Below are positions 1 through 64,000 of a stretch of DNA of 64,000 bases, piece by piece. How positions within the stretch are numbered: the stretch's first letter is position 1; every line of letters begins with the position of its first letter. The position numbers and the translations under genes were made by a program. The notes below the pieces were generated by a model. It was not told the DNA's origin. It searched no databases and saw only the letters and a program-made list of their open reading frames with translations. Source of the DNA: a virus; the IMG/VR virus record IMGVR_UViG_3300028045_000008, positions 32,001-96,000 of that record. One strand, written 5' to 3'.

Positions 1-12
1 AAGTTTTATAAG

Positions 13-20
13 ACTATTTA
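13..20 (+). promoter_or_regulatory. Putative phage late promoter ACTATTTA (scaffold/MCP)
   Basis: The same octamer recurs before structural genes. Confidence 0.65.
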
Positions 21-51
21 TCTTTGAGGTAATTTTTTAAGGAGTTCACAG

Positions 52-1032
52 ATGTCTTCACTTTTGGAACAAGCTATAATAGACGCATCAGCATTAAAAG
101 AGGCTGCTGTAAAAAACGCGGAAACGGCAATATTGAATAAATATTCAAATGATATCAAAGAGGCGGTTGAGAGCCTTTTGGAGCAGGAGGATGATTTCTC
201 CGACGCTGCCATGGACACCGACACCGAGGCCGAAACGCCGGACATTAAATTGGCTGGCGCCCCACCGGAAGAGAATGTCGAGGAAGTCATTACTCTTGAC
301 TTTGAAGAGTTAAAAGAGATGGCAGAGACTTTGGCAGAGAAGGATCAGGAACTGATCGGGAACGAATACCAGCATGCCGCTGCCGAAGAAGAGGCTACTA
401 CGCTGCCCTCTCCGGAAGAGGACGTCGAGGCAGTTTCTGTTGACGTGGCTCTAGAAGAAGATATGGATTTATCGGCCCTGAGTGACATCTTGGAAGAATT
501 AGTGGTTGATATCGATCCACGCAAATCAGGCTGGGCCGGCACCCCAGAAAGTATTATGGCGCACAACGAAGAGTTGGAACTAGCGCGCCTCTCGTCTACC
601 GAGGCGCAAGAGAAGGCCGCCGCGTTGAAAGACGCTGTAGAGAGACTTTCTGAAGAAAAACAAACTTTAAAAAATAAAAACACAAAGATTATTGAAGCTT
701 TTAAGGCTTTAAAAGAGAATTTTGATAAAGTAAATTTATCAAACGCAAGATTACTCTATACAAATCGCATTTTGACAAACGACTCCTTGAATGAGCGACA
801 AAAACATAAAATTGTCGAAGCTTTGTCTACTGCTATTTCTATTGAGGAAGCAAAGGTTATTTTCGAGACTCTAGAATGCGCAGTGGGTAGTGTATCAGGT
901 AAAGCGCGACCACAATCACTCCGCGAGACTATTGAACGACCTTCTGCCACTTTACCTAGAAGAGCACCAGCTAGAAATACAGAAACTCCAGTAATGGAAA
1001 GGATGAAAATTCTAGCAGGTATTAAAAATTAG
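52..1032 (+). CDS. Prohead core/scaffold protein (T4 gp22-like)
   Basis: Acidic coiled-coil protein directly upstream of the MCP, with many L-x-E motifs and C-terminal MERMKILAGIKN. AGGAG RBS and putative late motif upstream. Confidence 0.75.
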   Translation: MSSLLEQAIIDASALKEAAVKNAETAILNKYSNDIKEAVESLLEQEDDFSDAAMDTDTEAETPDIKLAGAPPEENVEEVITLDFEELKEMAETLAEKDQELIGNEYQHAAAEEEATTLPSPEEDVEAVSVDVALEEDMDLSALSDILEELVVDIDPRKSGWAGTPESIMAHNEELELARLSSTEAQEKAAALKDAVERLSEEKQTLKNKNTKIIEAFKALKENFDKVNLSNARLLYTNRILTNDSLNERQKHKIVEALSTAISIEEAKVIFETLECAVGSVSGKARPQSLRETIERPSATLPRRAPARNTETPVMERMKILAGIKN

Positions 1033-1057
1033 ATAACAAATTAGGAGATAATAAAAA

Positions 1058-2764
1058 ATGTCTATTTTAAATAAATTAACTGAAGGTATCGTTCGACGCG
1101 ATCTTTCTAAAGAAGGTGCCGCTCTTCTCTCCAAGTGGGAAAAGACTGGTCTTCTTGAAGGGATTTCAAATGAGCGTGCCAAGCACGGAATGGCTTCGTT
1201 GCTTGAAAACCAAGCCAAAGAGCTTCTTCGTGAAGCATCCACAATGGCTGGCGCCGGCGGCGGTGACGTCGAAGGCTTCGCTTCTGTGGCTTTCCCAATT
1301 GTCCGCCGAGTATTCGGTGGATTGATCGCAAACGACCTCGTTTCGGTTCAACCTATGAGCCTCCCATCGGGACTCATTTTCTTCCTTGACTTCACTTATC
1401 ATAATAATCGCCTCGACACAGCGAGGAATACTTCGGTATACGGTGGTGGACAAGTTGCTTCGCAAATCACTGGCGGCGTTTCGCTCGCTGGAAACGAAGC
1501 AGAGCAGAGCTTTTACGCCCTGAACAACGGATACACAAGTCCGACTGGTACCGTAGGTGGCCTTTCTATTACAGCAGTTCTTTCTGGTGTTGTCGGTGAT
1601 CCAACTGCAGGTGACGATGTCGATCGCATTTGTCGTTTTGATCCCGATTTGGTAGGCGCCGCAGTAGCTATCGCACCCGTTACCTTGTCAGACCTGACGG
1701 ACGGCCAGTTAAACATCAAAGATTATGTAACAATCACTCTTAATCTTGATGGTACCATGAATCCTGACCAAGTACGTCGACTAACGCGAGATGTCAACGC
1801 AAATGATGTCGCTGCTGGCCTTACCGCCGGCGATCTTGTCCTTGTTTGTTCGACCGGACTGGGCGCAGGAGAAATTGCAAACTCTGTAACTTCCATAGAG
1901 TCCGCAAATTCCGCCTCTTTCGTAATCGATGACGCCTTCCAGGCAGCCGGTGCTATTGGTTCAGTTGAAGGTATCGACATTTGGGGCCTTGAGAACGAAG
2001 AGCGCATCCCAGAAATCGACATCAAGGTCGATTCCGTGGCTGTCACTGCGAAGACCAAGAAGCTCAAAGCTAAGTGGACGCCTGAACTGGCACAAGATCT
2101 GAATGCTTATCACAATCTCGATGCAGAGGTTGAGTTGACCAGTATTCTGTCTGAGCACATCGCTCTTGAAATCGACCAAGAAATCTTGGAAGACCTCATC
2201 AAGGGTGCTACTGCTGAAACCCTCCACTGGTCCAGGTTTCCTGGAAAATTCGTGAATCGCCAAACCGGCGCCGCCTTGGATTCCATAACTAACGGTTTCC
2301 CAGACTTCACCGGCAACGTTAGCGAATGGTACGAGACCCTCGTTGAAACTATTAACGACGTCTCCGCACAGATCCACAGAAAGACTCTTCGTGGTGGCGC
2401 TAACTTCATCGTTGTTTCACCTGAAGTTGCAAACCTCCTCGAATTCACTGCTGGATTCCGCGGCTCTGTCACTCACGATGATGATCGTGGGCAAGTTGGA
2501 GCAGTTAGAGTTGGCTCTTTGAGCAAGAAGTTTGACGTGTATGTCGATCCTTACTTCCCGAGAAACGTTGTTCTCGCTGGTCGCAAGGGTTCTTCGTTCC
2601 TCGAAAGTGGATACGTTTACGCTCCTTATGTGCCTCTCCAAATGACTCCTACCATCTTTGGTACCGAGGATTTCGTGCCGCGCAAAGGCGTCATGACTCG
2701 TTACGCTAAGAAGATGGTTCGTCCTGATATGTATGGACTTGTCATTGTTCAAGATCTCGCATAA
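1058..2764 (+). CDS. gp23: Major capsid protein, T4 gp23 family
   Basis: Motifs VSVQPMSLPSGLIF, TAKTKKLKAKWTPELAQDL, DAEVELTSILSEHIALEIDQEI, GYVYAPYVPL and GVMTRY. Confidence 0.96.
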   Translation: MSILNKLTEGIVRRDLSKEGAALLSKWEKTGLLEGISNERAKHGMASLLENQAKELLREASTMAGAGGGDVEGFASVAFPIVRRVFGGLIANDLVSVQPMSLPSGLIFFLDFTYHNNRLDTARNTSVYGGGQVASQITGGVSLAGNEAEQSFYALNNGYTSPTGTVGGLSITAVLSGVVGDPTAGDDVDRICRFDPDLVGAAVAIAPVTLSDLTDGQLNIKDYVTITLNLDGTMNPDQVRRLTRDVNANDVAAGLTAGDLVLVCSTGLGAGEIANSVTSIESANSASFVIDDAFQAAGAIGSVEGIDIWGLENEERIPEIDIKVDSVAVTAKTKKLKAKWTPELAQDLNAYHNLDAEVELTSILSEHIALEIDQEILEDLIKGATAETLHWSRFPGKFVNRQTGAALDSITNGFPDFTGNVSEWYETLVETINDVSAQIHRKTLRGGANFIVVSPEVANLLEFTAGFRGSVTHDDDRGQVGAVRVGSLSKKFDVYVDPYFPRNVVLAGRKGSSFLESGYVYAPYVPLQMTPTIFGTEDFVPRKGVMTRYAKKMVRPDMYGLVIVQDLA

Positions 2765-2796
2765 TAGCTAAATAGCTGAAAATAAGAGAATTTAAT

Positions 2797-2829
2797 GCCC
2801 TCCCACTTTTTGTGGGGGGGTTTTGTTTA
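2797..2829 (+). terminator. Rho-independent terminator after MCP
   Basis: GCCCTCCCAC-TTTTT-GTGGGGGGG stem followed by TTTTGTTT. Confidence 0.8.
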
Positions 2830-2836
2830 TGTGGAA

Positions 2837-2844
2837 ACTACTTA
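2837..2844 (+). promoter_or_regulatory. Putative late promoter ACTACTTA (neck-yeaH-spoVR-prkA unit)
   Basis: Immediately after the MCP terminator and before the RBS. Confidence 0.65.
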
Positions 2845-2863
2845 GTCTAGGAGGCCCCCGAAC

Positions 2864-4132
2864 ATGGCATTACCAACTTTAACACCGGCAAGTCAGATGA
2901 GCAAGGCTATCTTACCACCGACTGGCAATGTGGATGATGTCTCTGTCGCAGTGCCTTACGGCATGTATAATAGCTCCCCCGGTTTTCTATCTGGCGCCGC
3001 AACCCAGGTGGCTTATACCTATAAGAAGCTGGGAGGAGATGTTCTCGATATCGAGCTTAAATCTGCTAATGTCTATGCGAATTACGAAGACGCGGTTCTT
3101 GAGTATAGTTACTTGGTCAATCTTCACCAAACAAAAAACATCCTTTCTGATGTCCTTGGTCAGGCAACTGGAACATTTGATCACAATGGCGAATCTCTAA
3201 CTGGGCCCGAAAATGTAAATTTAAAGTATCCACGCGTTATGTTCGAGTATGCACGCCGCGTCGGCGATGGAATATCTTTTGAAGCAAATGTTGGTGGAAC
3301 TATCCCTATTTACTCCGCTTCTTTTAAACTGGAGCAGGATAGGCAAGACTATGACTTGCAAGCCATAATATCATCTTCCGCCGCGACCGGAGTGGGAGCA
3401 ACCGGAGATCCGGTACCGTATGCCGGCATTGTGGGGGATAAAAGAGTTATCGTAAAGAAGGTTTACTATAAGACGCCTCACGCCATGTGGAGATTCTTTG
3501 GGTATTTCGGAGGACTAAACGTGGTTGGCAATATGAACTACTATGGGCAGTTTACTGATGATTCCTCATTTGAACTGATCCCGACTTGGCAAAACAAGCT
3601 CCAAGCTATGGCTTTCGAGGATAATCTGTGGACAAGGTTATCTCACTATTCTTATGAACTGAGAGATAATAAGCTAAGAATATACCCCGTACCTCAGTTG
3701 CTGAGTACTTATTTATATATGTGGGTTGAATTTTCCGTCATTCCAAATAGTTGGGATGAGCCCAGCAACTACAAATCTGGGACTGATGGAATAAACAACT
3801 TAAATACTATCCCTTTTGATAATCTGCCGTATGAGAATATTAACGCCATTGGAAAGCAGTGGATTCGAAGATTCGCACTCGCTTTGTCCAAGGAAACTCT
3901 TGGTCAGATTAGGGGAAAGTTTCAGACTATTCCCATTCCAGGGGAATCTGTAACTCTTAATGCCTCTGATTTACTATCTCAGGCAAAAGATGAGCAGGAT
4001 AAGCTGAGAACAGAATTGAAAGAGATTATGGACCAGTTAACTTATGTAGAGGTGGCCAAGAGTGATGCAGATAAGGTTGAGTCCGTTGGGAAGATATTTA
4101 AAACTATTCCAAAACTTATTTATCAAGGATAA
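2864..4132 (+). CDS. Neck/head-tail adaptor protein (gp13-like)
   Basis: Lies after the MCP. DVLDIEL near the N-terminus and WIRRFALALSKETLGQIRGKF resemble gp13. Confidence 0.75.
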   Translation: MALPTLTPASQMSKAILPPTGNVDDVSVAVPYGMYNSSPGFLSGAATQVAYTYKKLGGDVLDIELKSANVYANYEDAVLEYSYLVNLHQTKNILSDVLGQATGTFDHNGESLTGPENVNLKYPRVMFEYARRVGDGISFEANVGGTIPIYSASFKLEQDRQDYDLQAIISSSAATGVGATGDPVPYAGIVGDKRVIVKKVYYKTPHAMWRFFGYFGGLNVVGNMNYYGQFTDDSSFELIPTWQNKLQAMAFEDNLWTRLSHYSYELRDNKLRIYPVPQLLSTYLYMWVEFSVIPNSWDEPSNYKSGTDGINNLNTIPFDNLPYENINAIGKQWIRRFALALSKETLGQIRGKFQTIPIPGESVTLNASDLLSQAKDEQDKLRTELKEIMDQLTYVEVAKSDADKVESVGKIFKTIPKLIYQG

Positions 4133-4135
4133 ACT

Positions 4136-5011
4136 ATGAGCAGCGAAAAAGAAAAGTTCCAAGGTTTTCGTCCCTATTTCAAAGAAGAAATACTAGATGA
4201 CAAGCCAGTTCCGCTGAAGGACATCTCGCTGATGCCATCAACTGTAGAGACCATAGATTTGGCTCTTTACGACTGGGTGAACGAAGAAATGGATCTATAC
4301 TGCACAACTAACGAGGGATGGAAAAAAGTGCCAATAATCTGGTCAATGCCAGAACGAGCATATCAGACAAAAAACGATAAAGACCTTAGAAATTCTAATA
4401 ACATCTTCACTTTTCCAGTAATATCAATTGAAAGGACTTCGCTTATAAAAGATCCTGCGATGAAGGGTGTCGCATGGGCCCACCTACCGCAATACAACGA
4501 TCCTAGAGGGGGCGCCATCGAAGTTTCTAGGAGAATCCAGCAAGATAAGACATCCAACTTCGCAAACGCTACGTCACAGAGAAGATTCAAGCAGCAGAAT
4601 TTCCCACTCAATAACAAGAAGGTGGTTTACGAAACTATCACTATGCCAATCCCGACATATGTTGTAGCGACTTATTCTATGGTTATCAGTACTGAATATC
4701 AGCAGCAGATGAACGAGATATTTACTCCATTTCTTACAACTACAGGCCAAATCAATAATTTTTTCATTCACCGTGATGGTCACAAATTTGAAGGGTTCAT
4801 TCAGAATGATCCCGCACTAGATAACACTTTATCAAATCTGGCTGAAGAAGAGAGGAAGTTCAAGACCACTATCGATTTGAAGATACTGGGATACCTGCTG
4901 AGCGCTGGAAAGAATGACGAGCGCCCTAAAGTCACTATTAGGGAGAATGCTGTCGAAGTTAAGATGCCCAGAGAGAGGGTTATATTCGGTGATAAGAAGG
5001 AATATAAATAA
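4136..5011 (+). CDS. Tail completion/sheath stabiliser (gp15-like)
   Basis: KVPIIW...FPVISIER...P-x-YV-x-ATY...QQMNEI pattern, in the neck cluster. Confidence 0.65.
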   Translation: MSSEKEKFQGFRPYFKEEILDDKPVPLKDISLMPSTVETIDLALYDWVNEEMDLYCTTNEGWKKVPIIWSMPERAYQTKNDKDLRNSNNIFTFPVISIERTSLIKDPAMKGVAWAHLPQYNDPRGGAIEVSRRIQQDKTSNFANATSQRRFKQQNFPLNNKKVVYETITMPIPTYVVATYSMVISTEYQQQMNEIFTPFLTTTGQINNFFIHRDGHKFEGFIQNDPALDNTLSNLAEEERKFKTTIDLKILGYLLSAGKNDERPKVTIRENAVEVKMPRERVIFGDKKEYK

Positions 5012-5835
5012 TGGCTGATGACAATAAATGGAGCAAGCCATCAAATCCGCCACCACCGCTTTTTCTTGGAGAGAACGAGAGAAACTTAGTTAAGCAGGTT
5101 AATGATGAGTTAATCGAGCGTGTCATTGGCCAAGCCATTACTTATCTCCCTGTTTCTATGGAAAGAACAAATTTCCACCCACTATATGGTGAAGCAATTG
5201 AAAAGAGTTTCATGCCTCCAGTTAGGGTGTATGCCCTTGTAGAATTTGAGGGAATCACCACCACCACGGATCACTACGGCCTAGATAAGGAGTATCCCAT
5301 AACGGTAAGATTTCACGAGAGGAGACTCCACGAAGATCAGGATCTCTATGTCAGAGAAGGGGATTATGTTCAGTACGGAACATCATTTTTTGAAATTGTG
5401 TCTCTCAAGGAAGATCGTCAGCTTTTCGGACAGGTAGACCATCTTTTCCAGATTGAGGCCAAATGTATAAAAACGAGAAAAGGCCTGATAGACCTGAATG
5501 TTCTTCCATCTGACACCATCGCCGCTATCCTTGAGTCGTCCGAAACATCATCTGAGTCCGAGGAATCTGGTGGATCTGGTGGATCTTCGATCGCCAGGAT
5601 ATGTTATGTCAACGACGCCACGGTGGATATAGCACCGGATACGTCTCTCAACGGCTTTCTGGGAGTGGGAGAGCTATCTACAGTCACCGCCGCAGTATAT
5701 GAGAACGGCATGAGACAAAAGCTAACAGGACTCCCGGCTACCGGAGACTATTATATCGATGATGGCGAATTATATAGCATCGTGGAGATTGAGGAAGGAC
5801 AACGTGTCTTAGTGGAGGTTTTAACTTTAGTATGA
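5011..5835 (+). CDS. Neck/head closure protein (gp14-like) with C-terminal extension
   Basis: ELIERVIGQAITYLP, LYGE, VREGD and FFEIV motifs, then a Ser/Glu/Gly linker and an extra beta-rich domain. Confidence 0.7.
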   Translation: MADDNKWSKPSNPPPPLFLGENERNLVKQVNDELIERVIGQAITYLPVSMERTNFHPLYGEAIEKSFMPPVRVYALVEFEGITTTTDHYGLDKEYPITVRFHERRLHEDQDLYVREGDYVQYGTSFFEIVSLKEDRQLFGQVDHLFQIEAKCIKTRKGLIDLNVLPSDTIAAILESSETSSESEESGGSGGSSIARICYVNDATVDIAPDTSLNGFLGVGELSTVTAAVYENGMRQKLTGLPATGDYYIDDGELYSIVEIEEGQRVLVEVLTLV

Positions 5836-7034
5836 GTACATTTCGCGAGCATAAATCAGTTGCTGACCGCTCTGCTGCAGACCGTAAGCGCCATAAAAGA
5901 AAGATCGAGAAAGCCCTTAAAGAAGGCATCAAGGACGTGGTTGCAGACGAGTCGATTATCGGACAGGACGGAAAAAAGAAAGTAAAAATCCCCGTTAAAG
6001 GAATTAAAGAGTATCAATTCATTTACGGAGAAAACAAGAGTAATAAAAAAGCAGCTTCAGCGGGAGATAAACAGGTAAAAAAAGGGCAAATACTAAGAAA
6101 AAAGCCACAGAAAGGAAAGGGATCTGGAAAGAAGGCGAGTAATGAGCCCGGCGAGGAATACTATGAAGTAGAGATAACGTTGGACGAACTCGCAGAGTAT
6201 TTATTCGAAAACCTAAATTTGCCAGACCTACAAAAAAAGAAATTTAGATTTATCAAGGACAAAAAGCTTAGAAGAAAAGGGTACCGAAAGAAGGGGATCC
6301 GAACGAGACTCTCTAAGAAAGAAACGATAAAAAGAAAAATAAGAAGAAAGAAGCGTGCCATCGCAAGCGGAACTTTTGATCCGAATGGGGAAGAGAGATT
6401 CCCATTTCACCAGGATGACCTAAAATATAAACATATGAAGGAAAAGGACGTTGAAAGCAGTTCTGCTGTAGTCTTTTTCTTGATGGATGTATCAGGCTCT
6501 ATGGATAAACAGAAAAAGTACCTGGCTCGAAGCTTCTACTTCCTGTTATATCAATTTTTGCGGTACAGATATGAGAATATAGAAGTGGTCTTCATATCCC
6601 ACTCAACTGATGCCAAAGAAGTCAGCGAATCAGAGTTTTTTGAAAGAGCAACCTCCGGAGGCACCCTGATGTCTTCTGCTCTTGAGATGGAGAAGGAAAT
6701 TATAGAAAAGAGATATCACCCATCGTCGTGGAACATTTACACCTTTTATTGTGGTGATGGCGAAAACTGGTCGATAGATAACAAGAAATCACTAGACCTC
6801 ATAAAGAGTCTGTCTGAAATTAATCAGATGTTCTGCTATGCTGAGATCAATCCATTTCTGGCTCACGGATCAGATAACGATACATATTTCGCATTCAATA
6901 GTTCTCTGGATCCAAGCAGTATGTGGACTCGTCTGGCCCCACTTGAGAGTGAGGGGATAAAGAGAGTGAAGATCGCCGAGTCTAAGGACATTTGGCCTTC
7001 TTTTAATAAAATATTTGGAGGAGACCTCCCATGA
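5832..7034 (+). CDS. yeaH: YeaH/YhbH (DUF444) family vWA-domain protein
   Basis: DRKRH, VKIPVKGIKEY, YYEVEITLDEL, LNLPDL, MIDAS motif MDVSGSM, SGGT and GDGENW. ATGA overlap with the gp14-like stop. Confidence 0.92.
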   Translation: MSTFREHKSVADRSAADRKRHKRKIEKALKEGIKDVVADESIIGQDGKKKVKIPVKGIKEYQFIYGENKSNKKAASAGDKQVKKGQILRKKPQKGKGSGKKASNEPGEEYYEVEITLDELAEYLFENLNLPDLQKKKFRFIKDKKLRRKGYRKKGIRTRLSKKETIKRKIRRKKRAIASGTFDPNGEERFPFHQDDLKYKHMKEKDVESSSAVVFFLMDVSGSMDKQKKYLARSFYFLLYQFLRYRYENIEVVFISHSTDAKEVSESEFFERATSGGTLMSSALEMEKEIIEKRYHPSSWNIYTFYCGDGENWSIDNKKSLDLIKSLSEINQMFCYAEINPFLAHGSDNDTYFAFNSSLDPSSMWTRLAPLESEGIKRVKIAESKDIWPSFNKIFGGDLP

Positions 7035-8335
7035 AAGACTGGACCATAAAAGAGTTACAAAGATATGACAAGGAAATCTGTAAAATTGCAGAAGAAAAAT
7101 ATGCCCTCGATTGGTTTCCTATAGAATATGAGATTCTAGATTATCATGAGATGCTGGGCGCCATGGCCTACAGTGGCTTGCCAACTCACTATCGTCACTG
7201 GTCATTCGGAAAAAACTTTGAAAGAACTTCTACTCGATACAATCTTGGAATGGAGGGCTTACCCTATGAGATGATCATAAACAGTAATCCAAGCATAGCC
7301 TATCTGATGCTTGAGAATCCAATGAGCATCCATCTGCTGACTATGGCTCACTGTGTTGGTCATTCTGATTTTTTTAAAAATAATCGCATGTTCAAAGAGA
7401 CAGATCCATCAAATATTATATCTAGGTTTAAATCTGCCTCAAAAAGAGTAAGAGATTATATAGAGGATCCCAGCATTGGAATCGATAGAGTGGAGGCGAT
7501 CTTAGACGCTTGCCACTCCATACAGTACCAAGTACCAAGAATTCCAGGCATTGTGAGAAGCCCAGCTAGCTCGAAAGAGGATAAAAACAACGAAGACAAT
7601 AAAAATTTGATTGGCGATTTGTTCCGTTTCGAAAATATTGAAGACTACAACTTGCTTGGTTTTATAAAAAACAATTCTCGCAATCTTGAAGACTGGCAAA
7701 GAGATCTGGTGGGGATGGTAGAGAGAAGGTCCTCGTACTTCATACCACAGGCTAGGACAAAGATTATGAATGAGGGCTGGGCTGTGATGATTCATGAAAA
7801 AATAATGAATGATCTAAACTTGCCGGACAAATATCAAATAGCCTTTTTGAAATCACACAACCAGGTCGTCCGTCCAATGTTGGGTAGGATCAATCCTTAT
7901 CATCTTGGCTACAACATGTTTAAGAAGATAGAGAGGGATCACGGATTCGAAGAGTGCAAGCTGGTTCGCGAGATTCATGACGATGAAGCGTTCATAAGAA
8001 AGTACTTGGATGAGGAAATGTGTAAAGAATTGAATCTCTTTAGCTACTCTTACAATAAGCCAGGTAGAAAATACGCAATTAATGACATTTCTGACAAAGA
8101 AGGGTGGAAAAGCGTGAGGGACGCCCTAATTAGTAATGTGGGACTTAACAGCGTCCCAGTTGTGCGCGTTGATAAATTTAATAAAAAAATGAATATTTTA
8201 TATCTAAAGCATGAACATGATGGTCGCGACTTGGAGATTAGCTACGCAAACAAAGTGTACGATCACATTAAATTTTTGTGGGATGATGATATAATATTTA
8301 CTTCCATTCTGGAAGGTGAACTATGGGAATTTTAA
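7031..8335 (+). CDS. spoVR: SpoVR/YcgB family protein
   Basis: GLPTHYRHWSFGK, YEMIINSNP, AHCVGHSDFFKNN, YFIPQARTKIMNEGWA and NPYHLG. ATGA overlap with yeaH. Confidence 0.95.
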   Translation: MKDWTIKELQRYDKEICKIAEEKYALDWFPIEYEILDYHEMLGAMAYSGLPTHYRHWSFGKNFERTSTRYNLGMEGLPYEMIINSNPSIAYLMLENPMSIHLLTMAHCVGHSDFFKNNRMFKETDPSNIISRFKSASKRVRDYIEDPSIGIDRVEAILDACHSIQYQVPRIPGIVRSPASSKEDKNNEDNKNLIGDLFRFENIEDYNLLGFIKNNSRNLEDWQRDLVGMVERRSSYFIPQARTKIMNEGWAVMIHEKIMNDLNLPDKYQIAFLKSHNQVVRPMLGRINPYHLGYNMFKKIERDHGFEECKLVREIHDDEAFIRKYLDEEMCKELNLFSYSYNKPGRKYAINDISDKEGWKSVRDALISNVGLNSVPVVRVDKFNKKMNILYLKHEHDGRDLEISYANKVYDHIKFLWDDDIIFTSILEGELWEF

Positions 8336-8336
8336 A

Positions 8337-10271
8337 ATGACAAAAACAAATGAATTTTTAGAGATTATTGAGAAGAAGAATAAAGAAAAGAACAAAAGCA
8401 AGTTTTCTGGGACCTTTTCGGAATATTTGAAGCTCGTTGAGGAGGATGGAACCATTTCCATACTAGCTCACAAAAGGCTCTATGAGACCATTAAAGCGGA
8501 AGGCGTGACTAGGATGTCTCCAGAAGACGGCCGATGCGCAAACCTATTCAATGGTGAAAAAATAAGAACTTATGATTATTTTCAATCAAAATTCTTTGGC
8601 ATGGAAAGATCTTTGGCAAAAATTATGAGATATCTACATTCTGCAGCCATGAGGGGAGAGGAGAGCAAGCAAGTTCTTCTTCTGCTAGGCCCAGTCGGCG
8701 CCGGAAAGTCAGCACTCATCGAACACGTTAAACGCGCCCTAGAGTCCGCAGGCTCCTTTTATCAGATCGCAGGCTGTCCCATCCAGGAAGAGCCGCTACA
8801 CTTGATACCGAGAAGTCTCCGAGCAGAATTTAAAGATCTTTATGGTGTCAACGTCGAGGGGGATTTGTGTCCGGTTTGTCGACACAACCTGTTGAACGAA
8901 TATGGCGGAGATTATCTAAGTATGCCCGTAATCGAATCCACCTTCTCTGTGAGGGGTCGCCGCGGCGTAGGCGTTGTTCCTCCCATGGACGCGAACACCC
9001 AAGATACCAGTATCCTGATTGGATCAGAGGATATCTCTAAATTGGATTTGTACCCAGAGGATGATCCCAGGGCCCTGAGTCTAAACGGCGCATTCAATGT
9101 CGGAAATCGTGGTATTGTAGAATTTGTGGAGGTGTTTAAAAATGAAATAGAGTTCCTTCACACTATGATTACGGCAACTCAAGAAAAATCCGTCCCATCA
9201 CCAGGTAAAGGCGCCATGATTTATTTTGACGGTGTAATCCTGGCCCATTGTAACGAAGCTGAGTGGAATAAGTTCAAGTCAGAAAATACAAATGAGGCAA
9301 TTCTTGATAGAATTGTCAGAGTTAACGTTCCTTATTGTCTTGAAATCGGTGAAGAGCAGAAGATATATCAAAAAATGCTTGATGAATCTGATTTCGATGC
9401 ACATATCGCCCCACACACCCTAGAGATAGCGGCAATGTTCGCTGTTTTGTCGCGTCTAAAGATATCTAACAAGGTTGACTCTATTACAAAGATGAAGATT
9501 TATAATGGAGAGGAGATCGTTGAGAAGGGATATATCAAAAAAATAGATATTAACGATCTAAGGGAAGAAGCGAGAGACGAAGGTATGACTGGACTTTCAA
9601 CTAGATTTATCATGAAGTCTATTGATGCCGCTTTAGCCGATTCAGATAAAAACATGGTCACCCCGATATCAATTCGTGATGCGCTCGTGAAACAGGTCAA
9701 GGAGCAGGTAGTTGTCGATGACTTGAGAGAGAAATATCTATCGTTTCTCCAAAAAGAGCTTCACGATGAGTACTTGAGAATACTGGAAAAAGAAATAACA
9801 AAAGCATTTGTTTCAGCATATTCGGAACAGGCAGAATCCCTTTTCGACAATTATCTTGATCATGCGGAGGCATATGTTAACGCAACTAAGGTAAAAGACA
9901 ACGTCACTGGAGAAGAGATGTCTGCAGATGAAGACTTCCTTTCCTCAATCGAAGAACAAATAGGAATCGTTGGATCAGCCAAAGACAACTTCAGGGCAGA
10001 TATCACTGCTTATATGTTCGCAAAACTGAGAAGAAAGGAAAAAATTGACTGGAGAGCTTATGGTCCACTCAAGGAAGCAATCGAAAGTAAGCTGCTGGAT
10101 TCAGTGAGAGATATCTCCAGAATTGTAACCAAGTCGAAATCCAGAGACAATAAACAGAAAAAGAAATATAATGAAATGGTTAAAGTGTTAATCGAGGATC
10201 ACGGATATAACGAAGATTCCGCAAACGAGATTATTAAATATGCCTCAAATAACCTTTGGCGCGATAGCTAA
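8337..10271 (+). CDS. prkA: PrkA/YeaG family AAA+ protein
   Basis: Walker A GPVGAGKS, CPIQEEPL, LCPVC, GAFNVGNRGIVEFVEVFK, NEAILDR, VPYCL and EGMTGLSTRF. ATG at 8337, immediately after the spoVR stop, is preferred over GTG 8316. Confidence 0.95.
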   Translation: MTKTNEFLEIIEKKNKEKNKSKFSGTFSEYLKLVEEDGTISILAHKRLYETIKAEGVTRMSPEDGRCANLFNGEKIRTYDYFQSKFFGMERSLAKIMRYLHSAAMRGEESKQVLLLLGPVGAGKSALIEHVKRALESAGSFYQIAGCPIQEEPLHLIPRSLRAEFKDLYGVNVEGDLCPVCRHNLLNEYGGDYLSMPVIESTFSVRGRRGVGVVPPMDANTQDTSILIGSEDISKLDLYPEDDPRALSLNGAFNVGNRGIVEFVEVFKNEIEFLHTMITATQEKSVPSPGKGAMIYFDGVILAHCNEAEWNKFKSENTNEAILDRIVRVNVPYCLEIGEEQKIYQKMLDESDFDAHIAPHTLEIAAMFAVLSRLKISNKVDSITKMKIYNGEEIVEKGYIKKIDINDLREEARDEGMTGLSTRFIMKSIDAALADSDKNMVTPISIRDALVKQVKEQVVVDDLREKYLSFLQKELHDEYLRILEKEITKAFVSAYSEQAESLFDNYLDHAEAYVNATKVKDNVTGEEMSADEDFLSSIEEQIGIVGSAKDNFRADITAYMFAKLRRKEKIDWRAYGPLKEAIESKLLDSVRDISRIVTKSKSRDNKQKKKYNEMVKVLIEDHGYNEDSANEIIKYASNNLWRDS

Positions 10272-10298
10272 AATATATTAAAAAATAACATTTAAATT

Positions 10299-10335
10299 AA
10301 GCCCCTTATTTCATTTAGAAAAGGGGCTTCTTTAT
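10299..10335 (+). terminator. Terminator after prkA
   Basis: AAGCCCCTT...AAGGGGCTT inverted repeat followed by CTTTAT. Confidence 0.7.
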
Positions 10336-10468
10336 GTCTTTTCGTGTAGTGACCTCCTATCTACGGGCGAATGAGTGTGCCTGGCATACTTGTTCTTGGT
10401 TTTTTTAAACTTTTGGTTTATCAAAACCAACATATTTCAATTTCAAACATTGAGGAGGAAATAACAAT

Positions 10469-12964
10469 ATGGCTTTTAATTTAAACAGTTTCCAGCAATG
10501 GAAAACTTATATGTCCTCATGGGGTAGTCCTGTGAATTTAGATCACATTTACGACTATGCTGGATATATCTATGGCGGAAGCAACTTAGATGTTGACGAA
10601 GCTTCAATCCCATCTTCGTGGCTTGGTACGGCTGGAGACAGACGCTACCCTGCCGCTGACACTCTTGAAATGGGAATCACTGGTACTGCCTATGACGGCA
10701 GCGCCTATGATAAAGTAATCAAGTATACTTGGGCTGGTTTGACCGTTAATGGTGGTGGAAACAATGACATATTTATCACGCCGTCCCACATCAAAGATGC
10801 AGGCGGCGCGTATGTCGCGACATCGGCAGATGAGCAGGCAATGTATCGTATTCGTATCTCGAACGGACCAACTTATGCAATGCTAACTATAGAACCAAAT
10901 TTCCCATCGACCGGACCACAGCCTGGGCCGTTCTCTCCGGGAACCGCGGTTTCTATCAATACTATGGTATTTGATGCTGATAATTATGACGCTCTTGCCA
11001 ATAGCGGTCAAGCTCATAATTATGTCAGTGATTATACAGGCGGCCCACAAACCATTTCAGTTGTCAAAATAACTGAAAGTGGCGAAGATGCAACTCTTGC
11101 TGGCCAGGATGTCGGCGACACTCTTTCTGTATACGGCAGCGCAGGCTGGCTCGCTACTCCTAGTGGTCAAACTCGGAAATATCAGTGGAATCTTGATGGA
11201 GTCGCAGTAGCCGGCGTAACCGGAACCTCGTACACTACAGATACTGCTGGAACCGTCACTGTGACTGTTAGCGATGACGAATTCGTCACCTCTTCGACTT
11301 CAGACGGCGTCTCAGTAAATGCTGGCGCTCAAGGAGCGTTCGTCTTAGATGAAGACTTTGAGTCAACCGATGTAGGATCTCTTCCTAGCGGCTTTACCAC
11401 CTCTGGCGATGCCGGATGGGAAGTTGTGGCTAACGGAGGAGCCTATGAAGGAACCAAGCATCTAATATCTCAGGATATCGACGATTCCCAGGCTTCCGTT
11501 TTGGTATATTCTCTGACTATCACTGAGGCTGCGGTCTTGAACTTCTGGTGGAATGTTTCCTCAGAAGCTAACTATGATAAACTGCATTTCTATGTAGATG
11601 GTGCCGAAGAAGGATCCGGCATCTCAGGAGCACCTGGCTGGGCTAAAGTGACATACACTTTTAACGCGGCAGGAACTTATGAACTAAAGTGGTCCTACAC
11701 AAAAGATAGTTCGGCAGATGGCGGGGATGACCTCGGTATGCTGGACAAAATCACAGTACAAAACATTAATGAAGACACAACAGGAGGAAACATTATGTCT
11801 AAAACTAGAATTAACATTCGTCAGGTCGACCTGGAATTAGCAGGCGGCGCTGAAGAATATGAAACAATGGCAGAGGCAGTTGCCGCTGAGGGCGCAGCCC
11901 TTTACGGTAAACTGGTCCCTGCAAAATTTGACCCAAAATACATGGGTGTTAGCTTGAGCGTGGTAGATTTTAAAGCCGCAGCATCTGGCTATACGATTGT
12001 AAACAGGGATGCCCTTGACGACGTTCGAACAACGCTCGAAGGCGCAGATACAACTCTTCAGTCGAACATCGATGCTGAAGCTGCACGCGCATTGGCAGCA
12101 GAAGCTGCCCTTCAGGGTAACATCGATGCTGAAGCAGCAGCCCGCACAACAGCAGATACAACTCTTCAGTCGAACATCGATGCTGAAGCTGCACGCGCAT
12201 TGGCAGCAGAAGCTGCCCTTCAGGGTAACATCGATACTGTTGACGCTCGCGTCACCGCGATCCTCTCGGGTTCATCCGACGGCCTCGACACATTTATCGA
12301 AGTTGTCGCAGCCTATGAGGCTGCTGATGGTAGTCTTGAGACTTCCATCACCAACCTGTCGACCGTAGCAGCAGACGATCGCGCAGCAATCCGCTCCGAG
12401 TTTGAAGCAGCAGATACAGCCCTCCAGGGTAACATCGACGCACTAGGGGCGTATGCTGGTGTTGAAATTCTCTCCGCTTCTGACGACCGTGCATTAATCC
12501 GCACTGAATTCGCAGCAGCAGATGTAGTTCTTCAGAATCAAATCACCTCGAACGATACTGATATCGCTACTAACGCAGCAGATATTTCTTCTGAAGCTGC
12601 ACGCGCATTGGCAGCAGAAGCTGCCCTTTCCGCCAGTGTTACCACTGAGCAGACTAGAGCATTGACAGCAGAAGCTGCCCTCACCACTGATGTCAGTGAG
12701 CTAAACGCTGATATACTTGCCCTATACGGAAGACACTTCAGAGCTAGCTCTGTCGTAGGTTCCGATGGCACTTATGAGGTTGCCCTAGGCGACCTCGCAG
12801 ACGAAGGTTCATTGCAGGTATTTGTCAACGGTATACTTATGGTAACCACTGTTGATTATACTGTGTCCTCCGCCGCCGGCGTTATGACCGTCAGTGTCTT
12901 GGGCTGTGAAACAGGTGATGATGTCACTGTCATGGGCCAAAAGCAGGTCTCTCTCACATCGTAA
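10469..12964 (+). CDS. Virion fibre/whisker-like structural protein (beta-sandwich domains plus coiled-coil repeats)
   Basis: Ig-like YQW segment, jelly-roll-like EDFE...FWWNVSSE..YDKL..WSYTKD domain, Ala-rich heptad repeats and C-terminal LQVFVNG..DY domain. Located between neck and sheath genes. Confidence 0.6.
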   Translation: MAFNLNSFQQWKTYMSSWGSPVNLDHIYDYAGYIYGGSNLDVDEASIPSSWLGTAGDRRYPAADTLEMGITGTAYDGSAYDKVIKYTWAGLTVNGGGNNDIFITPSHIKDAGGAYVATSADEQAMYRIRISNGPTYAMLTIEPNFPSTGPQPGPFSPGTAVSINTMVFDADNYDALANSGQAHNYVSDYTGGPQTISVVKITESGEDATLAGQDVGDTLSVYGSAGWLATPSGQTRKYQWNLDGVAVAGVTGTSYTTDTAGTVTVTVSDDEFVTSSTSDGVSVNAGAQGAFVLDEDFESTDVGSLPSGFTTSGDAGWEVVANGGAYEGTKHLISQDIDDSQASVLVYSLTITEAAVLNFWWNVSSEANYDKLHFYVDGAEEGSGISGAPGWAKVTYTFNAAGTYELKWSYTKDSSADGGDDLGMLDKITVQNINEDTTGGNIMSKTRINIRQVDLELAGGAEEYETMAEAVAAEGAALYGKLVPAKFDPKYMGVSLSVVDFKAAASGYTIVNRDALDDVRTTLEGADTTLQSNIDAEAARALAAEAALQGNIDAEAAARTTADTTLQSNIDAEAARALAAEAALQGNIDTVDARVTAILSGSSDGLDTFIEVVAAYEAADGSLETSITNLSTVAADDRAAIRSEFEAADTALQGNIDALGAYAGVEILSASDDRALIRTEFAAADVVLQNQITSNDTDIATNAADISSEAARALAAEAALSASVTTEQTRALTAEAALTTDVSELNADILALYGRHFRASSVVGSDGTYEVALGDLADEGSLQVFVNGILMVTTVDYTVSSAAGVMTVSVLGCETGDDVTVMGQKQVSLTS
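12044..12235 (+). repeat. Intragenic direct repeat: 84 bp exact, 108 bp period, partial third copy near 12591-12628
   Basis: GCAGATACAACTCTTCAG...GGTAACATCGAT occurs at 12044 and 12152 and encodes ADTTLQSNIDAEAARALAAEAALQGNID. Confidence 0.9.
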
Positions 12965-13011
12965 TAGCTTAAACTATTAAAGCGATATTCCAATCTTATT
13001 GAAATATTGCC

Positions 13012-13047
13012 GGGCTCTCCCATTAATTTGGGAGGGCCCTTTTTTTT
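13012..13047 (+). terminator. Rho-independent terminator
   Basis: GGGCTCTCCCA-TTAATT-TGGGAGGGCCC followed by a T8 run. Confidence 0.9.
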
Positions 13048-13089
13048 AAACTACTTAAGAACGAACAATGAAAAGGGGGATCGAAAGAT

Positions 13090-13467
13090 ATGTTCGAAAA
13101 GATAAAGAGTTTTTTTACCACTAACAGCAACGCGAAGTCAGAAGTCGAAGAAGCCCTACAAGAAGAAATCCATGAGGCCCCACCAGAACCACCAAACACT
13201 TTGGAGATCCCATGGGAAGATGTAACACCGCTAAAGAACATTGACAATGCCAGGAAAAAGCTTCATGATAAAATTAAAGATATTCTATACAATGCAAAGA
13301 TGACAGAGGCCAAGGCTTTCCAGACTTTAGATCTTTATCGAGAGATTGAAAAAGAAAAGCTGAAAGAACTACATGAGAAATACAACATCCCATCAGATGG
13401 AAGTTACGACCTGGAATTGCCGGCGATAACCGGAAAGCAAGGATATTTCAAAAAAAGGAATAAGTAG
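13090..13467 (+). CDS. Hypothetical protein (putative late)
   Basis: 125 aa ORF with RBS-like GGGGG and ACTACTTA upstream. Confidence 0.6.
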   Translation: MFEKIKSFFTTNSNAKSEVEEALQEEIHEAPPEPPNTLEIPWEDVTPLKNIDNARKKLHDKIKDILYNAKMTEAKAFQTLDLYREIEKEKLKELHEKYNIPSDGSYDLELPAITGKQGYFKKRNK

Positions 13468-13509
13468 TCCTATTCTGGAATATTTAATATGACTTTGAAA
13501 AAAGAATAA

Positions 13510-13517
13510 ACTATTTA
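13510..13517 (+). promoter_or_regulatory. Putative late promoter ACTATTTA (sheath)
   Basis: Recurrent motif. Confidence 0.65.
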
Positions 13518-13557
13518 TAGTATAACAGGATTTTATTCCCCGTAGGAGAAATTTTAA

Positions 13558-16425
13558 ATGTCAGTCAAAAAGTTCAAATTTGTATCGCCCGGCGTATTTT
13601 TAAGCGAAGTTGACAACTCGCAATTACCGGCAGCAGAACGAGAAATCGGCCCACTTGTCGTTGGTCGTACCCAATTTGGCCCAGCCATGAGACCAGTCAC
13701 CGTTCAATCGTTTTCTGAATATGTCGAGACTTTTGGTAATCCGGTACCAGGCGGCGCCGGAGGAGATGTGTGGAGAGATGGGAACCAGCAGGGCCCAACA
13801 TATGCTGCATATGCAGCCCAAGCATATCTGAAGTCTGATGTCGGACCAGTGACAATGATTCGCCTTTTGGGAAGTCAAAATCCAGAGTTTCTTGGAAGTC
13901 CGGTGGCAGCAAACCGCGCATCCGCTGGGTGGGCAACGGAAGGGACAATTTCTCCCGGTAACGACGGTGGGGCCTACGCCCTGGTTGTCTGCAATAGCTC
14001 CTCATCTCCAGCAGGAGTGGCTCAAGATGCTGTCGTCGCGGCAATCTGGTACATGGACAGTGGTTCTATCTCTCTTAGCGGAACACTCGCCGGCCCAGCC
14101 GGCGCCACTGGACAGACAGGGTCATACGCCTTGTTCAAAAACAATGGCTCCTCCTTCAACCCAGAATACACAGCTATAATAAAAGACTCTCTTGGGAATG
14201 TGGTTCACAAAACAGCATTTAATGCTGATCCCGATTCCGCTAAGTATATCAGAAATGTCTTCAATACGAATCCTCAGTTAGTGAACTCTGACGTAGTGGA
14301 CACTACGGTTTTTAATCGCGGTGAAAATCTGTATTGGCTCGGAGAAACTTTCGAGAATACCATGGCAAAGCTCGTTTTGGGCGGAGACATAACAAACCCA
14401 GACGCAATGATTGTAGCCCTCGGAAACGCTGCTGGAACCGTCAGTAGATCTGATATGAAGCAGAATTATCAAGAAGCAGCCACCGGCTGGTTCATCTCGC
14501 AAGATCTAACTTCAGATGCCGCATCTTACGTCGCTTCCAACCAGAACAATCTGTTTAGAATTGTCGCTAGAGACGCTGGAGAGAACGCCCAGAACACTTT
14601 AAAAATATCAGTACAGAATATCAAACCATCTACCAGCTTACTGGATCAATATGGTACTTTCGATGTTGTGGTGAGAAGAGCAAACGACACAGACAACGTT
14701 GTTAAATACGTCGAGAGATATACAAATCTATCTTTGAATCCTTCATCTGAAAACTACATCGGAGTTAAAATTGGTGATAAATATACCATTTATGACGATG
14801 ACCAAAAGAGACTTAGAGAATATGGACAGTACGACAATCAATCGAAATACATTCGAGTAGAAATTAGAGATGATGTTGCCACTGGCCTGACTGATCCAAA
14901 AGCTCTACCATTCGGAGTCAGAGGACCAAAGGTCCCAGCAACAGTAACTATCGAGTCCGGTTCCGTGTCTATCACCACTCCAGGCGATGCAGATTCTATA
15001 TTGGTCACCGGCTCAGTGGCTGCTGACACGAAGGCTTCCCCTACATCGATGTATGACGCAGGCGGATACGCACAACACACATGCTCCATTCAGTGGCCAG
15101 CAGTGACTCTCCGCCTCTCAGCTTCTGACGGCGGCCTTGGAAACCCAACTGACGCATTTTTCGGCGCGCAGTCATCAACCCAGCTTTCCGTCAATGACAA
15201 TCTTAACTTTGATCCAGGCTGGGGAGATCTTCTGAGATCATTTCCTACCGCCCTTGAGGGAACTCTTGTAGATTCGTGGGTATTCTCCCTGGATGAAGTT
15301 GTCACTTCTGGTTCAGCGACAGCCTTCTGGAAAGACGGCTCAAGAGCATCGCTTGATTCGGCCACTGCACAGGGGGATTATACTTCTATTTTGACAGATG
15401 GTTATGACAGCTTTACGGCCCCCCTTTACGATGGGTTTGACGGCCTCAATATCAAGGAGATCGAACCATTTAGAAACAGTGCCATGGGAGCCACTGATAA
15501 CGAGTACTCCAACTACGCATTTAACGCAATTCAACAAGCTCTCAACAGTATTTCCGACCCAGAAGTTGTAGAGTATAATCTACTCGCAGTACCTGGGCTG
15601 ACTAACACAAAATTGACGCAACATATGATAAACATTTGCGAAGACAGAGCAGACGCTCTCGCAGTCGTCGACCTCGAAGATGTGTATGCTCCTTTTACAG
15701 AGAATACTAAGGCATTTCAGGAAAGAGTTAGTACCCCGAATGACGCAGTGAACGCACTTAGACTGAGGCAAATTGATTCTTCTTACGCATGTACCTATTT
15801 CCCATGGGTCCAGGTCCGAGATACTATCGCCTCTAGATTACTCTGGGTCCCGCCTTCCGTAATAGGACTTGGCGTCATGGCGAACTCCGAGGCCAAATCA
15901 GAGGTATGGTTTGCACCTGCAGGATTTAATCGTGGAGGTCTTACAGAGGGCTCTGCCGGATTACCAGTCGCAGGCCTGACATATAAGCTGACCTCGAAAG
16001 ACAGGGATCTTCTTTATGATGCGAGTGTTAATCCAATCGCCTCATTCCCATCGGAAGGCATTGTCGTTTTCGGACAAAAAACTATGCAGGTTAAGAGATC
16101 AGCACTCGATCGAATTAACGTGAGAAGGTTGATGATCTTCATTAAGAAACAGGTATCCAGAATATCTTCTGGCCTCTTGTTTGATCAGAACGTTAGCGTG
16201 ACTTGGGAGAGGTTCCTAAATCAGGTTAATCCGCTGCTGTCAAGTATCCAGTCGAGATTGGGATTGACCGAATTTAAGGTTGTTCTCGATGAGACGACCA
16301 CTACTCCGGACTTGGTAGATCAGAACATCATGTATGCTAAGATATTCTTGAAGCCTGCAAGAGCTATTGAGTTTATCGCAGTTGATTTTGTGATTACGAG
16401 ATCTGGCGCATCTTTTGATGACTAA
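13558..16425 (+). CDS. gp18: Contractile tail sheath protein (gp18-like)
   Basis: FVSPGVFLSEVD, GRTQFGP, YFPWV, WFAPAGFNRG, FGQKT, ALDRINVRRL and KPARAIEFI. Confidence 0.96.
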   Translation: MSVKKFKFVSPGVFLSEVDNSQLPAAEREIGPLVVGRTQFGPAMRPVTVQSFSEYVETFGNPVPGGAGGDVWRDGNQQGPTYAAYAAQAYLKSDVGPVTMIRLLGSQNPEFLGSPVAANRASAGWATEGTISPGNDGGAYALVVCNSSSSPAGVAQDAVVAAIWYMDSGSISLSGTLAGPAGATGQTGSYALFKNNGSSFNPEYTAIIKDSLGNVVHKTAFNADPDSAKYIRNVFNTNPQLVNSDVVDTTVFNRGENLYWLGETFENTMAKLVLGGDITNPDAMIVALGNAAGTVSRSDMKQNYQEAATGWFISQDLTSDAASYVASNQNNLFRIVARDAGENAQNTLKISVQNIKPSTSLLDQYGTFDVVVRRANDTDNVVKYVERYTNLSLNPSSENYIGVKIGDKYTIYDDDQKRLREYGQYDNQSKYIRVEIRDDVATGLTDPKALPFGVRGPKVPATVTIESGSVSITTPGDADSILVTGSVAADTKASPTSMYDAGGYAQHTCSIQWPAVTLRLSASDGGLGNPTDAFFGAQSSTQLSVNDNLNFDPGWGDLLRSFPTALEGTLVDSWVFSLDEVVTSGSATAFWKDGSRASLDSATAQGDYTSILTDGYDSFTAPLYDGFDGLNIKEIEPFRNSAMGATDNEYSNYAFNAIQQALNSISDPEVVEYNLLAVPGLTNTKLTQHMINICEDRADALAVVDLEDVYAPFTENTKAFQERVSTPNDAVNALRLRQIDSSYACTYFPWVQVRDTIASRLLWVPPSVIGLGVMANSEAKSEVWFAPAGFNRGGLTEGSAGLPVAGLTYKLTSKDRDLLYDASVNPIASFPSEGIVVFGQKTMQVKRSALDRINVRRLMIFIKKQVSRISSGLLFDQNVSVTWERFLNQVNPLLSSIQSRLGLTEFKVVLDETTTTPDLVDQNIMYAKIFLKPARAIEFIAVDFVITRSGASFDD

Positions 16426-16438
16426 AAGAAAACTAACA

Positions 16439-16446
16439 ACTATTTA
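16439..16446 (+). promoter_or_regulatory. Putative late promoter ACTATTTA (tube)
   Basis: Recurrent motif. Confidence 0.65.
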
Positions 16447-16479
16447 AGAATATACAGCACATAAGGAGTATTTTAAAAT

Positions 16480-17064
16480 ATGGCATTCTGGACAGACGCT
16501 CAAAATAAAGATCCAAAAAGAGCATTTAGATTTATGGTTCAAATCGGCGGCATGGAAAATGGCGCTACTTGGTATGCGAAGGCAGTACAGAAACCATCGA
16601 TAAAGGTTGAAGAGGCTGATCACACTTTTCTAAACCACAAGTTCTATTATCCTGGCAGAACAAGCTGGGAGGCTATAGAAATTACTCTGGTTGATCCGGT
16701 CAGTCCGGACGCTGCAGCAAATACTGCGGCAATTATTCGTGCCTCTGGATATACTCCACCCAAAGATGTTAATGATGTGACAACTATGTCTAAAGCGTCT
16801 GCGGTCAAGGCACTCAATGGAGTAGTCATTAAGCAGATAGATTCAGTTGGCGAAACTCTTGAAAAGTGGACTCTTTGGAATGCTTTTCTCACAGGCGTTA
16901 CCTATGGCGATTTAAGTTACAATGAAGAGGGCCTTACCGAGATAAAAATGACAGTACGTTTTGATTGGGCTGTGCTTGAGACTCTTAATGAATCAAAAAC
17001 GGGACAAACCACACCATCCGGCGCCCCCGCCGATGGAAAAACATTCTTTAAACCAGGAAGCTGA
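16480..17064 (+). CDS. gp19: Tail tube protein (gp19-like)
   Basis: Follows the sheath gene. Motifs PKRAFRF, YYPGRTSW, WTLWNAF, YGDLSY and VRFDWA. Confidence 0.88.
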   Translation: MAFWTDAQNKDPKRAFRFMVQIGGMENGATWYAKAVQKPSIKVEEADHTFLNHKFYYPGRTSWEAIEITLVDPVSPDAAANTAAIIRASGYTPPKDVNDVTTMSKASAVKALNGVVIKQIDSVGETLEKWTLWNAFLTGVTYGDLSYNEEGLTEIKMTVRFDWAVLETLNESKTGQTTPSGAPADGKTFFKPGS

Positions 17065-17089
17065 TAAATAATTTTAAGAGAGGTGTATA

Positions 17090-17947
17090 TTGGCTAGAAA
17101 TAAAGACCGATTAGGTCTTGGAAAGGACGTGGAGAGTAATGATCCTATCTCCCCTTCCGCAGCAATGAATTCGGATGGCCCGCTCATATTCGAGACCCCA
17201 TCTGAATTCGTCGAACTACCGACAAAGGGTCGATTTTATCCACAAAATCATCCACTTCATAACCAGGAGCATGTCGAAATAAAGCACATGACCGCAAGAG
17301 AGGAGGACATTCTGTCTTCTAGATCTCTCTTGAAAAAGGGTGTTGCTCTAGACAGGTTTGTTCAGAGTGTTTTGAAAGATAAGAGGATAAAAGTAGAAGA
17401 TCTCTATATTGGAGATAGAAACGCTATACTCATAGCCGCCAGGGTTACTGGTTATGGCGAGGAGTATGCAACGCAGATCACATGCCCTTCTTGCATCAGT
17501 GTCGAGAAACATTCCTTTGATTTGGACCAGAGAGTCTTGACAGAGGGTGCTATCGCCGAGGATTCTGATGCAGAATTTACAGACACAGGGACTGTGACGA
17601 CGAGATTGCCTATATTCAAGGTTAAAGTTGAACTTCGACTTCTGACCGTGAAAGAAGAGAATTATTTGAGTCGCTTGACAAATAATAAAAAAGACAAGAA
17701 TCTTCCCGATACGAAATTAACTGATATGTTGAAAATGATCATTGTATCTGTTGAGGGGAAAGAAGATTCAGCCACAATTGCTTCTCTAGTGGATAACCTT
17801 CCCGCTAGAGATTCTAAACACTTGAGAGATATCTATACCAAAGCTATCCCAAATGTTAGCATGAGACAGAGATTTGAATGCTCCTCATGTTCTTACGAAG
17901 GTGAAACGGAGGTTCCGCTTAATGCGGAGTTCTTTTGGCCTAAGTAA
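17090..17947 (+). CDS. Baseplate hub/tail assembly chaperone (gp26-like, two CxxC)
   Basis: VELPTKG, MTAREEDIL, DLYIGDRNAIL, CPSC...CSSC and C-terminal FFWP. TTG start with GAGGTG RBS. Confidence 0.75.
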   Translation: MARNKDRLGLGKDVESNDPISPSAAMNSDGPLIFETPSEFVELPTKGRFYPQNHPLHNQEHVEIKHMTAREEDILSSRSLLKKGVALDRFVQSVLKDKRIKVEDLYIGDRNAILIAARVTGYGEEYATQITCPSCISVEKHSFDLDQRVLTEGAIAEDSDAEFTDTGTVTTRLPIFKVKVELRLLTVKEENYLSRLTNNKKDKNLPDTKLTDMLKMIIVSVEGKEDSATIASLVDNLPARDSKHLRDIYTKAIPNVSMRQRFECSSCSYEGETEVPLNAEFFWPK

Positions 17948-18119
17948 TGAATACATAGAGAGCGTATATGAGGAAATCTTCACTCTAAAATACCATGGTG
18001 CTTGGTCATTTTATGAAGCTTATAGTTTGCCGATTCAGATAAGACGTTGGTTCTTGAATCGCCTGGTTAAGCAATTTGAAATGGAAAAGCAGCAGATGGA
18101 GAGTTCTTCAAAGAAATAG
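17922..18119 (+). CDS. gp51-like baseplate/tail assembly protein (possibly a frameshift extension of the upstream gene)
   Basis: VYEEIFTLKYHGAWSFYEAYSLPIQIRRWFLNRL, in the +1 frame overlapping the gp26-like 3' end. Confidence 0.6.
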   Translation: MRSSFGLSNEYIESVYEEIFTLKYHGAWSFYEAYSLPIQIRRWFLNRLVKQFEMEKQQMESSSKK

Positions 18120-18151
18120 GGGCCGAATTTTTACTTTTCGGCTTTTATTTT
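18120..18151 (+). terminator. Putative terminator
   Basis: GGCCGAA...TTCGGCT followed by TTTATTTT. Confidence 0.55.
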
Positions 18152-18159
18152 ATCAAATA

Positions 18160-18167
18160 ACTATTTA
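18160..18167 (+). promoter_or_regulatory. Putative late promoter ACTATTTA
   Basis: Recurrent motif located after a terminator. Confidence 0.65.
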
Positions 18168-18172
18168 ATACA

Positions 18173-18547
18173 GTGGAGGGGTTTGTCTTGAACAATATTC
18201 TAAACGAAGATCAAATTGTTAAAATTAAAATAGATTTTGACGAACTTAGAAAGAATGAGATAAATGAGAGTTTTTTGGCCATGTTCGCCGGAACCATAAA
18301 GAGTATGATGAAATATATATTCGCGACCGGCCCAGGTAGTCATGTTCCTAAAGATTTTTTCGAATTCAAGGGCAGGAGAGGAGACATTAGTTCTTTTGCG
18401 CGCACCCTTGGCAACGAGAAGAAGTACTTAGAGGCGTTCAAGAAAAATGGCCTAGACCATCCAGAAACTTATAGATCAAAGAGCGTATTAGATAAATCCA
18501 TAAAGAATTTCGAGAAGAGCACGGGCTTAAAGTGGCCCTATAAATAA
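18173..18547 (+). CDS. Hypothetical late protein (start GTG 18173 or TTG 18188)
   Basis: Putative late motif upstream; ILNE and INE motifs. Confidence 0.6.
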   Translation: MEGFVLNNILNEDQIVKIKIDFDELRKNEINESFLAMFAGTIKSMMKYIFATGPGSHVPKDFFEFKGRRGDISSFARTLGNEKKYLEAFKKNGLDHPETYRSKSVLDKSIKNFEKSTGLKWPYK

Positions 18548-18563
18548 GGGGGTGTTTAGATAA

Positions 18564-20795
18564 GTGAGTAGTGAATCCGACATACCCGATGCCGCCACGA
18601 CGATGACCCTGCTGGAGTACATCGCCGCCCAAGAGCAGATAATACAAAACTCTAACGATATACGGAAGCGCCAAGAAGCCTTTTATGCAGCCGAGGAGGC
18701 CCGCCTGAAGTTACAGGGCAAGTCAATTTCTATGGAGGCTGACGCGCTCAAGAACCGGCAGGCCGCGGCCGATGCCTGGGATCAGACCTTCGAGAACATG
18801 CTGGGTGTCAGCGATAAGTGGAAATCTTCCATGATAGGGAAGCTCATGCAACCCGGTGGTCTAAATGGTTTCGTCGATAGTCTTCAACGGACATTCACCG
18901 CCAGCAATCTTGCCGTATCTTCTTTGACAAAAGCCGTTGAGATAACAGCCGCACTGGTCGGAGCGAGCTTCGCTCTAGCAAAAATGCAAGACGATACTCT
19001 GGTGGCTTTCAATAAATCCACTGGCGCCGCCAGGCTTTATGGAGACGAGCTACTTAATCTAGAATCTAGTATGAATCACCATGGTGTGAGCCTAGAGATT
19101 GCTAGCGAATCTTATGGGTCCATGGTCAAGAATGTGAAAGGCCTCAAAAATATGTCAGCCGCTTCGCGAACAGACCTCGCAGAAACAACTGCTGTTCTAG
19201 ATAAGTTTGGCGTGTCTGCCGACACTACAACCCAGAACTTTGAATTTCTAACCGCAGCCATGGGCTTTTCTGCTTCAGAAGCAAATGACTTCTCAAGAGA
19301 AATGTTTTTACTTGCTCAAGAGATAGGTATGCCCCCCGCAGAAATGGCCCAGGGCCTTCAAGAGGCCGCACCAGCCATGGCCAAATTTGGATCCCAGAGT
19401 GATGAAATGTACAAGAAGCTCGCAGTGAATGCACGCGCAGCAAACATGGAAGTTAGTCAGTTATTGGGTATCGTTGAGAAATTCGATACTTTTGAGGGCG
19501 CAGCCCAATCAGTCGGGCAACTCAACGCAATACTTGGTGGTCCATTTTTGAACTCTATGGAGATGGTCCAGACTACGGATCCGGTAGAGAGAATGAAGCT
19601 TCTTAGTGACGCCGCAAACCAGGCAGGCGCAAGTTTTGACGACATGGGATACTATGAGAGAATCGCACTCACTGAGGCGATGGGCCTAAAAGATGTATCA
19701 GAACTGGCTTTAGTTATGGCAGGGGGATTTGACGAGACGGTTCCTGCCATAAAGCAATCACAAGCAGAATTGGCAGCAATCGCAAAGCAATCAGCCGACT
19801 TCAACACTTTGTCGGAAGAGATGACTCAACTGATGAGAATGTTTGCCACAAGCTTATTGACGTGGGTTATCCCGTCTATTAAGTGGCTAGCCCAGAAACT
19901 CCAGGATCTCAATCAATTTTTCGGTGGATATTTAATGCCAGCCCTAGGTCTCCTCGCCGCCGCATTTTTCCTCGTCGCCAGCGCCGTTTTCGCACTTATC
20001 GCTCTCGCCGGCCTCGCCTTACCCATCCTCGGCGGAATCGCCGCAACAACGGGCGCCACGGCACCTGCCGCCGGCGCCGCTGCCGCCGGCATAACAACAT
20101 TCGCCACGGCACTTGCTGCAGCCACGCCGGTAATCGCGACCGCCGGCGCCGCCCTCGGGAGCTTTGTTCCGGTCATCTTGGCCATTGGGGCAAGTATTTT
20201 TATGGTGGGAGCCGGTATCATGGCCGTTGGAGCCGGCATCATGTTGGCCCTCGGCGGAGTCGCCGAGGTGATAGGGGCAGTCCTTGGCGGAGTCGTCACG
20301 CTCCTAAGAAATTTGGATCCCACTACAATATTTCAAAAAGTCTCCGCGCTGAATAGCCTATCTGCCTCATTCTCTACTTTAGTGCTCTCTGCCGCCGCCA
20401 CTCCGTCCGCTTTGTGGCCACTGATCAACGCCCTAAACGCTATCGAGGGTGATAACTTAATCCCGGTGGCAGATATGTTTAGTAGCATTAACTCAATTCT
20501 CGATAAAGACCTAGAAGGTCTGATGAAAGTGGAACAAGCAATCGCCAATATAGCCACTTCCATAAATTCAATCGATAGCACGGAAAAAGTATTCGCAGTA
20601 AAACAACTGATTGATTCTGTCAACGCAGCTACATCCAGAGACACCACTCCAGGCCCCGCGTCAACATCACAGGATCTCCCACCCCACACGGCAGCAGCCC
20701 TCAATAGGCCGATTCAGATCTCTCTAAACGTTGCCGGCAGAGAGTGGATAAGCCTGCAGACAGAAACTTTAGATAAGCTGCTAAACCAATATTAA
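18564..20795 (+). CDS. Tape measure protein
   Basis: Long helical Ala-rich protein after the tail chaperones, with FDTFEGAA and hydrophobic Ala/Gly-rich membrane-like segments. Confidence 0.75.
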   Translation: MSSESDIPDAATTMTLLEYIAAQEQIIQNSNDIRKRQEAFYAAEEARLKLQGKSISMEADALKNRQAAADAWDQTFENMLGVSDKWKSSMIGKLMQPGGLNGFVDSLQRTFTASNLAVSSLTKAVEITAALVGASFALAKMQDDTLVAFNKSTGAARLYGDELLNLESSMNHHGVSLEIASESYGSMVKNVKGLKNMSAASRTDLAETTAVLDKFGVSADTTTQNFEFLTAAMGFSASEANDFSREMFLLAQEIGMPPAEMAQGLQEAAPAMAKFGSQSDEMYKKLAVNARAANMEVSQLLGIVEKFDTFEGAAQSVGQLNAILGGPFLNSMEMVQTTDPVERMKLLSDAANQAGASFDDMGYYERIALTEAMGLKDVSELALVMAGGFDETVPAIKQSQAELAAIAKQSADFNTLSEEMTQLMRMFATSLLTWVIPSIKWLAQKLQDLNQFFGGYLMPALGLLAAAFFLVASAVFALIALAGLALPILGGIAATTGATAPAAGAAAAGITTFATALAAATPVIATAGAALGSFVPVILAIGASIFMVGAGIMAVGAGIMLALGGVAEVIGAVLGGVVTLLRNLDPTTIFQKVSALNSLSASFSTLVLSAAATPSALWPLINALNAIEGDNLIPVADMFSSINSILDKDLEGLMKVEQAIANIATSINSIDSTEKVFAVKQLIDSVNAATSRDTTPGPASTSQDLPPHTAAALNRPIQISLNVAGREWISLQTETLDKLLNQY

Positions 20796-20861
20796 GATAT
20801 TTAATGGCTGCATCTTTTTAGTTGACACTCTATTTAATAAACAGAAGGAATACATTTTGTA

Positions 20862-21809
20862 ATGGCTAATTTTGGAAAAAATAGAAAAGATTTAACTTTT
20901 CAAGATCCGAGTGATTTATACGCAAATCAAAAAGAACTATTTATTGAGTTTGAATATATCTTTGGAAACCCAGAAACCAACAAGGTCGCCTTCAAAGCGT
21001 TTATAACAAACTATTCGGATGACTTTGTGTCCGAGTGGAATCCTGAAGCCGTATATGGGCGCCCCGACCCAATTCAGACCTTCTCGCATACCACGAGAAA
21101 GATCCAGATCGATTGGAAAGTCCCATCTGCAGATCTTGTAGAGGCCAGAGAGAATATGGCCAAGGCATCTCAAATGATGAGATTTCTTTATCCCACATAC
21201 ACTGACGCCGGAAACGCCTCCACTATCCACAAGCCGCCTTTGTTGCGCTTTAAATTTGTCAATTTGGCAAAAAAGAATAATTCACAAGGGCTCTTGGGAA
21301 GGCCAGGTGGGTTCTCCTTTAAGCCGGATATGGAAGAGGGCTGGTGGGACGCAGATTTCAATTTGGGATCATCTGGCATGACTAACCTGTTATATCCCAA
21401 GTTACTGACCTTTAGTTGCACCTTTGAAGTGCTTCACGAGCATCACCTAGGTTGGCACGATGGAAACTGGGAGGTTATCCCGGCCATACCATTCGTGTTG
21501 GATACGGAGAGGGATTCTTTTCCGTTTTTATCAACAGCTACCAGCGCAAACACCATCCTCGGCCTGAATACAGCAGAGGAAAAATTGAAAGAGTTTACAG
21601 ACAATTACGAAGATGCAGATGTTCTCGGCCTCCCTCCAGAAGATTCGACTGTTCGAGCCCAAGAAGAAGACTCATCATCGATTTCTGATGAGGCAAAAGC
21701 GGCAAAAAGCGCAGGACCAGAGACTTTGCCGACCAACTTAACTCCTGAAATAACTGAAGAACAGATGGCCCTTGAAAACGAATTCTTTGACCCCCAATCT
21801 ATCTCGTAG
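20862..21809 (+). CDS. Baseplate/tail tube initiator (gp48/gp54-like)
   Basis: FKAFITNYSD, W..VYGRPDPI..F..TTRKI, LYPTY and PPLL. Located after the TMP. Confidence 0.65.
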   Translation: MANFGKNRKDLTFQDPSDLYANQKELFIEFEYIFGNPETNKVAFKAFITNYSDDFVSEWNPEAVYGRPDPIQTFSHTTRKIQIDWKVPSADLVEARENMAKASQMMRFLYPTYTDAGNASTIHKPPLLRFKFVNLAKKNNSQGLLGRPGGFSFKPDMEEGWWDADFNLGSSGMTNLLYPKLLTFSCTFEVLHEHHLGWHDGNWEVIPAIPFVLDTERDSFPFLSTATSANTILGLNTAEEKLKEFTDNYEDADVLGLPPEDSTVRAQEEDSSSISDEAKAAKSAGPETLPTNLTPEITEEQMALENEFFDPQSIS

Positions 21810-21820
21810 GAAAATATAGT

Positions 21821-22171
21821 ATGTCTAATAGAAATAACAACAGAGTAATCAGAACCAATGGCGCCCAGATTTATAAAGAGAAACTGAAAAAGAAGGGCTT
21901 AAAAAAAGTCCAACAATATACAACTCCAATTTTTAATGAACTGACAGCAAAGAAAAGAGGTTCTCTAGAAAGAGTGAGGCATATATGGACTCGCGGAGAT
22001 CGCTTGTATAAGCTGGCTTCGAAACACTACGGAGATCCAGAATTGTGGTGGCTCATCGCCTGGTATAATCAAAAGCCAACTGAAAGTCATTTTAAGCTTG
22101 GTCAAACTGTCCTGATACCACTTCCCCTCGAAGATATTTTGGGATATTATTATCAAAGCGAAGTGAGATAG
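21821..22171 (+). CDS. LysM-like baseplate wedge protein (gp53/tail protein X-like)
   Basis: GDRLYKLASKHYGDPELWWLIAWYN...GQTVLIP. Confidence 0.85.
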   Translation: MSNRNNNRVIRTNGAQIYKEKLKKKGLKKVQQYTTPIFNELTAKKRGSLERVRHIWTRGDRLYKLASKHYGDPELWWLIAWYNQKPTESHFKLGQTVLIPLPLEDILGYYYQSEVR

Positions 22172-22174
22172 GGA

Positions 22175-25100
22175 ATGGGACACTATCTTAATTTGCTGGA
22201 TGAGCTACCTGCAGAATCGCCCAGCGGGTGGGCCGCTGGAGCAGTAGGTAAAGCTGCAATTAGATCTTTGATAGAAGGCGATCTTTGGTATACATATGCC
22301 AAAGCCTCCCTAGGCTCTGTCGGTGGCATACAAACAGGTGGAGGCACGCACGGGGGGAGCACGAAAGAGAACCAGGGCTTCTTAATAGACGTTGCGAAAG
22401 CTATAGCGAAAGATTTGATAATAACAAAGACCTCAGATCTTCAAGCAGAATGGGATATGTTTATGGCCGGCACCCAAACTTTCAAGGAGTTCTATAGAAA
22501 TACAAACATATCACTCGACGCCCTCACCGATGCCTCCAGCTTGGATGACTCTGATAAAATTCGGAGAAATAATCCGGATACTTTGGCAGTAGATTTTTTA
22601 GCATACAATCTCATTAATAGCTCTACTTTCGCTAGCATAATATCCGCAGCAAAACTGGCTCGGAAACTCGGATACTTCAGCGGCGCCGGCATCGACGAAG
22701 TCTTCTACGATGCCAAGGCCCGCGCCTCCGCCCTCCTTGAAATGATCGGCGTAAAAGATGAGCAAGACTTACAAGCTTTAGAGGAAAGATTCAAGCAATC
22801 ACAACAATCAGCATCAGAAGCTAAAGCAGCATCAAAAGAAGATATAGAGAAGACAGAACAAGATATCAAAATTCACATGCAAGCCCTATTGGCTTCTTCT
22901 TTGGTAGAACTCTCAAAATTTAATAAAAATAATCGATCGTTAATGATGCCTCGATATTCAAAAACATATCTGCTCGACGGCCCTCCCTCTGAACTGGTGA
23001 ACAAATTAACATATGTACCAGGCTCAGAGAGCTTTATTAACTTGACAGTACCGGAAGCCTCCTCTTTGGTTCCGATGATAAAGCTTTGGAAAGTTCGATA
23101 TAACTCAAAAGGCGCTCTTGATCCTGATTTACCAGCAATCCCGTTAATCTTTAAAACTTTTACTGATACTGATTCCGATTTTATATCCGGTCATGGCGCC
23201 GGAAGGTCCGGTGTTGGAATAAAGTCTTTTGATTGGCAATATAACGGGACAAACCCAGCAACCGTAAAAAACGATATAACAGCCAAACTCGTATTATATT
23301 TTCAGAATTTCAATGATCTCTTGAAGGAACAAGAAGGCGGTTTTAAGTATGTTGATTTGCTGATTAGAAGCAGCCCAACAAGTGTAGAGGACAAAGAAAA
23401 GCCAATAGAGGACCAGAATGAAACAGACTGCCCAGAGAACGAGTCAACCACTGAAGGCGATTCTAAACATTACGAAATAAAGGCTACAGTCGGCTGGGCC
23501 CCAAACGTGCAATACGTTGAAGAGCATGGCAATCCTGACCTGGCAACTAGCATAAGAAATCAACAAGTGAGCTTGTTCCTGACACTAGTCGAGCACGAGT
23601 TTAAGATTACTCAACAGGGCACTTTTGAACTCACAATTGATTATCGAGGAAGAATAGACGGTATTATGATGGATAAACGAGCAGATGTCATTTTGGACGG
23701 AGAAGTTCGAAAGCAAATGTCTAAGCTGACCAAAGATCTCAAAGAGGCAGAATCAAATTGTTTCAAAGACGAAATAGGAGAAATAAAGGAGAGGATAGAG
23801 GATGTGAAAACAAGGGCGAAATTTGAATCACATACTAAAATATTCCAAGACCTGTTAGTCACCGGCCGCCTTTATTATGCTAAAATTAGCACAGACGATT
23901 GGGACGCTGCAGGCCAAAAAATAATAAATCTTAAGAAAGTCGACATTGGAATTCCAGCCGACGGCTCGACTGATCTGAAAGTACTGTATAAGGCATCTGA
24001 TGATATTCTGAACAAAGAGATGCAAATTGCTTTTGGCGACCGCCCAGATGTCATCGAGGGTGGTTGCGGTACCTCATACCAGAGTACTGCCGCCCTTGCA
24101 GCCTGGTACCTTGGAAACGTTGCTACCGCAGCCCATGCTGACAACGCCCTTACTTGGTGGAACCCGGTCGCCCATCTCGCTTCCGAGGGATTCCAATTCG
24201 CCGGCATAATCAACGAGGAGCCTGCCGCCTGGGAGCTATCCCAAGAAGATTCCGATTGGTGGAAATGCTTCAAGTTACAATATAATACCACAACTGGTCA
24301 GGAGCAACCCGAAGAAAAACCACTAGCCATCAAGCCCGTAGAATTTAAGCTTGGTCAACTTGGCGAGACATATGGTCTCCGCGAAGAAGACGGCTCTAAG
24401 ATTATCCCCTATTTCTTTCTTGGGGATTTGATAGACATTGCAGCCAGAAAGGCCCTCGGAGGCGAAAACTCGACAACAGATGAGAGTGAGGATGCCGCAG
24501 ATTTTCACCCAAATCGAGTTCAGAATCTGCAGATAATATTGGGATGTTTGGAGATAGCCCCTTATAGCGACCAAGATAGCTGGGAATATATTAATATTGG
24601 AGACATTCCAGTATGCCTCCCCTACTTCAGAGATTGGTGGGCGCGCCATACTACAAAGTCTTCAAAAAACAGTTACCCCCTAATTCAATTCATTCGAGAT
24701 TGTCTCAAAGATTTCGCGATGGAAGCTTTGGGCGATGATCTTTTCGATGGCCAGCGCTCTCAAAAGCTCATGATAAGGGACGCATCTATTAGTGTCCCGG
24801 CAAAACCAGGCGGAGGCAATCCGATAGAGGATCGGATCAACAAGGGGCTCGATAATGCAAACGAAAGGCGCCTGCTCAAAGCATCTAGGTTGGATCTAAA
24901 CAAGATAGATAACACTAGTCCGATGCAGGCTGTTAACCCGACCAACTTAACTCCAAATGACATGTATTTCTATAAGGTATTTTATTTGGTGAATGATTCC
25001 CCAGATTATCTAAATGGAAATAAACAAGAGGATTCAAAAAAGGGTATACAGCACATAGTCATGGGTTCTAGATCTGGGCTTCTAAAGGAAGCTAGTTTTT

Positions 25101-25537
25101 CAAGGTCGACCTCTCCCGGCCTCCGAGAACAGAGAGTGATAGAAGAGTCAGAATTTAATCCGCTGTCTCACCTGGCAGACGTTTATAATATAAGTGCCAG
25201 GATGATAGGAAATACTATGTTCTTTCCAGGCCAATATATTTACTTAAACCCAATCGGCTTCGGCACCAAACTTGGCAACCCTGCGGACCCCGGCTCTCCA
25301 TCTCGTGCGATGGGCCTGGGAGGTTATCACTTGGTAACGCAAGTTTCTAGCTTCATAGATGAGGGAAAATTCGAAACAACCGTCGAAGCTCTATGGGAGA
25401 CAAGTGGTGGCCCTTGCGCCCGCAGAAACGACAGAGGGCAAAAGACAGAAAAAGGGAATTGTTCCAGCGATGCTTCAAATACGGCTCTCTCTAGTCCGAC
25501 ACCCTCCCCCGAAAGCAATATAGAACTTCCAGAATAA
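22175..25537 (+). CDS. Large baseplate hub-like structural protein
   Basis: Baseplate context; GVGIKSFDW and C-terminal MIGNTMFFPGQYIY...GGYHLVTQVSS..GKFETTV resemble hub (gp27/gpD-like) proteins. Confidence 0.55.
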   Translation: MGHYLNLLDELPAESPSGWAAGAVGKAAIRSLIEGDLWYTYAKASLGSVGGIQTGGGTHGGSTKENQGFLIDVAKAIAKDLIITKTSDLQAEWDMFMAGTQTFKEFYRNTNISLDALTDASSLDDSDKIRRNNPDTLAVDFLAYNLINSSTFASIISAAKLARKLGYFSGAGIDEVFYDAKARASALLEMIGVKDEQDLQALEERFKQSQQSASEAKAASKEDIEKTEQDIKIHMQALLASSLVELSKFNKNNRSLMMPRYSKTYLLDGPPSELVNKLTYVPGSESFINLTVPEASSLVPMIKLWKVRYNSKGALDPDLPAIPLIFKTFTDTDSDFISGHGAGRSGVGIKSFDWQYNGTNPATVKNDITAKLVLYFQNFNDLLKEQEGGFKYVDLLIRSSPTSVEDKEKPIEDQNETDCPENESTTEGDSKHYEIKATVGWAPNVQYVEEHGNPDLATSIRNQQVSLFLTLVEHEFKITQQGTFELTIDYRGRIDGIMMDKRADVILDGEVRKQMSKLTKDLKEAESNCFKDEIGEIKERIEDVKTRAKFESHTKIFQDLLVTGRLYYAKISTDDWDAAGQKIINLKKVDIGIPADGSTDLKVLYKASDDILNKEMQIAFGDRPDVIEGGCGTSYQSTAALAAWYLGNVATAAHADNALTWWNPVAHLASEGFQFAGIINEEPAAWELSQEDSDWWKCFKLQYNTTTGQEQPEEKPLAIKPVEFKLGQLGETYGLREEDGSKIIPYFFLGDLIDIAARKALGGENSTTDESEDAADFHPNRVQNLQIILGCLEIAPYSDQDSWEYINIGDIPVCLPYFRDWWARHTTKSSKNSYPLIQFIRDCLKDFAMEALGDDLFDGQRSQKLMIRDASISVPAKPGGGNPIEDRINKGLDNANERRLLKASRLDLNKIDNTSPMQAVNPTNLTPNDMYFYKVFYLVNDSPDYLNGNKQEDSKKGIQHIVMGSRSGLLKEASFSRSTSPGLREQRVIEESEFNPLSHLADVYNISARMIGNTMFFPGQYIYLNPIGFGTKLGNPADPGSPSRAMGLGGYHLVTQVSSFIDEGKFETTVEALWETSGGPCARRNDRGQKTEKGNCSSDASNTALSSPTPSPESNIELPE

Positions 25538-25552
25538 AGGGCAATAATAGAA

Positions 25553-26839
25553 ATGGCTAACAATTTTTTAATCAATAATGATATTTTTTTCGGAAAGAAT
25601 GATTTAGATTCACAAGATCACTTTTATTCTAGAATGGCTTATTCTGTTTATGCTTTCCGGGATCACGAAGAGATGAAGAAGAAGGGGGTGATTAGAGATT
25701 TCTGGTTTGCAGAGAATATGCTATATGGAAAGATAAACGCATCGTTTTTCGCTATTGAGCCTCGCCATGAGAGATTGGTACCCATTCCGGGAACTGATGA
25801 TCAATTTACTTTCCCTTTTATTATCTCTGCGTATGGGGAGTTCGAAAAAGAGATCAGGAATGCCATTTTATCTGGAAAAATCGGAAGCATGCCGTTTTTG
25901 AGAAAACTTAAAGTTCACAAATCAACAGAATCAATAAATCGACTATACTCTAACTTAGCTACCATCATAACATCCAGAATGGTCAGGTTCTTAACTCAAA
26001 CTAGAAGGTCAGATAAAATATTTAGCTTTGAGGACTTTATGCTACATTTCGAAGACTTTGTTCTGGAATTCAGCCTAAATAATATCGTAACAAAATCTTC
26101 TTTTGTGATGTCTAATGACGTCGGCCTCCCACATACTGGCCTGTCACTTGAACTCGCCGACGCGGATTATGCATCTGATTTCGAAAAAATCGAGAACTTC
26201 ATAGATGATCCAGAATATGCATATTACCTCAAGGTAGCCGAAAAATATGGATTTTATGTGGATAAGAACGTGCCCTGGCGCCTTGTTGCTAATCTATCAT
26301 CACGACCCATGCAACTCTTCATAGAAGAGACTGGCGCGCCTAGCGACCTACAGTCGCTGCTTACCGCTAACTTTAGAAAAGCCTATATGAATGACCTAGG
26401 ACTTCTGAAATTCTCGGCATATAACGCTTATAGTACCATAGTTTCATCGCGCCCGAATGTCTCGAAGTCTTTTCAAGAAGGCGGAAAGCTCTTCACTTCA
26501 TTTAAAAAAAGAATGCCTGTGACTCCTGATGAAGTCGACATTCTATATCCAGATGAGAAGTGGCTTCAACTATACATCAAGGTCAAGAACAATGAAAAGA
26601 AATTAAATTTTAATGAGCCTGAGATCAAGAGAATAACAAAAAATTCAATTAGTTTAAAGAATTTGCTTGACACGAGGGAAGCAATGGGCTATATTAATAG
26701 AGTATTTCGAGATATTCCGTCACTAGAAGGATCCTTTAATGATTTGCAAAATAAGAATTTCTTTAAGGGAATCAAGGACCGCCCATTCTCGGATTATAGA
26801 AATTTCCTAACTAAGACAGCTAAAATAAAAAAGAGGTAG
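25553..26839 (+). CDS. Hypothetical protein
   Basis: 428 aa ORF at the end of the structural block. Confidence 0.6.
   Translation: MANNFLINNDIFFGKNDLDSQDHFYSRMAYSVYAFRDHEEMKKKGVIRDFWFAENMLYGKINASFFAIEPRHERLVPIPGTDDQFTFPFIISAYGEFEKEIRNAILSGKIGSMPFLRKLKVHKSTESINRLYSNLATIITSRMVRFLTQTRRSDKIFSFEDFMLHFEDFVLEFSLNNIVTKSSFVMSNDVGLPHTGLSLELADADYASDFEKIENFIDDPEYAYYLKVAEKYGFYVDKNVPWRLVANLSSRPMQLFIEETGAPSDLQSLLTANFRKAYMNDLGLLKFSAYNAYSTIVSSRPNVSKSFQEGGKLFTSFKKRMPVTPDEVDILYPDEKWLQLYIKVKNNEKKLNFNEPEIKRITKNSISLKNLLDTREAMGYINRVFRDIPSLEGSFNDLQNKNFFKGIKDRPFSDYRNFLTKTAKIKKR
26667..26695 (+). promoter_or_regulatory. Sigma70-type promoter, inside the upstream ORF, driving the replication module
   Basis: TTGACA-N17-TATATT. 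Confidence 0.7.
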
Positions 26840-26841
26840 TA

Positions 26842-28032
26842 TTGCTTTTCCAGACGCTTGACGATAAAAGAGAGTGCGTTGGTATATATTGTGATGGCGC
26901 TCTTTCGTTTGATATTTCTATCTTGGCCGGCCTGACTCACACCTGGTCATACTCTAGTTTCCTCTCTGGCCATGAAGTGGAATATGCCAAGATATACTGT
27001 GGGGGATTATCATTGCGAGAAGCGTGTCCAACCCACCTAACAGAGCGCTGGGAGCGTGTTGAGGAAAAGCTCAAAGCTTTGCTCAAATCTTTTCATACGG
27101 CCCGTGTATCGCTCAATGAGAACTGTTTTTTTGACTTAGTGCCTAAAAGGTTTCTTTTAGAAATGTGCTATGTGAAGGATATGATCTGTAAGCATGTTTT
27201 TGAAAACTATGAGAAGCCAGCGAACTATGAGCATACACTCTCTCTGATCAAAAATATTGAAGACATTAAGTACAGGAAATTGAATATAAATCCCAAAAAC
27301 CTGTCATTCTATAAGTCAAAGCACAGGAAGTTCTCACGAAAACTGAGAGAGATAGGGCCTTATTGCAAATTCAATATTAATGGCACTAAGACAGGCCGCC
27401 TGACAACTACTGCAGCTAGCTTCCCAATCTTGACTCTGGATAAGGAGTTTCGCTGCGTAATCGAGCCCTCGAATGATTACTTTGTCGAACTTGACTTCAA
27501 TGCAGCAGAGTTGAGAACACTCTTGGCGCTCCAGGGAAAACCCCAGCCAGTTGAAGATATCCACGAATGGAATATTAGAAATGTCTTCCGCGGCGCCGGC
27601 ACCAGGAATGAGGCCAAGAAGAGGATTTTTGCTTGGCTATATAATCCTAAGAGTCATGATCGTATGTGCGAGAAGATATACGATCGAAACACTGTGGTAC
27701 AAAAGTACTTCACCCAGGGCCAAGTGAGAACCTTTTTTAACAAAGTAATTCCTTCGGAAGAGAGAACAGCCCTGAACTACATCATTCAGAGCACATGTGC
27801 CGAGAATGTTTTGAGACAAATGGCGAAAGTATCTAATTATTTAGTAGGGATGGACTCACACCTGGCTTTTCCAGTACACGATTCAGTGGTTTTAGACATG
27901 ACAAAGGAAGATTTAAGAAGACTTCCTGAGATTATAGAGATATTTTCGAACACAGAGTTGGGAAAGTTTAAAGTTAATGTGAGTCATGGCCCAAATTTTG
28001 GCAAACTAGTAAACATGGAGGTTCAGCTTTGA
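26842..28032 (+). CDS. polA: Compact family A DNA polymerase (polymerase domain only)
   Basis: GTKTGRL, motif A DFNAAELR, motif B RNEAKKRIFAWLY, ALNYIIQST and motif C VHDS. Confidence 0.85.
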   Translation: MLFQTLDDKRECVGIYCDGALSFDISILAGLTHTWSYSSFLSGHEVEYAKIYCGGLSLREACPTHLTERWERVEEKLKALLKSFHTARVSLNENCFFDLVPKRFLLEMCYVKDMICKHVFENYEKPANYEHTLSLIKNIEDIKYRKLNINPKNLSFYKSKHRKFSRKLREIGPYCKFNINGTKTGRLTTTAASFPILTLDKEFRCVIEPSNDYFVELDFNAAELRTLLALQGKPQPVEDIHEWNIRNVFRGAGTRNEAKKRIFAWLYNPKSHDRMCEKIYDRNTVVQKYFTQGQVRTFFNKVIPSEERTALNYIIQSTCAENVLRQMAKVSNYLVGMDSHLAFPVHDSVVLDMTKEDLRRLPEIIEIFSNTELGKFKVNVSHGPNFGKLVNMEVQL

Positions 28033-28868
28033 ATATTATAGGCCTGGGTTCCGCAGGAGTTAAGATTGCGGATTGTTTTGGAAAATATCCTCAATATGAT
28101 ATCTATAAGATCGATGTGGGCCTGGAGGGAGAGCGCTGTTATGCACTTCCTGAGTGCGATTCAGCCGAAGAGTATGAAACCGTCAAACTCCCGAGGATAA
28201 AGACCTTCTTCAAGGGACTCAAGGGCGAGGCGCTTGTCATCATTGGCGGGTCTGGAAAGGTATCGTGTGCCTCACTTCGAATTCTTGAAAATATCAGGAG
28301 CCTGTCAATCTCGATTATGTATATAAAGCCAGACATGTCCCTGTTGGGTGGTACTCCGCTGCTCCGCGAGAAGGTTGTATTCGGGGTACTCCAGGAATAC
28401 GCGAGATCCGGAGTTTTTGAGAAGATGTATCTTATATCAAACGAAGCACTGGATGAAATTATCGACGGCGCGCCAATTATCGGATATCACGATAAGCTGA
28501 ACGAGGTATTGGTACCAGCATTCCATATGATAAAGGTCTTTGATAATACAGACCCCGTGATTGGAAAGATTGAGAAGTCAAAGATAACACATCGAATTAC
28601 TACCATCGGCATATACGATGCAGCCAAGAATAAGGAAAAAAAGTTTTTTTCGCTTGACAATGTGAGAGAAAAATGCTATATTTATGGTATCAATGAAGAA
28701 AAACTTAAGAATGATGGTAAATTGTTTAAAAAAATAATGAGTCAAATAAAGTCAAAATCGGAAGAAAATGTTAAGGTATCTTATGCCATTTATTCTACTG
28801 ATTATGATTACGATATCGCATATGTCATCGAAAGGACTCCATGCATTCAAAATAAAAATAACGAATAA
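28029..28868 (+). CDS. Divergent tubulin/FtsZ (PhuZ-like) protein
   Basis: N-terminal IIGLGSAGVKIAD, degenerate signature GGSGKVS, ISNEAL and KLNEVL. Confidence 0.6.
   Translation: MNIIGLGSAGVKIADCFGKYPQYDIYKIDVGLEGERCYALPECDSAEEYETVKLPRIKTFFKGLKGEALVIIGGSGKVSCASLRILENIRSLSISIMYIKPDMSLLGGTPLLREKVVFGVLQEYARSGVFEKMYLISNEALDEIIDGAPIIGYHDKLNEVLVPAFHMIKVFDNTDPVIGKIEKSKITHRITTIGIYDAAKNKEKKFFSLDNVREKCYIYGINEEKLKNDGKLFKKIMSQIKSKSEENVKVSYAIYSTDYDYDIAYVIERTPCIQNKNNE
28654..28682 (+). promoter_or_regulatory. Sigma70-type promoter
   Basis: TTGACA-N17-TATATT with TG extended -10. Confidence 0.7.
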
Positions 28869-28883
28869 AGTTTCAGAAAGTCC

Positions 28884-28912
28884 TTGACAATCTGGGGAGG
28901 TTATGTTATATT
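28884..28912 (+). promoter_or_regulatory. Sigma70-type promoter for SSB
   Basis: TTGACA-N17-TATATT with TG extended -10. Confidence 0.8.
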
Positions 28913-29022
28913 AGTATTACAATGATGGCAGTATTGCTGTCATTATCTTAAACAAAATTAGCAGAATAAGAGATTTGTTATTCTGACTTTAGCCAATCGG
29001 CAAACTACTAGGAGAAAAATAA

Positions 29023-29814
29023 ATGGGATTAGATTTAACAAAAATTCAAGCACGGCTTGATAACGTAAAGAGCAACGGCAAAGCCGGAGGTTCCTTCTGG
29101 CGCCCACAGGATGGTCAGCAGGTTATCCGTATCGTTCCGACTTCGGACGGTGACCCTTTCAAGGATTATTGGTTTCACTATAACCTCGGCCCAGAGCAAC
29201 GCGGTGGATTGATATGTCCGAAGAAAAATCATGGAGATGATTGCCCTATCTGTGACTTCAAGGATCAGCTTTGGAAGGAATATAATAGCACGCAAGACAC
29301 AGACACTCTTAAGTTGGCCAAGGATATGACACCTCGACAACGCTTCTTCTCTCCAGTAATGGTCCGAGGGGAAGAGTCTGGTGGAATTCGAATCTGGGGA
29401 TATGGCAAAGAAGCTTACACCTCGTTGTTGAATCTGGTTCTAAATCCCGAATACGGAGATATCACTGACGTCGACGCAGGGACAGATCTGACTTTGACGT
29501 ATGGCAAGCCTCCTGGCGCTAACTTCCCAAAGACAACTTTGACACCTCGGCGCCGCACTTCTCCGCTTTGTGATGAAGCTGTTGGCGGCGATGAAGAGTG
29601 CTCACGCCTGCTGGAGAATATTCCAAACTTCGACAATCTCTTTCCGACCAAGTCCTTAGAGGAGGTTCAAGAGGCCCTCGATTCCTTCATGGCTTCGCTT
29701 GGAGACTCCGCCGACCCTGTCGCCGGAATTGATCTAACAGACTCGGAAGCTTATAAACCAGCCTCTAGTTCAACTGAAGTTTTGTCAGCTTTCAACGAGC
29801 TAACAGGAAATTAA
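29023..29814 (+). CDS. Single-stranded DNA-binding protein (gp32-like)
   Basis: FWRP, IRIVP, Zn-type H..CP...CPIC, YGDITD..G.D and an acidic C-terminal tail. Confidence 0.85.
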   Translation: MGLDLTKIQARLDNVKSNGKAGGSFWRPQDGQQVIRIVPTSDGDPFKDYWFHYNLGPEQRGGLICPKKNHGDDCPICDFKDQLWKEYNSTQDTDTLKLAKDMTPRQRFFSPVMVRGEESGGIRIWGYGKEAYTSLLNLVLNPEYGDITDVDAGTDLTLTYGKPPGANFPKTTLTPRRRTSPLCDEAVGGDEECSRLLENIPNFDNLFPTKSLEEVQEALDSFMASLGDSADPVAGIDLTDSEAYKPASSSTEVLSAFNELTGN

Positions 29815-29876
29815 AAACATGCCGCAGGGAGGCACGGGTTTACAGGTGCCTCAAACTTAAAAAATAAAGGATTATT

Positions 29877-30320
29877 ATGTCGACAGTAAAAAATGGTGAT
29901 CACGTTTTGGTTAATTACCGCGGGACACTTGAAGATGGAGCAGAATTTGATAACTCATATACTCGCGGAGAGCCCTTGGCAGTCAAAGTGGGAGATGAAA
30001 GGTTGATCGCCGGCTTTAGCAACGCTATTGTAGGTATGTCAATCGGAGAGAAGAAAGAGGCGCTGCTAGCCCCAGAAGATGCCTATGGCCCACCCAACCC
30101 CGCCGCAGTGACACACATCGATCGTTCTGCGTTCCCGGAAGATTTGGAACTACAAGTTGGTATGCCAATCCCACTATCGAATGCAGAAGGCTCAACGGCA
30201 GTCGGACATGTAACTCAAATTAATGAGCAAGCTATTACGGTCGACTTGAACCACCCCCTTGCAGGAAAGAGCCTATTGTTTGAAATTGAACTGGTCGAGA
30301 TCACAGAAGAAGGAACATAG
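29877..30320 (+). CDS. FKBP-type peptidyl-prolyl isomerase (SlyD/SlpA-like)
   Basis: YRGTLEDGAEFD, PEDAYG and VDLNHPLAGK. Confidence 0.93.
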   Translation: MSTVKNGDHVLVNYRGTLEDGAEFDNSYTRGEPLAVKVGDERLIAGFSNAIVGMSIGEKKEALLAPEDAYGPPNPAAVTHIDRSAFPEDLELQVGMPIPLSNAEGSTAVGHVTQINEQAITVDLNHPLAGKSLLFEIELVEITEEGT

Positions 30321-31439
30321 ATGGCTAAAAAAACAACATCACCTGGTAAGCTATCTCTGGGAGATATGCAGAAGATTATCAATAAAAAGGCGGGAATGAA
30401 CGTTGCCCATAACCTGAAGGAAAAGAATCCGACAGAAGTTACGCAATGGATTCCGACGGGATCTCGTTGGCTTGATTCTATTATTTGTCGAGGAAAGCTT
30501 TCCGGAATTCCGGTGGGCAAGGTTACGGAAATCGCCGGCCTTGAAGCGACTGGGAAGTCATATATGGCCGCTCAGATCGCAGCAAACGCCCAAAAGATGG
30601 GAGTGGATGTTGTTTATTTTGATTCGGAATCGGCCATTGACCCAACCTTCCTTGAGAACACCGGATGCGATCTCGACAAGTTACTTTATGTTCAAGCAAC
30701 CTCTGTCGAGTTCGTTCTGGAAACCATGGAGGAGCTTCTTGGTTCAGACAACCAGATCCTCTTTATCTGGGATTCTCTGGCATTGACTCCCGCAATTTCC
30801 GACGTCGAGGGGGATTTCAACCCTCAGTCATCTATGGCGATGAAAGCTCGTATTTTAGCGAAAGGTATGTCGAAGTTGACACTAGCAATCGCAAACACTA
30901 AATCGACTTTCCTAGTCCTAAATCAGCTAAAGACAAATATTACCCGCTCTCCCAGCGAGGCTATGACTACCCCGTATGTTACTCCCGGCGGAAAAGCCAT
31001 GATTTATGCGTATTCTTTACGCATCTGGCTCACCGGTCGCAAGGCAAAAGCTAGTTTCGTCTTGGATGATAATGGATTCCGCATTGGGTCAGAAGTCAAA
31101 GTAAAGCTTGAGAAGTCAAGGTTCGGAACACAGGGTCGACGCTGCAACTTTCGAATTTTATGGGGAGGAGATCAGGTCAGCATCCAAGATGATGAGTCCC
31201 TTTTTGAGGCCGTCAAGGGCTCTGACAACATCAAGCAATCCGGCGCCTGGTTTACAATGGTTTTCGACGACGGATCGACTGAAAAGTTCCAAGCCTCAAA
31301 GTGGGCCGACAAGATGCAGGACGATAAATTTCGACAAAGAGTATATCAGATCATCGATGAAGAGATCATTTATAAATTTGATAATCGGCAAGGAAAAGCA
31401 GAAGATTTTTACGAAAATGAAGAGACTATAGAGATTTAA
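30321..31439 (+). CDS. recA: RecA/UvsX recombinase
   Basis: IPTGSRWLD, Walker A GLEATGKS, YFDSE, IWDS, NQL and TPGGKA. Confidence 0.93.
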   Translation: MAKKTTSPGKLSLGDMQKIINKKAGMNVAHNLKEKNPTEVTQWIPTGSRWLDSIICRGKLSGIPVGKVTEIAGLEATGKSYMAAQIAANAQKMGVDVVYFDSESAIDPTFLENTGCDLDKLLYVQATSVEFVLETMEELLGSDNQILFIWDSLALTPAISDVEGDFNPQSSMAMKARILAKGMSKLTLAIANTKSTFLVLNQLKTNITRSPSEAMTTPYVTPGGKAMIYAYSLRIWLTGRKAKASFVLDDNGFRIGSEVKVKLEKSRFGTQGRRCNFRILWGGDQVSIQDDESLFEAVKGSDNIKQSGAWFTMVFDDGSTEKFQASKWADKMQDDKFRQRVYQIIDEEIIYKFDNRQGKAEDFYENEETIEI

Positions 31440-31464
31440 CATAACCTAAAAGTAGGAGAGAGAG

Positions 31465-31770
31465 ATGAAACAATTATTTAAAATCGCCTTACTGGCAATG
31501 GCAATCGTTTTGCCACTCGATGAAGCAGCCGCCTGTGATAGGTGCGAATCGACTAAGGTGTGGGTAGACGCCTACCGAGATAGTCATGGTCACTATCATG
31601 AAGCTCACTGGAAGATCGTCGAACTATGCCGACCACCAGCACCGCCCGTTCGCCCCCGTGTAATCGTCCGAGTACCAGTGGTAACATTCCACACTAGCCG
31701 CTCTCATCATCGCCATGTCCAGACACGGTCGCACCACGCACCAACTCGCCATCATCACCACCGACGCTAG
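31465..31770 (+). CDS. Secreted His-rich small protein
   Basis: Signal peptide, CxxC, VWVDAY..HGHYHEAHW and a His-rich tail. AGGAG RBS. Confidence 0.6.
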   Translation: MKQLFKIALLAMAIVLPLDEAAACDRCESTKVWVDAYRDSHGHYHEAHWKIVELCRPPAPPVRPRVIVRVPVVTFHTSRSHHRHVQTRSHHAPTRHHHHRR

Positions 31771-31823
31771 CTAAACTTGCTCACCAATTTGTCCTTTGAC
31801 TTGCCAGTTGACTATATTATAGT

Positions 31824-32483
31824 ATGGCAAGTCACAAGAACAAGTTAAAGCATCACAAGCTACTATTCGAATTGAAGTTTCTTTATGCAGATTTGGAATA
31901 CCATACTGCTGCCTTACAAGATGCGGGGAATAACTTCCAGAAGGAAGTGATGAGTAGGATGACAAATCCTTCACCAACCCCACCAGCTTCAAGTGCCCCA
32001 GCACAGCAAGAGTTCTCTCCTGAACAGGACGACGCACATGGGGCAGATGCCGAAAAGAGTGACATATTCCAAATAGATAAGAAGAACATCAATAAGGATG
32101 TTAAAGACTTATATAAGAGAATTGTTACAGTGACCCATCCGGATAAATTGACTTCTCTTTCGGAAGAGGAGAGAAAGCACAAAAGGGCGATCTTTCTAAA
32201 GGCCACATCTGCCGCCGAGGAAAATAGACTATTCGCCCTTCAGCAAATAGCCCTCGATCTTGGTATCGACATCGGATTATTGAGCGATGAACAGGTTAAG
32301 ATCCTTGAGCTAGAATCTGAAAAGATAAAGAAAGAAATAAAGCAAATGACGAATTCTTACGCCTGGGTATGGTACAACGAAGATTCGGAAGAAAGCAAAG
32401 AAGAGTTAATGTCAAGTTACTTTGATATATTAAAGACCTTGGCAGAGAAAGATAAAGAGAAAAATCCGGAGAGTGAAGAGTGA
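31824..32483 (+). CDS. J-domain-containing protein
   Basis: DLYKRIVTVTHPDK contains the HPD motif. Confidence 0.65.
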   Translation: MASHKNKLKHHKLLFELKFLYADLEYHTAALQDAGNNFQKEVMSRMTNPSPTPPASSAPAQQEFSPEQDDAHGADAEKSDIFQIDKKNINKDVKDLYKRIVTVTHPDKLTSLSEEERKHKRAIFLKATSAAEENRLFALQQIALDLGIDIGLLSDEQVKILELESEKIKKEIKQMTNSYAWVWYNEDSEESKEELMSSYFDILKTLAEKDKEKNPESEE

Positions 32484-33436
32484 AAAGACTGTTGGTTATA
32501 GATGCCCTTAACGCATATTTTAGAGCTTATATCGTAGACCCGAGCTTGTCTACCAATGGGCAACCCATCGGAGGATACAAGGGGTTCGTTAAGATCCTCC
32601 AGAAGTTATGTCGAGAAATGAAGCCTGATGAAATTATCATAGCTTGGGATGGCGCAGGTGGATCGCAGAGAAGGAAGGCGGTCAACAAGAACTATAAAGA
32701 AGGGCGTAAGCCAATTCGTTTGAATCGAGACATAAAGAATCTGACTGAAGACGAGGAGATGAAAAATAAGGTATGGCAGCAACATAGGCTAATGGAATTA
32801 CTAAACGATATGCCGGTCATCCAACTGATGAACGATGGCGTCGAGGCAGATGATATTATCTCTTATGTGGTCCAGCTTCCACACTACAAAGGGTGGCAAA
32901 AGGTAATCGTTTCGAGCGATAAAGATTTTTTTCAACTCTGCGATAATGAGACGGTTATTTATCGCCCGATTCAGAAAAAGTTTGTAAACAAGCCGAGGAT
33001 TCTGGAGGAGTTTTCGATCCACCCTGGCAACTTTGCCTTGGCACGCGCAATCGCAGGAGATAAATCAGACAACCTTCCAGGCGCCAAGGGCGTCGGGTTA
33101 GCTACGATTTCAAAAAGGTTTCCGTTCTTTGCTGAAGAGTCCGACATCGCCTTCGATAAACTGTTTGATTTCTGTGAAAACGATAACACCAATCTGAGAG
33201 TCTTTTCTTCCATACTTGAGAGCAGAGAGACGATTGTAGAGAATTATAAGATTATGCAACTGTATTCTCCATCTATCTCAATCGACGGTAAGAGGAGAAT
33301 TAAACAAACTGTTGAAAATTACGAACCCCAGTTTAATAAGACTGGTGTGATAAAGAGGATGTCAAATGACGGATTTGGAGAGTGGAACACTACGGCTCTG
33401 TTCGCCACCTTCAAAAGAATCACAAGTAATGTTTGA
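32480..33436 (+). CDS. 5'-3' exonuclease/flap endonuclease (T4 RNase H / PolI N-terminal-like)
   Basis: LLVID, AWDG, YKEGR, EADDII, SSDKDFFQL and GDKSDNLPG. Confidence 0.93.
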   Translation: MKRLLVIDALNAYFRAYIVDPSLSTNGQPIGGYKGFVKILQKLCREMKPDEIIIAWDGAGGSQRRKAVNKNYKEGRKPIRLNRDIKNLTEDEEMKNKVWQQHRLMELLNDMPVIQLMNDGVEADDIISYVVQLPHYKGWQKVIVSSDKDFFQLCDNETVIYRPIQKKFVNKPRILEEFSIHPGNFALARAIAGDKSDNLPGAKGVGLATISKRFPFFAEESDIAFDKLFDFCENDNTNLRVFSSILESRETIVENYKIMQLYSPSISIDGKRRIKQTVENYEPQFNKTGVIKRMSNDGFGEWNTTALFATFKRITSNV

Positions 33437-33461
33437 CAAATACAATATTTAATGTTATATT
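33433..33461 (+). promoter_or_regulatory. Sigma70-type promoter
   Basis: TTGACA-N17-TATATT with TG. Confidence 0.8.
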
Positions 33462-33481
33462 AACATTAGATAGGGGGGCGA

Positions 33482-34837
33482 ATGTCCAAAGAAGATTTTA
33501 GTCAATATGGCAAAGACTTTCAAGAAATGCTGTGCCATTTGATACTGATCGATAGACCGTTTGCTGACCAGATGTTCGAAGTCCTCGACGTTAATTTCCT
33601 AGAACTAAAATACCTTCAGGAATTTGTAAATTTAATTTCGAAATACCGCGAAAAGTTTGAAGTCCATCCCACTGAAAAGATAATGACTTCAGTCTTGAGA
33701 ACGGAAATAGAAAATCTAAATGAATCGGTTCAACAGCAAATTAGAAATTTCTTTGCTAGAATATCTAAATCCGATATAGAAGAATCGACATATATCAAGG
33801 AGACTAGTTTAGACTTCTGTCGAAAGCAAAAGCTCAAAGGAGCAATGTTAAGGTCTGTGAAGTTGCTTCAGAAGTCCTCGTTCGACGAAATTGCCGAAGT
33901 CATTAATGAGGCTTTGCGCCTGGGTTCTGATTCTGATTTTGGCCATGATTATTTAAAAGACTTCGAACAAAGATTCATCTTGAAGGCTAGAAATCCAGTT
34001 CCCACTGGCTGGTCTGAGATAGATAGTATAACTCACCAAGGCTTGGGCGCCGGAGAGTTGGGTGTCGTCATCGCCCCTACTGGTGCAGGAAAGTCCATGG
34101 CTCTCGTCCACATCGGCGCCCAAGCCATAGCGGCCGGAAAGAATGTGGTCTATTATACTCTAGAGCTTTCGGACACCGTGGTTGGGTCACGGTTCGATTC
34201 TTGCCTGACCAAAGTCCCACTTGGCTCCCTCCACTCTTTTAAGGAAGAGATATACGAGAAAATTCAAGATCTCGAAGGAAACTTGATTGTCAAGGAATAT
34301 CCAACAAAATCTTCGAGTGTCAATACACTAAAGCATCATTTGGAAAAAATGAAGAACCGGGACTTTACTCCGGATGTGATAATCGTCGATTATGCGGACC
34401 TTTTGAGGCCATCTTCAAATTTAAGAGAGAAAAGGCACGAATTGGAGACTATTTATGAGCAGTTGAGAGCCTTGGCGCAAGTACACAAATGCTGTGTATG
34501 GACTGCTTCCCAGACAAATCGTTCTGGGCTAAATGCCGAAGTTATCACTATGGAATCAATATCAGAGGCCTTTAACAAATGTTTTGTCGCAGACTTTATT
34601 TTTTCAATATCCAGGACCGCCGAGGACAAATTGAATAACGAGGGTCGTATCTTTATAGCCAAAAACAGAAATGGAGTTGATGGAGTGGTGTTCCCAATCT
34701 ATATGAACACATCTAACATCACCATTAAAGTCCATCCAAGTACCGGGGAGACTATCGGGGAAGTCAAGCTGGAGGCCAAGAAGCGCCAAGAAATAAAAAT
34801 GAAAGAAAAGTATGCAAGATGGAAGGAGAAAAAATAG
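33482..34837 (+). CDS. Replicative helicase DnaB/gp41 family
   Basis: Walker A APTGAGKS, YTLE, KEYP, IVDYADL, TASQTNR and KNRNG. Confidence 0.93.
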   Translation: MSKEDFSQYGKDFQEMLCHLILIDRPFADQMFEVLDVNFLELKYLQEFVNLISKYREKFEVHPTEKIMTSVLRTEIENLNESVQQQIRNFFARISKSDIEESTYIKETSLDFCRKQKLKGAMLRSVKLLQKSSFDEIAEVINEALRLGSDSDFGHDYLKDFEQRFILKARNPVPTGWSEIDSITHQGLGAGELGVVIAPTGAGKSMALVHIGAQAIAAGKNVVYYTLELSDTVVGSRFDSCLTKVPLGSLHSFKEEIYEKIQDLEGNLIVKEYPTKSSSVNTLKHHLEKMKNRDFTPDVIIVDYADLLRPSSNLREKRHELETIYEQLRALAQVHKCCVWTASQTNRSGLNAEVITMESISEAFNKCFVADFIFSISRTAEDKLNNEGRIFIAKNRNGVDGVVFPIYMNTSNITIKVHPSTGETIGEVKLEAKKRQEIKMKEKYARWKEKK

Positions 34838-37075
34838 ATGTCAATAAATACACTTCAAGAATATACAAGAATAGCAAAGTACGCCAAATACCTGCCAGAT
34901 GAGAACCGTAGAGAAACCTGGAAGGAGCAAATTGGCCGCGTTTTTGATATGCACCGGGAGGTTTTCTGTGATTTCCCCGAAGTCCTTCCTTATATTGACG
35001 AGGCCGAATCGGCCGTACTTCGAAAGGAGATTCTGGGTTCGCAGAGAATCCTTCAATTTGGTGGCACTCCGATCATCAAGCACAACGCTAGGGTATATAA
35101 TTGTGCATTCGGGCATATAAGCAGAGTGAAGGCGTTTTCAGAGTTAATGTACCTTCTGCTGTGTGGTTGCGGCGTGGGATTCTCAGTGCAGCGCCACCAC
35201 GTCGCTCAACTGCCACCGATCGCCAGGCCAAGCCGCCGCCGCAAAAAAACATTTGTAATTCCTGATTCAATTGAGGGCTGGGCAGATGCTATTGGAGTCC
35301 TGATGAGCAGTTATTTCGGCTCGGATAAGAGGTTTGATGAATATATCGGCACAACTGTAGAATTCGACTATAGTCAGATCCGGCCAGAAGGATCTGAACT
35401 AAGCTCCGGCGCAAAAGCCCCAGGCCCCGCGGGCCTAAAGCGCTCTATAAATAAAATACGAGAGGTCTTCGAGGATAGGTTGGGCCCTGCTGATCGAGAA
35501 ACCGCTCGCCCAATCGACGTATATGATATTATAATGCACTCTGCAGACGCAGTGATCTCTGGTGGTGTACGCCGATCGGCAACAATAGCTCTATTCTCCG
35601 CAGATGACGAGGAAATGGCAAAAGCGAAAACTGGCAACTGGTTCATGGAAAACCCGCAGCGCGGCCGCTCTAATAACAGTGCCCTTTTGCTGCGCAACGA
35701 AACATCGAAAGAGGATTTTGCTAATCTGATTAATTGGGTGAAAGAATTTGGAGAGCCTGGATTTGTGTGGGCAGACAATAAGGAGATGGGCTTCAATCCG
35801 TGTGTGGAGATAGGACTCTACCCAATTGACGAAACTACGGGTGAAGCCGGCTGGCAATTTTGCAACTTGGCCGAGATAAACGGCAAAAAAGCTTCTACTC
35901 CCGAAAAATTTTATAATGCTTGCCGATCTGCGGCGATTATCGGTACTTTGCAGGCAGCATATACTCATTTTCCATACTTGAGCGAAGCTACCGGTAGAAT
36001 CACCCGCAGAGAGGCCCTCCTCGGAGTCTCTATAACCGGAATGATGGACAATCCAGAAGTTCTTTTTGATTCACAAGTTCAGAGAAAGGGCGCAAAGATT
36101 GTAAAAGAAACTAACAAGATTATCGCTGATATAATAGGGATCAATCAAGCTGCTAGAACCACATGTGTGAAGCCTGCTGGATCAACTTCTTGCATTCTGG
36201 GTACCGCCTCCGGCATTCACCCCCATCACGCCAAGAGATATTTCCGAAGAGTCCAGGCAAATGTGCAAGAAAATCCCGTGAGGCACTTCAAGAAATTCAA
36301 CCCTAGAGCAGTAGAGCAGTCAGTGTGGGATCCGAATAAGGTTACAGAAGTTATTACATTTTTGTGCGAGGTACCACCAGGGGCAAAAACAAAAAATCAA
36401 ATAGGCGCAAGCGATCTGTTGGAAAACGTAAAACTCACTCAGCAAAACTGGGTTAGATATGGCGCAAATAAGGATTTGTGTGTAAAACCATGGCTATCAC
36501 ACAACGTCTCCAATACGATCCACGTCAGGGACGAAGAATGGGAGGATATTACTGACTATATTTTTAAAAATAGGAAATATTTTGCTGGAATCTCCTTGAT
36601 TCCAAATTCAGGCGACAAGGATTACCCTCAAGCTCCTTTCTGTGCCGTTCCTTATCCAAACGATATCCTGAGAACCTACGGCGCCGGCTCCTTTTTTGCC
36701 TCCGGTATTATCGAGGGAGCCATCTATTCGTTCGACGGCGACCTGTGGGCAGCATGCGACTGTTTGCTGGGGGTCGGAGTTCCACTTCACGAGGTAGACC
36801 TCGTCAAACGAGATTGGGCCCAGTCTGCCATTAAATTTTCAGACAGTCATTTTTCTGGAGATGTAAGAAAGATGACATATTGTCTAAAAGACATCTATAA
36901 TCTTAAACTTTGGGAAAAGTTATCCCAGGAATACTGCGATGTAGACTGGACCCTTATGATAGAGAAAGATGATAACGTAGATTTTCAGCAAGATTCTGCT
37001 TGTGCAGGCGGAGCTTGCGAAATGCCAGAAGAATATTTAGAGGCGATAAGAAGCCATACAAACACAGGAGAATAA
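34838..37075 (+). CDS. nrdJ: Class II (adenosylcobalamin-dependent) ribonucleotide reductase
   Basis: YNCAF, GGVRRSA, RGRSNNS, NPCVEI, TCVKPAG, SGIHP and C-terminal ACAGGAC. No beta-subunit gene nearby. Confidence 0.88.
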   Translation: MSINTLQEYTRIAKYAKYLPDENRRETWKEQIGRVFDMHREVFCDFPEVLPYIDEAESAVLRKEILGSQRILQFGGTPIIKHNARVYNCAFGHISRVKAFSELMYLLLCGCGVGFSVQRHHVAQLPPIARPSRRRKKTFVIPDSIEGWADAIGVLMSSYFGSDKRFDEYIGTTVEFDYSQIRPEGSELSSGAKAPGPAGLKRSINKIREVFEDRLGPADRETARPIDVYDIIMHSADAVISGGVRRSATIALFSADDEEMAKAKTGNWFMENPQRGRSNNSALLLRNETSKEDFANLINWVKEFGEPGFVWADNKEMGFNPCVEIGLYPIDETTGEAGWQFCNLAEINGKKASTPEKFYNACRSAAIIGTLQAAYTHFPYLSEATGRITRREALLGVSITGMMDNPEVLFDSQVQRKGAKIVKETNKIIADIIGINQAARTTCVKPAGSTSCILGTASGIHPHHAKRYFRRVQANVQENPVRHFKKFNPRAVEQSVWDPNKVTEVITFLCEVPPGAKTKNQIGASDLLENVKLTQQNWVRYGANKDLCVKPWLSHNVSNTIHVRDEEWEDITDYIFKNRKYFAGISLIPNSGDKDYPQAPFCAVPYPNDILRTYGAGSFFASGIIEGAIYSFDGDLWAACDCLLGVGVPLHEVDLVKRDWAQSAIKFSDSHFSGDVRKMTYCLKDIYNLKLWEKLSQEYCDVDWTLMIEKDDNVDFQQDSACAGGACEMPEEYLEAIRSHTNTGE

Positions 37076-37078
37076 TAA

Positions 37079-37348
37079 ATGTTTAAGCCATGTAACCGTT
37101 ATTTGATGATCGAGAGAACCCCCCAGCAGGAAAGCGAAAACCTAATAGCCCTCCCAGAGGGAGTTTTTAAGCCTGAGTCAGTTCACGAAAAAGTGAGAAT
37201 TAAAGCCATTTCCTCTGACGTCCGACCGCCTTTGGCTGCTGATCAAGAAGCAGTAGTTTTGAGCAAAATGATAGAAGAGGTGGAATTTGACAATAAAACT
37301 ATCTATTTAGTATTAGAGAATTATGTATTAGGCATAATAGGAGGATAA
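37079..37348 (+). CDS. groES: Co-chaperonin GroES-like
   Basis: KPCNRYLMIE, mobile loop LIALP and C-terminal YLVLENYVLG. Confidence 0.65.
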   Translation: MFKPCNRYLMIERTPQQESENLIALPEGVFKPESVHEKVRIKAISSDVRPPLAADQEAVVLSKMIEEVEFDNKTIYLVLENYVLGIIGG

Positions 37349-37353
37349 TACAG

Positions 37354-37515
37354 ATGACTACGAGTAATAAAGCTTTCCTTATTTTGATAAAAGATCTTAT
37401 CAAAGAGGAAATGGAAAAGAAGCAGACTTTGCTTGAGGCTCCCTACTCAGGAAAGATGGACGAAATCTTGGTTGAGAAGCTGAATATTATTTTTAATAAC
37501 AAGAAAAGCAAGTAA
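37354..37515 (+). CDS. Small hypothetical protein, 53 aa, absent from the ORF track
   Basis: AGGAGG RBS; translates as MTTSNKAFLILIKDLIKEEMEKKQTLLEAPYSGKMDEILVEKLNIIFNNKKSK. Confidence 0.6.
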   Translation: MTTSNKAFLILIKDLIKEEMEKKQTLLEAPYSGKMDEILVEKLNIIFNNKKSK

Positions 37516-37533
37516 TCAAGGAGCGGGACCTCT

Positions 37534-38433
37534 GTGGTCACCTCATCAACATCCTCGAAAATAGACAAACATGTCCACTATCATGAAAAGGTGGTAATCG
37601 GTTCAGGATTGAATTCTTTGCTGTATGCTTTTCTGGGTGGGCATTCCTGTATTTATGTTGGTGGAACCCCTCCATTTCGATTTGATTACGATGCGGAGTT
37701 CGGTAGAATGGGGCTCCTTGGCGTAAAGTCTGGAAATTTGCGTCAAATCTGGGAAAGGTTAATCTTGGCCCTATCTCTCGGCGGCCAACTCCCCATGGCA
37801 AATAAAACCTATTCGATAAATATACAAGATAACGTGATAAAAGCTTTCACCAACAATTCCAGACTAGGTAGGTTTCATTTTGATAAGCTTGTTATATTTG
37901 ATGACAAGCTGCTCCGCGGCCTTCCCCCGATTACACGACGAGTGTCTGGAAAATCAAAGGTGATAGATTGGTACGACGTTCGTTCGGGCATGGAGCACGA
38001 GCATGACTTTTTCGAGACAGCAGAAGATTTTGTAAAAGAAATATACTTCTATCCATCCGATAGGTTTGGAAATCAGAAATCCGATAGAGTCAGAAAAGAC
38101 CTGGTAGCAGTATCTTATTTAGAAGAGGATCAAATAAAGAATTTCGAATTCTCAGACACAATGGCTAAATTTAAGATTCTGAAAATCATGAAAGAACTCG
38201 GAATAAAGGGCGCCCGAAACGGAAGGGACACATATAACCCAAATATATATCGATATTACTCTCCGAAAATCGAATCCGTCGAGAGACAAGTCATACCAAA
38301 CGTAAGAAACTACTACCAGCAAGATGATAGATTTGAGTTTCGCTACGATACACCGAAAGAAATTTTAGAGAACTTTGAAAACAATCCAAACACATATTCT
38401 TTTAAAATAAGTGAGTTTTTTGTTGACAAATAG
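37534..38433 (+). CDS. Hypothetical protein with Rossmann-like N-terminus
   Basis: VVIGSGLNSL near the N-terminus. Confidence 0.5.
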   Translation: MVTSSTSSKIDKHVHYHEKVVIGSGLNSLLYAFLGGHSCIYVGGTPPFRFDYDAEFGRMGLLGVKSGNLRQIWERLILALSLGGQLPMANKTYSINIQDNVIKAFTNNSRLGRFHFDKLVIFDDKLLRGLPPITRRVSGKSKVIDWYDVRSGMEHEHDFFETAEDFVKEIYFYPSDRFGNQKSDRVRKDLVAVSYLEEDQIKNFEFSDTMAKFKILKIMKELGIKGARNGRDTYNPNIYRYYSPKIESVERQVIPNVRNYYQQDDRFEFRYDTPKEILENFENNPNTYSFKISEFFVDK

Positions 38434-38451
38434 ACGAGGCTGTGATATACT
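38423..38451 (+). promoter_or_regulatory. Sigma70-type promoter
   Basis: TTGACA-N17-TATACT with TG. Confidence 0.8.
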
Positions 38452-38473
38452 TTATTTGTAAGAGGAGGTAAAG

Positions 38474-38968
38474 TTGAGAAAATTTGCTAGATTTGTGGTT
38501 GACTTATTGGCCCTTCGGCCTATTCGAAAAATAGATATTCTACTTTCGATATTTCTCGCCATAATAGTGGGAACAGGCGCAACAAAGCTAGTAAATTTTA
38601 TGATACGAAGAATGCCGGAGCATATTCCGGAGGGCTTAGAGAGGGCGAATGACATACTTAGAACTGCTGATGGTCCTTTGCTATTATCGTTCTTATTCGG
38701 GGTCTGTGTTTTTGCCCCGATTCTGGAAGAAGTAATTTTTAGAGGAATTTTGTGGTGGCCCATTGAGAAACTAGTTTCGAGCAATGTGGCACTCGTTGTT
38801 ACTTCGGTGTTGTTTTCTTTAGCACACGTAGACCTTATTCATGTACTGGCTGTTTTCCCCCTGGGGGTCCTTTTTGGAATCTTAAGGAAGCGCTCAAAGA
38901 GTATTTGGCCAGCAATCATCGCTCACGCCGCAAATAATACGATGGCTTCTTTAAGTTTGATCTTTTGA
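38474..38968 (+). CDS. CPBP (CAAX/Abi) intramembrane metalloprotease
   Basis: APILEEVIFRG, LFSLAH and AIIAHAANN, with several TM helices. Confidence 0.9.
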   Translation: MRKFARFVVDLLALRPIRKIDILLSIFLAIIVGTGATKLVNFMIRRMPEHIPEGLERANDILRTADGPLLLSFLFGVCVFAPILEEVIFRGILWWPIEKLVSSNVALVVTSVLFSLAHVDLIHVLAVFPLGVLFGILRKRSKSIWPAIIAHAANNTMASLSLIF

Positions 38969-38991
38969 GGCACGGGTCACTACTTAGTGAC

Positions 38992-39192
38992 ATGGGACAC
39001 TTGGAAGACATAGGTGAGACATACTTTGAACACTTGCGCCACGCATTTGAAATTGGTTCCGTTCTGCTTCTATCTTCTTTCGCCCAGCTTTTTCACTCTT
39101 TTGTTCCTGACTTTCATCCTCCTTATGGATCGGATGTTGACTCACTAATCAAGTTTCTGGAGTCGAAAAAGGCAGGAAACCGCCATGATTAA
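38992..39192 (+). CDS. Small protein, DUF6356-like
   Basis: HLEDIGETYFEHLRHAF...FHSFVP. ATG lies 5 nt after ACTACTTA. Confidence 0.6.
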   Translation: MGHLEDIGETYFEHLRHAFEIGSVLLLSSFAQLFHSFVPDFHPPYGSDVDSLIKFLESKKAGNRHD

Positions 39193-39532
39193 AAAGCCAA
39201 TTATAGTAAGAAATAGCAGAATCCCAGCTTTGTTGAGTTGGGTGATCAAAATATATGCAATCACATTGTTTCCATTTGTTTTTATTCGAGACCACGGAGA
39301 TGAGGTTACGATTACTCACGAAACAATCCACCATCATCAATACTTGGAAACTCTCGTTATAGGCTTCCCAATTATCTATCTTGCTGATTGGCTCGTGGGC
39401 CTCATAAAATACCGTGATTCAGAGAAAGCATATTATCAGATTCGATTTGAACAAGAAGCCTACAACAATGATCTTTACGAAGATTACTTAGAAAAAAGAA
39501 AGTTGTTTTCTTGGTTGAAATATAAAATTTAA
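39185..39532 (+). CDS. Small HExxH metallopeptidase-like membrane protein
   Basis: AITLFPFVF, HETIH and FEQEAY. Confidence 0.6.
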   Translation: MIKKPIIVRNSRIPALLSWVIKIYAITLFPFVFIRDHGDEVTITHETIHHHQYLETLVIGFPIIYLADWLVGLIKYRDSEKAYYQIRFEQEAYNNDLYEDYLEKRKLFSWLKYKI

Positions 39533-39551
39533 TTTATACAAGAGGTGAGAA

Positions 39552-40436
39552 ATATCTGCTTATCATCTATCGGGAATAGTTCCAGTTTCAGGTCAGCCAC
39601 TTGATTTCAGGATGGATTGGCACGATTCGATGATGCCGATCGCCCCAGACTATCTGGCGGTCGAACGTGCTGTGTACGAGTGCGCCTGGGCTGGCTGCGA
39701 GACTATTTGGATTGTTTGTAACGATGATATGGCGCCGCTGATCCGCCACCGGCTGGGGGAGTGGATTCATGATCCTGTTTGGATTGGGAGAAGGCTCGAT
39801 CCATATCCCTCCCAGACAAGAAAGCAAATTCCAATATTTTACGTGCCAGTCCGTGCAAAAGATATTGGAAAGAGGGATTGCTTGGCTTGGAGTGTTTTGC
39901 ACGGCGCTGTCACTGCTTTCGAAATCTCTGCTCGCTTGAGCAAATGGGTGATACCAACAAGAAACTATGTTGCTTTCCCTTACGGAGTTTATAATCCGGA
40001 GATCCTCCGAGAACACAGAAAAAATATCTCCAGTGCCAGACCGTTCATGCTAGCCCGCAATGGCAAGACCGTTCAGGATGGAGAATATCTCGGTTTTACC
40101 TTTGATAAAGACGATTTTGTGGCATCGCGCCGAAAGATTCGCGAGGGCACAGGGAAATATAATTCCAAAGTTCTAGAAGACGGCTTATATCCCAGGGAGA
40201 AGCTGCCAAAAGAAGAAAGATACTCTGCGCGCTATTTTTCCCTTGACAAAATCTTCAAATCTGTTATAATAGATATAGAAAACAAAGTAGAAGTCCCATG
40301 GTATCACAACATAGATTCTTGGGATGGTTATTGCAATTACTTGGGATCAGAAGAGCGAAAGCTGGTTGAAAGACCTCACCCAATCTTTATGAAATACCAC
40401 GAATGGAATGAAATAGGAGTTGATGATGAAAGCTGA
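39552..40436 (+). CDS. Sugar-phosphate nucleotidyltransferase-like (GT-A fold) protein
   Basis: In-frame upstream extension HLSGIVPVSG, then MMPI and ECAWAGCETIWIV. Probable ATA start at 39552; first ATG is at 39612. Confidence 0.5.
   Translation: MSAYHLSGIVPVSGQPLDFRMDWHDSMMPIAPDYLAVERAVYECAWAGCETIWIVCNDDMAPLIRHRLGEWIHDPVWIGRRLDPYPSQTRKQIPIFYVPVRAKDIGKRDCLAWSVLHGAVTAFEISARLSKWVIPTRNYVAFPYGVYNPEILREHRKNISSARPFMLARNGKTVQDGEYLGFTFDKDDFVASRRKIREGTGKYNSKVLEDGLYPREKLPKEERYSARYFSLDKIFKSVIIDIENKVEVPWYHNIDSWDGYCNYLGSEERKLVERPHPIFMKYHEWNEIGVDDES
40243..40270 (+). promoter_or_regulatory. Sigma70-type promoter (intragenic)
   Basis: TTGACA-N16-TATAAT with TG. Confidence 0.6.
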
Positions 40437-41001
40437 GAATTTGAGGGAAGCCAGGCAGATAGAGCAATATGGGCTCACTGGAGATCCAAAAGAGGGCCGC
40501 GGCGCCTGTTGGCTCCCAGACGCCGCATTCTTGGGTGGCGAACCCATAGAGCTTAAGACGGGCCAAAGAAGGCGCCGCAAGGATGGCTCATGGGGGTCAG
40601 GCCAATTCTCTACAACCAGAAATTATACCTTGAGGTGCCTCAATTCGAATGCATATGCCAAAAATGTACATTGGGTGCTGACATATTATGATAAAAATAA
40701 TGACAGCCAGTTCTATGAGCATTGGTATTGCGCACCAGGCTGGCTTGAGGGATGGCAAAAACAACAACAGTTCAAATTAATGTACGGTAAAGAGACTCGT
40801 CTGAAAGAACTGCTGCATGCTGCAGGCCCAACTGACCTACGCGACATTCTTATTAGGAAAATTCACCTGAATGATCCAAAGATTTCCTCGACATACATCG
40901 AGAATAATCCCCTGTGCGTTCAATTCGATGGCACACCAGAGGGATTATTGGAAGCGAAAGAAAAACTAGAAATAGGAGTAGATGATGAAACTAATGAGTA
41001 A
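40420..41001 (+). CDS. Hypothetical protein
   Basis: 193 aa ORF with AGGAG RBS. Confidence 0.55.
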   Translation: MMMKAENLREARQIEQYGLTGDPKEGRGACWLPDAAFLGGEPIELKTGQRRRRKDGSWGSGQFSTTRNYTLRCLNSNAYAKNVHWVLTYYDKNNDSQFYEHWYCAPGWLEGWQKQQQFKLMYGKETRLKELLHAAGPTDLRDILIRKIHLNDPKISSTYIENNPLCVQFDGTPEGLLEAKEKLEIGVDDETNE

Positions 41002-41170
41002 CACAAAAAAGCAGTTGGTGATTTTGCTAGAGGGGCATCAGCACAAGCTGTCGACTATTCAGATGTCCGCAGGGCGCTTGCGAAAAGAGATTTTTGATTT
41101 GAATCTTGACGCGGAAACACGACAAAAAGTCATTGCCAAGATTGATAAACATATTGACAATTTAGCTTAG
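40982..41170 (+). CDS. Hypothetical protein
   Basis: Short ORF with AGGAG RBS, overlapping the upstream stop. Confidence 0.5.
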   Translation: MMKLMSNTKKQLVILLEGHQHKLSTIQMSAGRLRKEIFDLNLDAETRQKVIAKIDKHIDNLA

Positions 41171-41179
41171 GGAATATCA

Positions 41180-44100
41180 ATGAAAAAAAAGAACACCACT
41201 ATTCCGTTTGTGGGTCTTCATGCGCATTCCGTAGCTGGATCCATTTTCGATGCCCTGGGATATCCCCAAGAACATATGGACTTTGCCTATGAAAATGGTA
41301 TGGATGCCTTGGCCCTCACGGATCATGGAAATTTAAATGGCCTTCCCCACCAAGTGCTTCACGCCAAAAAGATGAAGGACGCTGGAAAAGAATTCAAGCC
41401 TATTTTCGGAGTAGAGGCGTATTTCCTTCCTTCCCTGGATGAGTGGAGGGAGGATTACGAGAAGGCCAAAGAGGATAAGAAGAAGAGGAAGACACTGAGT
41501 AAAGATGTCACTGCTACGACAGTGGAAGACGAGGAAGCCTCAAAGAAGAGTGTAAGAAACATTCTTAATCGCCGCCGCCATCTCATTCTGTTGGCACAAG
41601 ACCAGGAGGGCTTGAATAACCTTTTCGCAATGATCTCAGAATCCTTTGGTCCGGATAATTATTATCGCTACCCTCGTGTCGATTACAAGACTCTAAAAAA
41701 GTATTCTAAGGGCGTCATAGGCGCATCTGCTTGTCTGGGTGGTGTGTATGCTGGTAACTACTGGGAAAACCGCGAGGAAGGCGAGTTAGCGGTCCTTAGC
41801 GCCATGCGTGAGACTACAAAACAAATGATTGATGTCTTCGGTGACCGCTGGTATGGCGAACTTCAATGGAACAATATTCCAGAGCAGCACGAACTTAATA
41901 AATACATTATCAAAATGCATGAAGAGTTTGGGATTGAATTAGTCTCGACCTCCGACTCCCACTACCCAAACCCAAATGCTTGGAGAGACCGGGAGCTTTA
42001 TAAAAAACTTGGCTGGCTTGGCAAGCCCCGCCCAGGTTATGAGAGTTCTGAGCTTCCGTCAGGAGTCGAGGAGATTGGTTATGAGCTTTATCCCCGCAAT
42101 GGCAATCAGATGTGGGAGGCATACAAGAAATATTCAGAATCCTGCGGCGTTGAATACGATGACGATTTGGTGATGAATTCAATTACCAATACATATCGTA
42201 TCGCCCATGAAAGAATCGAAGACTTCCTCCCAGATAATACAGTTCGACTTCCAGACTTTGTTATTCCCGCGGGAGAGACAGCAGACTCAGCCCTCGAAAA
42301 ATTCTGTATCGAGGGCCTCCGAGGCCTAGGACTACACATTAAAGAGGAATATACTGACCGCTTGCGCATGGAGCTTGAGGTCATCTCTGATAGGGGTTTC
42401 TCCAAATATTTCTTGACGATGAATCAGGTTAGCCAGAAGGCAAATGAAGTGATGCTCGCTGGCCCAGGCAGAGGTTCTGCTGCAGGCTCCCTTGTTGCGT
42501 ATGCTCTGAATATTACGCAGGTCGACCCACTCAAATACGGCCTACAGTTCTCTCGATTCATGCGGTCAGACGCGACCGACTATCCCGATATCGATTACGA
42601 TGTGGCAGATAGTATGGGATTGAAGGAGATACTGATTAGAGAGTGGGGAGAGGATAAAGTTGCTCCAATCTCAAACTGGAACACTCTCCAGCTTAAGAGT
42701 CTTATCAAGGATATCTCCAAATTTTATGGGATATCTTTTAGCGAAGTAAATGATGTGACATCTGTCATGATGACTGAGGCCATCGGCCCAGCTAAAATGA
42801 AACACGGCATCAAGACTGGGATTTACAATCCAACCTTCGAAGAGGTGATGGAATTCAGTAGCACGCTCAAGGGCTTCTTGAGCCGATATCCACACGTAAA
42901 GACCCACGTTGAGGTTCTTTATGGTCAGGTCCGATCCTGTTCCCGTCATGCAGGCGGCATCGTGATCGGGGAAGATCTGAATAGCAGGATGCCACTCATT
43001 AACTCTGGGGGTGTCCGACAAACCCCATGGTCTGAGGGGCAAAACGTTCGCCACTTGGAGCCCATGGGCTTCATCAAATTTGATGTTCTTGGGCTTTCTA
43101 CTCTTAAGATGATTGACGGAGCGATCTATCATATTCTCCGACGCCATCATGGCATTGAGAATCCAACATTCGAGGACATTAAAAGCTTCTATGATAAGAA
43201 CTTGCATCCGGACGTGATGGATTTCAGCGATCAGAAGGTGTATAAGAACATATTCCATGCTGGGAAGTGGGCAGGAGTCTTCCAGTTCACTGAAGCTGGA
43301 GCCCAGAGATTCTGCCAACAAGCGAAACCGACAAACTTGATTGACCTCGCAGCTATTACTTCCATCTACCGCCCCGGCCCACTAGGCGCCAATGTTCACA
43401 ACGATTACGTTGAGGCTAGAAATAATCCACATCGAATAAATTTCTTCAATGACGAGCATCGCTCCGTGACGGAGGAGACATTCGGATTCCTAATCTTTCA
43501 AGAGCAGATTGCAGAATTGGCACATCGGCTTGGAAAAGATTTATCTCTCGATGAGGGGAATGCACTGCGCAAGGTCTTGACGAAGAAAGGGACAGGAAAG
43601 GAGGCTCAAGTTAAGAAGGTCTTGCGATCAAAATTCCTGGATGGGTGTGAAGAGCGAGGTTTACAGAGCGGGACTGGTGAGGGACTTTGGAAAACATTCG
43701 AATACTTTTCTGGCTATGGTTTCAATAAATCTCACGCCGTATCATATTGCATCATTTCATTCCAGTGTGCATGGTTACTTAACTATTATCAGGTGGAGTG
43801 GCTCGCAGCTTTTCTGGATAAAGAGCCAGAGACTCGAAAAGAGAGGGCTATCAATGTGGCCAAGTCTTTCGGCCTTGAAATCAAGAGCCTCAATGTTAAC
43901 TCATCCGGCCGGGTGTGGGAAATTTCCGATGATGGGAAAACCCTGATCCAGCCACTGTCCTCAATCAAGGGCCTGGGAGATGCTGCTATTGATCAGATAA
44001 CCCTCAATCGCCCGTTTAATACCGTGGAAGAGTTCCTGTTCAATGAGAGCATTACTTATTCTAAATTGAACAAAAAGAGTCTTGACGTGCTCTGTCGTAG

Positions 44101-44617
44101 TGGGGCCTTGGACTGCCTCGTCGACAAGAGGTTTACTGGCGCCAAACACTTTTGGACGGCAATCTGCATTGATCGCCCACGAAAGGAAAAGAATCTGATA
44201 GAGAACATTGAGAATCCAGTCTATTCTGAAGAAGGTGATTTTTCTGACGAGGAGAAGATAGGATACTTGGTACAGTTGACTGGGGTATTTCCTTTCAACA
44301 AAGTCATGAAACCAGAAATATACAAACAATTAAATGAAGCTTTTATTCCGCCCATCGCGAATTACGATCCAGAGCTTTGCGAAGTGGTGTGGTTTATTCC
44401 CCGAACAGTGACAACGAAGAGGACAAAAAATGGAAAGCCGTATTGGATCCTTGAAGTTGTCGATGACACGAACACCCTAACTCGCATTCGATGTTGGGGA
44501 GTACAGCAGTATGATAGGATTCATATCAATAAGCCATACATGGCAAAATTAGAGTATAACGAGAAGTGGGGTTTCTCGACTCGAAGCCTTCGAAGAAATT
44601 TTAGAGTTTTAGCTTGA
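41180..44617 (+). CDS. dnaE: DNA polymerase III alpha subunit (family C)
   Basis: PHP motifs LHAHS, LTDHG, GVEAY and SDSHY; GPGRGSAAGSL, PDIDYD, HAGG, KFDVLGL, YRPGP, FQEQ and YGFNKSHA. Confidence 0.97.
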   Translation: MKKKNTTIPFVGLHAHSVAGSIFDALGYPQEHMDFAYENGMDALALTDHGNLNGLPHQVLHAKKMKDAGKEFKPIFGVEAYFLPSLDEWREDYEKAKEDKKKRKTLSKDVTATTVEDEEASKKSVRNILNRRRHLILLAQDQEGLNNLFAMISESFGPDNYYRYPRVDYKTLKKYSKGVIGASACLGGVYAGNYWENREEGELAVLSAMRETTKQMIDVFGDRWYGELQWNNIPEQHELNKYIIKMHEEFGIELVSTSDSHYPNPNAWRDRELYKKLGWLGKPRPGYESSELPSGVEEIGYELYPRNGNQMWEAYKKYSESCGVEYDDDLVMNSITNTYRIAHERIEDFLPDNTVRLPDFVIPAGETADSALEKFCIEGLRGLGLHIKEEYTDRLRMELEVISDRGFSKYFLTMNQVSQKANEVMLAGPGRGSAAGSLVAYALNITQVDPLKYGLQFSRFMRSDATDYPDIDYDVADSMGLKEILIREWGEDKVAPISNWNTLQLKSLIKDISKFYGISFSEVNDVTSVMMTEAIGPAKMKHGIKTGIYNPTFEEVMEFSSTLKGFLSRYPHVKTHVEVLYGQVRSCSRHAGGIVIGEDLNSRMPLINSGGVRQTPWSEGQNVRHLEPMGFIKFDVLGLSTLKMIDGAIYHILRRHHGIENPTFEDIKSFYDKNLHPDVMDFSDQKVYKNIFHAGKWAGVFQFTEAGAQRFCQQAKPTNLIDLAAITSIYRPGPLGANVHNDYVEARNNPHRINFFNDEHRSVTEETFGFLIFQEQIAELAHRLGKDLSLDEGNALRKVLTKKGTGKEAQVKKVLRSKFLDGCEERGLQSGTGEGLWKTFEYFSGYGFNKSHAVSYCIISFQCAWLLNYYQVEWLAAFLDKEPETRKERAINVAKSFGLEIKSLNVNSSGRVWEISDDGKTLIQPLSSIKGLGDAAIDQITLNRPFNTVEEFLFNESITYSKLNKKSLDVLCRSGALDCLVDKRFTGAKHFWTAICIDRPRKEKNLIENIENPVYSEEGDFSDEEKIGYLVQLTGVFPFNKVMKPEIYKQLNEAFIPPIANYDPELCEVVWFIPRTVTTKRTKNGKPYWILEVVDDTNTLTRIRCWGVQQYDRIHINKPYMAKLEYNEKWGFSTRSLRRNFRVLA

Positions 44618-44642
44618 CACGATAAGGGATGTGTGATATATT
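44614..44642 (+). promoter_or_regulatory. Sigma70-type promoter
   Basis: TTGACA-N17-TATATT with TG. Confidence 0.8.
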
Positions 44643-44647
44643 AATAG

Positions 44648-44853
44648 AGTATACAGAGGAGAGTGTAATGAAATTTACGAACGTAATTACTAAGATTGAG
44701 TTTAGTCAAGAAGACATCCGAACCGCGCTAGCCGATTATGTGGATTTGAACCATCATCGCCCTGGTTTGGCAGATAGTATTCGCAAGAATAAATTTAAAG
44801 TCACAGAGTCTCCAAACGGAAACTTTAGTATCAAAGTACTCTCTGTAAAATAA
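44648..44853 (+). CDS. Hypothetical protein (start uncertain, probably at MKFTN)
   Basis: GAGGAG RBS before MKFTNVITK, downstream of the promoter. Confidence 0.5.
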
Positions 44854-44873
44854 GTTTTTAATTTGGAGTTTAG

Positions 44874-45875
44874 ATGTTACAAATCGACATTATTTTGGGA
44901 GTGCAGCATGGTGACGAAGGAAAAGGAAAGGTCACCCATCACTTATTGAACGGGGGAGATTATACTCACTGTATTCGCTACAATGGAGGCTGCAACGCTG
45001 GTCACACAATCTATCATAACGGGAAAAAGTTCGTCACACACCATATTCCGGCCGGCGTCTTCTTTGGAGTAAAAAGTATAATTGGCCCAGGATGTATCGT
45101 TGATATTGATAAATTCTTTGAAGAGATCCAGATGCTGAGGGATGGCGGAATCGACGTCGATAGCAAAATATTTATTGCTAAAAATGCACACGTCATACAG
45201 GGGAAGCACACCGACGCTGACGCGAATGAGATTCGCCTAGGCACCACCAGGACGGGCAATGGTCCGTGCTATAGCGATAAGTATGCCAGGGTTGGTTCGC
45301 GCGCAGAATCGTTTGCTCGCCTTGTGCCTTACCTCGTCGATATGTACGAGGAATTTTATATTGCGAACAGTAACGCTACAGTTTTGTGCGAAGGGGCCCA
45401 GGGCTTCGCTCTCGACGTCGATTGGGGAGACTATCCGTATGTCACCAGCAGCCATTGTACTACAGCCGGAGCCCTCCTGAACGGTTTCCCTCCCAAGTCA
45501 ATACGGAGTGTTTATGGTGTTGCAAAAGTATACGAAACTTATGTCGGTTCAAAGAATTTCCAGCCAAGCAGAGAGGTATTCGAAAAGATTCAGGCTGTCG
45601 GTAAAGAATATGGAGCCACTACTGGCCGAAGACGCCAATGTAACTGGATGAATTTGAGCACCCTAAACCGAGCCTTGAAGATAAACGGAGTGGATCACCT
45701 AATAATCAACAAACTTGATGTGTTAGAGGAGGTCGGAGAATGGGCCGTAGAAATCGGATATCCGGAAAACAGTTCTATGTTATCTTTCTGTAACAAAGAT
45801 CAGTTCTGTGATTACATTACTCGATATTTTGACGGAGTGGATATTACTTTTTCCTCAAGTCCGGAGAGAATCTGA
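44874..45875 (+). CDS. purA: Adenylosuccinate synthetase
   Basis: QHGDEGKGK, GGCNAGHT, GTTRTGNGP, EGAQG, YPYVTSS, EYGATTGRRR and NKLDVL. Confidence 0.93.
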   Translation: MLQIDIILGVQHGDEGKGKVTHHLLNGGDYTHCIRYNGGCNAGHTIYHNGKKFVTHHIPAGVFFGVKSIIGPGCIVDIDKFFEEIQMLRDGGIDVDSKIFIAKNAHVIQGKHTDADANEIRLGTTRTGNGPCYSDKYARVGSRAESFARLVPYLVDMYEEFYIANSNATVLCEGAQGFALDVDWGDYPYVTSSHCTTAGALLNGFPPKSIRSVYGVAKVYETYVGSKNFQPSREVFEKIQAVGKEYGATTGRRRQCNWMNLSTLNRALKINGVDHLIINKLDVLEEVGEWAVEIGYPENSSMLSFCNKDQFCDYITRYFDGVDITFSSSPERI

Positions 45876-46115
45876 GTGAGGGTAAAATATCCGACACTCG
45901 ATCTCCATGGCGAAGAACACGACCGTGCGGACTTCTTGATTGAAAAGTTTATCACAGACAATATCGATGAACTTCCGCTGAAAGTCATCACTGGATATTC
46001 TGAGTTTTTTATCGATAAGACAAAAGAAATTGTCAAGAAGCTAAATCTTTTCTGCTACAAAGAGAATTATACAAATGATGGTTGTTGGATTATTCTTCGT
46101 AGTCCATGGTTTTGA
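45876..46115 (+). CDS. Small Smr-domain-like protein
   Basis: TLDLHG...LKVITG...NDG. Confidence 0.6.
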   Translation: MRVKYPTLDLHGEEHDRADFLIEKFITDNIDELPLKVITGYSEFFIDKTKEIVKKLNLFCYKENYTNDGCWIILRSPWF

Positions 46116-46152
46116 GAGAGTGAGAAAATAATGATTATTGTTAATTTAAATC

Positions 46153-46181
46153 TTGACACATCATGCAGGGTATGTTATATT
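46153..46181 (+). promoter_or_regulatory. Sigma70-type promoter
   Basis: TTGACA-N17-TATATT with TG. Confidence 0.8.
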
Positions 46182-46314
46182 ATAAGAACAAATGAGAGAG
46201 GTGACCAGAAACAGAGAAAACAAATGGGTAACAGTGTGATCCCAGGGTGAGTCCGATATCGGCTCCGAAACAACACTAAAACAATATTAGTTATTTAAAT
46301 AGGAGAAAGACAAT

Positions 46315-47253
46315 ATGTCTATTAAACTAAGTGGCCAGTTCGGCCAGCACCGCAAATCCAACTTGACATCGCAAATCTCTGGAGAACCTCCTGAGTATGG
46401 GATAGTATCTGTAGAAATTCAGGGGGATATCAATCGCGACACAAAAGCCAGCCTCATCAAGAAATATCTGAAGAATGGCTGGGACTGGAACAAGTTTGTC
46501 CCGATCAGTGTAGCTGTTTTCCCCGAAGAGCTAGATCTACCTGATCGCCTGCTTGACGGTGACCACCGAAGACACATGTTTAAGCTATGTTTTCAGAATG
46601 CTATTGAAATTCCAGCCCTATTCTACAAGCTCGGAAGCTTGGAAGAATACCATAAGTTATTTACTGAAATCAATCACCACAATCGAAAATCAGCCACAAA
46701 GGAGGAGGTTTTCGTGCATGAGTGGTACGCTGGAGATCAAAAGGCTAAAGAAGTCGTCAAACACCTAATTGCGTGTGGCGTGTGCGTGTATGGATCTATG
46801 GACCCTGGTGGCGTCATTGGCCTGGCGGGCTCCCCGGTAGTGAAAGTCGGCGGATTCAAGCGAGCATTAAAGCGTGGCCCCAAAAACGTCAAAATGGCAG
46901 CGGCGCTCATCAAGAGAACTTGGTCCCAAGACCTGGATTACATTCCAGCCGAACTACTGGAGGGCTTGGCCCTCCTCTTTGAGTTATACCCGTCCCTCAG
47001 TAGTTCTCGATCGGTAATTTCGGCGGACTTTGAAAGGTGGTTTACATCGTCTCAGGCGTATTGCGACCATAAGACCTGCGCCACCGACATGAAGACTCTA
47101 GGTGGTAATGTGGTCAATAAGGCCTCCGCATCAATCGCTTTGGGAATCGCTAAAAGGTACCGAAATTCTTCTTCTCGTCACCCGCAGGCTGCCTCGGCCG
47201 TCAACAAGAAACGTGCCATGAAGCTGTGTCTTATTCAAGAACTCTTGGACTAA
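46315..47253 (+). CDS. ParB/Srx-like N-terminal domain protein
   Basis: PISV...LLDGDHRR...LFTEIN..RK. Confidence 0.6.
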   Translation: MSIKLSGQFGQHRKSNLTSQISGEPPEYGIVSVEIQGDINRDTKASLIKKYLKNGWDWNKFVPISVAVFPEELDLPDRLLDGDHRRHMFKLCFQNAIEIPALFYKLGSLEEYHKLFTEINHHNRKSATKEEVFVHEWYAGDQKAKEVVKHLIACGVCVYGSMDPGGVIGLAGSPVVKVGGFKRALKRGPKNVKMAAALIKRTWSQDLDYIPAELLEGLALLFELYPSLSSSRSVISADFERWFTSSQAYCDHKTCATDMKTLGGNVVNKASASIALGIAKRYRNSSSRHPQAASAVNKKRAMKLCLIQELLD

Positions 47254-47279
47254 GGAGTGGCGCCTTTTTTGACGCCTCC

Positions 47280-47313
47280 GACAGCGGGCTTTTAAGGCCC
47301 GCTGTCATTTTTT
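47280..47313 (+). terminator. Rho-independent terminator
   Basis: GACAGCGGGC-TTTTAAG-GCCCGCTGTC followed by ATTTTTT. Confidence 0.88.
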
Positions 47314-47315
47314 GC

Positions 47316-47344
47316 TTGACAAATGTTAGCAATCATGCTATATT
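47316..47344 (+). promoter_or_regulatory. Sigma70-type promoter for the R-M-like cassette
   Basis: TTGACA-N17-TATATT with TG. Confidence 0.8.
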
Positions 47345-47367
47345 AGTATTATAACTTAGGAGAAAGT

Positions 47368-47850
47368 ATGGCTTCACGACACTTATCTAACCGAGAAAAT
47401 TGGCAAGCGCGCGCTAATGTGGTAGGCAGCACCGGCGAGACAGCCTTTGCGAATGCTTTGGCAGCATACTTGCCATCAAAATATTCTGTAGAACTCAAAC
47501 CCCCGAAATTAAAGGTGTATCCGCAAGGAAAAGGCGTCATCCTGGACTGTCGAGTAGTCAATCGAGAGACTGGAAAGTGTCTATATGTCGAGAAGAAAAC
47601 CGGAAACAAGGGCGGAAACGCCCATGAGCGTGTTTATAAATTTCTCTCTCCAGCCTTGAAGCGCCTGGTGCGATCTAAATATAATACTGTATCCAATCCA
47701 TTTTATCTGGTTTTTTCTGGAGACACCTTTCAGGGAGAAAAATATCAAAATGAATTCAAGTTGCTCCTCGAAGGAGAAAACTACGCCGTCATGGATCGTG
47801 ATTTTGGGAATATCGAGAAAGTAGCAAAAGACATTATGGAGATTGTCTAA
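47368..47850 (+). CDS. Type II restriction endonuclease-like (MunI/EcoRI-like)
   Basis: PD-(D/E)xK-like LD...VEKK and GNAHERVYKF. Confidence 0.65.
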   Translation: MASRHLSNRENWQARANVVGSTGETAFANALAAYLPSKYSVELKPPKLKVYPQGKGVILDCRVVNRETGKCLYVEKKTGNKGGNAHERVYKFLSPALKRLVRSKYNTVSNPFYLVFSGDTFQGEKYQNEFKLLLEGENYAVMDRDFGNIEKVAKDIMEIV

Positions 47851-48839
47851 TGAAGCCACTGTTTATGTGGGCTGGAGGCAAGAAAAAGCTTCTCAAGAAA
47901 TACGAACCACACTTGCCTGACAATTTCGAATCCTATCACGAACCTTTCTTTGGTGGTGGCGCGATGTTTGTTTGGGCTTATGACAAGAATCCTAATGCAA
48001 ACTTCTATATCAACGATATCAACGAGCACATTATCAGTATTTACAGGGCAGTACGAGACGATGTGGAAATATTCTGTGCGCATTTAGACGAGCTTCAAGG
48101 GGAGTATCTTGAACTGCCTGGCCCAAAAGAGCAGGGCGGAGAGACGAACAAGGCCCTGCAGAAAAAGTACGCTCGCCCAGATAAGGGGCGAGGCCGTAGA
48201 GACTGGGAGTCAATTTACAAAGAGCAAAAGTCTCGAAGGCATTATTATTTCAAAGTTCGAGACGAGTATGCTTGGGATCACAAGAAATTAACTCCAGTCA
48301 ACGAAGCTGCCATGCTGTATTTTCTAATGAAGACTGGGTTTAACGGCGTCTGGCAACTGAACAAGAACACTAACGGCAGATTCGGCACACCTTGCGGCCT
48401 AATGAAACATACTGATAAGGTATACGACAAAGAGAATGTTATGGAGTGGCATGAGGCCCTTCAGAAATGTGAAATAACTTCTGGCGACTACAAGCAAACC
48501 TTGAAAGATGTTGGTCCTGGCTCCTATATCTTCTTGGATCCTCCGTATCGCGGAGGGTTTGCGGACTATGGAACAGAGAAAGATGACAACTTCCAACAAG
48601 AAGTGGTGAATTATCTCAATGCTGCAGCGGCCCGCGGGGCATACTGCATGTTATCCAATCGTGACATGGGTGATGGATTTTTCGAGGATCGAAAAGGAAA
48701 CAATCAAATTGAATACTTTGATGTAACCTATACAGTTGGGCGAAGAAAGAAAGTAGGCGTGGATGAGAATGGAAAAGATATATTCGAGGCTGTAAAAGCA
48801 AAAGAAATTTTAATGATTGGACTTGACAAAGAAAGCTAA
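47850..48839 (+). CDS. DNA N6-adenine methyltransferase (Dam/D12 class)
   Basis: KPLFMWAGGK, EPFFGGG, INDIN, FNG and DPPY. Confidence 0.93.
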   Translation: MKPLFMWAGGKKKLLKKYEPHLPDNFESYHEPFFGGGAMFVWAYDKNPNANFYINDINEHIISIYRAVRDDVEIFCAHLDELQGEYLELPGPKEQGGETNKALQKKYARPDKGRGRRDWESIYKEQKSRRHYYFKVRDEYAWDHKKLTPVNEAAMLYFLMKTGFNGVWQLNKNTNGRFGTPCGLMKHTDKVYDKENVMEWHEALQKCEITSGDYKQTLKDVGPGSYIFLDPPYRGGFADYGTEKDDNFQQEVVNYLNAAAARGAYCMLSNRDMGDGFFEDRKGNNQIEYFDVTYTVGRRKKVGVDENGKDIFEAVKAKEILMIGLDKES

Positions 48840-48851
48840 ACGTGTTATATT
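48823..48851 (+). promoter_or_regulatory. Sigma70-type promoter
   Basis: TTGACA-N17-TATATT with TG. Confidence 0.8.
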
Positions 48852-48879
48852 AATAATATAAACAAAACAGGAGTGTTAA

Positions 48880-49191
48880 ATGGGAACTGGATTTGAAATT
48901 TTTGAAAACGTAGTTGGTATTCATCAAGAAGTTGAGGATGTCGATATGTCAACAAAAGAAGAAAAGATGTTGGAGTATGTTCGAGAACTTCAGAAGATCG
49001 AAGATCAGATGGAGCCACTGAAGGAGATGAAGCGCCAACTAAAGACTGACTTTAAAGAAGCTGATTGGCTCACTGGAGATGAAATTTCCATGACAGTTAA
49101 AGCGTATCGAATGCTCAAGACAAAAGACTTTGACTTTGATGAGTTTAGTAACGTCTATGAATCACTTGCGAAGATTGCCGGGAAGGTATAA
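48880..49191 (+). CDS. Small helical protein, possibly a GapR/T4 DsbA-like DNA-binding protein
   Basis: YVRELQKIEDQMEPLKEMKRQLKTDFKE helix pattern; resemblance is weak. Confidence 0.4.
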   Translation: MGTGFEIFENVVGIHQEVEDVDMSTKEEKMLEYVRELQKIEDQMEPLKEMKRQLKTDFKEADWLTGDEISMTVKAYRMLKTKDFDFDEFSNVYESLAKIAGKV

Positions 49192-49733
49192 TGATTTTAG
49201 AATATTACCGAACACGGCCGAATGCTATTCCCCCAACCCGCGCAAATCCATCAGACGCGGGATTGGATGTGTATTATAATCCAGAACAGCCCCAGGAATT
49301 GGGGTTGAATCTGCGCCCAGGCGAGAGTAAACTGTTTCCCACTGGTCTTAAATTCGGAGTGCCTCATGGCTATATGCTGGAGGTGAAGAACCGCAGCGGC
49401 AATGCTTCAAAGCGTAGCTTGCTTGTCGGCGCCTGTGTTATCGATTCTGGGTACGATGGCGAGGTTTTCGTCAACTTGCACAATGTGGGTACTGAAACAC
49501 AAATGATCGAGCGAGGGACGAAGATTGCCCAAATCGTCATGGTGCCGGTCGTACATTTCCGAGCACTGGAGACATCAACTGATAATCTTTATGAGTGGTA
49601 CCCGATCACGATGAGCAATCGCGGGGATGGCGCTCTGGGGTCTACTGATAATACGCCATCGCAAGATTTGACAACAAAGGATGTCGACCCATTTACTATC
49701 CCAAAAAGCTGGGAGCTAGGAGATCCCACATGA
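49191..49733 (+). CDS. dut: Trimeric dUTPase
   Basis: DAGLD, NRSG, VIDSGYDGE, KIAQ and RGDGALGST. Confidence 0.95.
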   Translation: MILEYYRTRPNAIPPTRANPSDAGLDVYYNPEQPQELGLNLRPGESKLFPTGLKFGVPHGYMLEVKNRSGNASKRSLLVGACVIDSGYDGEVFVNLHNVGTETQMIERGTKIAQIVMVPVVHFRALETSTDNLYEWYPITMSNRGDGALGSTDNTPSQDLTTKDVDPFTIPKSWELGDPT

Positions 49734-50770
49734 GAATCAAAGAGTGTCTATCATATGACGATGTGCTGCTCGTACCGAAGTATTCTGATATCGTATCTCG
49801 ATCTGAAGTTGATACTTCTGCGTGTCTATCTCCTGACCTGATTTTTAAATTGCCGATCATCTCTTCTCCGATGGACACTGTCACGGAGGAGGAGATGGCA
49901 ACAGCTATGGGTTCTGTTGGCGGTCTGGGGATCATTCACAGATATAATTCCATCGATGATCAGTGTGGTATGGTAATACGCGCCAAGTTCCACGACAACG
50001 CCGCTCCTGTGGCAGCAGCCATCGGCATCAGCGGTGACTACCAGGAGCGCGCCCACGAACTAGTACGCGCCGGCGCTTCGATTTTATGTCTGGATGTTGC
50101 CCATGGGCATCATATTCTCATGAAGGACGCTCTTACTAGTATTAAATCAATGTTCAATGACAGCGTCCATATTATGGCTGGAAATGTCGCAACCAAATCC
50201 GGATTCGAAGATCTGGCTCATTGGGGCGCCGATTCTGTCAGGTGCAATATCGGAGGGGGTTCCATATGTTCCACTAGAATTCAAACAGGCCACGGAGTTC
50301 CCGGCTTACAAACACTGCTTGACTGCTTCGATTCTGCCACTGACCGCGATGTTAAGATTATTGCTGACGGAGGTATCAGAAACAGCGGAGATATAGTGAA
50401 GGCCCTAGCAGCAGGAGCAGATTTCGTCATGGTAGGCTCACTCTTATCTGGAACAGAAGAGACGCCAGGCCCGGTCATTCGAGGAAAAGACGGAAGAAAC
50501 TTTAAGACATATCGGGGGATGGCCTCGCCAGAGGCACAGGTTAAGTGGCGAGGAAAGGCTAGTTCGCTTGAGGGAATCTCGACAATGGTTCCTCACCGCG
50601 GCTCAGTCATCCCAATCGTTGAGGAACTTGCTGTCGGTATTCGCAGCGGTCTATCCTACTCCGGATCTAGGAGTATTCTGGAATTGCAATCGAAAGCCGA
50701 GTTTATAAAGCAAACGTCATCTGGAATTGTCGAAAGCAATACCCATATTGATAGAAAGTTTAATGGCTGA
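49730..50770 (+). CDS. guaB: IMP dehydrogenase / GMP reductase family protein without CBS domains
   Basis: [42 protein letters not shown] and YRGMAS. Confidence 0.85.
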
Positions 50771-51092
50771 TTACGGAAAAAGAGAGAAGCGGATAAGCTT
50801 CATGGATACTGATAAGCGAAATGCAGATCTGAGAATCAGGCTCAAGAACGATGGCCTGACAAAGACAAAATTCTTCAGAGCTATCTTATCGGGGTATTTG
50901 GAGAGAGATCACTTGATTATATCCTTCGTTGACAAAATAAAAGATACCCAGTCGATTCAGAGTTCGTCAAAAGCTTCGGTAGTCAAGACTCTGGAGGAGA
51001 AGGGGAAAGAAAATAAGAGAAAATTTGGACTAGGAGATGAAGAGATTCAGAGCATCTTCGATATCCTGGAAAAAGAACATCCGGAATTATAA
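50763..51092 (+). CDS. Hypothetical protein (possible ribbon-helix-helix-like DNA binder)
   Basis: ATG at 50763 overlaps the guaB end; basic N-terminal beta-helix-helix-like pattern. Confidence 0.5.
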   Translation: MADYGKREKRISFMDTDKRNADLRIRLKNDGLTKTKFFRAILSGYLERDHLIISFVDKIKDTQSIQSSSKASVVKTLEEKGKENKRKFGLGDEEIQSIFDILEKEHPEL

Positions 51093-51119
51093 ACTTTTGG
51101 GTTTTTTAAAAAACAAAAT

Positions 51120-51127
51120 ACTATTTA
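51120..51127 (+). promoter_or_regulatory. Putative late promoter ACTATTTA
   Basis: Recurrent motif before the acidic repeat gene. Confidence 0.6.
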
Positions 51128-51172
51128 TTAGTGATTATATACTGCTCTTGGTATATCTAAGGAGATCTTAAA

Positions 51173-51832
51173 ATGAGCAAAAAACTTTTGAACGAGTCAA
51201 CTATTCGTCGTTTTGGACAGTTGGCCAATGTGGACTCTTCCCTTGTTTCCAATTTCATTCATGAAATGGTAGGAGAGGTTGAAGTTGAAGAAGAACTACC
51301 CGGCGAAGAAGAACTACCCGGCGAAGAAGAACTACCCATGGACCTCGGCGATGACCTCGGCGATGACCTCGGCGATGACCTCGGCGGTGACCTCGGCGGC
51401 GACCTCGGCGGTGAGCCAGCAGACCTCGCTTCCAAAGTGATTCAAGCTGTGGCAGATGCCCTGGATATTCAAGTCGACATCGTTGGCGGCGCTGAAGGCG
51501 ATGACCTTGAAGTGGCCGATGACGAACTAGGTGACCTTGAAGTGGCCGATGACGAACTAGGTGACCTTGAAGTGGCCGATGACGAACTAGGTGACCTTGA
51601 AGCAGGAGACGACCTCGAAGAGAACGCTGCTTCGCAGCAGTCTTTCGACGCTCTCGTGTCGGCCGTCTTGCAGGAAATCGAAGCAGCCAAGACCGCTGAT
51701 AGTGCCGAGATCACAGAGGCCGCCGACACCGACGACACCGACGACACCGCCGATGCAAATGAGGCAGTAGTCCAAGAGGTTCTGCGCCGAGTCAAGTCGA
51801 GAATTTCGAGTCTTCGTAACAAAAAAGCTTAA
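51173..51832 (+). CDS. Acidic repeat-rich putative head-internal protein
   Basis: Putative late motif and AAGGAG RBS; MSKKLLNESTIRRF; tandem acidic repeats. Confidence 0.6.
   Translation: MSKKLLNESTIRRFGQLANVDSSLVSNFIHEMVGEVEVEEELPGEEELPGEEELPMDLGDDLGDDLGDDLGGDLGGDLGGEPADLASKVIQAVADALDIQVDIVGGAEGDDLEVADDELGDLEVADDELGDLEVADDELGDLEAGDDLEENAASQQSFDALVSAVLQEIEAAKTADSAEITEAADTDDTDDTADANEAVVQEVLRRVKSRISSLRNKKA
51287..51602 (+). repeat. Three in-frame tandem repeat arrays (18 bp x about 3, 12 bp x 6, 30 bp x 3)
   Basis: GAAGAAGAACTACCCGGC from 51287, GACCTCGGCG(A/G)N at 51341-51412 and GACCTTGAAGTGGCCGATGACGAACTAGGT from 51503. Confidence 0.95.
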
Positions 51833-51919
51833 AAACACCTTGTGTTTTAAAATGGTGCCACGATCTTAAATTTCCTCACAGGTGATAATCGTGGCATTTT
51901 TGTATCTTGGGGGTGGTGA

Positions 51920-52312
51920 GTGGAAAATATTCTGATCTTTGCTTTTGGCCTAGTAGCAGGCGTAATCTTTTACAGGGCTGCAGTAATCCTCGGCGCCGCA
52001 TGGATGGGCGCCCTGATGTTTCGAATGGTGGAGTTGCAGTGCCTACAATTGTTGGCCCTGTCTCTTGAGGACGCTGCCTTTATGAAACAGGCGCGCCGCC
52101 AAATGATGGAGAAGACACGAATCTACGACAATAACCAAATAAGAATAATAAAGAATGAGGACCACTACAATCTTCAAAGCTGGAAGAGCAATTCTATTCG
52201 ACGACTCATCGATAGGTACCCAGAGGCTTACCAGCGTTCTTTGAAGTATAGTAACTGGGATACTGCAATGAAATATTTGGATTCCCATATGGAAAAAGTA
52301 CTTGACAGATAA
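51920..52312 (+). CDS. Hypothetical membrane-anchored protein
   Basis: Hydrophobic N-terminus. Confidence 0.55.
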   Translation: MENILIFAFGLVAGVIFYRAAVILGAAWMGALMFRMVELQCLQLLALSLEDAAFMKQARRQMMEKTRIYDNNQIRIIKNEDHYNLQSWKSNSIRRLIDRYPEAYQRSLKYSNWDTAMKYLDSHMEKVLDR

Positions 52313-52330
52313 AATAAATTATGATATACT
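52302..52330 (+). promoter_or_regulatory. Sigma70-type promoter
   Basis: TTGACA-N17-TATACT with TG. Confidence 0.8.
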
Positions 52331-52357
52331 TATTTATAGATAACAAAGGAGAGGAAC

Positions 52358-52684
52358 ATGGAAGCGGTCGCGTGGAAACACTTCAGAAGTGGTAAAGATT
52401 ATTTTTATGTTATTCAACTAAACGGTATAAAAGGTACCCGACAAAAGAAGGAGATCGAAAAGTTTTTAAAAGATTGGAACCTACATGGCGAAGGATTTAA
52501 TCCAAAGGATAAAAGGATGACGCTCCTCTTCCAGAAGAGTTTTGACAGCGACGAAAGTTGGAAAAGTTGGGCACAGCTATTTCCCTATACTCTCGTGGAA
52601 CTCGGAAAGAGTGGGAAAAAGAAACCATATAAATTAGGTCTGGATTACATCAATTCACCCAGGAGAAGAAAAAATGTCCGTTGA
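52358..52684 (+). CDS. Hypothetical protein
   Basis: AAGGAG RBS downstream of the promoter. Confidence 0.6.
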   Translation: MEAVAWKHFRSGKDYFYVIQLNGIKGTRQKKEIEKFLKDWNLHGEGFNPKDKRMTLLFQKSFDSDESWKSWAQLFPYTLVELGKSGKKKPYKLGLDYINSPRRRKNVR

Positions 52685-53258
52685 AGAAGAAGAAGAAGAG
52701 CTTAGCCCAGAGGTTTCCGAAGAAGAAGAGCCTGTACCGCAACCACCGTCCGAACTTCGAGTTCTTGGCTTATTCGGTGATATTTCTGAGAAAAAAGCAG
52801 AAGAAGTTATTTACGCTTTGATGTTATTACTCCACGAGGAAAGCGAGGGTATTGATATGCTCATCTCCTCAGCCGGCGGCTCAGCAACCGATATGTTTGC
52901 TATTTATGACGTCATGCGAGGAATTCGTGACGTCGTAGACGTTAGCACTATCGGTCTGGGAAAGATAATGTCTGCAGCAGTCTTATTGTTGGCAGCAGGC
53001 ACCAAAGGGAAGAGGAAGATAGGCAAATACTGTCGAGTCATGCTTCATTCAGTAATCTCTGGGACTTCCGGCAGCTTGCATGACTTGGATAACGAGATGA
53101 AAGAAGTGAGATATACTCAGGATCAATACATTGAAGTTCTGTGCAAGGAAACCAAGCTCTCCGAAGAACAGATTAGGGAGATGTTTTCTAGAAACGTCAA
53201 CGTGTACCTGACAGCAGAAGAGGCAGTCGAATATGGAATTGCCGATGAGATAGTGTAA
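52674..53258 (+). CDS. clpP: ClpP-family protease subunit
   Basis: ISSAGG, AIYD, catalytic Ser in GKIMSAA, VMLH and YLTAEEAVEYGIADEI. Confidence 0.9.
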   Translation: MSVEEEEEELSPEVSEEEEPVPQPPSELRVLGLFGDISEKKAEEVIYALMLLLHEESEGIDMLISSAGGSATDMFAIYDVMRGIRDVVDVSTIGLGKIMSAAVLLLAAGTKGKRKIGKYCRVMLHSVISGTSGSLHDLDNEMKEVRYTQDQYIEVLCKETKLSEEQIREMFSRNVNVYLTAEEAVEYGIADEIV

Positions 53259-53271
53259 GGAGACAAAAACT

Positions 53272-53913
53272 ATGGCGGTAATTAAAGGACTACATGCAAG
53301 ACTGATAGCCGAAAGATTAAGCGTAATCATGAAAAAGAAAGGATATGTTTTTTTTGACAAGGGATCTTTTAACGTGAACATCGTTGGCGTGAGGTCAGGA
53401 GAGAGCAAGGCTAACAAATTCGATGACATGATCTTGCTGGTGTACCGAAACAAGAAGGGCACCTGGGAGGTAGTTTCATCGACCGCCACTACGGACCCTG
53501 GGAAACATTACCTAGTAGACAGCCCAGTCAACGACCGAGGGACTGCCATTTTGGTGCCGAACCAATACAGGGGAGTGTATCGCGTGGATATTCATGCGAA
53601 AAGCAATAAGAATTTCGCCCACGAGGCTTTGTGTCAGAGGGGCGGAGTACTTTCTGTATGGCGCGACAATAACCGGGATGATATTCTTGACCACAATCCA
53701 GAATCAATCGAGGAAGGCTGGTTTGGTGTGAATATTCATCGCAGCAAGTCTTCTGGCGCGGCTAACTATGTGGGAGCTTACTCAGCCGGATGCCAGGTTT
53801 TTAAAAATAGTACAGACTTTGACACCTTCATGGATGTCGTTAACAAGTCTAAAGATAAATATGGCAACAGTTTTACTTACACTCTTTTGGAAGAAGAGGA
53901 TTTTGAGGACTAA
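53272..53913 (+). CDS. Putative peptidoglycan-active cysteine enzyme (L,D-transpeptidase/YkuD-like), candidate lysin
   Basis: GVNIH-x14-SAGCQV His/Cys motif and TTDPG. Confidence 0.5.
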   Translation: MAVIKGLHARLIAERLSVIMKKKGYVFFDKGSFNVNIVGVRSGESKANKFDDMILLVYRNKKGTWEVVSSTATTDPGKHYLVDSPVNDRGTAILVPNQYRGVYRVDIHAKSNKNFAHEALCQRGGVLSVWRDNNRDDILDHNPESIEEGWFGVNIHRSKSSGAANYVGAYSAGCQVFKNSTDFDTFMDVVNKSKDKYGNSFTYTLLEEEDFED

Positions 53914-53921
53914 TTAGTAGT

Positions 53922-55241
53922 ATGGACGAACTAGATATATTAATTGAAAACCAACGCAACAAGAAAAATTCTATGGAGTCTGAAGAGTTCATCAGGTTTG
54001 TCGAAGAGACACTTGATAAATTCTATGACGATTTGCCCCGCACTAAAACATTGACGGAGGGCGCCCTCCATGAGGACTTCGAGAAGGGAAAAGAATTTCT
54101 ATTGACTCTCCCGAAATTCGCACCCAATGAAAACTGGGGAAAGCCAGGGTCTGCCGACCGAGAAGCGGTCAATAGAATCTTTAATGCTATCGGCGGTGGA
54201 GCTACTCTCGAAGAGAAGTTGAATTTTTTAGCAGCTATTGGAAAAGAAGAATCTGGAATAACATCTCCACGTCGAATAATATCGAGCCTGATAATCCTAG
54301 AATCTCTATCATCTATATTGACAAGTTTCCAGCCATCACCAGCGGGTTTTGTATTTGAGGCTTTCCTTGCAGCACTTCTGAGGGGAGCACAAATCCCCGC
54401 AGCCTCCGCCGACACGATCGCCGACTTGGAGGCGTTCACCCATATCCCCTCTTCAGGCAATGCCCCGGCGAAAGAGCGAAAAGGATTATCGATAAGCCTT
54501 AAGTTACTTGCTCCTGGGACGGCAATCGAGGGAAGTTACACCGACCTCATAGATTCCCTGAATAAGTCGGGCTCAATGACATATGTGATCGCGAGGAAGA
54601 TAGGGGGAGTTCTTAAAATTGAATCTTTCGTATTCACTAGGGATAATTTCCTTAAAGCCATCAGCACGATGCAGAAGGGCGAGAGACTTAAAACAACTGC
54701 TAAACTCTTTACTCTTCCTGGGAAAACCGGCGAAGAATCTCTCAAATATCTCAACAGTCTTGAAAACTGGGGTGAGAAATACGCAGAGCTTCAAAAAACA
54801 CCAGGCTATCGTGGCAAGGTTGCTCCAGCAAAGGAGGAGCCAGATAGGGATCTCGCGCTCGAACCAACAGGCAAACCCGACACCCAGTCTGTCACTACAG
54901 AATCGCAAGAGCTTTTAGCCGAGTCATTGACCCAGTGGAACGTTACCGGTGATCAGCTTAAGACGCTCGGTGACGCCGTGGTCCGCACCGAACTGGCCGA
55001 ACTACCATATGCACCAGAAAAGATTTATAAAATTGCTGAAATGAGAATGAAGGCTCTCGATGCTACGTTACTAGATCTCTTTGCCGCAACAAAAAGTTTG
55101 TCCGATAACGTAAATTTATATTTCTCTGAAGAGCAGCGCAATAATGCAATCAACGCTGGACAATCCGCCATATCGGACACTACCAGAATTGCTGAGAATT
55201 TGAAATCTGGAATTGCAAAAGATAAAAAAGAAGTAAATTAG
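53922..55241 (+). CDS. Hypothetical late protein with possible PD-(D/E)xK-like domain
   Basis: GFVFEAFLA...IAD...SISLKLL; LxE-rich N-terminus. Confidence 0.5.
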   Translation: MDELDILIENQRNKKNSMESEEFIRFVEETLDKFYDDLPRTKTLTEGALHEDFEKGKEFLLTLPKFAPNENWGKPGSADREAVNRIFNAIGGGATLEEKLNFLAAIGKEESGITSPRRIISSLIILESLSSILTSFQPSPAGFVFEAFLAALLRGAQIPAASADTIADLEAFTHIPSSGNAPAKERKGLSISLKLLAPGTAIEGSYTDLIDSLNKSGSMTYVIARKIGGVLKIESFVFTRDNFLKAISTMQKGERLKTTAKLFTLPGKTGEESLKYLNSLENWGEKYAELQKTPGYRGKVAPAKEEPDRDLALEPTGKPDTQSVTTESQELLAESLTQWNVTGDQLKTLGDAVVRTELAELPYAPEKIYKIAEMRMKALDATLLDLFAATKSLSDNVNLYFSEEQRNNAINAGQSAISDTTRIAENLKSGIAKDKKEVN

Positions 55242-55244
55242 TTC

Positions 55245-55273
55245 TTGACATTTAGTTCAAATGTGTTTATAAT
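55245..55273 (+). promoter_or_regulatory. Perfect sigma70 consensus promoter for groEL
   Basis: TTGACA-N17-TATAAT. Confidence 0.85.
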
Positions 55274-55303
55274 ATAATATACAAAACTTTTACGAGGTGT
55301 GAT

Positions 55304-56872
55304 TTGACAAAACATTATGATTCTGGTTCGGCCATGGCCCAGAGAATCCTTGCTGGCGTTAACAAGCTAGCAGACAACGTAGCTTCCACGTTGGGCCCGC
55401 GAGGAAGGAATGTTATCCTGCAAGAGAAGAACAAAAGACCCATCATTACCAAAGACGGCGTTACTGTCGCCAACTTTGTGGATCTAGACGACCCCGTCGA
55501 GAACGCCGCCGCTCAAATAATTAAGCAGGCTGCAGAGCAAACTAACTCTGATGCTGGCGACGGTACCACTACTGCGACAGTCCTCTCCAGGGCGATTTTG
55601 AGCGCGGCACAGAAGTATATTTCATCTGGAGTACCACCGATCGAACTCCAGCGTGGAATTGAGCGAGCCGTCACAGAACTGGCCGTCGTCCTCGACGCTG
55701 CCAGCCGCCCAATTATGTCAGAGGAGGACATCGCTCATGTGGCTTCGATTTCTGCCAACAACGACAAACAGATTGGCCGACTTATAGCCCAGGCTGTATC
55801 TGCAGCGGGAAAGGATGGGGCAATAACTGTCGAAGAAGCTAGATCATTCCAGACCAGCCTGGATCTGGTTGAAGGGTTCAGGATGGATGCTGGCTACGCA
55901 GCAAGTGCTTTCATCACTGATGAGCGCCGCCGCGCCGTCTTATATGAAGATCCTATGATCCTGGTTACAGACGAGAAGCTAGATAATGTCCACGATATTC
56001 TGCCAATTTTAGAACTCGCCGCGCGCGAGGCGCGCCCACTAATCTTTGTCGCCAGCGATGTCGAAGGTCAGGCCCTCGCCGCGATGATCGTCAATGCCTT
56101 AAAGGGTGTCCTTAAGGTCGCAGCAATCAAAGCGCCAAGGTACGGCGAAGAGCGCAAAAATATCTTAAAGGATCTCGCTCTTTCGACGGGCGCAACTTTG
56201 ATCACTCGTTCAAGTGGTAAGAGATTAAAAGACGTCAAACTCATAGATTTTGGAAGCGCCTCTAGGGTAGACATCACAAGGGCCCAGACCACCATCGTCG
56301 GCGGCAATGGTAATCCAGATGCAGTATCAGCAAGAATTGATAGTCTAAGGGAAGAGTTAGTCAAGGAGGATAACCTGCACGAGTGCGAAAAGCTTCAGGA
56401 TAGGGTATCTCGGCTGGCGAGCGGTATCGCTATAATAAGAGTCGGCGCCTCTACAGAGATTGAGATGATAGAGAAGAAGCATCGGATCGAAGACGCACTA
56501 GAAGCAGTTCGCTCCGCCCAAATGGAGGGAATTGTCGAGGGTGGTGGAATCGCGCTCTTACGCGCCTCCTCTACTTTGGTGGTGGAAGTTGACAACGCAG
56601 ATCAGTTGTTAGGGGTAGAAATAATTAAACAAGCCTCACAGGCTCCCCTGCGACAAATGGCGATTAATGCGGGTATTTCTCCGGATATTGTCTGCAAGCT
56701 TGTTCTGGAGTCCGAAACGGGCCACGGTTACGACTTTATGACCGATTCTATCGTGAATATGATGGACTCTGGTATTATCGATCCGGTGAGGGTGACCAAG
56801 ACGGCGCTCCAGAATGCTGCTTCTGTGTCTGGCACGTTAATAACTACAAATTGTGCTGTGATTGAGAGTTAG
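55304..56872 (+). CDS. groEL: Chaperonin GroEL
   Basis: [41 protein letters not shown] and GIIDP. Confidence 0.97.
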
Positions 56873-56909
56873 CTCGCTACTTAGTATAACTAAAAAGCGG
56901 AGAAATATT

Positions 56910-57182
56910 ATGTCAGAAGAAGAAATTAAAATAGATATTGTCGAGTTGGGTGGCAAGATAGACAGGATGATAGACAACCTACATGCCGTCCGCGAAAGAT
57001 GTGATGAGATAGCGGTGTGCGTCAACAAGGTAAAGAAGGCAGTGTATGAGCCAGACCAGGGCTTGTATGCTAGATTAAGAGAACTGGAGCAGTGGAAAGA
57101 GCAAGCATCCAGGTTTCTCTGGGTCATAACGACTTCCGTAGTTGGACTAATCACTGCGACACTTTATAAAGCGCTTTTTTAA
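56910..57182 (+). CDS. Coiled-coil protein with C-terminal TM helix (holin-like candidate)
   Basis: GGAG RBS, ATG at 56910, GLYARLRELE then a hydrophobic C-terminus. Putative late motif upstream. Confidence 0.5.
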   Translation: MSEEEIKIDIVELGGKIDRMIDNLHAVRERCDEIAVCVNKVKKAVYEPDQGLYARLRELEQWKEQASRFLWVITTSVVGLITATLYKALF

Positions 57183-57201
57183 AATATAACGAGAGGTTAG
57201 A

Positions 57202-57507
57202 ATGAGGGTTAATATAACTTATTCGGTAGATTTAAATGATATTCCACTTGAGATAGACAAGCTGCTTCGAGAGAATAAGGAATTGTTGGATAAAATAATG
57301 CAAGATTTGGAGTCGGTTTCGAAGAAGAACCCACTTGAGATTATAGAAGTAATAAACTCTTCAAGAGAATCTCTGGCAGTTTTTGATATGAGGCTGACAG
57401 AATGTAATAACATTCTTTCTGGCTTCATCGATATTCGGGCCAAGGGCTCCACTCACCAGTTTATCGAAGTCGACGAGACGGGAGGCCCCGATGACGAGGG
57501 TGTTTAA
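57202..57507 (+). CDS. Hypothetical protein
   Basis: GAGGT RBS. Confidence 0.6.
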   Translation: MRVNITYSVDLNDIPLEIDKLLRENKELLDKIMQDLESVSKKNPLEIIEVINSSRESLAVFDMRLTECNNILSGFIDIRAKGSTHQFIEVDETGGPDDEGV

Positions 57508-57736
57508 AGAAGGTGAGTATGTACATATCCCTGCTGGATCTGTTGCCTACAGACTCAGCGATACAGGCGCTGTGACATCTTTTTTCAAAGCTCGCGAGCC
57601 ACTTGCCTTGATGTATTTAGGCCATCGCCGCGTCCCAGGATTCGCTGACTCAAATATCTGCGATGTCTTTTACGAGGGGAAAGTTTATTCAGTCATTGAG
57701 GAGAATGTTTATGAAATGGGAGGCAGAGATGAGTAG
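57491..57736 (+). CDS. Hypothetical protein (small beta-barrel-like)
   Basis: GGAGG RBS. Confidence 0.55.
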   Translation: MTRVFKEGEYVHIPAGSVAYRLSDTGAVTSFFKAREPLALMYLGHRRVPGFADSNICDVFYEGKVYSVIEENVYEMGGRDE

Positions 57737-58028
57737 TACAATTGAGTTTGTTGAACTTTATAATCGATCGAGCGGCGGCACTATCAGGGACTATGGACTA
57801 AGAACCATATATATCAACCCAGACCATGTGGTATCACTAGTGGAGGATATGAGGTCGTCACAACTTCTACAAGAAGGGTCACTGCCAGAGAATCTTGATT
57901 CAAGGCAGCAATTTACAAGTATATCTCTCGACGTTGGCGCCGCCGGAAACTCTATTGTGGTAGTCGGCCCAGTCCGAGAGATTCACAGCAAACTTTATGA
58001 AAATAGAAAGAAACTTCTGAGAGGGTAG
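57729..58028 (+). CDS. Hypothetical protein (FlbD-like YINPDHV motif)
   Basis: GGAGG RBS and ATG at 57729. Confidence 0.5.
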   Translation: MSSTIEFVELYNRSSGGTIRDYGLRTIYINPDHVVSLVEDMRSSQLLQEGSLPENLDSRQQFTSISLDVGAAGNSIVVVGPVREIHSKLYENRKKLLRG

Positions 58029-58030
58029 AG

Positions 58031-58456
58031 ATGGAAATTCCATGTAGTTTTGAAGCTGTCACACAATGGTACGGCATTTTCGAAGAGGGGGAGACTAAGT
58101 TGGGCCGTTACGACGGAACAAATATGAACATTAAGGGCCTTGGGTATGACAAGTGGGCGCTCGTAGCAAATATTCTGTTGAATGACCCGGTCCAAAAATA
58201 CCTAGAAGAAGGTTTGACCGAGGAACAGATCTTAGCTGGATGCTTGGAATTTTTGAATAAGCCTCCAACGAAGCGATCCCGAAAACCAAAGTATGGACAT
58301 CTTGAGCATCGCTATTTCAAGCTGCTCGATGGCGAGAAAATTACCGTATCTTTGACTACTACTGATAGAAATAACAAGCACTTTTGGGGGCGAGGCTCGA
58401 AAGCTCGCGAGGTAAGAAAAATTTCTAAGCGCGGTCGACCACGGAAAAGAAAATGA
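58031..58456 (+). CDS. Hypothetical protein with basic C-terminus
   Basis: C-terminal KRGRPRKRK resembles an AT-hook. Confidence 0.55.
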   Translation: MEIPCSFEAVTQWYGIFEEGETKLGRYDGTNMNIKGLGYDKWALVANILLNDPVQKYLEEGLTEEQILAGCLEFLNKPPTKRSRKPKYGHLEHRYFKLLDGEKITVSLTTTDRNNKHFWGRGSKAREVRKISKRGRPRKRK

Positions 58457-58902
58457 CCCCTACCCGATGGCCAGATATTCGGCATCTTGAGTGGCATCTG
58501 ATCGACGAATATGGCGTCTATGTCTCTTTTGATGATAATGGTACTGACGAATACTGGTTTGACCCAGATAATTTTGAGGAAGATCCCGGCGTCATTTCAA
58601 TCAATTCATCGAATGACGCCGAACACCAGCTACTCGTTTTGTTGCACGAAGCCGGCCATGTCATTCTTCGATCAGATTCGGCGATGTTTGAGAGGAGGTT
58701 TCCAGGCTCTCACAGAGGTACTCTTCATGGCCGCATAGAGATATTGAGAGAGGAGGTATTGGCCTGGGAAGAAGCCCACCAGGTCGCCGATAGGCTTGGA
58801 ATCAAGATAGAAGAGGAAAGATGGAAAGAGAATTATCGAGACGCACTAGAGAAATATGTGAGATGGACGCTGATTGGAGACGAGAATGAACAGACTAACT
58901 AA
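58453..58902 (+). CDS. HExxH metallopeptidase (ImmA/IrrE-like)
   Basis: LLHEAGH...EEVLAW. Confidence 0.65.
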   Translation: MTPTRWPDIRHLEWHLIDEYGVYVSFDDNGTDEYWFDPDNFEEDPGVISINSSNDAEHQLLVLLHEAGHVILRSDSAMFERRFPGSHRGTLHGRIEILREEVLAWEEAHQVADRLGIKIEEERWKENYRDALEKYVRWTLIGDENEQTN

Positions 58903-61540
58903 AATGCTAATCCCGATGGCGGCCATGTTATTCACCGGCTGCATTGAATATGAGGTAGAAGCTATCAAGCCAGAAGTAACACCTGGCCCAACCTACTTTA
59001 CTGATCTTCCAGATGGGAAGTGGTTACCACCACAAAAAGATATGTCAACACCAGATGGACCCGTAGACTTAGGAGATCCACTCCTCCCAGATATCGAGGT
59101 GAGTTTTATACAGTATGACTTCGGGACTCGCGAACTGACTGACCCGCCACTTGATGTAATCCTTGAGATACGGAATGTTGGCGACTATCCTCTTCGTATT
59201 AATCAGGTAGCGCAAACCTCTGTATCGAACTCTTTCATTCTAGGTCCCCTGGTGAGCAATGAGCTATTACCAGGAGGAGTAGAAAGTCTTATAATTAGTT
59301 ATAAGCCGACAATCCATGGCCCAGATGCTAGCATGATAAAGGTGGAGTCGAACGATCCCGATGAACCTTCTGTTATCATTTTTCTTGCGGCGAATGGGGC
59401 CACTCCCAAATTAGAAATCGATCCCTTAGTAATCGATTTTGGTTCAGTAGACCCCATAAACACTCCTGTTAGTATGTCAGTTGATCTGACTAACGTAGGC
59501 GATGGCTTGGTGGAAATAAGCAAAATACAAGAGATTAAATCAAACCTGGACATCAATATTAGCGTTTTTCCCTCAACAAAGTTGACTCCTGGTCAAAAGA
59601 CCACGATGCAATTATCTTATCTTCCGACTGATTCTGGAAAAGATGTAGAGAAGATTGAGATCGTAAGCAACGACCCGGCCAACTCTGTACAGAAAGTTAC
59701 CGCAAAAGCAAAAACCGCTGACCCAGACCTAGAAGCCCCGCCCCTGCTGGACTTCGGCACTATAGAGGTTGGTAGTTCCTTGACCAAGACATTCGATATC
59801 GAGAATGTGGGCACCGGAAAACTACAAATAACTGGCGTATCATTTCCACAGAGCACGGGCACATTCAATATCAAGAAGACCTTCATTGGTGACATTTCGC
59901 CAGGAAACTCAGAGACTTTGGAAGTTGAATATGCCCCTGATGACTACCTCCCAGACATGTCCAGTCTCCAGATAACATCCAATGATCCAGCAGACCCAAC
60001 GTACACTGTCTCTCTTCATGGTGTCGCCGGAATTCCAGAGATAGAAGTAGATCCCCTTGCGGTAGATTTTGGAAACGTCGATGTCCATGGCGCGCCACCA
60101 ATGGAAAAGGTGAAGGTATCTAATGTTGGGACAGGTAACTTGGTTATAGCCCCAGTATCGCTCAAACACAATACCGTCTTCTCTTGGGTTTTACCAACGA
60201 ATTCGTTGCCCCCTGGAGCCTCCGCAAATATAGAAATCTCATATAGTCCGATCGCGTACGCGCTCGACTCTGATGAACTATCGATCGGCTCAAACGACCC
60301 AAACAACTCCCTTGTTCTAGTCCCTGTTATTGGCGCAGGCTCCGCTCCAAAGCTGGAGATTTCTCCAGACCCGTATGATTACGGAACAGAATATCTAGAG
60401 TGCGATCAAGAACAGACAATAGACTTAAAGAATGTCGGTGATGTCGATCTTGAGATCTCTAAAATAGAATACTTTACGTCTTTTCCGAGCCACTTTTCGA
60501 TCGATTATGATCTCGTGCTAAACGGACAATTTCCCTGGACAATACCTCCAGGTTCTCAAAACTCGGTATTCATCGAATATATGCCCTTGTCAGCCACGAC
60601 AGACTCTTCCTTTATCAAGGTCACGTCCGACGATCCGCTTTCTCCAACTAAGATGTCCTATCAATATGGCGAAGGTATTTATTATTCTTCAGTTATGGAC
60701 ACGCATATCCAAGATACGGTCATGATGTCTGACATCCTCTTTGTGATTGATAACTCCTGCTCTATGGGATCCTGGCAATCACATGTAGCAACAAACTTTG
60801 ACTCGTTCATTACGGTGTTTCAGAACTCTGGAGTGGACTATCACATTGCAATTATAACTACGGATAATCCCTCTTTCGTTGGGAGTATTATCGACAACTC
60901 GACTATCGACCCGATCACCGAATTTACAACGCAGGCCCAAGTAGGGACGTGGGGCTCTGGCCAGGAGCGCGGCCTAGATATGGCCTACGAGGCACTAAGC
61001 CCTGGTGGTTCCGCGGCCCCTGGTTCAGCCTTCGAGCGAACTGACGCCAAGATGTCCATCATTTTTGTATCGGATGAACCTGATTACTCATACGAATTGG
61101 TGCAGCCACTTGACTATTCATCATTCTTTAAGGGAGTTAAGATCAGTTCGTCGAGGATTGTTTCTCATTCTGTAAGCGGGGATTGCCCTAGTGGTTGCAC
61201 AATGCCATACATCTCAAATGGGTACACGTATAGCAAAAGCGCCTGGTGCAACTACGACTACATTGATGTGGTCACTGACATGGGCGGCTCACAGTTATCT
61301 TTGTGCGACACCGATTGGGGCCTCAAGATGGAGACTTTGGCCAAAGACTCGATTGTAAAGTCTTCCTTTGAATTATCTGATACCCCCATTGCACCCACAA
61401 TCGAGGTGCTCGTAGATGGGGCAATAACAGGAAATTGGACTTATGACCCTGCTATAAACAGCGTCGTATTCGATCCAGCCAGTATTCCACTGGCAGGAAG
61501 CATCATAGATATCAGTTATAATATTCTAGGAGGTTGCTGA
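58886..61540 (+). CDS. Lipoprotein with four tandem Ig-like (choice-of-anchor D/ASH-type) repeats and a C-terminal vWA domain
   Basis: Lipobox LFTGC; repeated DFG...NVG...SNDP units; MIDAS DILFVIDNSCSM; IIFVSDEPD. Confidence 0.8.
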   Translation: MNRLTKMLIPMAAMLFTGCIEYEVEAIKPEVTPGPTYFTDLPDGKWLPPQKDMSTPDGPVDLGDPLLPDIEVSFIQYDFGTRELTDPPLDVILEIRNVGDYPLRINQVAQTSVSNSFILGPLVSNELLPGGVESLIISYKPTIHGPDASMIKVESNDPDEPSVIIFLAANGATPKLEIDPLVIDFGSVDPINTPVSMSVDLTNVGDGLVEISKIQEIKSNLDINISVFPSTKLTPGQKTTMQLSYLPTDSGKDVEKIEIVSNDPANSVQKVTAKAKTADPDLEAPPLLDFGTIEVGSSLTKTFDIENVGTGKLQITGVSFPQSTGTFNIKKTFIGDISPGNSETLEVEYAPDDYLPDMSSLQITSNDPADPTYTVSLHGVAGIPEIEVDPLAVDFGNVDVHGAPPMEKVKVSNVGTGNLVIAPVSLKHNTVFSWVLPTNSLPPGASANIEISYSPIAYALDSDELSIGSNDPNNSLVLVPVIGAGSAPKLEISPDPYDYGTEYLECDQEQTIDLKNVGDVDLEISKIEYFTSFPSHFSIDYDLVLNGQFPWTIPPGSQNSVFIEYMPLSATTDSSFIKVTSDDPLSPTKMSYQYGEGIYYSSVMDTHIQDTVMMSDILFVIDNSCSMGSWQSHVATNFDSFITVFQNSGVDYHIAIITTDNPSFVGSIIDNSTIDPITEFTTQAQVGTWGSGQERGLDMAYEALSPGGSAAPGSAFERTDAKMSIIFVSDEPDYSYELVQPLDYSSFFKGVKISSSRIVSHSVSGDCPSGCTMPYISNGYTYSKSAWCNYDYIDVVTDMGGSQLSLCDTDWGLKMETLAKDSIVKSSFELSDTPIAPTIEVLVDGAITGNWTYDPAINSVVFDPASIPLAGSIIDISYNILGGC

Positions 61541-61875
61541 TGAATGAGAGAATAGAAAAACCATGGGGATTTGAGATTATTTGGGCCAAAACTGACGATT
61601 ACGTGGGAAAACTCCTACACATCACCTCCGGTAATCGTTTGTCGAGACAGTATCATGTTAAGAAAGAGGAAACAGTCTATGTTCTAAAGGGGATTCTCTA
61701 TAACTACGATGAAGCCGGAAACGTACAGAGGATACTTCCAGGTCACTCCTTCCACGTCGAACCGGGCCAGATTCACAGATTCGCTGCCATGGAATCGAAT
61801 GTTGAATTGATCGAAGTGAGTACCAACCATCTCGATGATGTGGTCCGCTTAGCTGATGATTACAGGAGGGATTGA
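61540..61875 (+). CDS. Cupin (mannose-6-phosphate isomerase type II-like)
   Basis: IEKPWG, LSRQYH..KEET, IHRF, EVST and DVVRL. Confidence 0.85.
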   Translation: MNERIEKPWGFEIIWAKTDDYVGKLLHITSGNRLSRQYHVKKEETVYVLKGILYNYDEAGNVQRILPGHSFHVEPGQIHRFAAMESNVELIEVSTNHLDDVVRLADDYRRD

Positions 61876-62222
61876 TGACATCCAAATTCTTGCTCGCTTG
61901 TTTCTTAATCCTTTTAGGTCATGTGGTATCTTGGTATGCGACATACTCGCAGTTCATATGGGGTTGGTGCAAGGATAATGTAATCTTGCTGCCGCTGATA
62001 TTCTCTATCCCTACTGGGTACTTATTCACTTATGGAATGAGGTTTGCAGTTCAGGAGATGGGTGAAGCTTGGGGCCCCAGGCTTGTTGGTTTCGGAATTT
62101 CTTATTTGGTTTTTCCGCTGTTGACTTATTATTATTTTAATGAAAGCATGTTCACACCCAAGACCATGGTGTGTGTCCTGTTGTCGTTTCTCATAGTCGC
62201 AATTCAAGTGTTTTGGAAATGA
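61872..62222 (+). CDS. Four-TM membrane protein
   Basis: Four hydrophobic segments; size is similar to SMR/DMT proteins. Confidence 0.6.
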   Translation: MMTSKFLLACFLILLGHVVSWYATYSQFIWGWCKDNVILLPLIFSIPTGYLFTYGMRFAVQEMGEAWGPRLVGFGISYLVFPLLTYYYFNESMFTPKTMVCVLLSFLIVAIQVFWK

Positions 62223-62227
62223 TTTGG

Positions 62228-62235
62228 ACTATTTA
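62228..62235 (+). promoter_or_regulatory. Putative late promoter ACTATTTA
   Basis: Recurrent motif. Confidence 0.6.
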
Positions 62236-62260
62236 TTTTATATGACAGGAGTTATAAAAC

Positions 62261-62617
62261 ATGTCCTCGCTAGATAAGAAGATAGAAGAAGCCCTGAATA
62301 CCCTAAGAGAAGAAAAGTATAGATTAAGAACTTTCCAGGTTATCTTGAGACTGGAGATTGACTCCGACAAGGGTGTCGAAGAAAGCATGCAGGCAATTCG
62401 AGCAATCGAAGGGGTTACAGTGGTTACGGCCCTGGATTCAAACTACGATGAATCCAGGGGAGTCTATACAAGCAAAGTTAAAGTTAAATTTCACCCCAAC
62501 AGGGACACCACGCCGCCAACGAAATATATAAATCAGACGCTATTACCGTCCATACGCTCTCGAAAACTATCTGGCGTAAAATATATCACGAGATCGGAGC
62601 CAGAAAGAACGTCTTGA
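62261..62617 (+). CDS. Hypothetical late protein
   Basis: ACTATTTA motif and AGGAG RBS; IRAIEGVTVV. Confidence 0.6.
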   Translation: MSSLDKKIEEALNTLREEKYRLRTFQVILRLEIDSDKGVEESMQAIRAIEGVTVVTALDSNYDESRGVYTSKVKVKFHPNRDTTPPTKYINQTLLPSIRSRKLSGVKYITRSEPERTS

Positions 62618-62734
62618 GTGAAATACCGCCAGAAAAGTGGCACTATAATGCGTAATAACGCCAAATAAATCTTCTTTTATATTTTATCCTGATAGTTATT
62701 TACAGAGGTTATCCTCTAGGGGGGGGAAATATGT

Positions 62735-63541
62735 ATGCGCGCCACAGAGAGATTTTATAGAGTTTTGACAGGGATGATGATGTCTGCCATCTTAATTTTG
62801 GCAGGATGTCAATCGCCGGAGGGTTTGATCGATCAAGTACCAAATCCAGCGCGCAACACGAGCACTGACTTCGCCAGCTATTTATACCAGGACGTCGCTC
62901 GCTACGATTACGAGACTTATGTTCATCGGATATCGAGAACTTCGGCCGTAAGGGTACAGATAAAATATCCTTTCGGAACAATTCAGGGATCTGGCACTTA
63001 TTTCAAGTGGAAAGGCCACACTATGGTTGTGACTGCAGCCCACCTATTCGCATTTGGTGGTGCTTCCGTTCTTTCATCCGAGGCACTAATATCCAGTCCA
63101 GACGAAAGGGTTCTTGGTAGGCTCGTTTATGTAGATAACTACGTCGATGTAGCAATCTTCGCAGTTCCCACACTGGACTCTAGACGTCCAGCTAGGTTCG
63201 ATAGAGCGACGAACTACCCAATTGGCGAAAAAGTTGTGTATTCCGGATTTCCGGGCGCTAACAAACTCCTAACATTCGAAGGCACCCTCACTGGTGATGG
63301 GTTTGATACTGACATCTCTATGCAGTCATTTGCTTGGGGAGGGTCATCTGGCTCTGGAGTCTTTGATTCTAACGGAGACTATGTTGGGATACTGGTTTCC
63401 ATCATGGTCGGGCCTGGACCACAAGGCCCGCAACTCATAGGCTCCGTGGTTTACGTCGCTCCTGCTACTCTGATCGATACGGCACTCTTGCGTCAAAGAT
63501 TAGACAAGCTAGCAAGGATGAAGAACGATGGTTTTCAGTAG
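62735..63541 (+). CDS. Trypsin-like serine protease, predicted lipoprotein
   Basis: Lipobox ILAGC; GSG, TAAH, DVA and GGSSGSG. Confidence 0.85.
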   Translation: MRATERFYRVLTGMMMSAILILAGCQSPEGLIDQVPNPARNTSTDFASYLYQDVARYDYETYVHRISRTSAVRVQIKYPFGTIQGSGTYFKWKGHTMVVTAAHLFAFGGASVLSSEALISSPDERVLGRLVYVDNYVDVAIFAVPTLDSRRPARFDRATNYPIGEKVVYSGFPGANKLLTFEGTLTGDGFDTDISMQSFAWGGSSGSGVFDSNGDYVGILVSIMVGPGPQGPQLIGSVVYVAPATLIDTALLRQRLDKLARMKNDGFQ

Positions 63542-64000
63542 ACTTTCGTTTATTGCGTTGCTCTTATTGGCGCTGGCTTCTTGCACCACCAATATAGATT
63601 ATACTTTCGATATATCTGACGAACCAGGGGATCTAGAGACAGACATATGGGTGGATTCTTTTACTCAAGTTGGGTCTTACGAGAACATCGATATCCTCTG
63701 GGTTATTGACAGGTCTTGTTCTATGAACGATAATGATGCGGAATTGTTATCTGGAGTAGAATCCATGATGAACTCTCTTTCTTCGGACATAAATTGGCGC
63801 CTCAAAATAATCACTGCAGGAGATCGCGCTGTTGTACAATCGGATTCGTTTCCATTAACCCGCGGTGCCACCTACTCTGATGCTCTAGATATGCTAAATA
63901 CTCTGCCCAATGATGGGGGAGAAACAGGCTTTGCAGCCCTTTACGACTATATTATGCATGATCCCTATGCTCAAACTTGGCTGCGCCACAATGCGGCCTT
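63528..64000 (+). CDS. vWA-domain lipoprotein, partial, runs off the window and is absent from the ORF track
   Basis: Hand translation MVFSRLSFIALLLLALASC...IDILWVIDRSCSM gives a lipobox and a MIDAS motif. Confidence 0.75.
   Translation, partial: MVFSRLSFIALLLLALASCTTNIDYTFDISDEPGDLETDIWVDSFTQVGSYENIDILWVIDRSCSMNDNDAELLSGVESMMNSLSSDINWRLKIITAGDRAVVQSDSFPLTRGATYSDALDMLNTLPNDGGETGFAALYDYIMHDPYAQTWLRHNAA

Follow-up and report, generated by a model that had tools for sequence, protein, structure and literature searches.

A YeaH-SpoVR-PrkA module in the neck operon of a marine T4-like phage, best read as serving protein turnover

Why would a marine T4-like phage keep three genes of a cellular AAA+/vWA module directly behind its neck genes? 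The question is raised by the window, a stretch of 64,000 nucleotides (positions 32,001 to 96,000) of the IMG/VR virus record IMGVR_UViG_3300028045_000008, in which yeaH, spoVR and prkA form the distal half of a six-gene unit that starts with three probable neck/tail-completion genes. Two roles had been put forward in the original prediction: steering of host dormancy or development, and remodelling of proteins in virion assembly. We find that protein turnover, rather than neck assembly or sporulation control, is the best reading of the trio, and we give it roughly even odds (about 0.5). This figure applies jointly to the role and to the best explanation of the genes themselves, namely that they are a phage-adapted copy of the cellular PrkA/YeaG(SpdA)-YeaH-SpoVR module, inherited vertically in a large uncultured clade of marine T4-like myoviruses. 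The unit consists of the following features:

2797-2821, + strand: intrinsic terminator after the major capsid gene (scan: 10 pairs plus a T run), upstream boundary of the unit
2837-2844, + strand: ACTACTTA, candidate late-type promoter element, 26 nt upstream of the first neck gene
2864-4132, + strand: neck/adaptor gene (gp13-like), 422 aa; C-terminal part matches PHROG 211 'head-tail adaptor Ad2' (E 3e-11)
4136-5011, + strand: probable tail-completion gene (gp15-like), 291 aa; Atlas lead only
5011-5835, + strand: probable neck protein (gp14-like), 274 aa; weak Foldseek and Atlas leads
5832-7034, + strand: YeaH/YhbH (DUF444) with vWA-type MIDAS site, 400 aa; PF04285, E 5e-111
7031-8335, + strand: SpoVR/YcgB with HxxxH and NEGWA, zincin-like fold in the model, 434 aa; PF04293, E 1e-117
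8337-10271, + strand: PrkA/YeaG AAA+ ATPase, 644 aa; PF08298 (AAA_PrkA), E 4e-142, and PF06798 (PrkA C-terminal domain), E 1e-78
10299-10329, + strand: terminator-like hairpin (9-bp GC-rich stem) after prkA, with a T-rich tail to 10343, downstream boundary of the unit

ORFs, Pfam matches and translations confirm the three intact genes of the trio and all motifs quoted for them beforehand (DVSGS in YeaH, HCVGH and NEGWA in SpoVR, GPVGAGKS in PrkA). The six genes are tightly packed. A 3-nt gap (4133-4135) separates the first two, a TAATG at 5009-5013 joins the second to the third, and ATGA overlaps lead into yeaH (5832-5835) and from yeaH into spoVR (7031-7034). Between spoVR and prkA there is a 1-nt gap at 8336, with the prkA ATG at 8337 and an alternative in-frame GTG start at 8316. 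The trio is thus complete, co-oriented and chained to the neck genes by exactly the junctions that had been claimed.

The labels of the three upstream genes differ in weight. The gp13-like gene is syntenic in about 19 relatives. For the gp15-like gene, Pfam and PHROG searches gave no match, and its nearest named Atlas clusters carry PF16724 (T4-gp15_tss; scores 0.94 and 0.93, to be taken as a lead only). The name 'gp14-like' for the third gene holds to the extent that its best Foldseek matches are phage neck proteins (Pam3 neck, T4 gp20-gp14-gp13 complexes and lambda neck) and that its Atlas leads are a head-tail adaptor (0.83) and T4_neck (0.76); it is weakened by a poor AF2 model (pLDDT 60) and by E values of only 5e-3 to 5e-2.

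Both regulatory elements named in the original prediction, the late-type motif at 2837 and the terminator at 10299, are present. The terminators at the two ends are also conserved in relatives: that at 2797-2821 is kept in 18 of them with compensatory stem changes, and strong hairpin plus T-run terminators with different stem sequences occur at the position matching 10299-10343 (dG -16.1 kcal/mol and z -3.3 for the hairpin in the window). The position of ACTACTTA is conserved in relatives as well. ACTAHTTA occurs 16 times in the window against 5.4 +/- 2.3 expected. In the whole contig, the shorter CTA[ACT]TTA is found 40 times on the + strand and 10 times on the - strand; 19 of the 40 + strand copies lie in intergenic DNA, which makes up 5.3% of the contig, and copies precede scaffold-like, sheath, tube and other genes by 11-58 nt. 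We call ACTAYTTA 'late' only by this association with structural genes. Within the unit (2864-10271) the + strand holds no further ACTAHTTA and no sigma-70-like site scoring above 10/12. The best one, GAGACA-N17-TATAAT at 10144-10172, falls within the 3' end of prkA, and every other site reaches 9/12, in line with the claim that an internal sigma70 promoter is absent. Since the trio is chained to the neck genes, bounded by terminators and preceded by a motif shared with structural genes, its late co-expression with the neck genes can reasonably be inferred; of the earlier claim, the chained unit behind the motif is what is observed, and the timing follows from it by inference. Sitting in one unit with neck genes, the trio would be made together with the virion proteins.

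It might be argued that such a locus arose by chimeric assembly, or by host DNA having been captured recently and neutrally, given that the G+C content of the trio (0.40-0.41) is slightly below that of its flanks (0.43-0.47). However, the neck-operon layout with identical junctions recurs in about 20 independent contigs from different metagenomes, which shows that it is not a chimera, and the best named cellular PrkA is only 41% identical to that of the window, far from the near-identity to a host chromosome expected of a recent capture. The two evolutionary checks that had been proposed count against it as well: the marine PrkAs form one clade with 100% support, apart from cellular and other phage PrkAs, and dN/dS values of about 0.03-0.05 for the trio indicate strong purifying selection. 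Recurrence, distance to cellular proteins and monophyly together refute a chimera or recent host capture, and we give this explanation practically no chance. PrkA is even more conserved than the capsid protein, being 82-85% identical between contigs with capsid proteins 73-77% and sheath proteins about 50% identical.

Position and conservation would both fit a morphogenetic AAA+/vWA(/peptidase) chaperone acting on neck, head or tail proteins, by remodelling or processing, as virions are assembled. About 20 relatives, like the window, have the trio in one unit with gp13-, gp15- and gp14-like genes, behind a late-type motif; it is as strongly conserved as the core genes; and in Thermus phage Lalka27b it is found between portal/minor-head genes and TerL. 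A MoxR-vWA-peptidase precedent exists in jumbo phages, and MoxR-vWA chaperones have been suggested to help assemble the virions of group 2.2 jumbo phages and of ATV, the Acidianus two-tailed virus (PMC7824862). The PrkA of the window is nonetheless not a MoxR-family ATPase (no MoxR-type Pfam family was reported for it), and the linkage itself dissolves outside the lineage. In most other marine lineages, the more distant T4-like ones, over 90 kb separate the trio from the capsid gene; its neighbours there are small genes and PhoH-, PLP-enzyme-, nucleotidyltransferase- and Cpn60-like genes rather than structural ones. In L007 two additional genes lie between the trio and the neck gene. Linkage to the neck operon is thus a peculiarity of the window's lineage and not a lasting property of the module, and the distance elsewhere argues against a dedicated neck-assembly role such as the original prediction had considered. 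In addition, the cultured phages with the nearest capsid proteins (Flavobacterium phage immuto, RM378 and Mel-JY01) assemble virions without the trio, and the cellular homologues function without any virion. Overall we regard a morphogenetic role as unlikely.

Other marine lineages show how the trio may be controlled away from the neck genes. In 16 of 69 distinct upstream regions it has its own ACTAYTTA, 11-27 nt (in one case 69 nt) before yeaH. Because some other lineages instead have sigma-70-like promoters ahead of the trio, including a perfect TTGACA-N17-TATAAT in L042, expression timing may differ among lineages.

The predicted proteins retain the conserved motifs of their families. The MIDAS of YeaH is complete (DVSGS within FFLMDVSGSM at residue 219, SGGT at 275, GDGEN at 308) and conserved in the marine clade, bacteria and Thermus phages. 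PrkA has Walker A GPVGAGKS at residue 118 and a Walker B-like VEFVEVFK at 261, kept in 68 marine sequences as well as bacterial and Thermus-phage ones; both of its Pfam matches span the full profile length, and it matches the solved structures 9xip/9xiq/9xir (E 6e-97). Its Pfam families at E 0.01 or better are limited to AAA_PrkA, PrkA, AAA_16 and AAA_22, and no Lon proteolytic (S16) domain is among them.

SpoVR carries HCVGH at residue 107 and NEGWA at residue 247, both conserved across lineages. Its AF2 model (pLDDT 83) resembles zincin metallopeptidases over residues 1-337, with VIA-align Z scores of 8-12 in a search of 48,161 chains, values that are moderate for a helical protein. The top of the list consists almost entirely of zincins (DUF885 3o0y, Z 12.1; M3 2h1j, 10.3; M1 3cia, 10.3; M32 3dwc, 9.5; thermolysin, 8.6); Foldseek against the PDB returned nothing significant for the model. 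One helix holds HxxxH and a second one begins with NEGWA, which offers a candidate third metal ligand. All lineages checked have C, V or A, and none has E, at the second position of the HExxH motif. The earlier label 'putative metallopeptidase' consequently stands at the level of the fold and falls short at the catalytic Glu; as HCVGH replaces HExxH, SpoVR may bind metal without cleaving. The lack of this Glu, like that of a Lon-type domain in PrkA, counts against a proteolytic reading.

A different role would be that of a signalling device, with PrkA as a Ser kinase that makes the host enter, or prevents it from entering, a programme of dormancy, stationary phase or sporulation. Historical annotations name PrkA/YeaG a kinase, the bacterial copies are under RpoS and sigma-54 regulation (a sigma-54 regulator adjoins the Sinorhizobium operon), and Price et al. 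proposed a signalling pathway of the three genes (bioRxiv 10.1101/072470). B. subtilis PrkA, however, showed neither kinase activity nor a C-terminal ATP site (PMC9512850). The hosts here are likely marine bacteria that do not form spores; phages of Flavobacterium, Microcystis and Rhodothermus are the closest cultured ones when capsid proteins are compared. If the trio is expressed with the late structural genes, a lytic T4-like cycle would also leave it little time to switch host development. Steering of sporulation or dormancy, the other role first suggested, thus finds no support here, and signalling appears improbable to us.

AAA+/vWA systems are, as a general background, common in biological-conflict loci, and some lineages drive the trio from the sigma-70-like, presumably early, promoters described above. 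A targeted takeover or counter-defence device, degrading or inactivating specific host proteins (defence systems, transcription factors) instead of turning over protein in bulk, would account for both. We nevertheless give it little chance: a PADLOC search with the trio and the three neck genes matched no family at E 0.01 or better, a diversifying region is absent, and the extreme conservation is unlike that of arms-race genes.

Turnover of host protein, the reading we prefer, draws on what is known of the cellular proteins. E. coli YeaG (SpdA) is required for a largely nonspecific, starvation-induced bulk proteolysis that supplies amino acids and ATP (PNAS 2026, PMC13684143); YeaH and YcgB are absent from the main text of that paper. 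For PrkA of B. subtilis, an ATP-dependent protease activity has been found (PMC9512850), and cofitness among the three genes is tight in bacteria (bioRxiv 10.1101/072470). In the phage, PrkA would be the AAA+ motor, YeaH its vWA/MIDAS partner or adaptor and SpoVR a zincin-like component, which together might carry out broad ATP-dependent turnover or remodelling of cytoplasmic, mainly host, proteins. In this way the phage probably gains raw material by degrading host proteins late in infection. Just as host DNA is recycled by T4-like phages, protein could yield amino acids and energy for making virions in nutrient-poor cells. A more specific version, which we offer only tentatively, sees a split ATP-dependent degradation machine (PrkA as unfoldase, YeaH as receptor/adaptor, SpoVR as variant zincin peptidase) that is switched on late throughout the clade to dismantle the host proteome.

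Widely distributed in cells, the YeaG/YeaH/YcgB module has only just been tied to bulk proteolysis in starvation. That a very abundant marine T4-like clade keeps a compact trio under strong purifying selection, and apparently under late-gene control, suggests that phages may pay for virion synthesis in nutrient-poor cells by recycling the proteome. If true, this would be a new class of auxiliary function, affecting how infected ocean cells process nitrogen and carbon. The degradation machine, if real, would be the protein counterpart of phage-directed host DNA recycling, and the phage copies would offer a compact, self-contained route to the biochemistry of cellular SpdA/YeaH/YcgB. The phage versions and the zincin-like SpoVR fold are concrete handles for biochemistry. 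The trio's place behind the neck genes is particular to the lineage and no evidence of a role in neck assembly.

Compared with the cellular module (yeaGH plus ycgB in E. coli, prkA-yhbH plus spoVR in B. subtilis, single operons in Thermomicrobium and Sinorhizobium), the window has all three Pfam families at full length in adjacent, co-oriented genes, with the Walker A and B-like, MIDAS and SpoVR HxxxH/NEGxA motifs conserved. By identity its PrkA is closer to the Bacillota/Thermomicrobium type (40-41%) than to proteobacterial YeaG (33%). The marine phage PrkAs stand apart as a clade, 41% identical at most to named cellular proteins, and the trio belongs to a lytic-type T4-like phage, in a neck operon with a late-type motif, unlike the RpoS or sigma-54 control in cells. 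As had been noted, the order YeaH-SpoVR-PrkA also departs from the prkA-first order (PrkA-YeaH-SpoVR in the cellular examples checked). It is found in 81 of 81 marine viral loci examined; gene order is an operon habit and not a defining trait of the PrkA/YeaG family.

MoxR AAA+-vWA(-metallopeptidase) systems follow the same logic of an AAA+ ATPase, a vWA/MIDAS partner and a zincin-type domain. In the window the ATPase is of the AAA_PrkA family instead, and the zincin-like part is a separate protein without the HExxH glutamate.

Among phages the trio is no novelty. In the Thermus phages phiYS40/TMA, phiLo, MN1 and Lalka it has been annotated as 'SpoVR' and 'serine kinase' since 2006, in the same permuted vWA/YeaH-SpoVR-PrkA order, with an additional gene between spoVR and prkA in phiYS40. 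The Lalka27b copy lies in the morphogenesis region, and this placement up to the terminase gene, as well as the neck operon here, would suit a morphogenetic role too. The Thermus phage PrkAs are a separate lineage near Alicyclobacillus-type PrkA (an AU test rejects a single clade, p 0.0002), with identities to the window of 33% for PrkA and 23% for SpoVR. Complete trios also occur in jumbo or huge phages (Ralstonia phage RsoM2USA and the uncultured LR745206, LR756504 and LR756511), where the cellular order PrkA-YeaH-SpoVR is kept. Because the PrkAs of RsoM2USA, LR745206 and LR756504 nest within the proteobacterial YeaG clade, these three look like separate, more recent captures. PHROGs holds families for all three proteins. 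With similar phage trios on record, the window is a good example rather than a new kind of system.

The trio of yeaH, spoVR and prkA was found intact in the window, directly behind three putative neck genes and in a unit bounded by terminators on both sides. The source is a single 114,371-bp IMG/VR virus record, estimated to be 63% complete, of which the window covers bases 32001-96000; the plus strand carries nearly all genes. The relevant features are as follows:

1058-2764, T4-type major capsid protein (PF07068)
2797-2821, strong terminator ending the capsid gene, upstream boundary of the unit
2837-2844, ACTACTTA, located after the capsid-gene terminator and followed by the first neck gene with its Shine-Dalgarno sequence
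2864-4132, first neck gene, PHROG 211 'head-tail adaptor Ad2' (E 3e-11)
4136-5011, second neck gene, no Pfam or PHROG match; closest named Atlas clusters carry T4-gp15_tss (0.94)
5011-5835, third neck gene, poor AF2 model (pLDDT 60); top Foldseek matches nearly all phage neck proteins
5832-7034, plus strand, YeaH/DUF444 (DUF444 E 5e-111), with DVSGS, SGGT and GDGEN forming a full MIDAS site
7031-8335, plus strand, SpoVR (E 1e-117), with HCVGH and NEGWA
8337-10271, plus strand, PrkA (AAA_PrkA 4e-142, PrkA C-terminal domain 1e-78), with GPVGAGKS; translation may alternatively begin at an in-frame GTG at 8316 (ORF 8316/8337-10271)
10299-10343, 9-bp GC-rich hairpin with T-rich tail 3' of prkA (dG -16.1 kcal/mol, z -3.3)
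13558-16425, long tail sheath

The original prediction of three intact genes with these motifs is borne out by the ORFs, the Pfam-type matches and the translations. The predicted chaining also holds: ATGA overlaps are present at 5832-5835 and 7031-7034, a TAATG joins the second and third neck genes at 5009-5013, and one base separates the spoVR stop from the prkA ATG at 8337. Given the PHROG, Atlas and Foldseek matches of the three upstream genes, 'neck / tail-completion operon' is a fair description, but 'gp14-like' for 5011-5835 is putative, as the T4 gp20-gp14-gp13 complexes among its top matches reach E-values of only 5e-3 to 5e-2 with a low-confidence model. Both the motif at 2837 and the terminator at 10299 are present. 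As for internal promoters, the plus strand of the unit contains no ACTAHTTA, and the best sigma-70-like site on this strand (10/12) lies in the 3' end of prkA, at 10144-10172. A PADLOC search yielded no match.

The motif itself is not restricted to the neck operon. Across the contig as a whole, CTA[ACT]TTA has 40 plus-strand and 10 minus-strand matches, and 19 of the 40 plus-strand copies fall within intergenic DNA (5.3% of the contig). Copies are located 11-58 nt upstream of the scaffold-like gene, the neck operon, the sheath, the tube and other genes. Within the window ACTAHTTA is observed 16 times where 5.4 +/- 2.3 are expected, and ACTAYTTA recurs upstream of structural and other genes at 13-20, 13050, 13510, 16439, 18160, 20936, 51120, 53909 and 62228. 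Because of this strand and intergenic bias we consider ACTAYTTA, judged by its association with genes, a candidate late-promoter element of this phage group.

Scanning IMG/VR with PrkA yielded 165 relatives, of which the best 80 are 62-84% identical. The order YeaH-SpoVR-PrkA is found in all of these 80, and in one further locus reached via a sister sequence. The complete arrangement of capsid gene, three neck genes, trio and sheath recurs in about 20 contigs from different metagenomes, which rules out an assembly chimera. The architecture between capsid gene and first neck gene is the same in 18 of them: the terminator stems vary yet stay paired, and are followed by a T run, GAA-ACTA(C/T/A)TTA and a Shine-Dalgarno sequence. 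A hairpin and T-run terminator is likewise present 3' of prkA in the syntenic relatives, with differing stem sequences. Between contigs, PrkA is 82-85% identical where capsid proteins are 73-77% and sheaths approximately 50% identical. Selection on the trio is strongly purifying, with approximate median dN/dS values of 0.047, 0.049 and 0.034 for the three genes (few pairs, dS near 1.1), and the catalytic-type motifs are retained throughout the lineages compared.

Near-identity to a host chromosome, which would have pointed to a recent acquisition, was not observed: the best named cellular PrkA matches are Thermomicrobium (41%) and Bacillus (40%), with proteobacterial YeaG at approximately 33%. 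In a tree of 122 PrkA sequences, including the bacterial copies, the marine phage PrkAs form one separate clade with 100% support whose sisters are uncultured only. Recent or neutral capture is thereby excluded. The PrkAs of Thermus phages group apart with full support, close to an Alicyclobacillus-type sequence, and those of RsoM2USA and two huge uncultured phages are nested in proteobacterial YeaG. As predicted, the gene order differs from the prkA-first arrangement: the bacteria and jumbo phages checked show PrkA-YeaH-SpoVR, whereas four types of Thermus phages share YeaH-SpoVR-PrkA with all marine loci. An AU test rejected uniting the Thermus and marine groups (lnL difference 213, p 0.0002; group named after tree inspection), and therefore the permuted order occurs in two separate PrkA lineages rather than having a single origin.

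Several uncultured PrkA homologues (P0128, P0129, P0140 and P0149; 35-41% identical) are 1000-1570 aa long, their AAA_PrkA domain being interrupted near profile positions 195 and 245 by one or two inteins that contain LAGLIDADG endonucleases; in P0149 an additional intein lies close to the Walker A region. A single-protein PrkA scan of GTDB gave five matches in all, the MAG contigs L101-L105 (PrkA 63-79% identical), labelled Luteolibacter, Halobacteriovorax, Bdellovibrionota, Proteobacteria and Anaerolineaceae. A Gp23 capsid gene is also present in the Halobacteriovorax MAG, so the five are probably binned phage contigs and unreliable as host evidence.

The trio stays next to neck genes in the approximately 20 syntenic contigs, but not in more distant marine contigs (PrkA 62-78% identical), where tblastn and phmmer locate the trio without adjoining neck genes. 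In five such records a Gp23-type capsid protein is present each time, more than 90 kb from the trio. Among the neighbours here are genes for a PIN-PhoH protein, a PLP-dependent enzyme and a nucleotidyltransferase. Very often there is also a 440-460-aa gene that weakly resembles the Cpn60-like gene of this phage. The latter encodes a Cpn60/GroEL-like protein at 55304-56872 of the window (PF00118, E 1e-63). In many other marine lineages the 440-460-aa gene lies directly 3' of prkA (phmmer E 8e-6 to 8e-14 against the Cpn60-like protein, no Pfam match); its product may represent a degenerate chaperonin associated with the trio. Examples from four of these loci are:

L040, 11947-13272
L063, 11942-13309
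L075, 12289-13647
L100, 11543-12931

Upstream of yeaH we surveyed 69 distinct regions. The gene abuts its upstream neighbour in 29, has its own ACTAYTTA in 16 (15 at 11-27 nt and one at 69 nt before yeaH) and a sigma-70-like promoter of at least 10/12 in five, including a perfect TTGACA-N17-TATAAT in locus L042; 20 of the 69 have neither of these elements. Two extra genes (284 and 1717 aa) part neck gene and yeaH in locus L007. In L042 and L043, and also in L028, L033, L037 and L041, the trio stands alone with a sigma-70-type promoter and its own strong terminator. In these lineages the trio is divergent from the neighbouring gene, so its timing may differ from that in late-motif lineages. In L027, L029, L030, L057 and L059 the DNA just upstream of the trio ends tRNA-like (…GGTTCGAATCC…GCCA), which suggests an adjacent tRNA gene. 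Given these variable upstream regions and neighbours, the trio reads as a self-contained cassette, mostly, though not invariably, under the late-type motif, and neck-gene attachment as one of several, lineage-specific arrangements.

By capsid protein the closest cultured phages are Flavobacterium phage immuto (49%), Microcystis phage Mel-JY01 and Rhodothermus phage RM378, all absent from the PrkA matches; megablast of the region against GenBank phages gave no match. A part in neck or head assembly, as originally proposed, is doubtful in view of the variable genomic position of the trio and of close relatives that do without it. Elsewhere in the window, a region that another early note labels a lipoprotein island encodes a large protein whose four Ig domains are HYDIN/VesB-like (58874-61540) and a trypsin-like peptidase (62735-63541).

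PrkA has a homologue with solved structures (9xip, 9xiq, 9xir; E 6e-97), and the domain search found no Lon-type protease domain in PrkA itself; YeaH and SpoVR have no solved-structure match. For the SpoVR AF2 model (pLDDT 83) Foldseek gave no match in the PDB, and the zincin fold was revealed solely by an exhaustive VIA-align search, whose top list consists nearly entirely of zincin metallopeptidases over residues 1-337 (Z 12.1 for DUF885, 9.5-10.3 for M3, M1, M32 and M30, 8.6 for thermolysin). HCVGH lies in helix 98-117 and NEGWA at the start of helix 244-261, placed as the zinc ligands are in gluzincins; NEGxA recalls the WLNEGFA zinc-ligand motif of M1 peptidases. The general-base Glu of HExxH is absent from SpoVR in every lineage checked, and peptidase activity of the modelled protein is therefore uncertain.

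In six bacteria yeaG, yeaH and ycgB show tight cofitness (Price et al., 10.1101/072470). B. subtilis PrkA binds and hydrolyses ATP via Walker A, showed no kinase activity and degraded casein in an ATP-dependent manner (PMC9512850). Starved E. coli needs YeaG, now called SpdA, for an induced, largely nonspecific degradation of cytoplasmic proteins, from which the cell gains amino acids and ATP to make new proteins (PMC13684143, PNAS October 2026). We favour, at a probability of about 0.5, ATP-driven protein turnover or remodelling as the role of the trio: made together with the virion proteins, it would release amino acids and energy from host proteins at the time of greatest demand. Kinase or dormancy signalling, the latter part of the original prediction, seems improbable, as little speaks for it, and the same scarcity of support makes a targeted counter-defence a rather remote explanation.

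Annotations of phage copies of the trio go back to the phiYS40 genome. PHROGs has one family per protein, all three of unknown function, and SpoVR and PrkA appear in a table of the RsoM2USA paper but are not discussed there as a module. Our literature search found no paper treating the trio as a phage module or describing the marine clade, and nothing relevant on an auxiliary-gene role of the trio in marine viruses. Summarizing, the trio in the window is a well-supported case of a known module, and is of value as a pointer to what that module does rather than as a new system.
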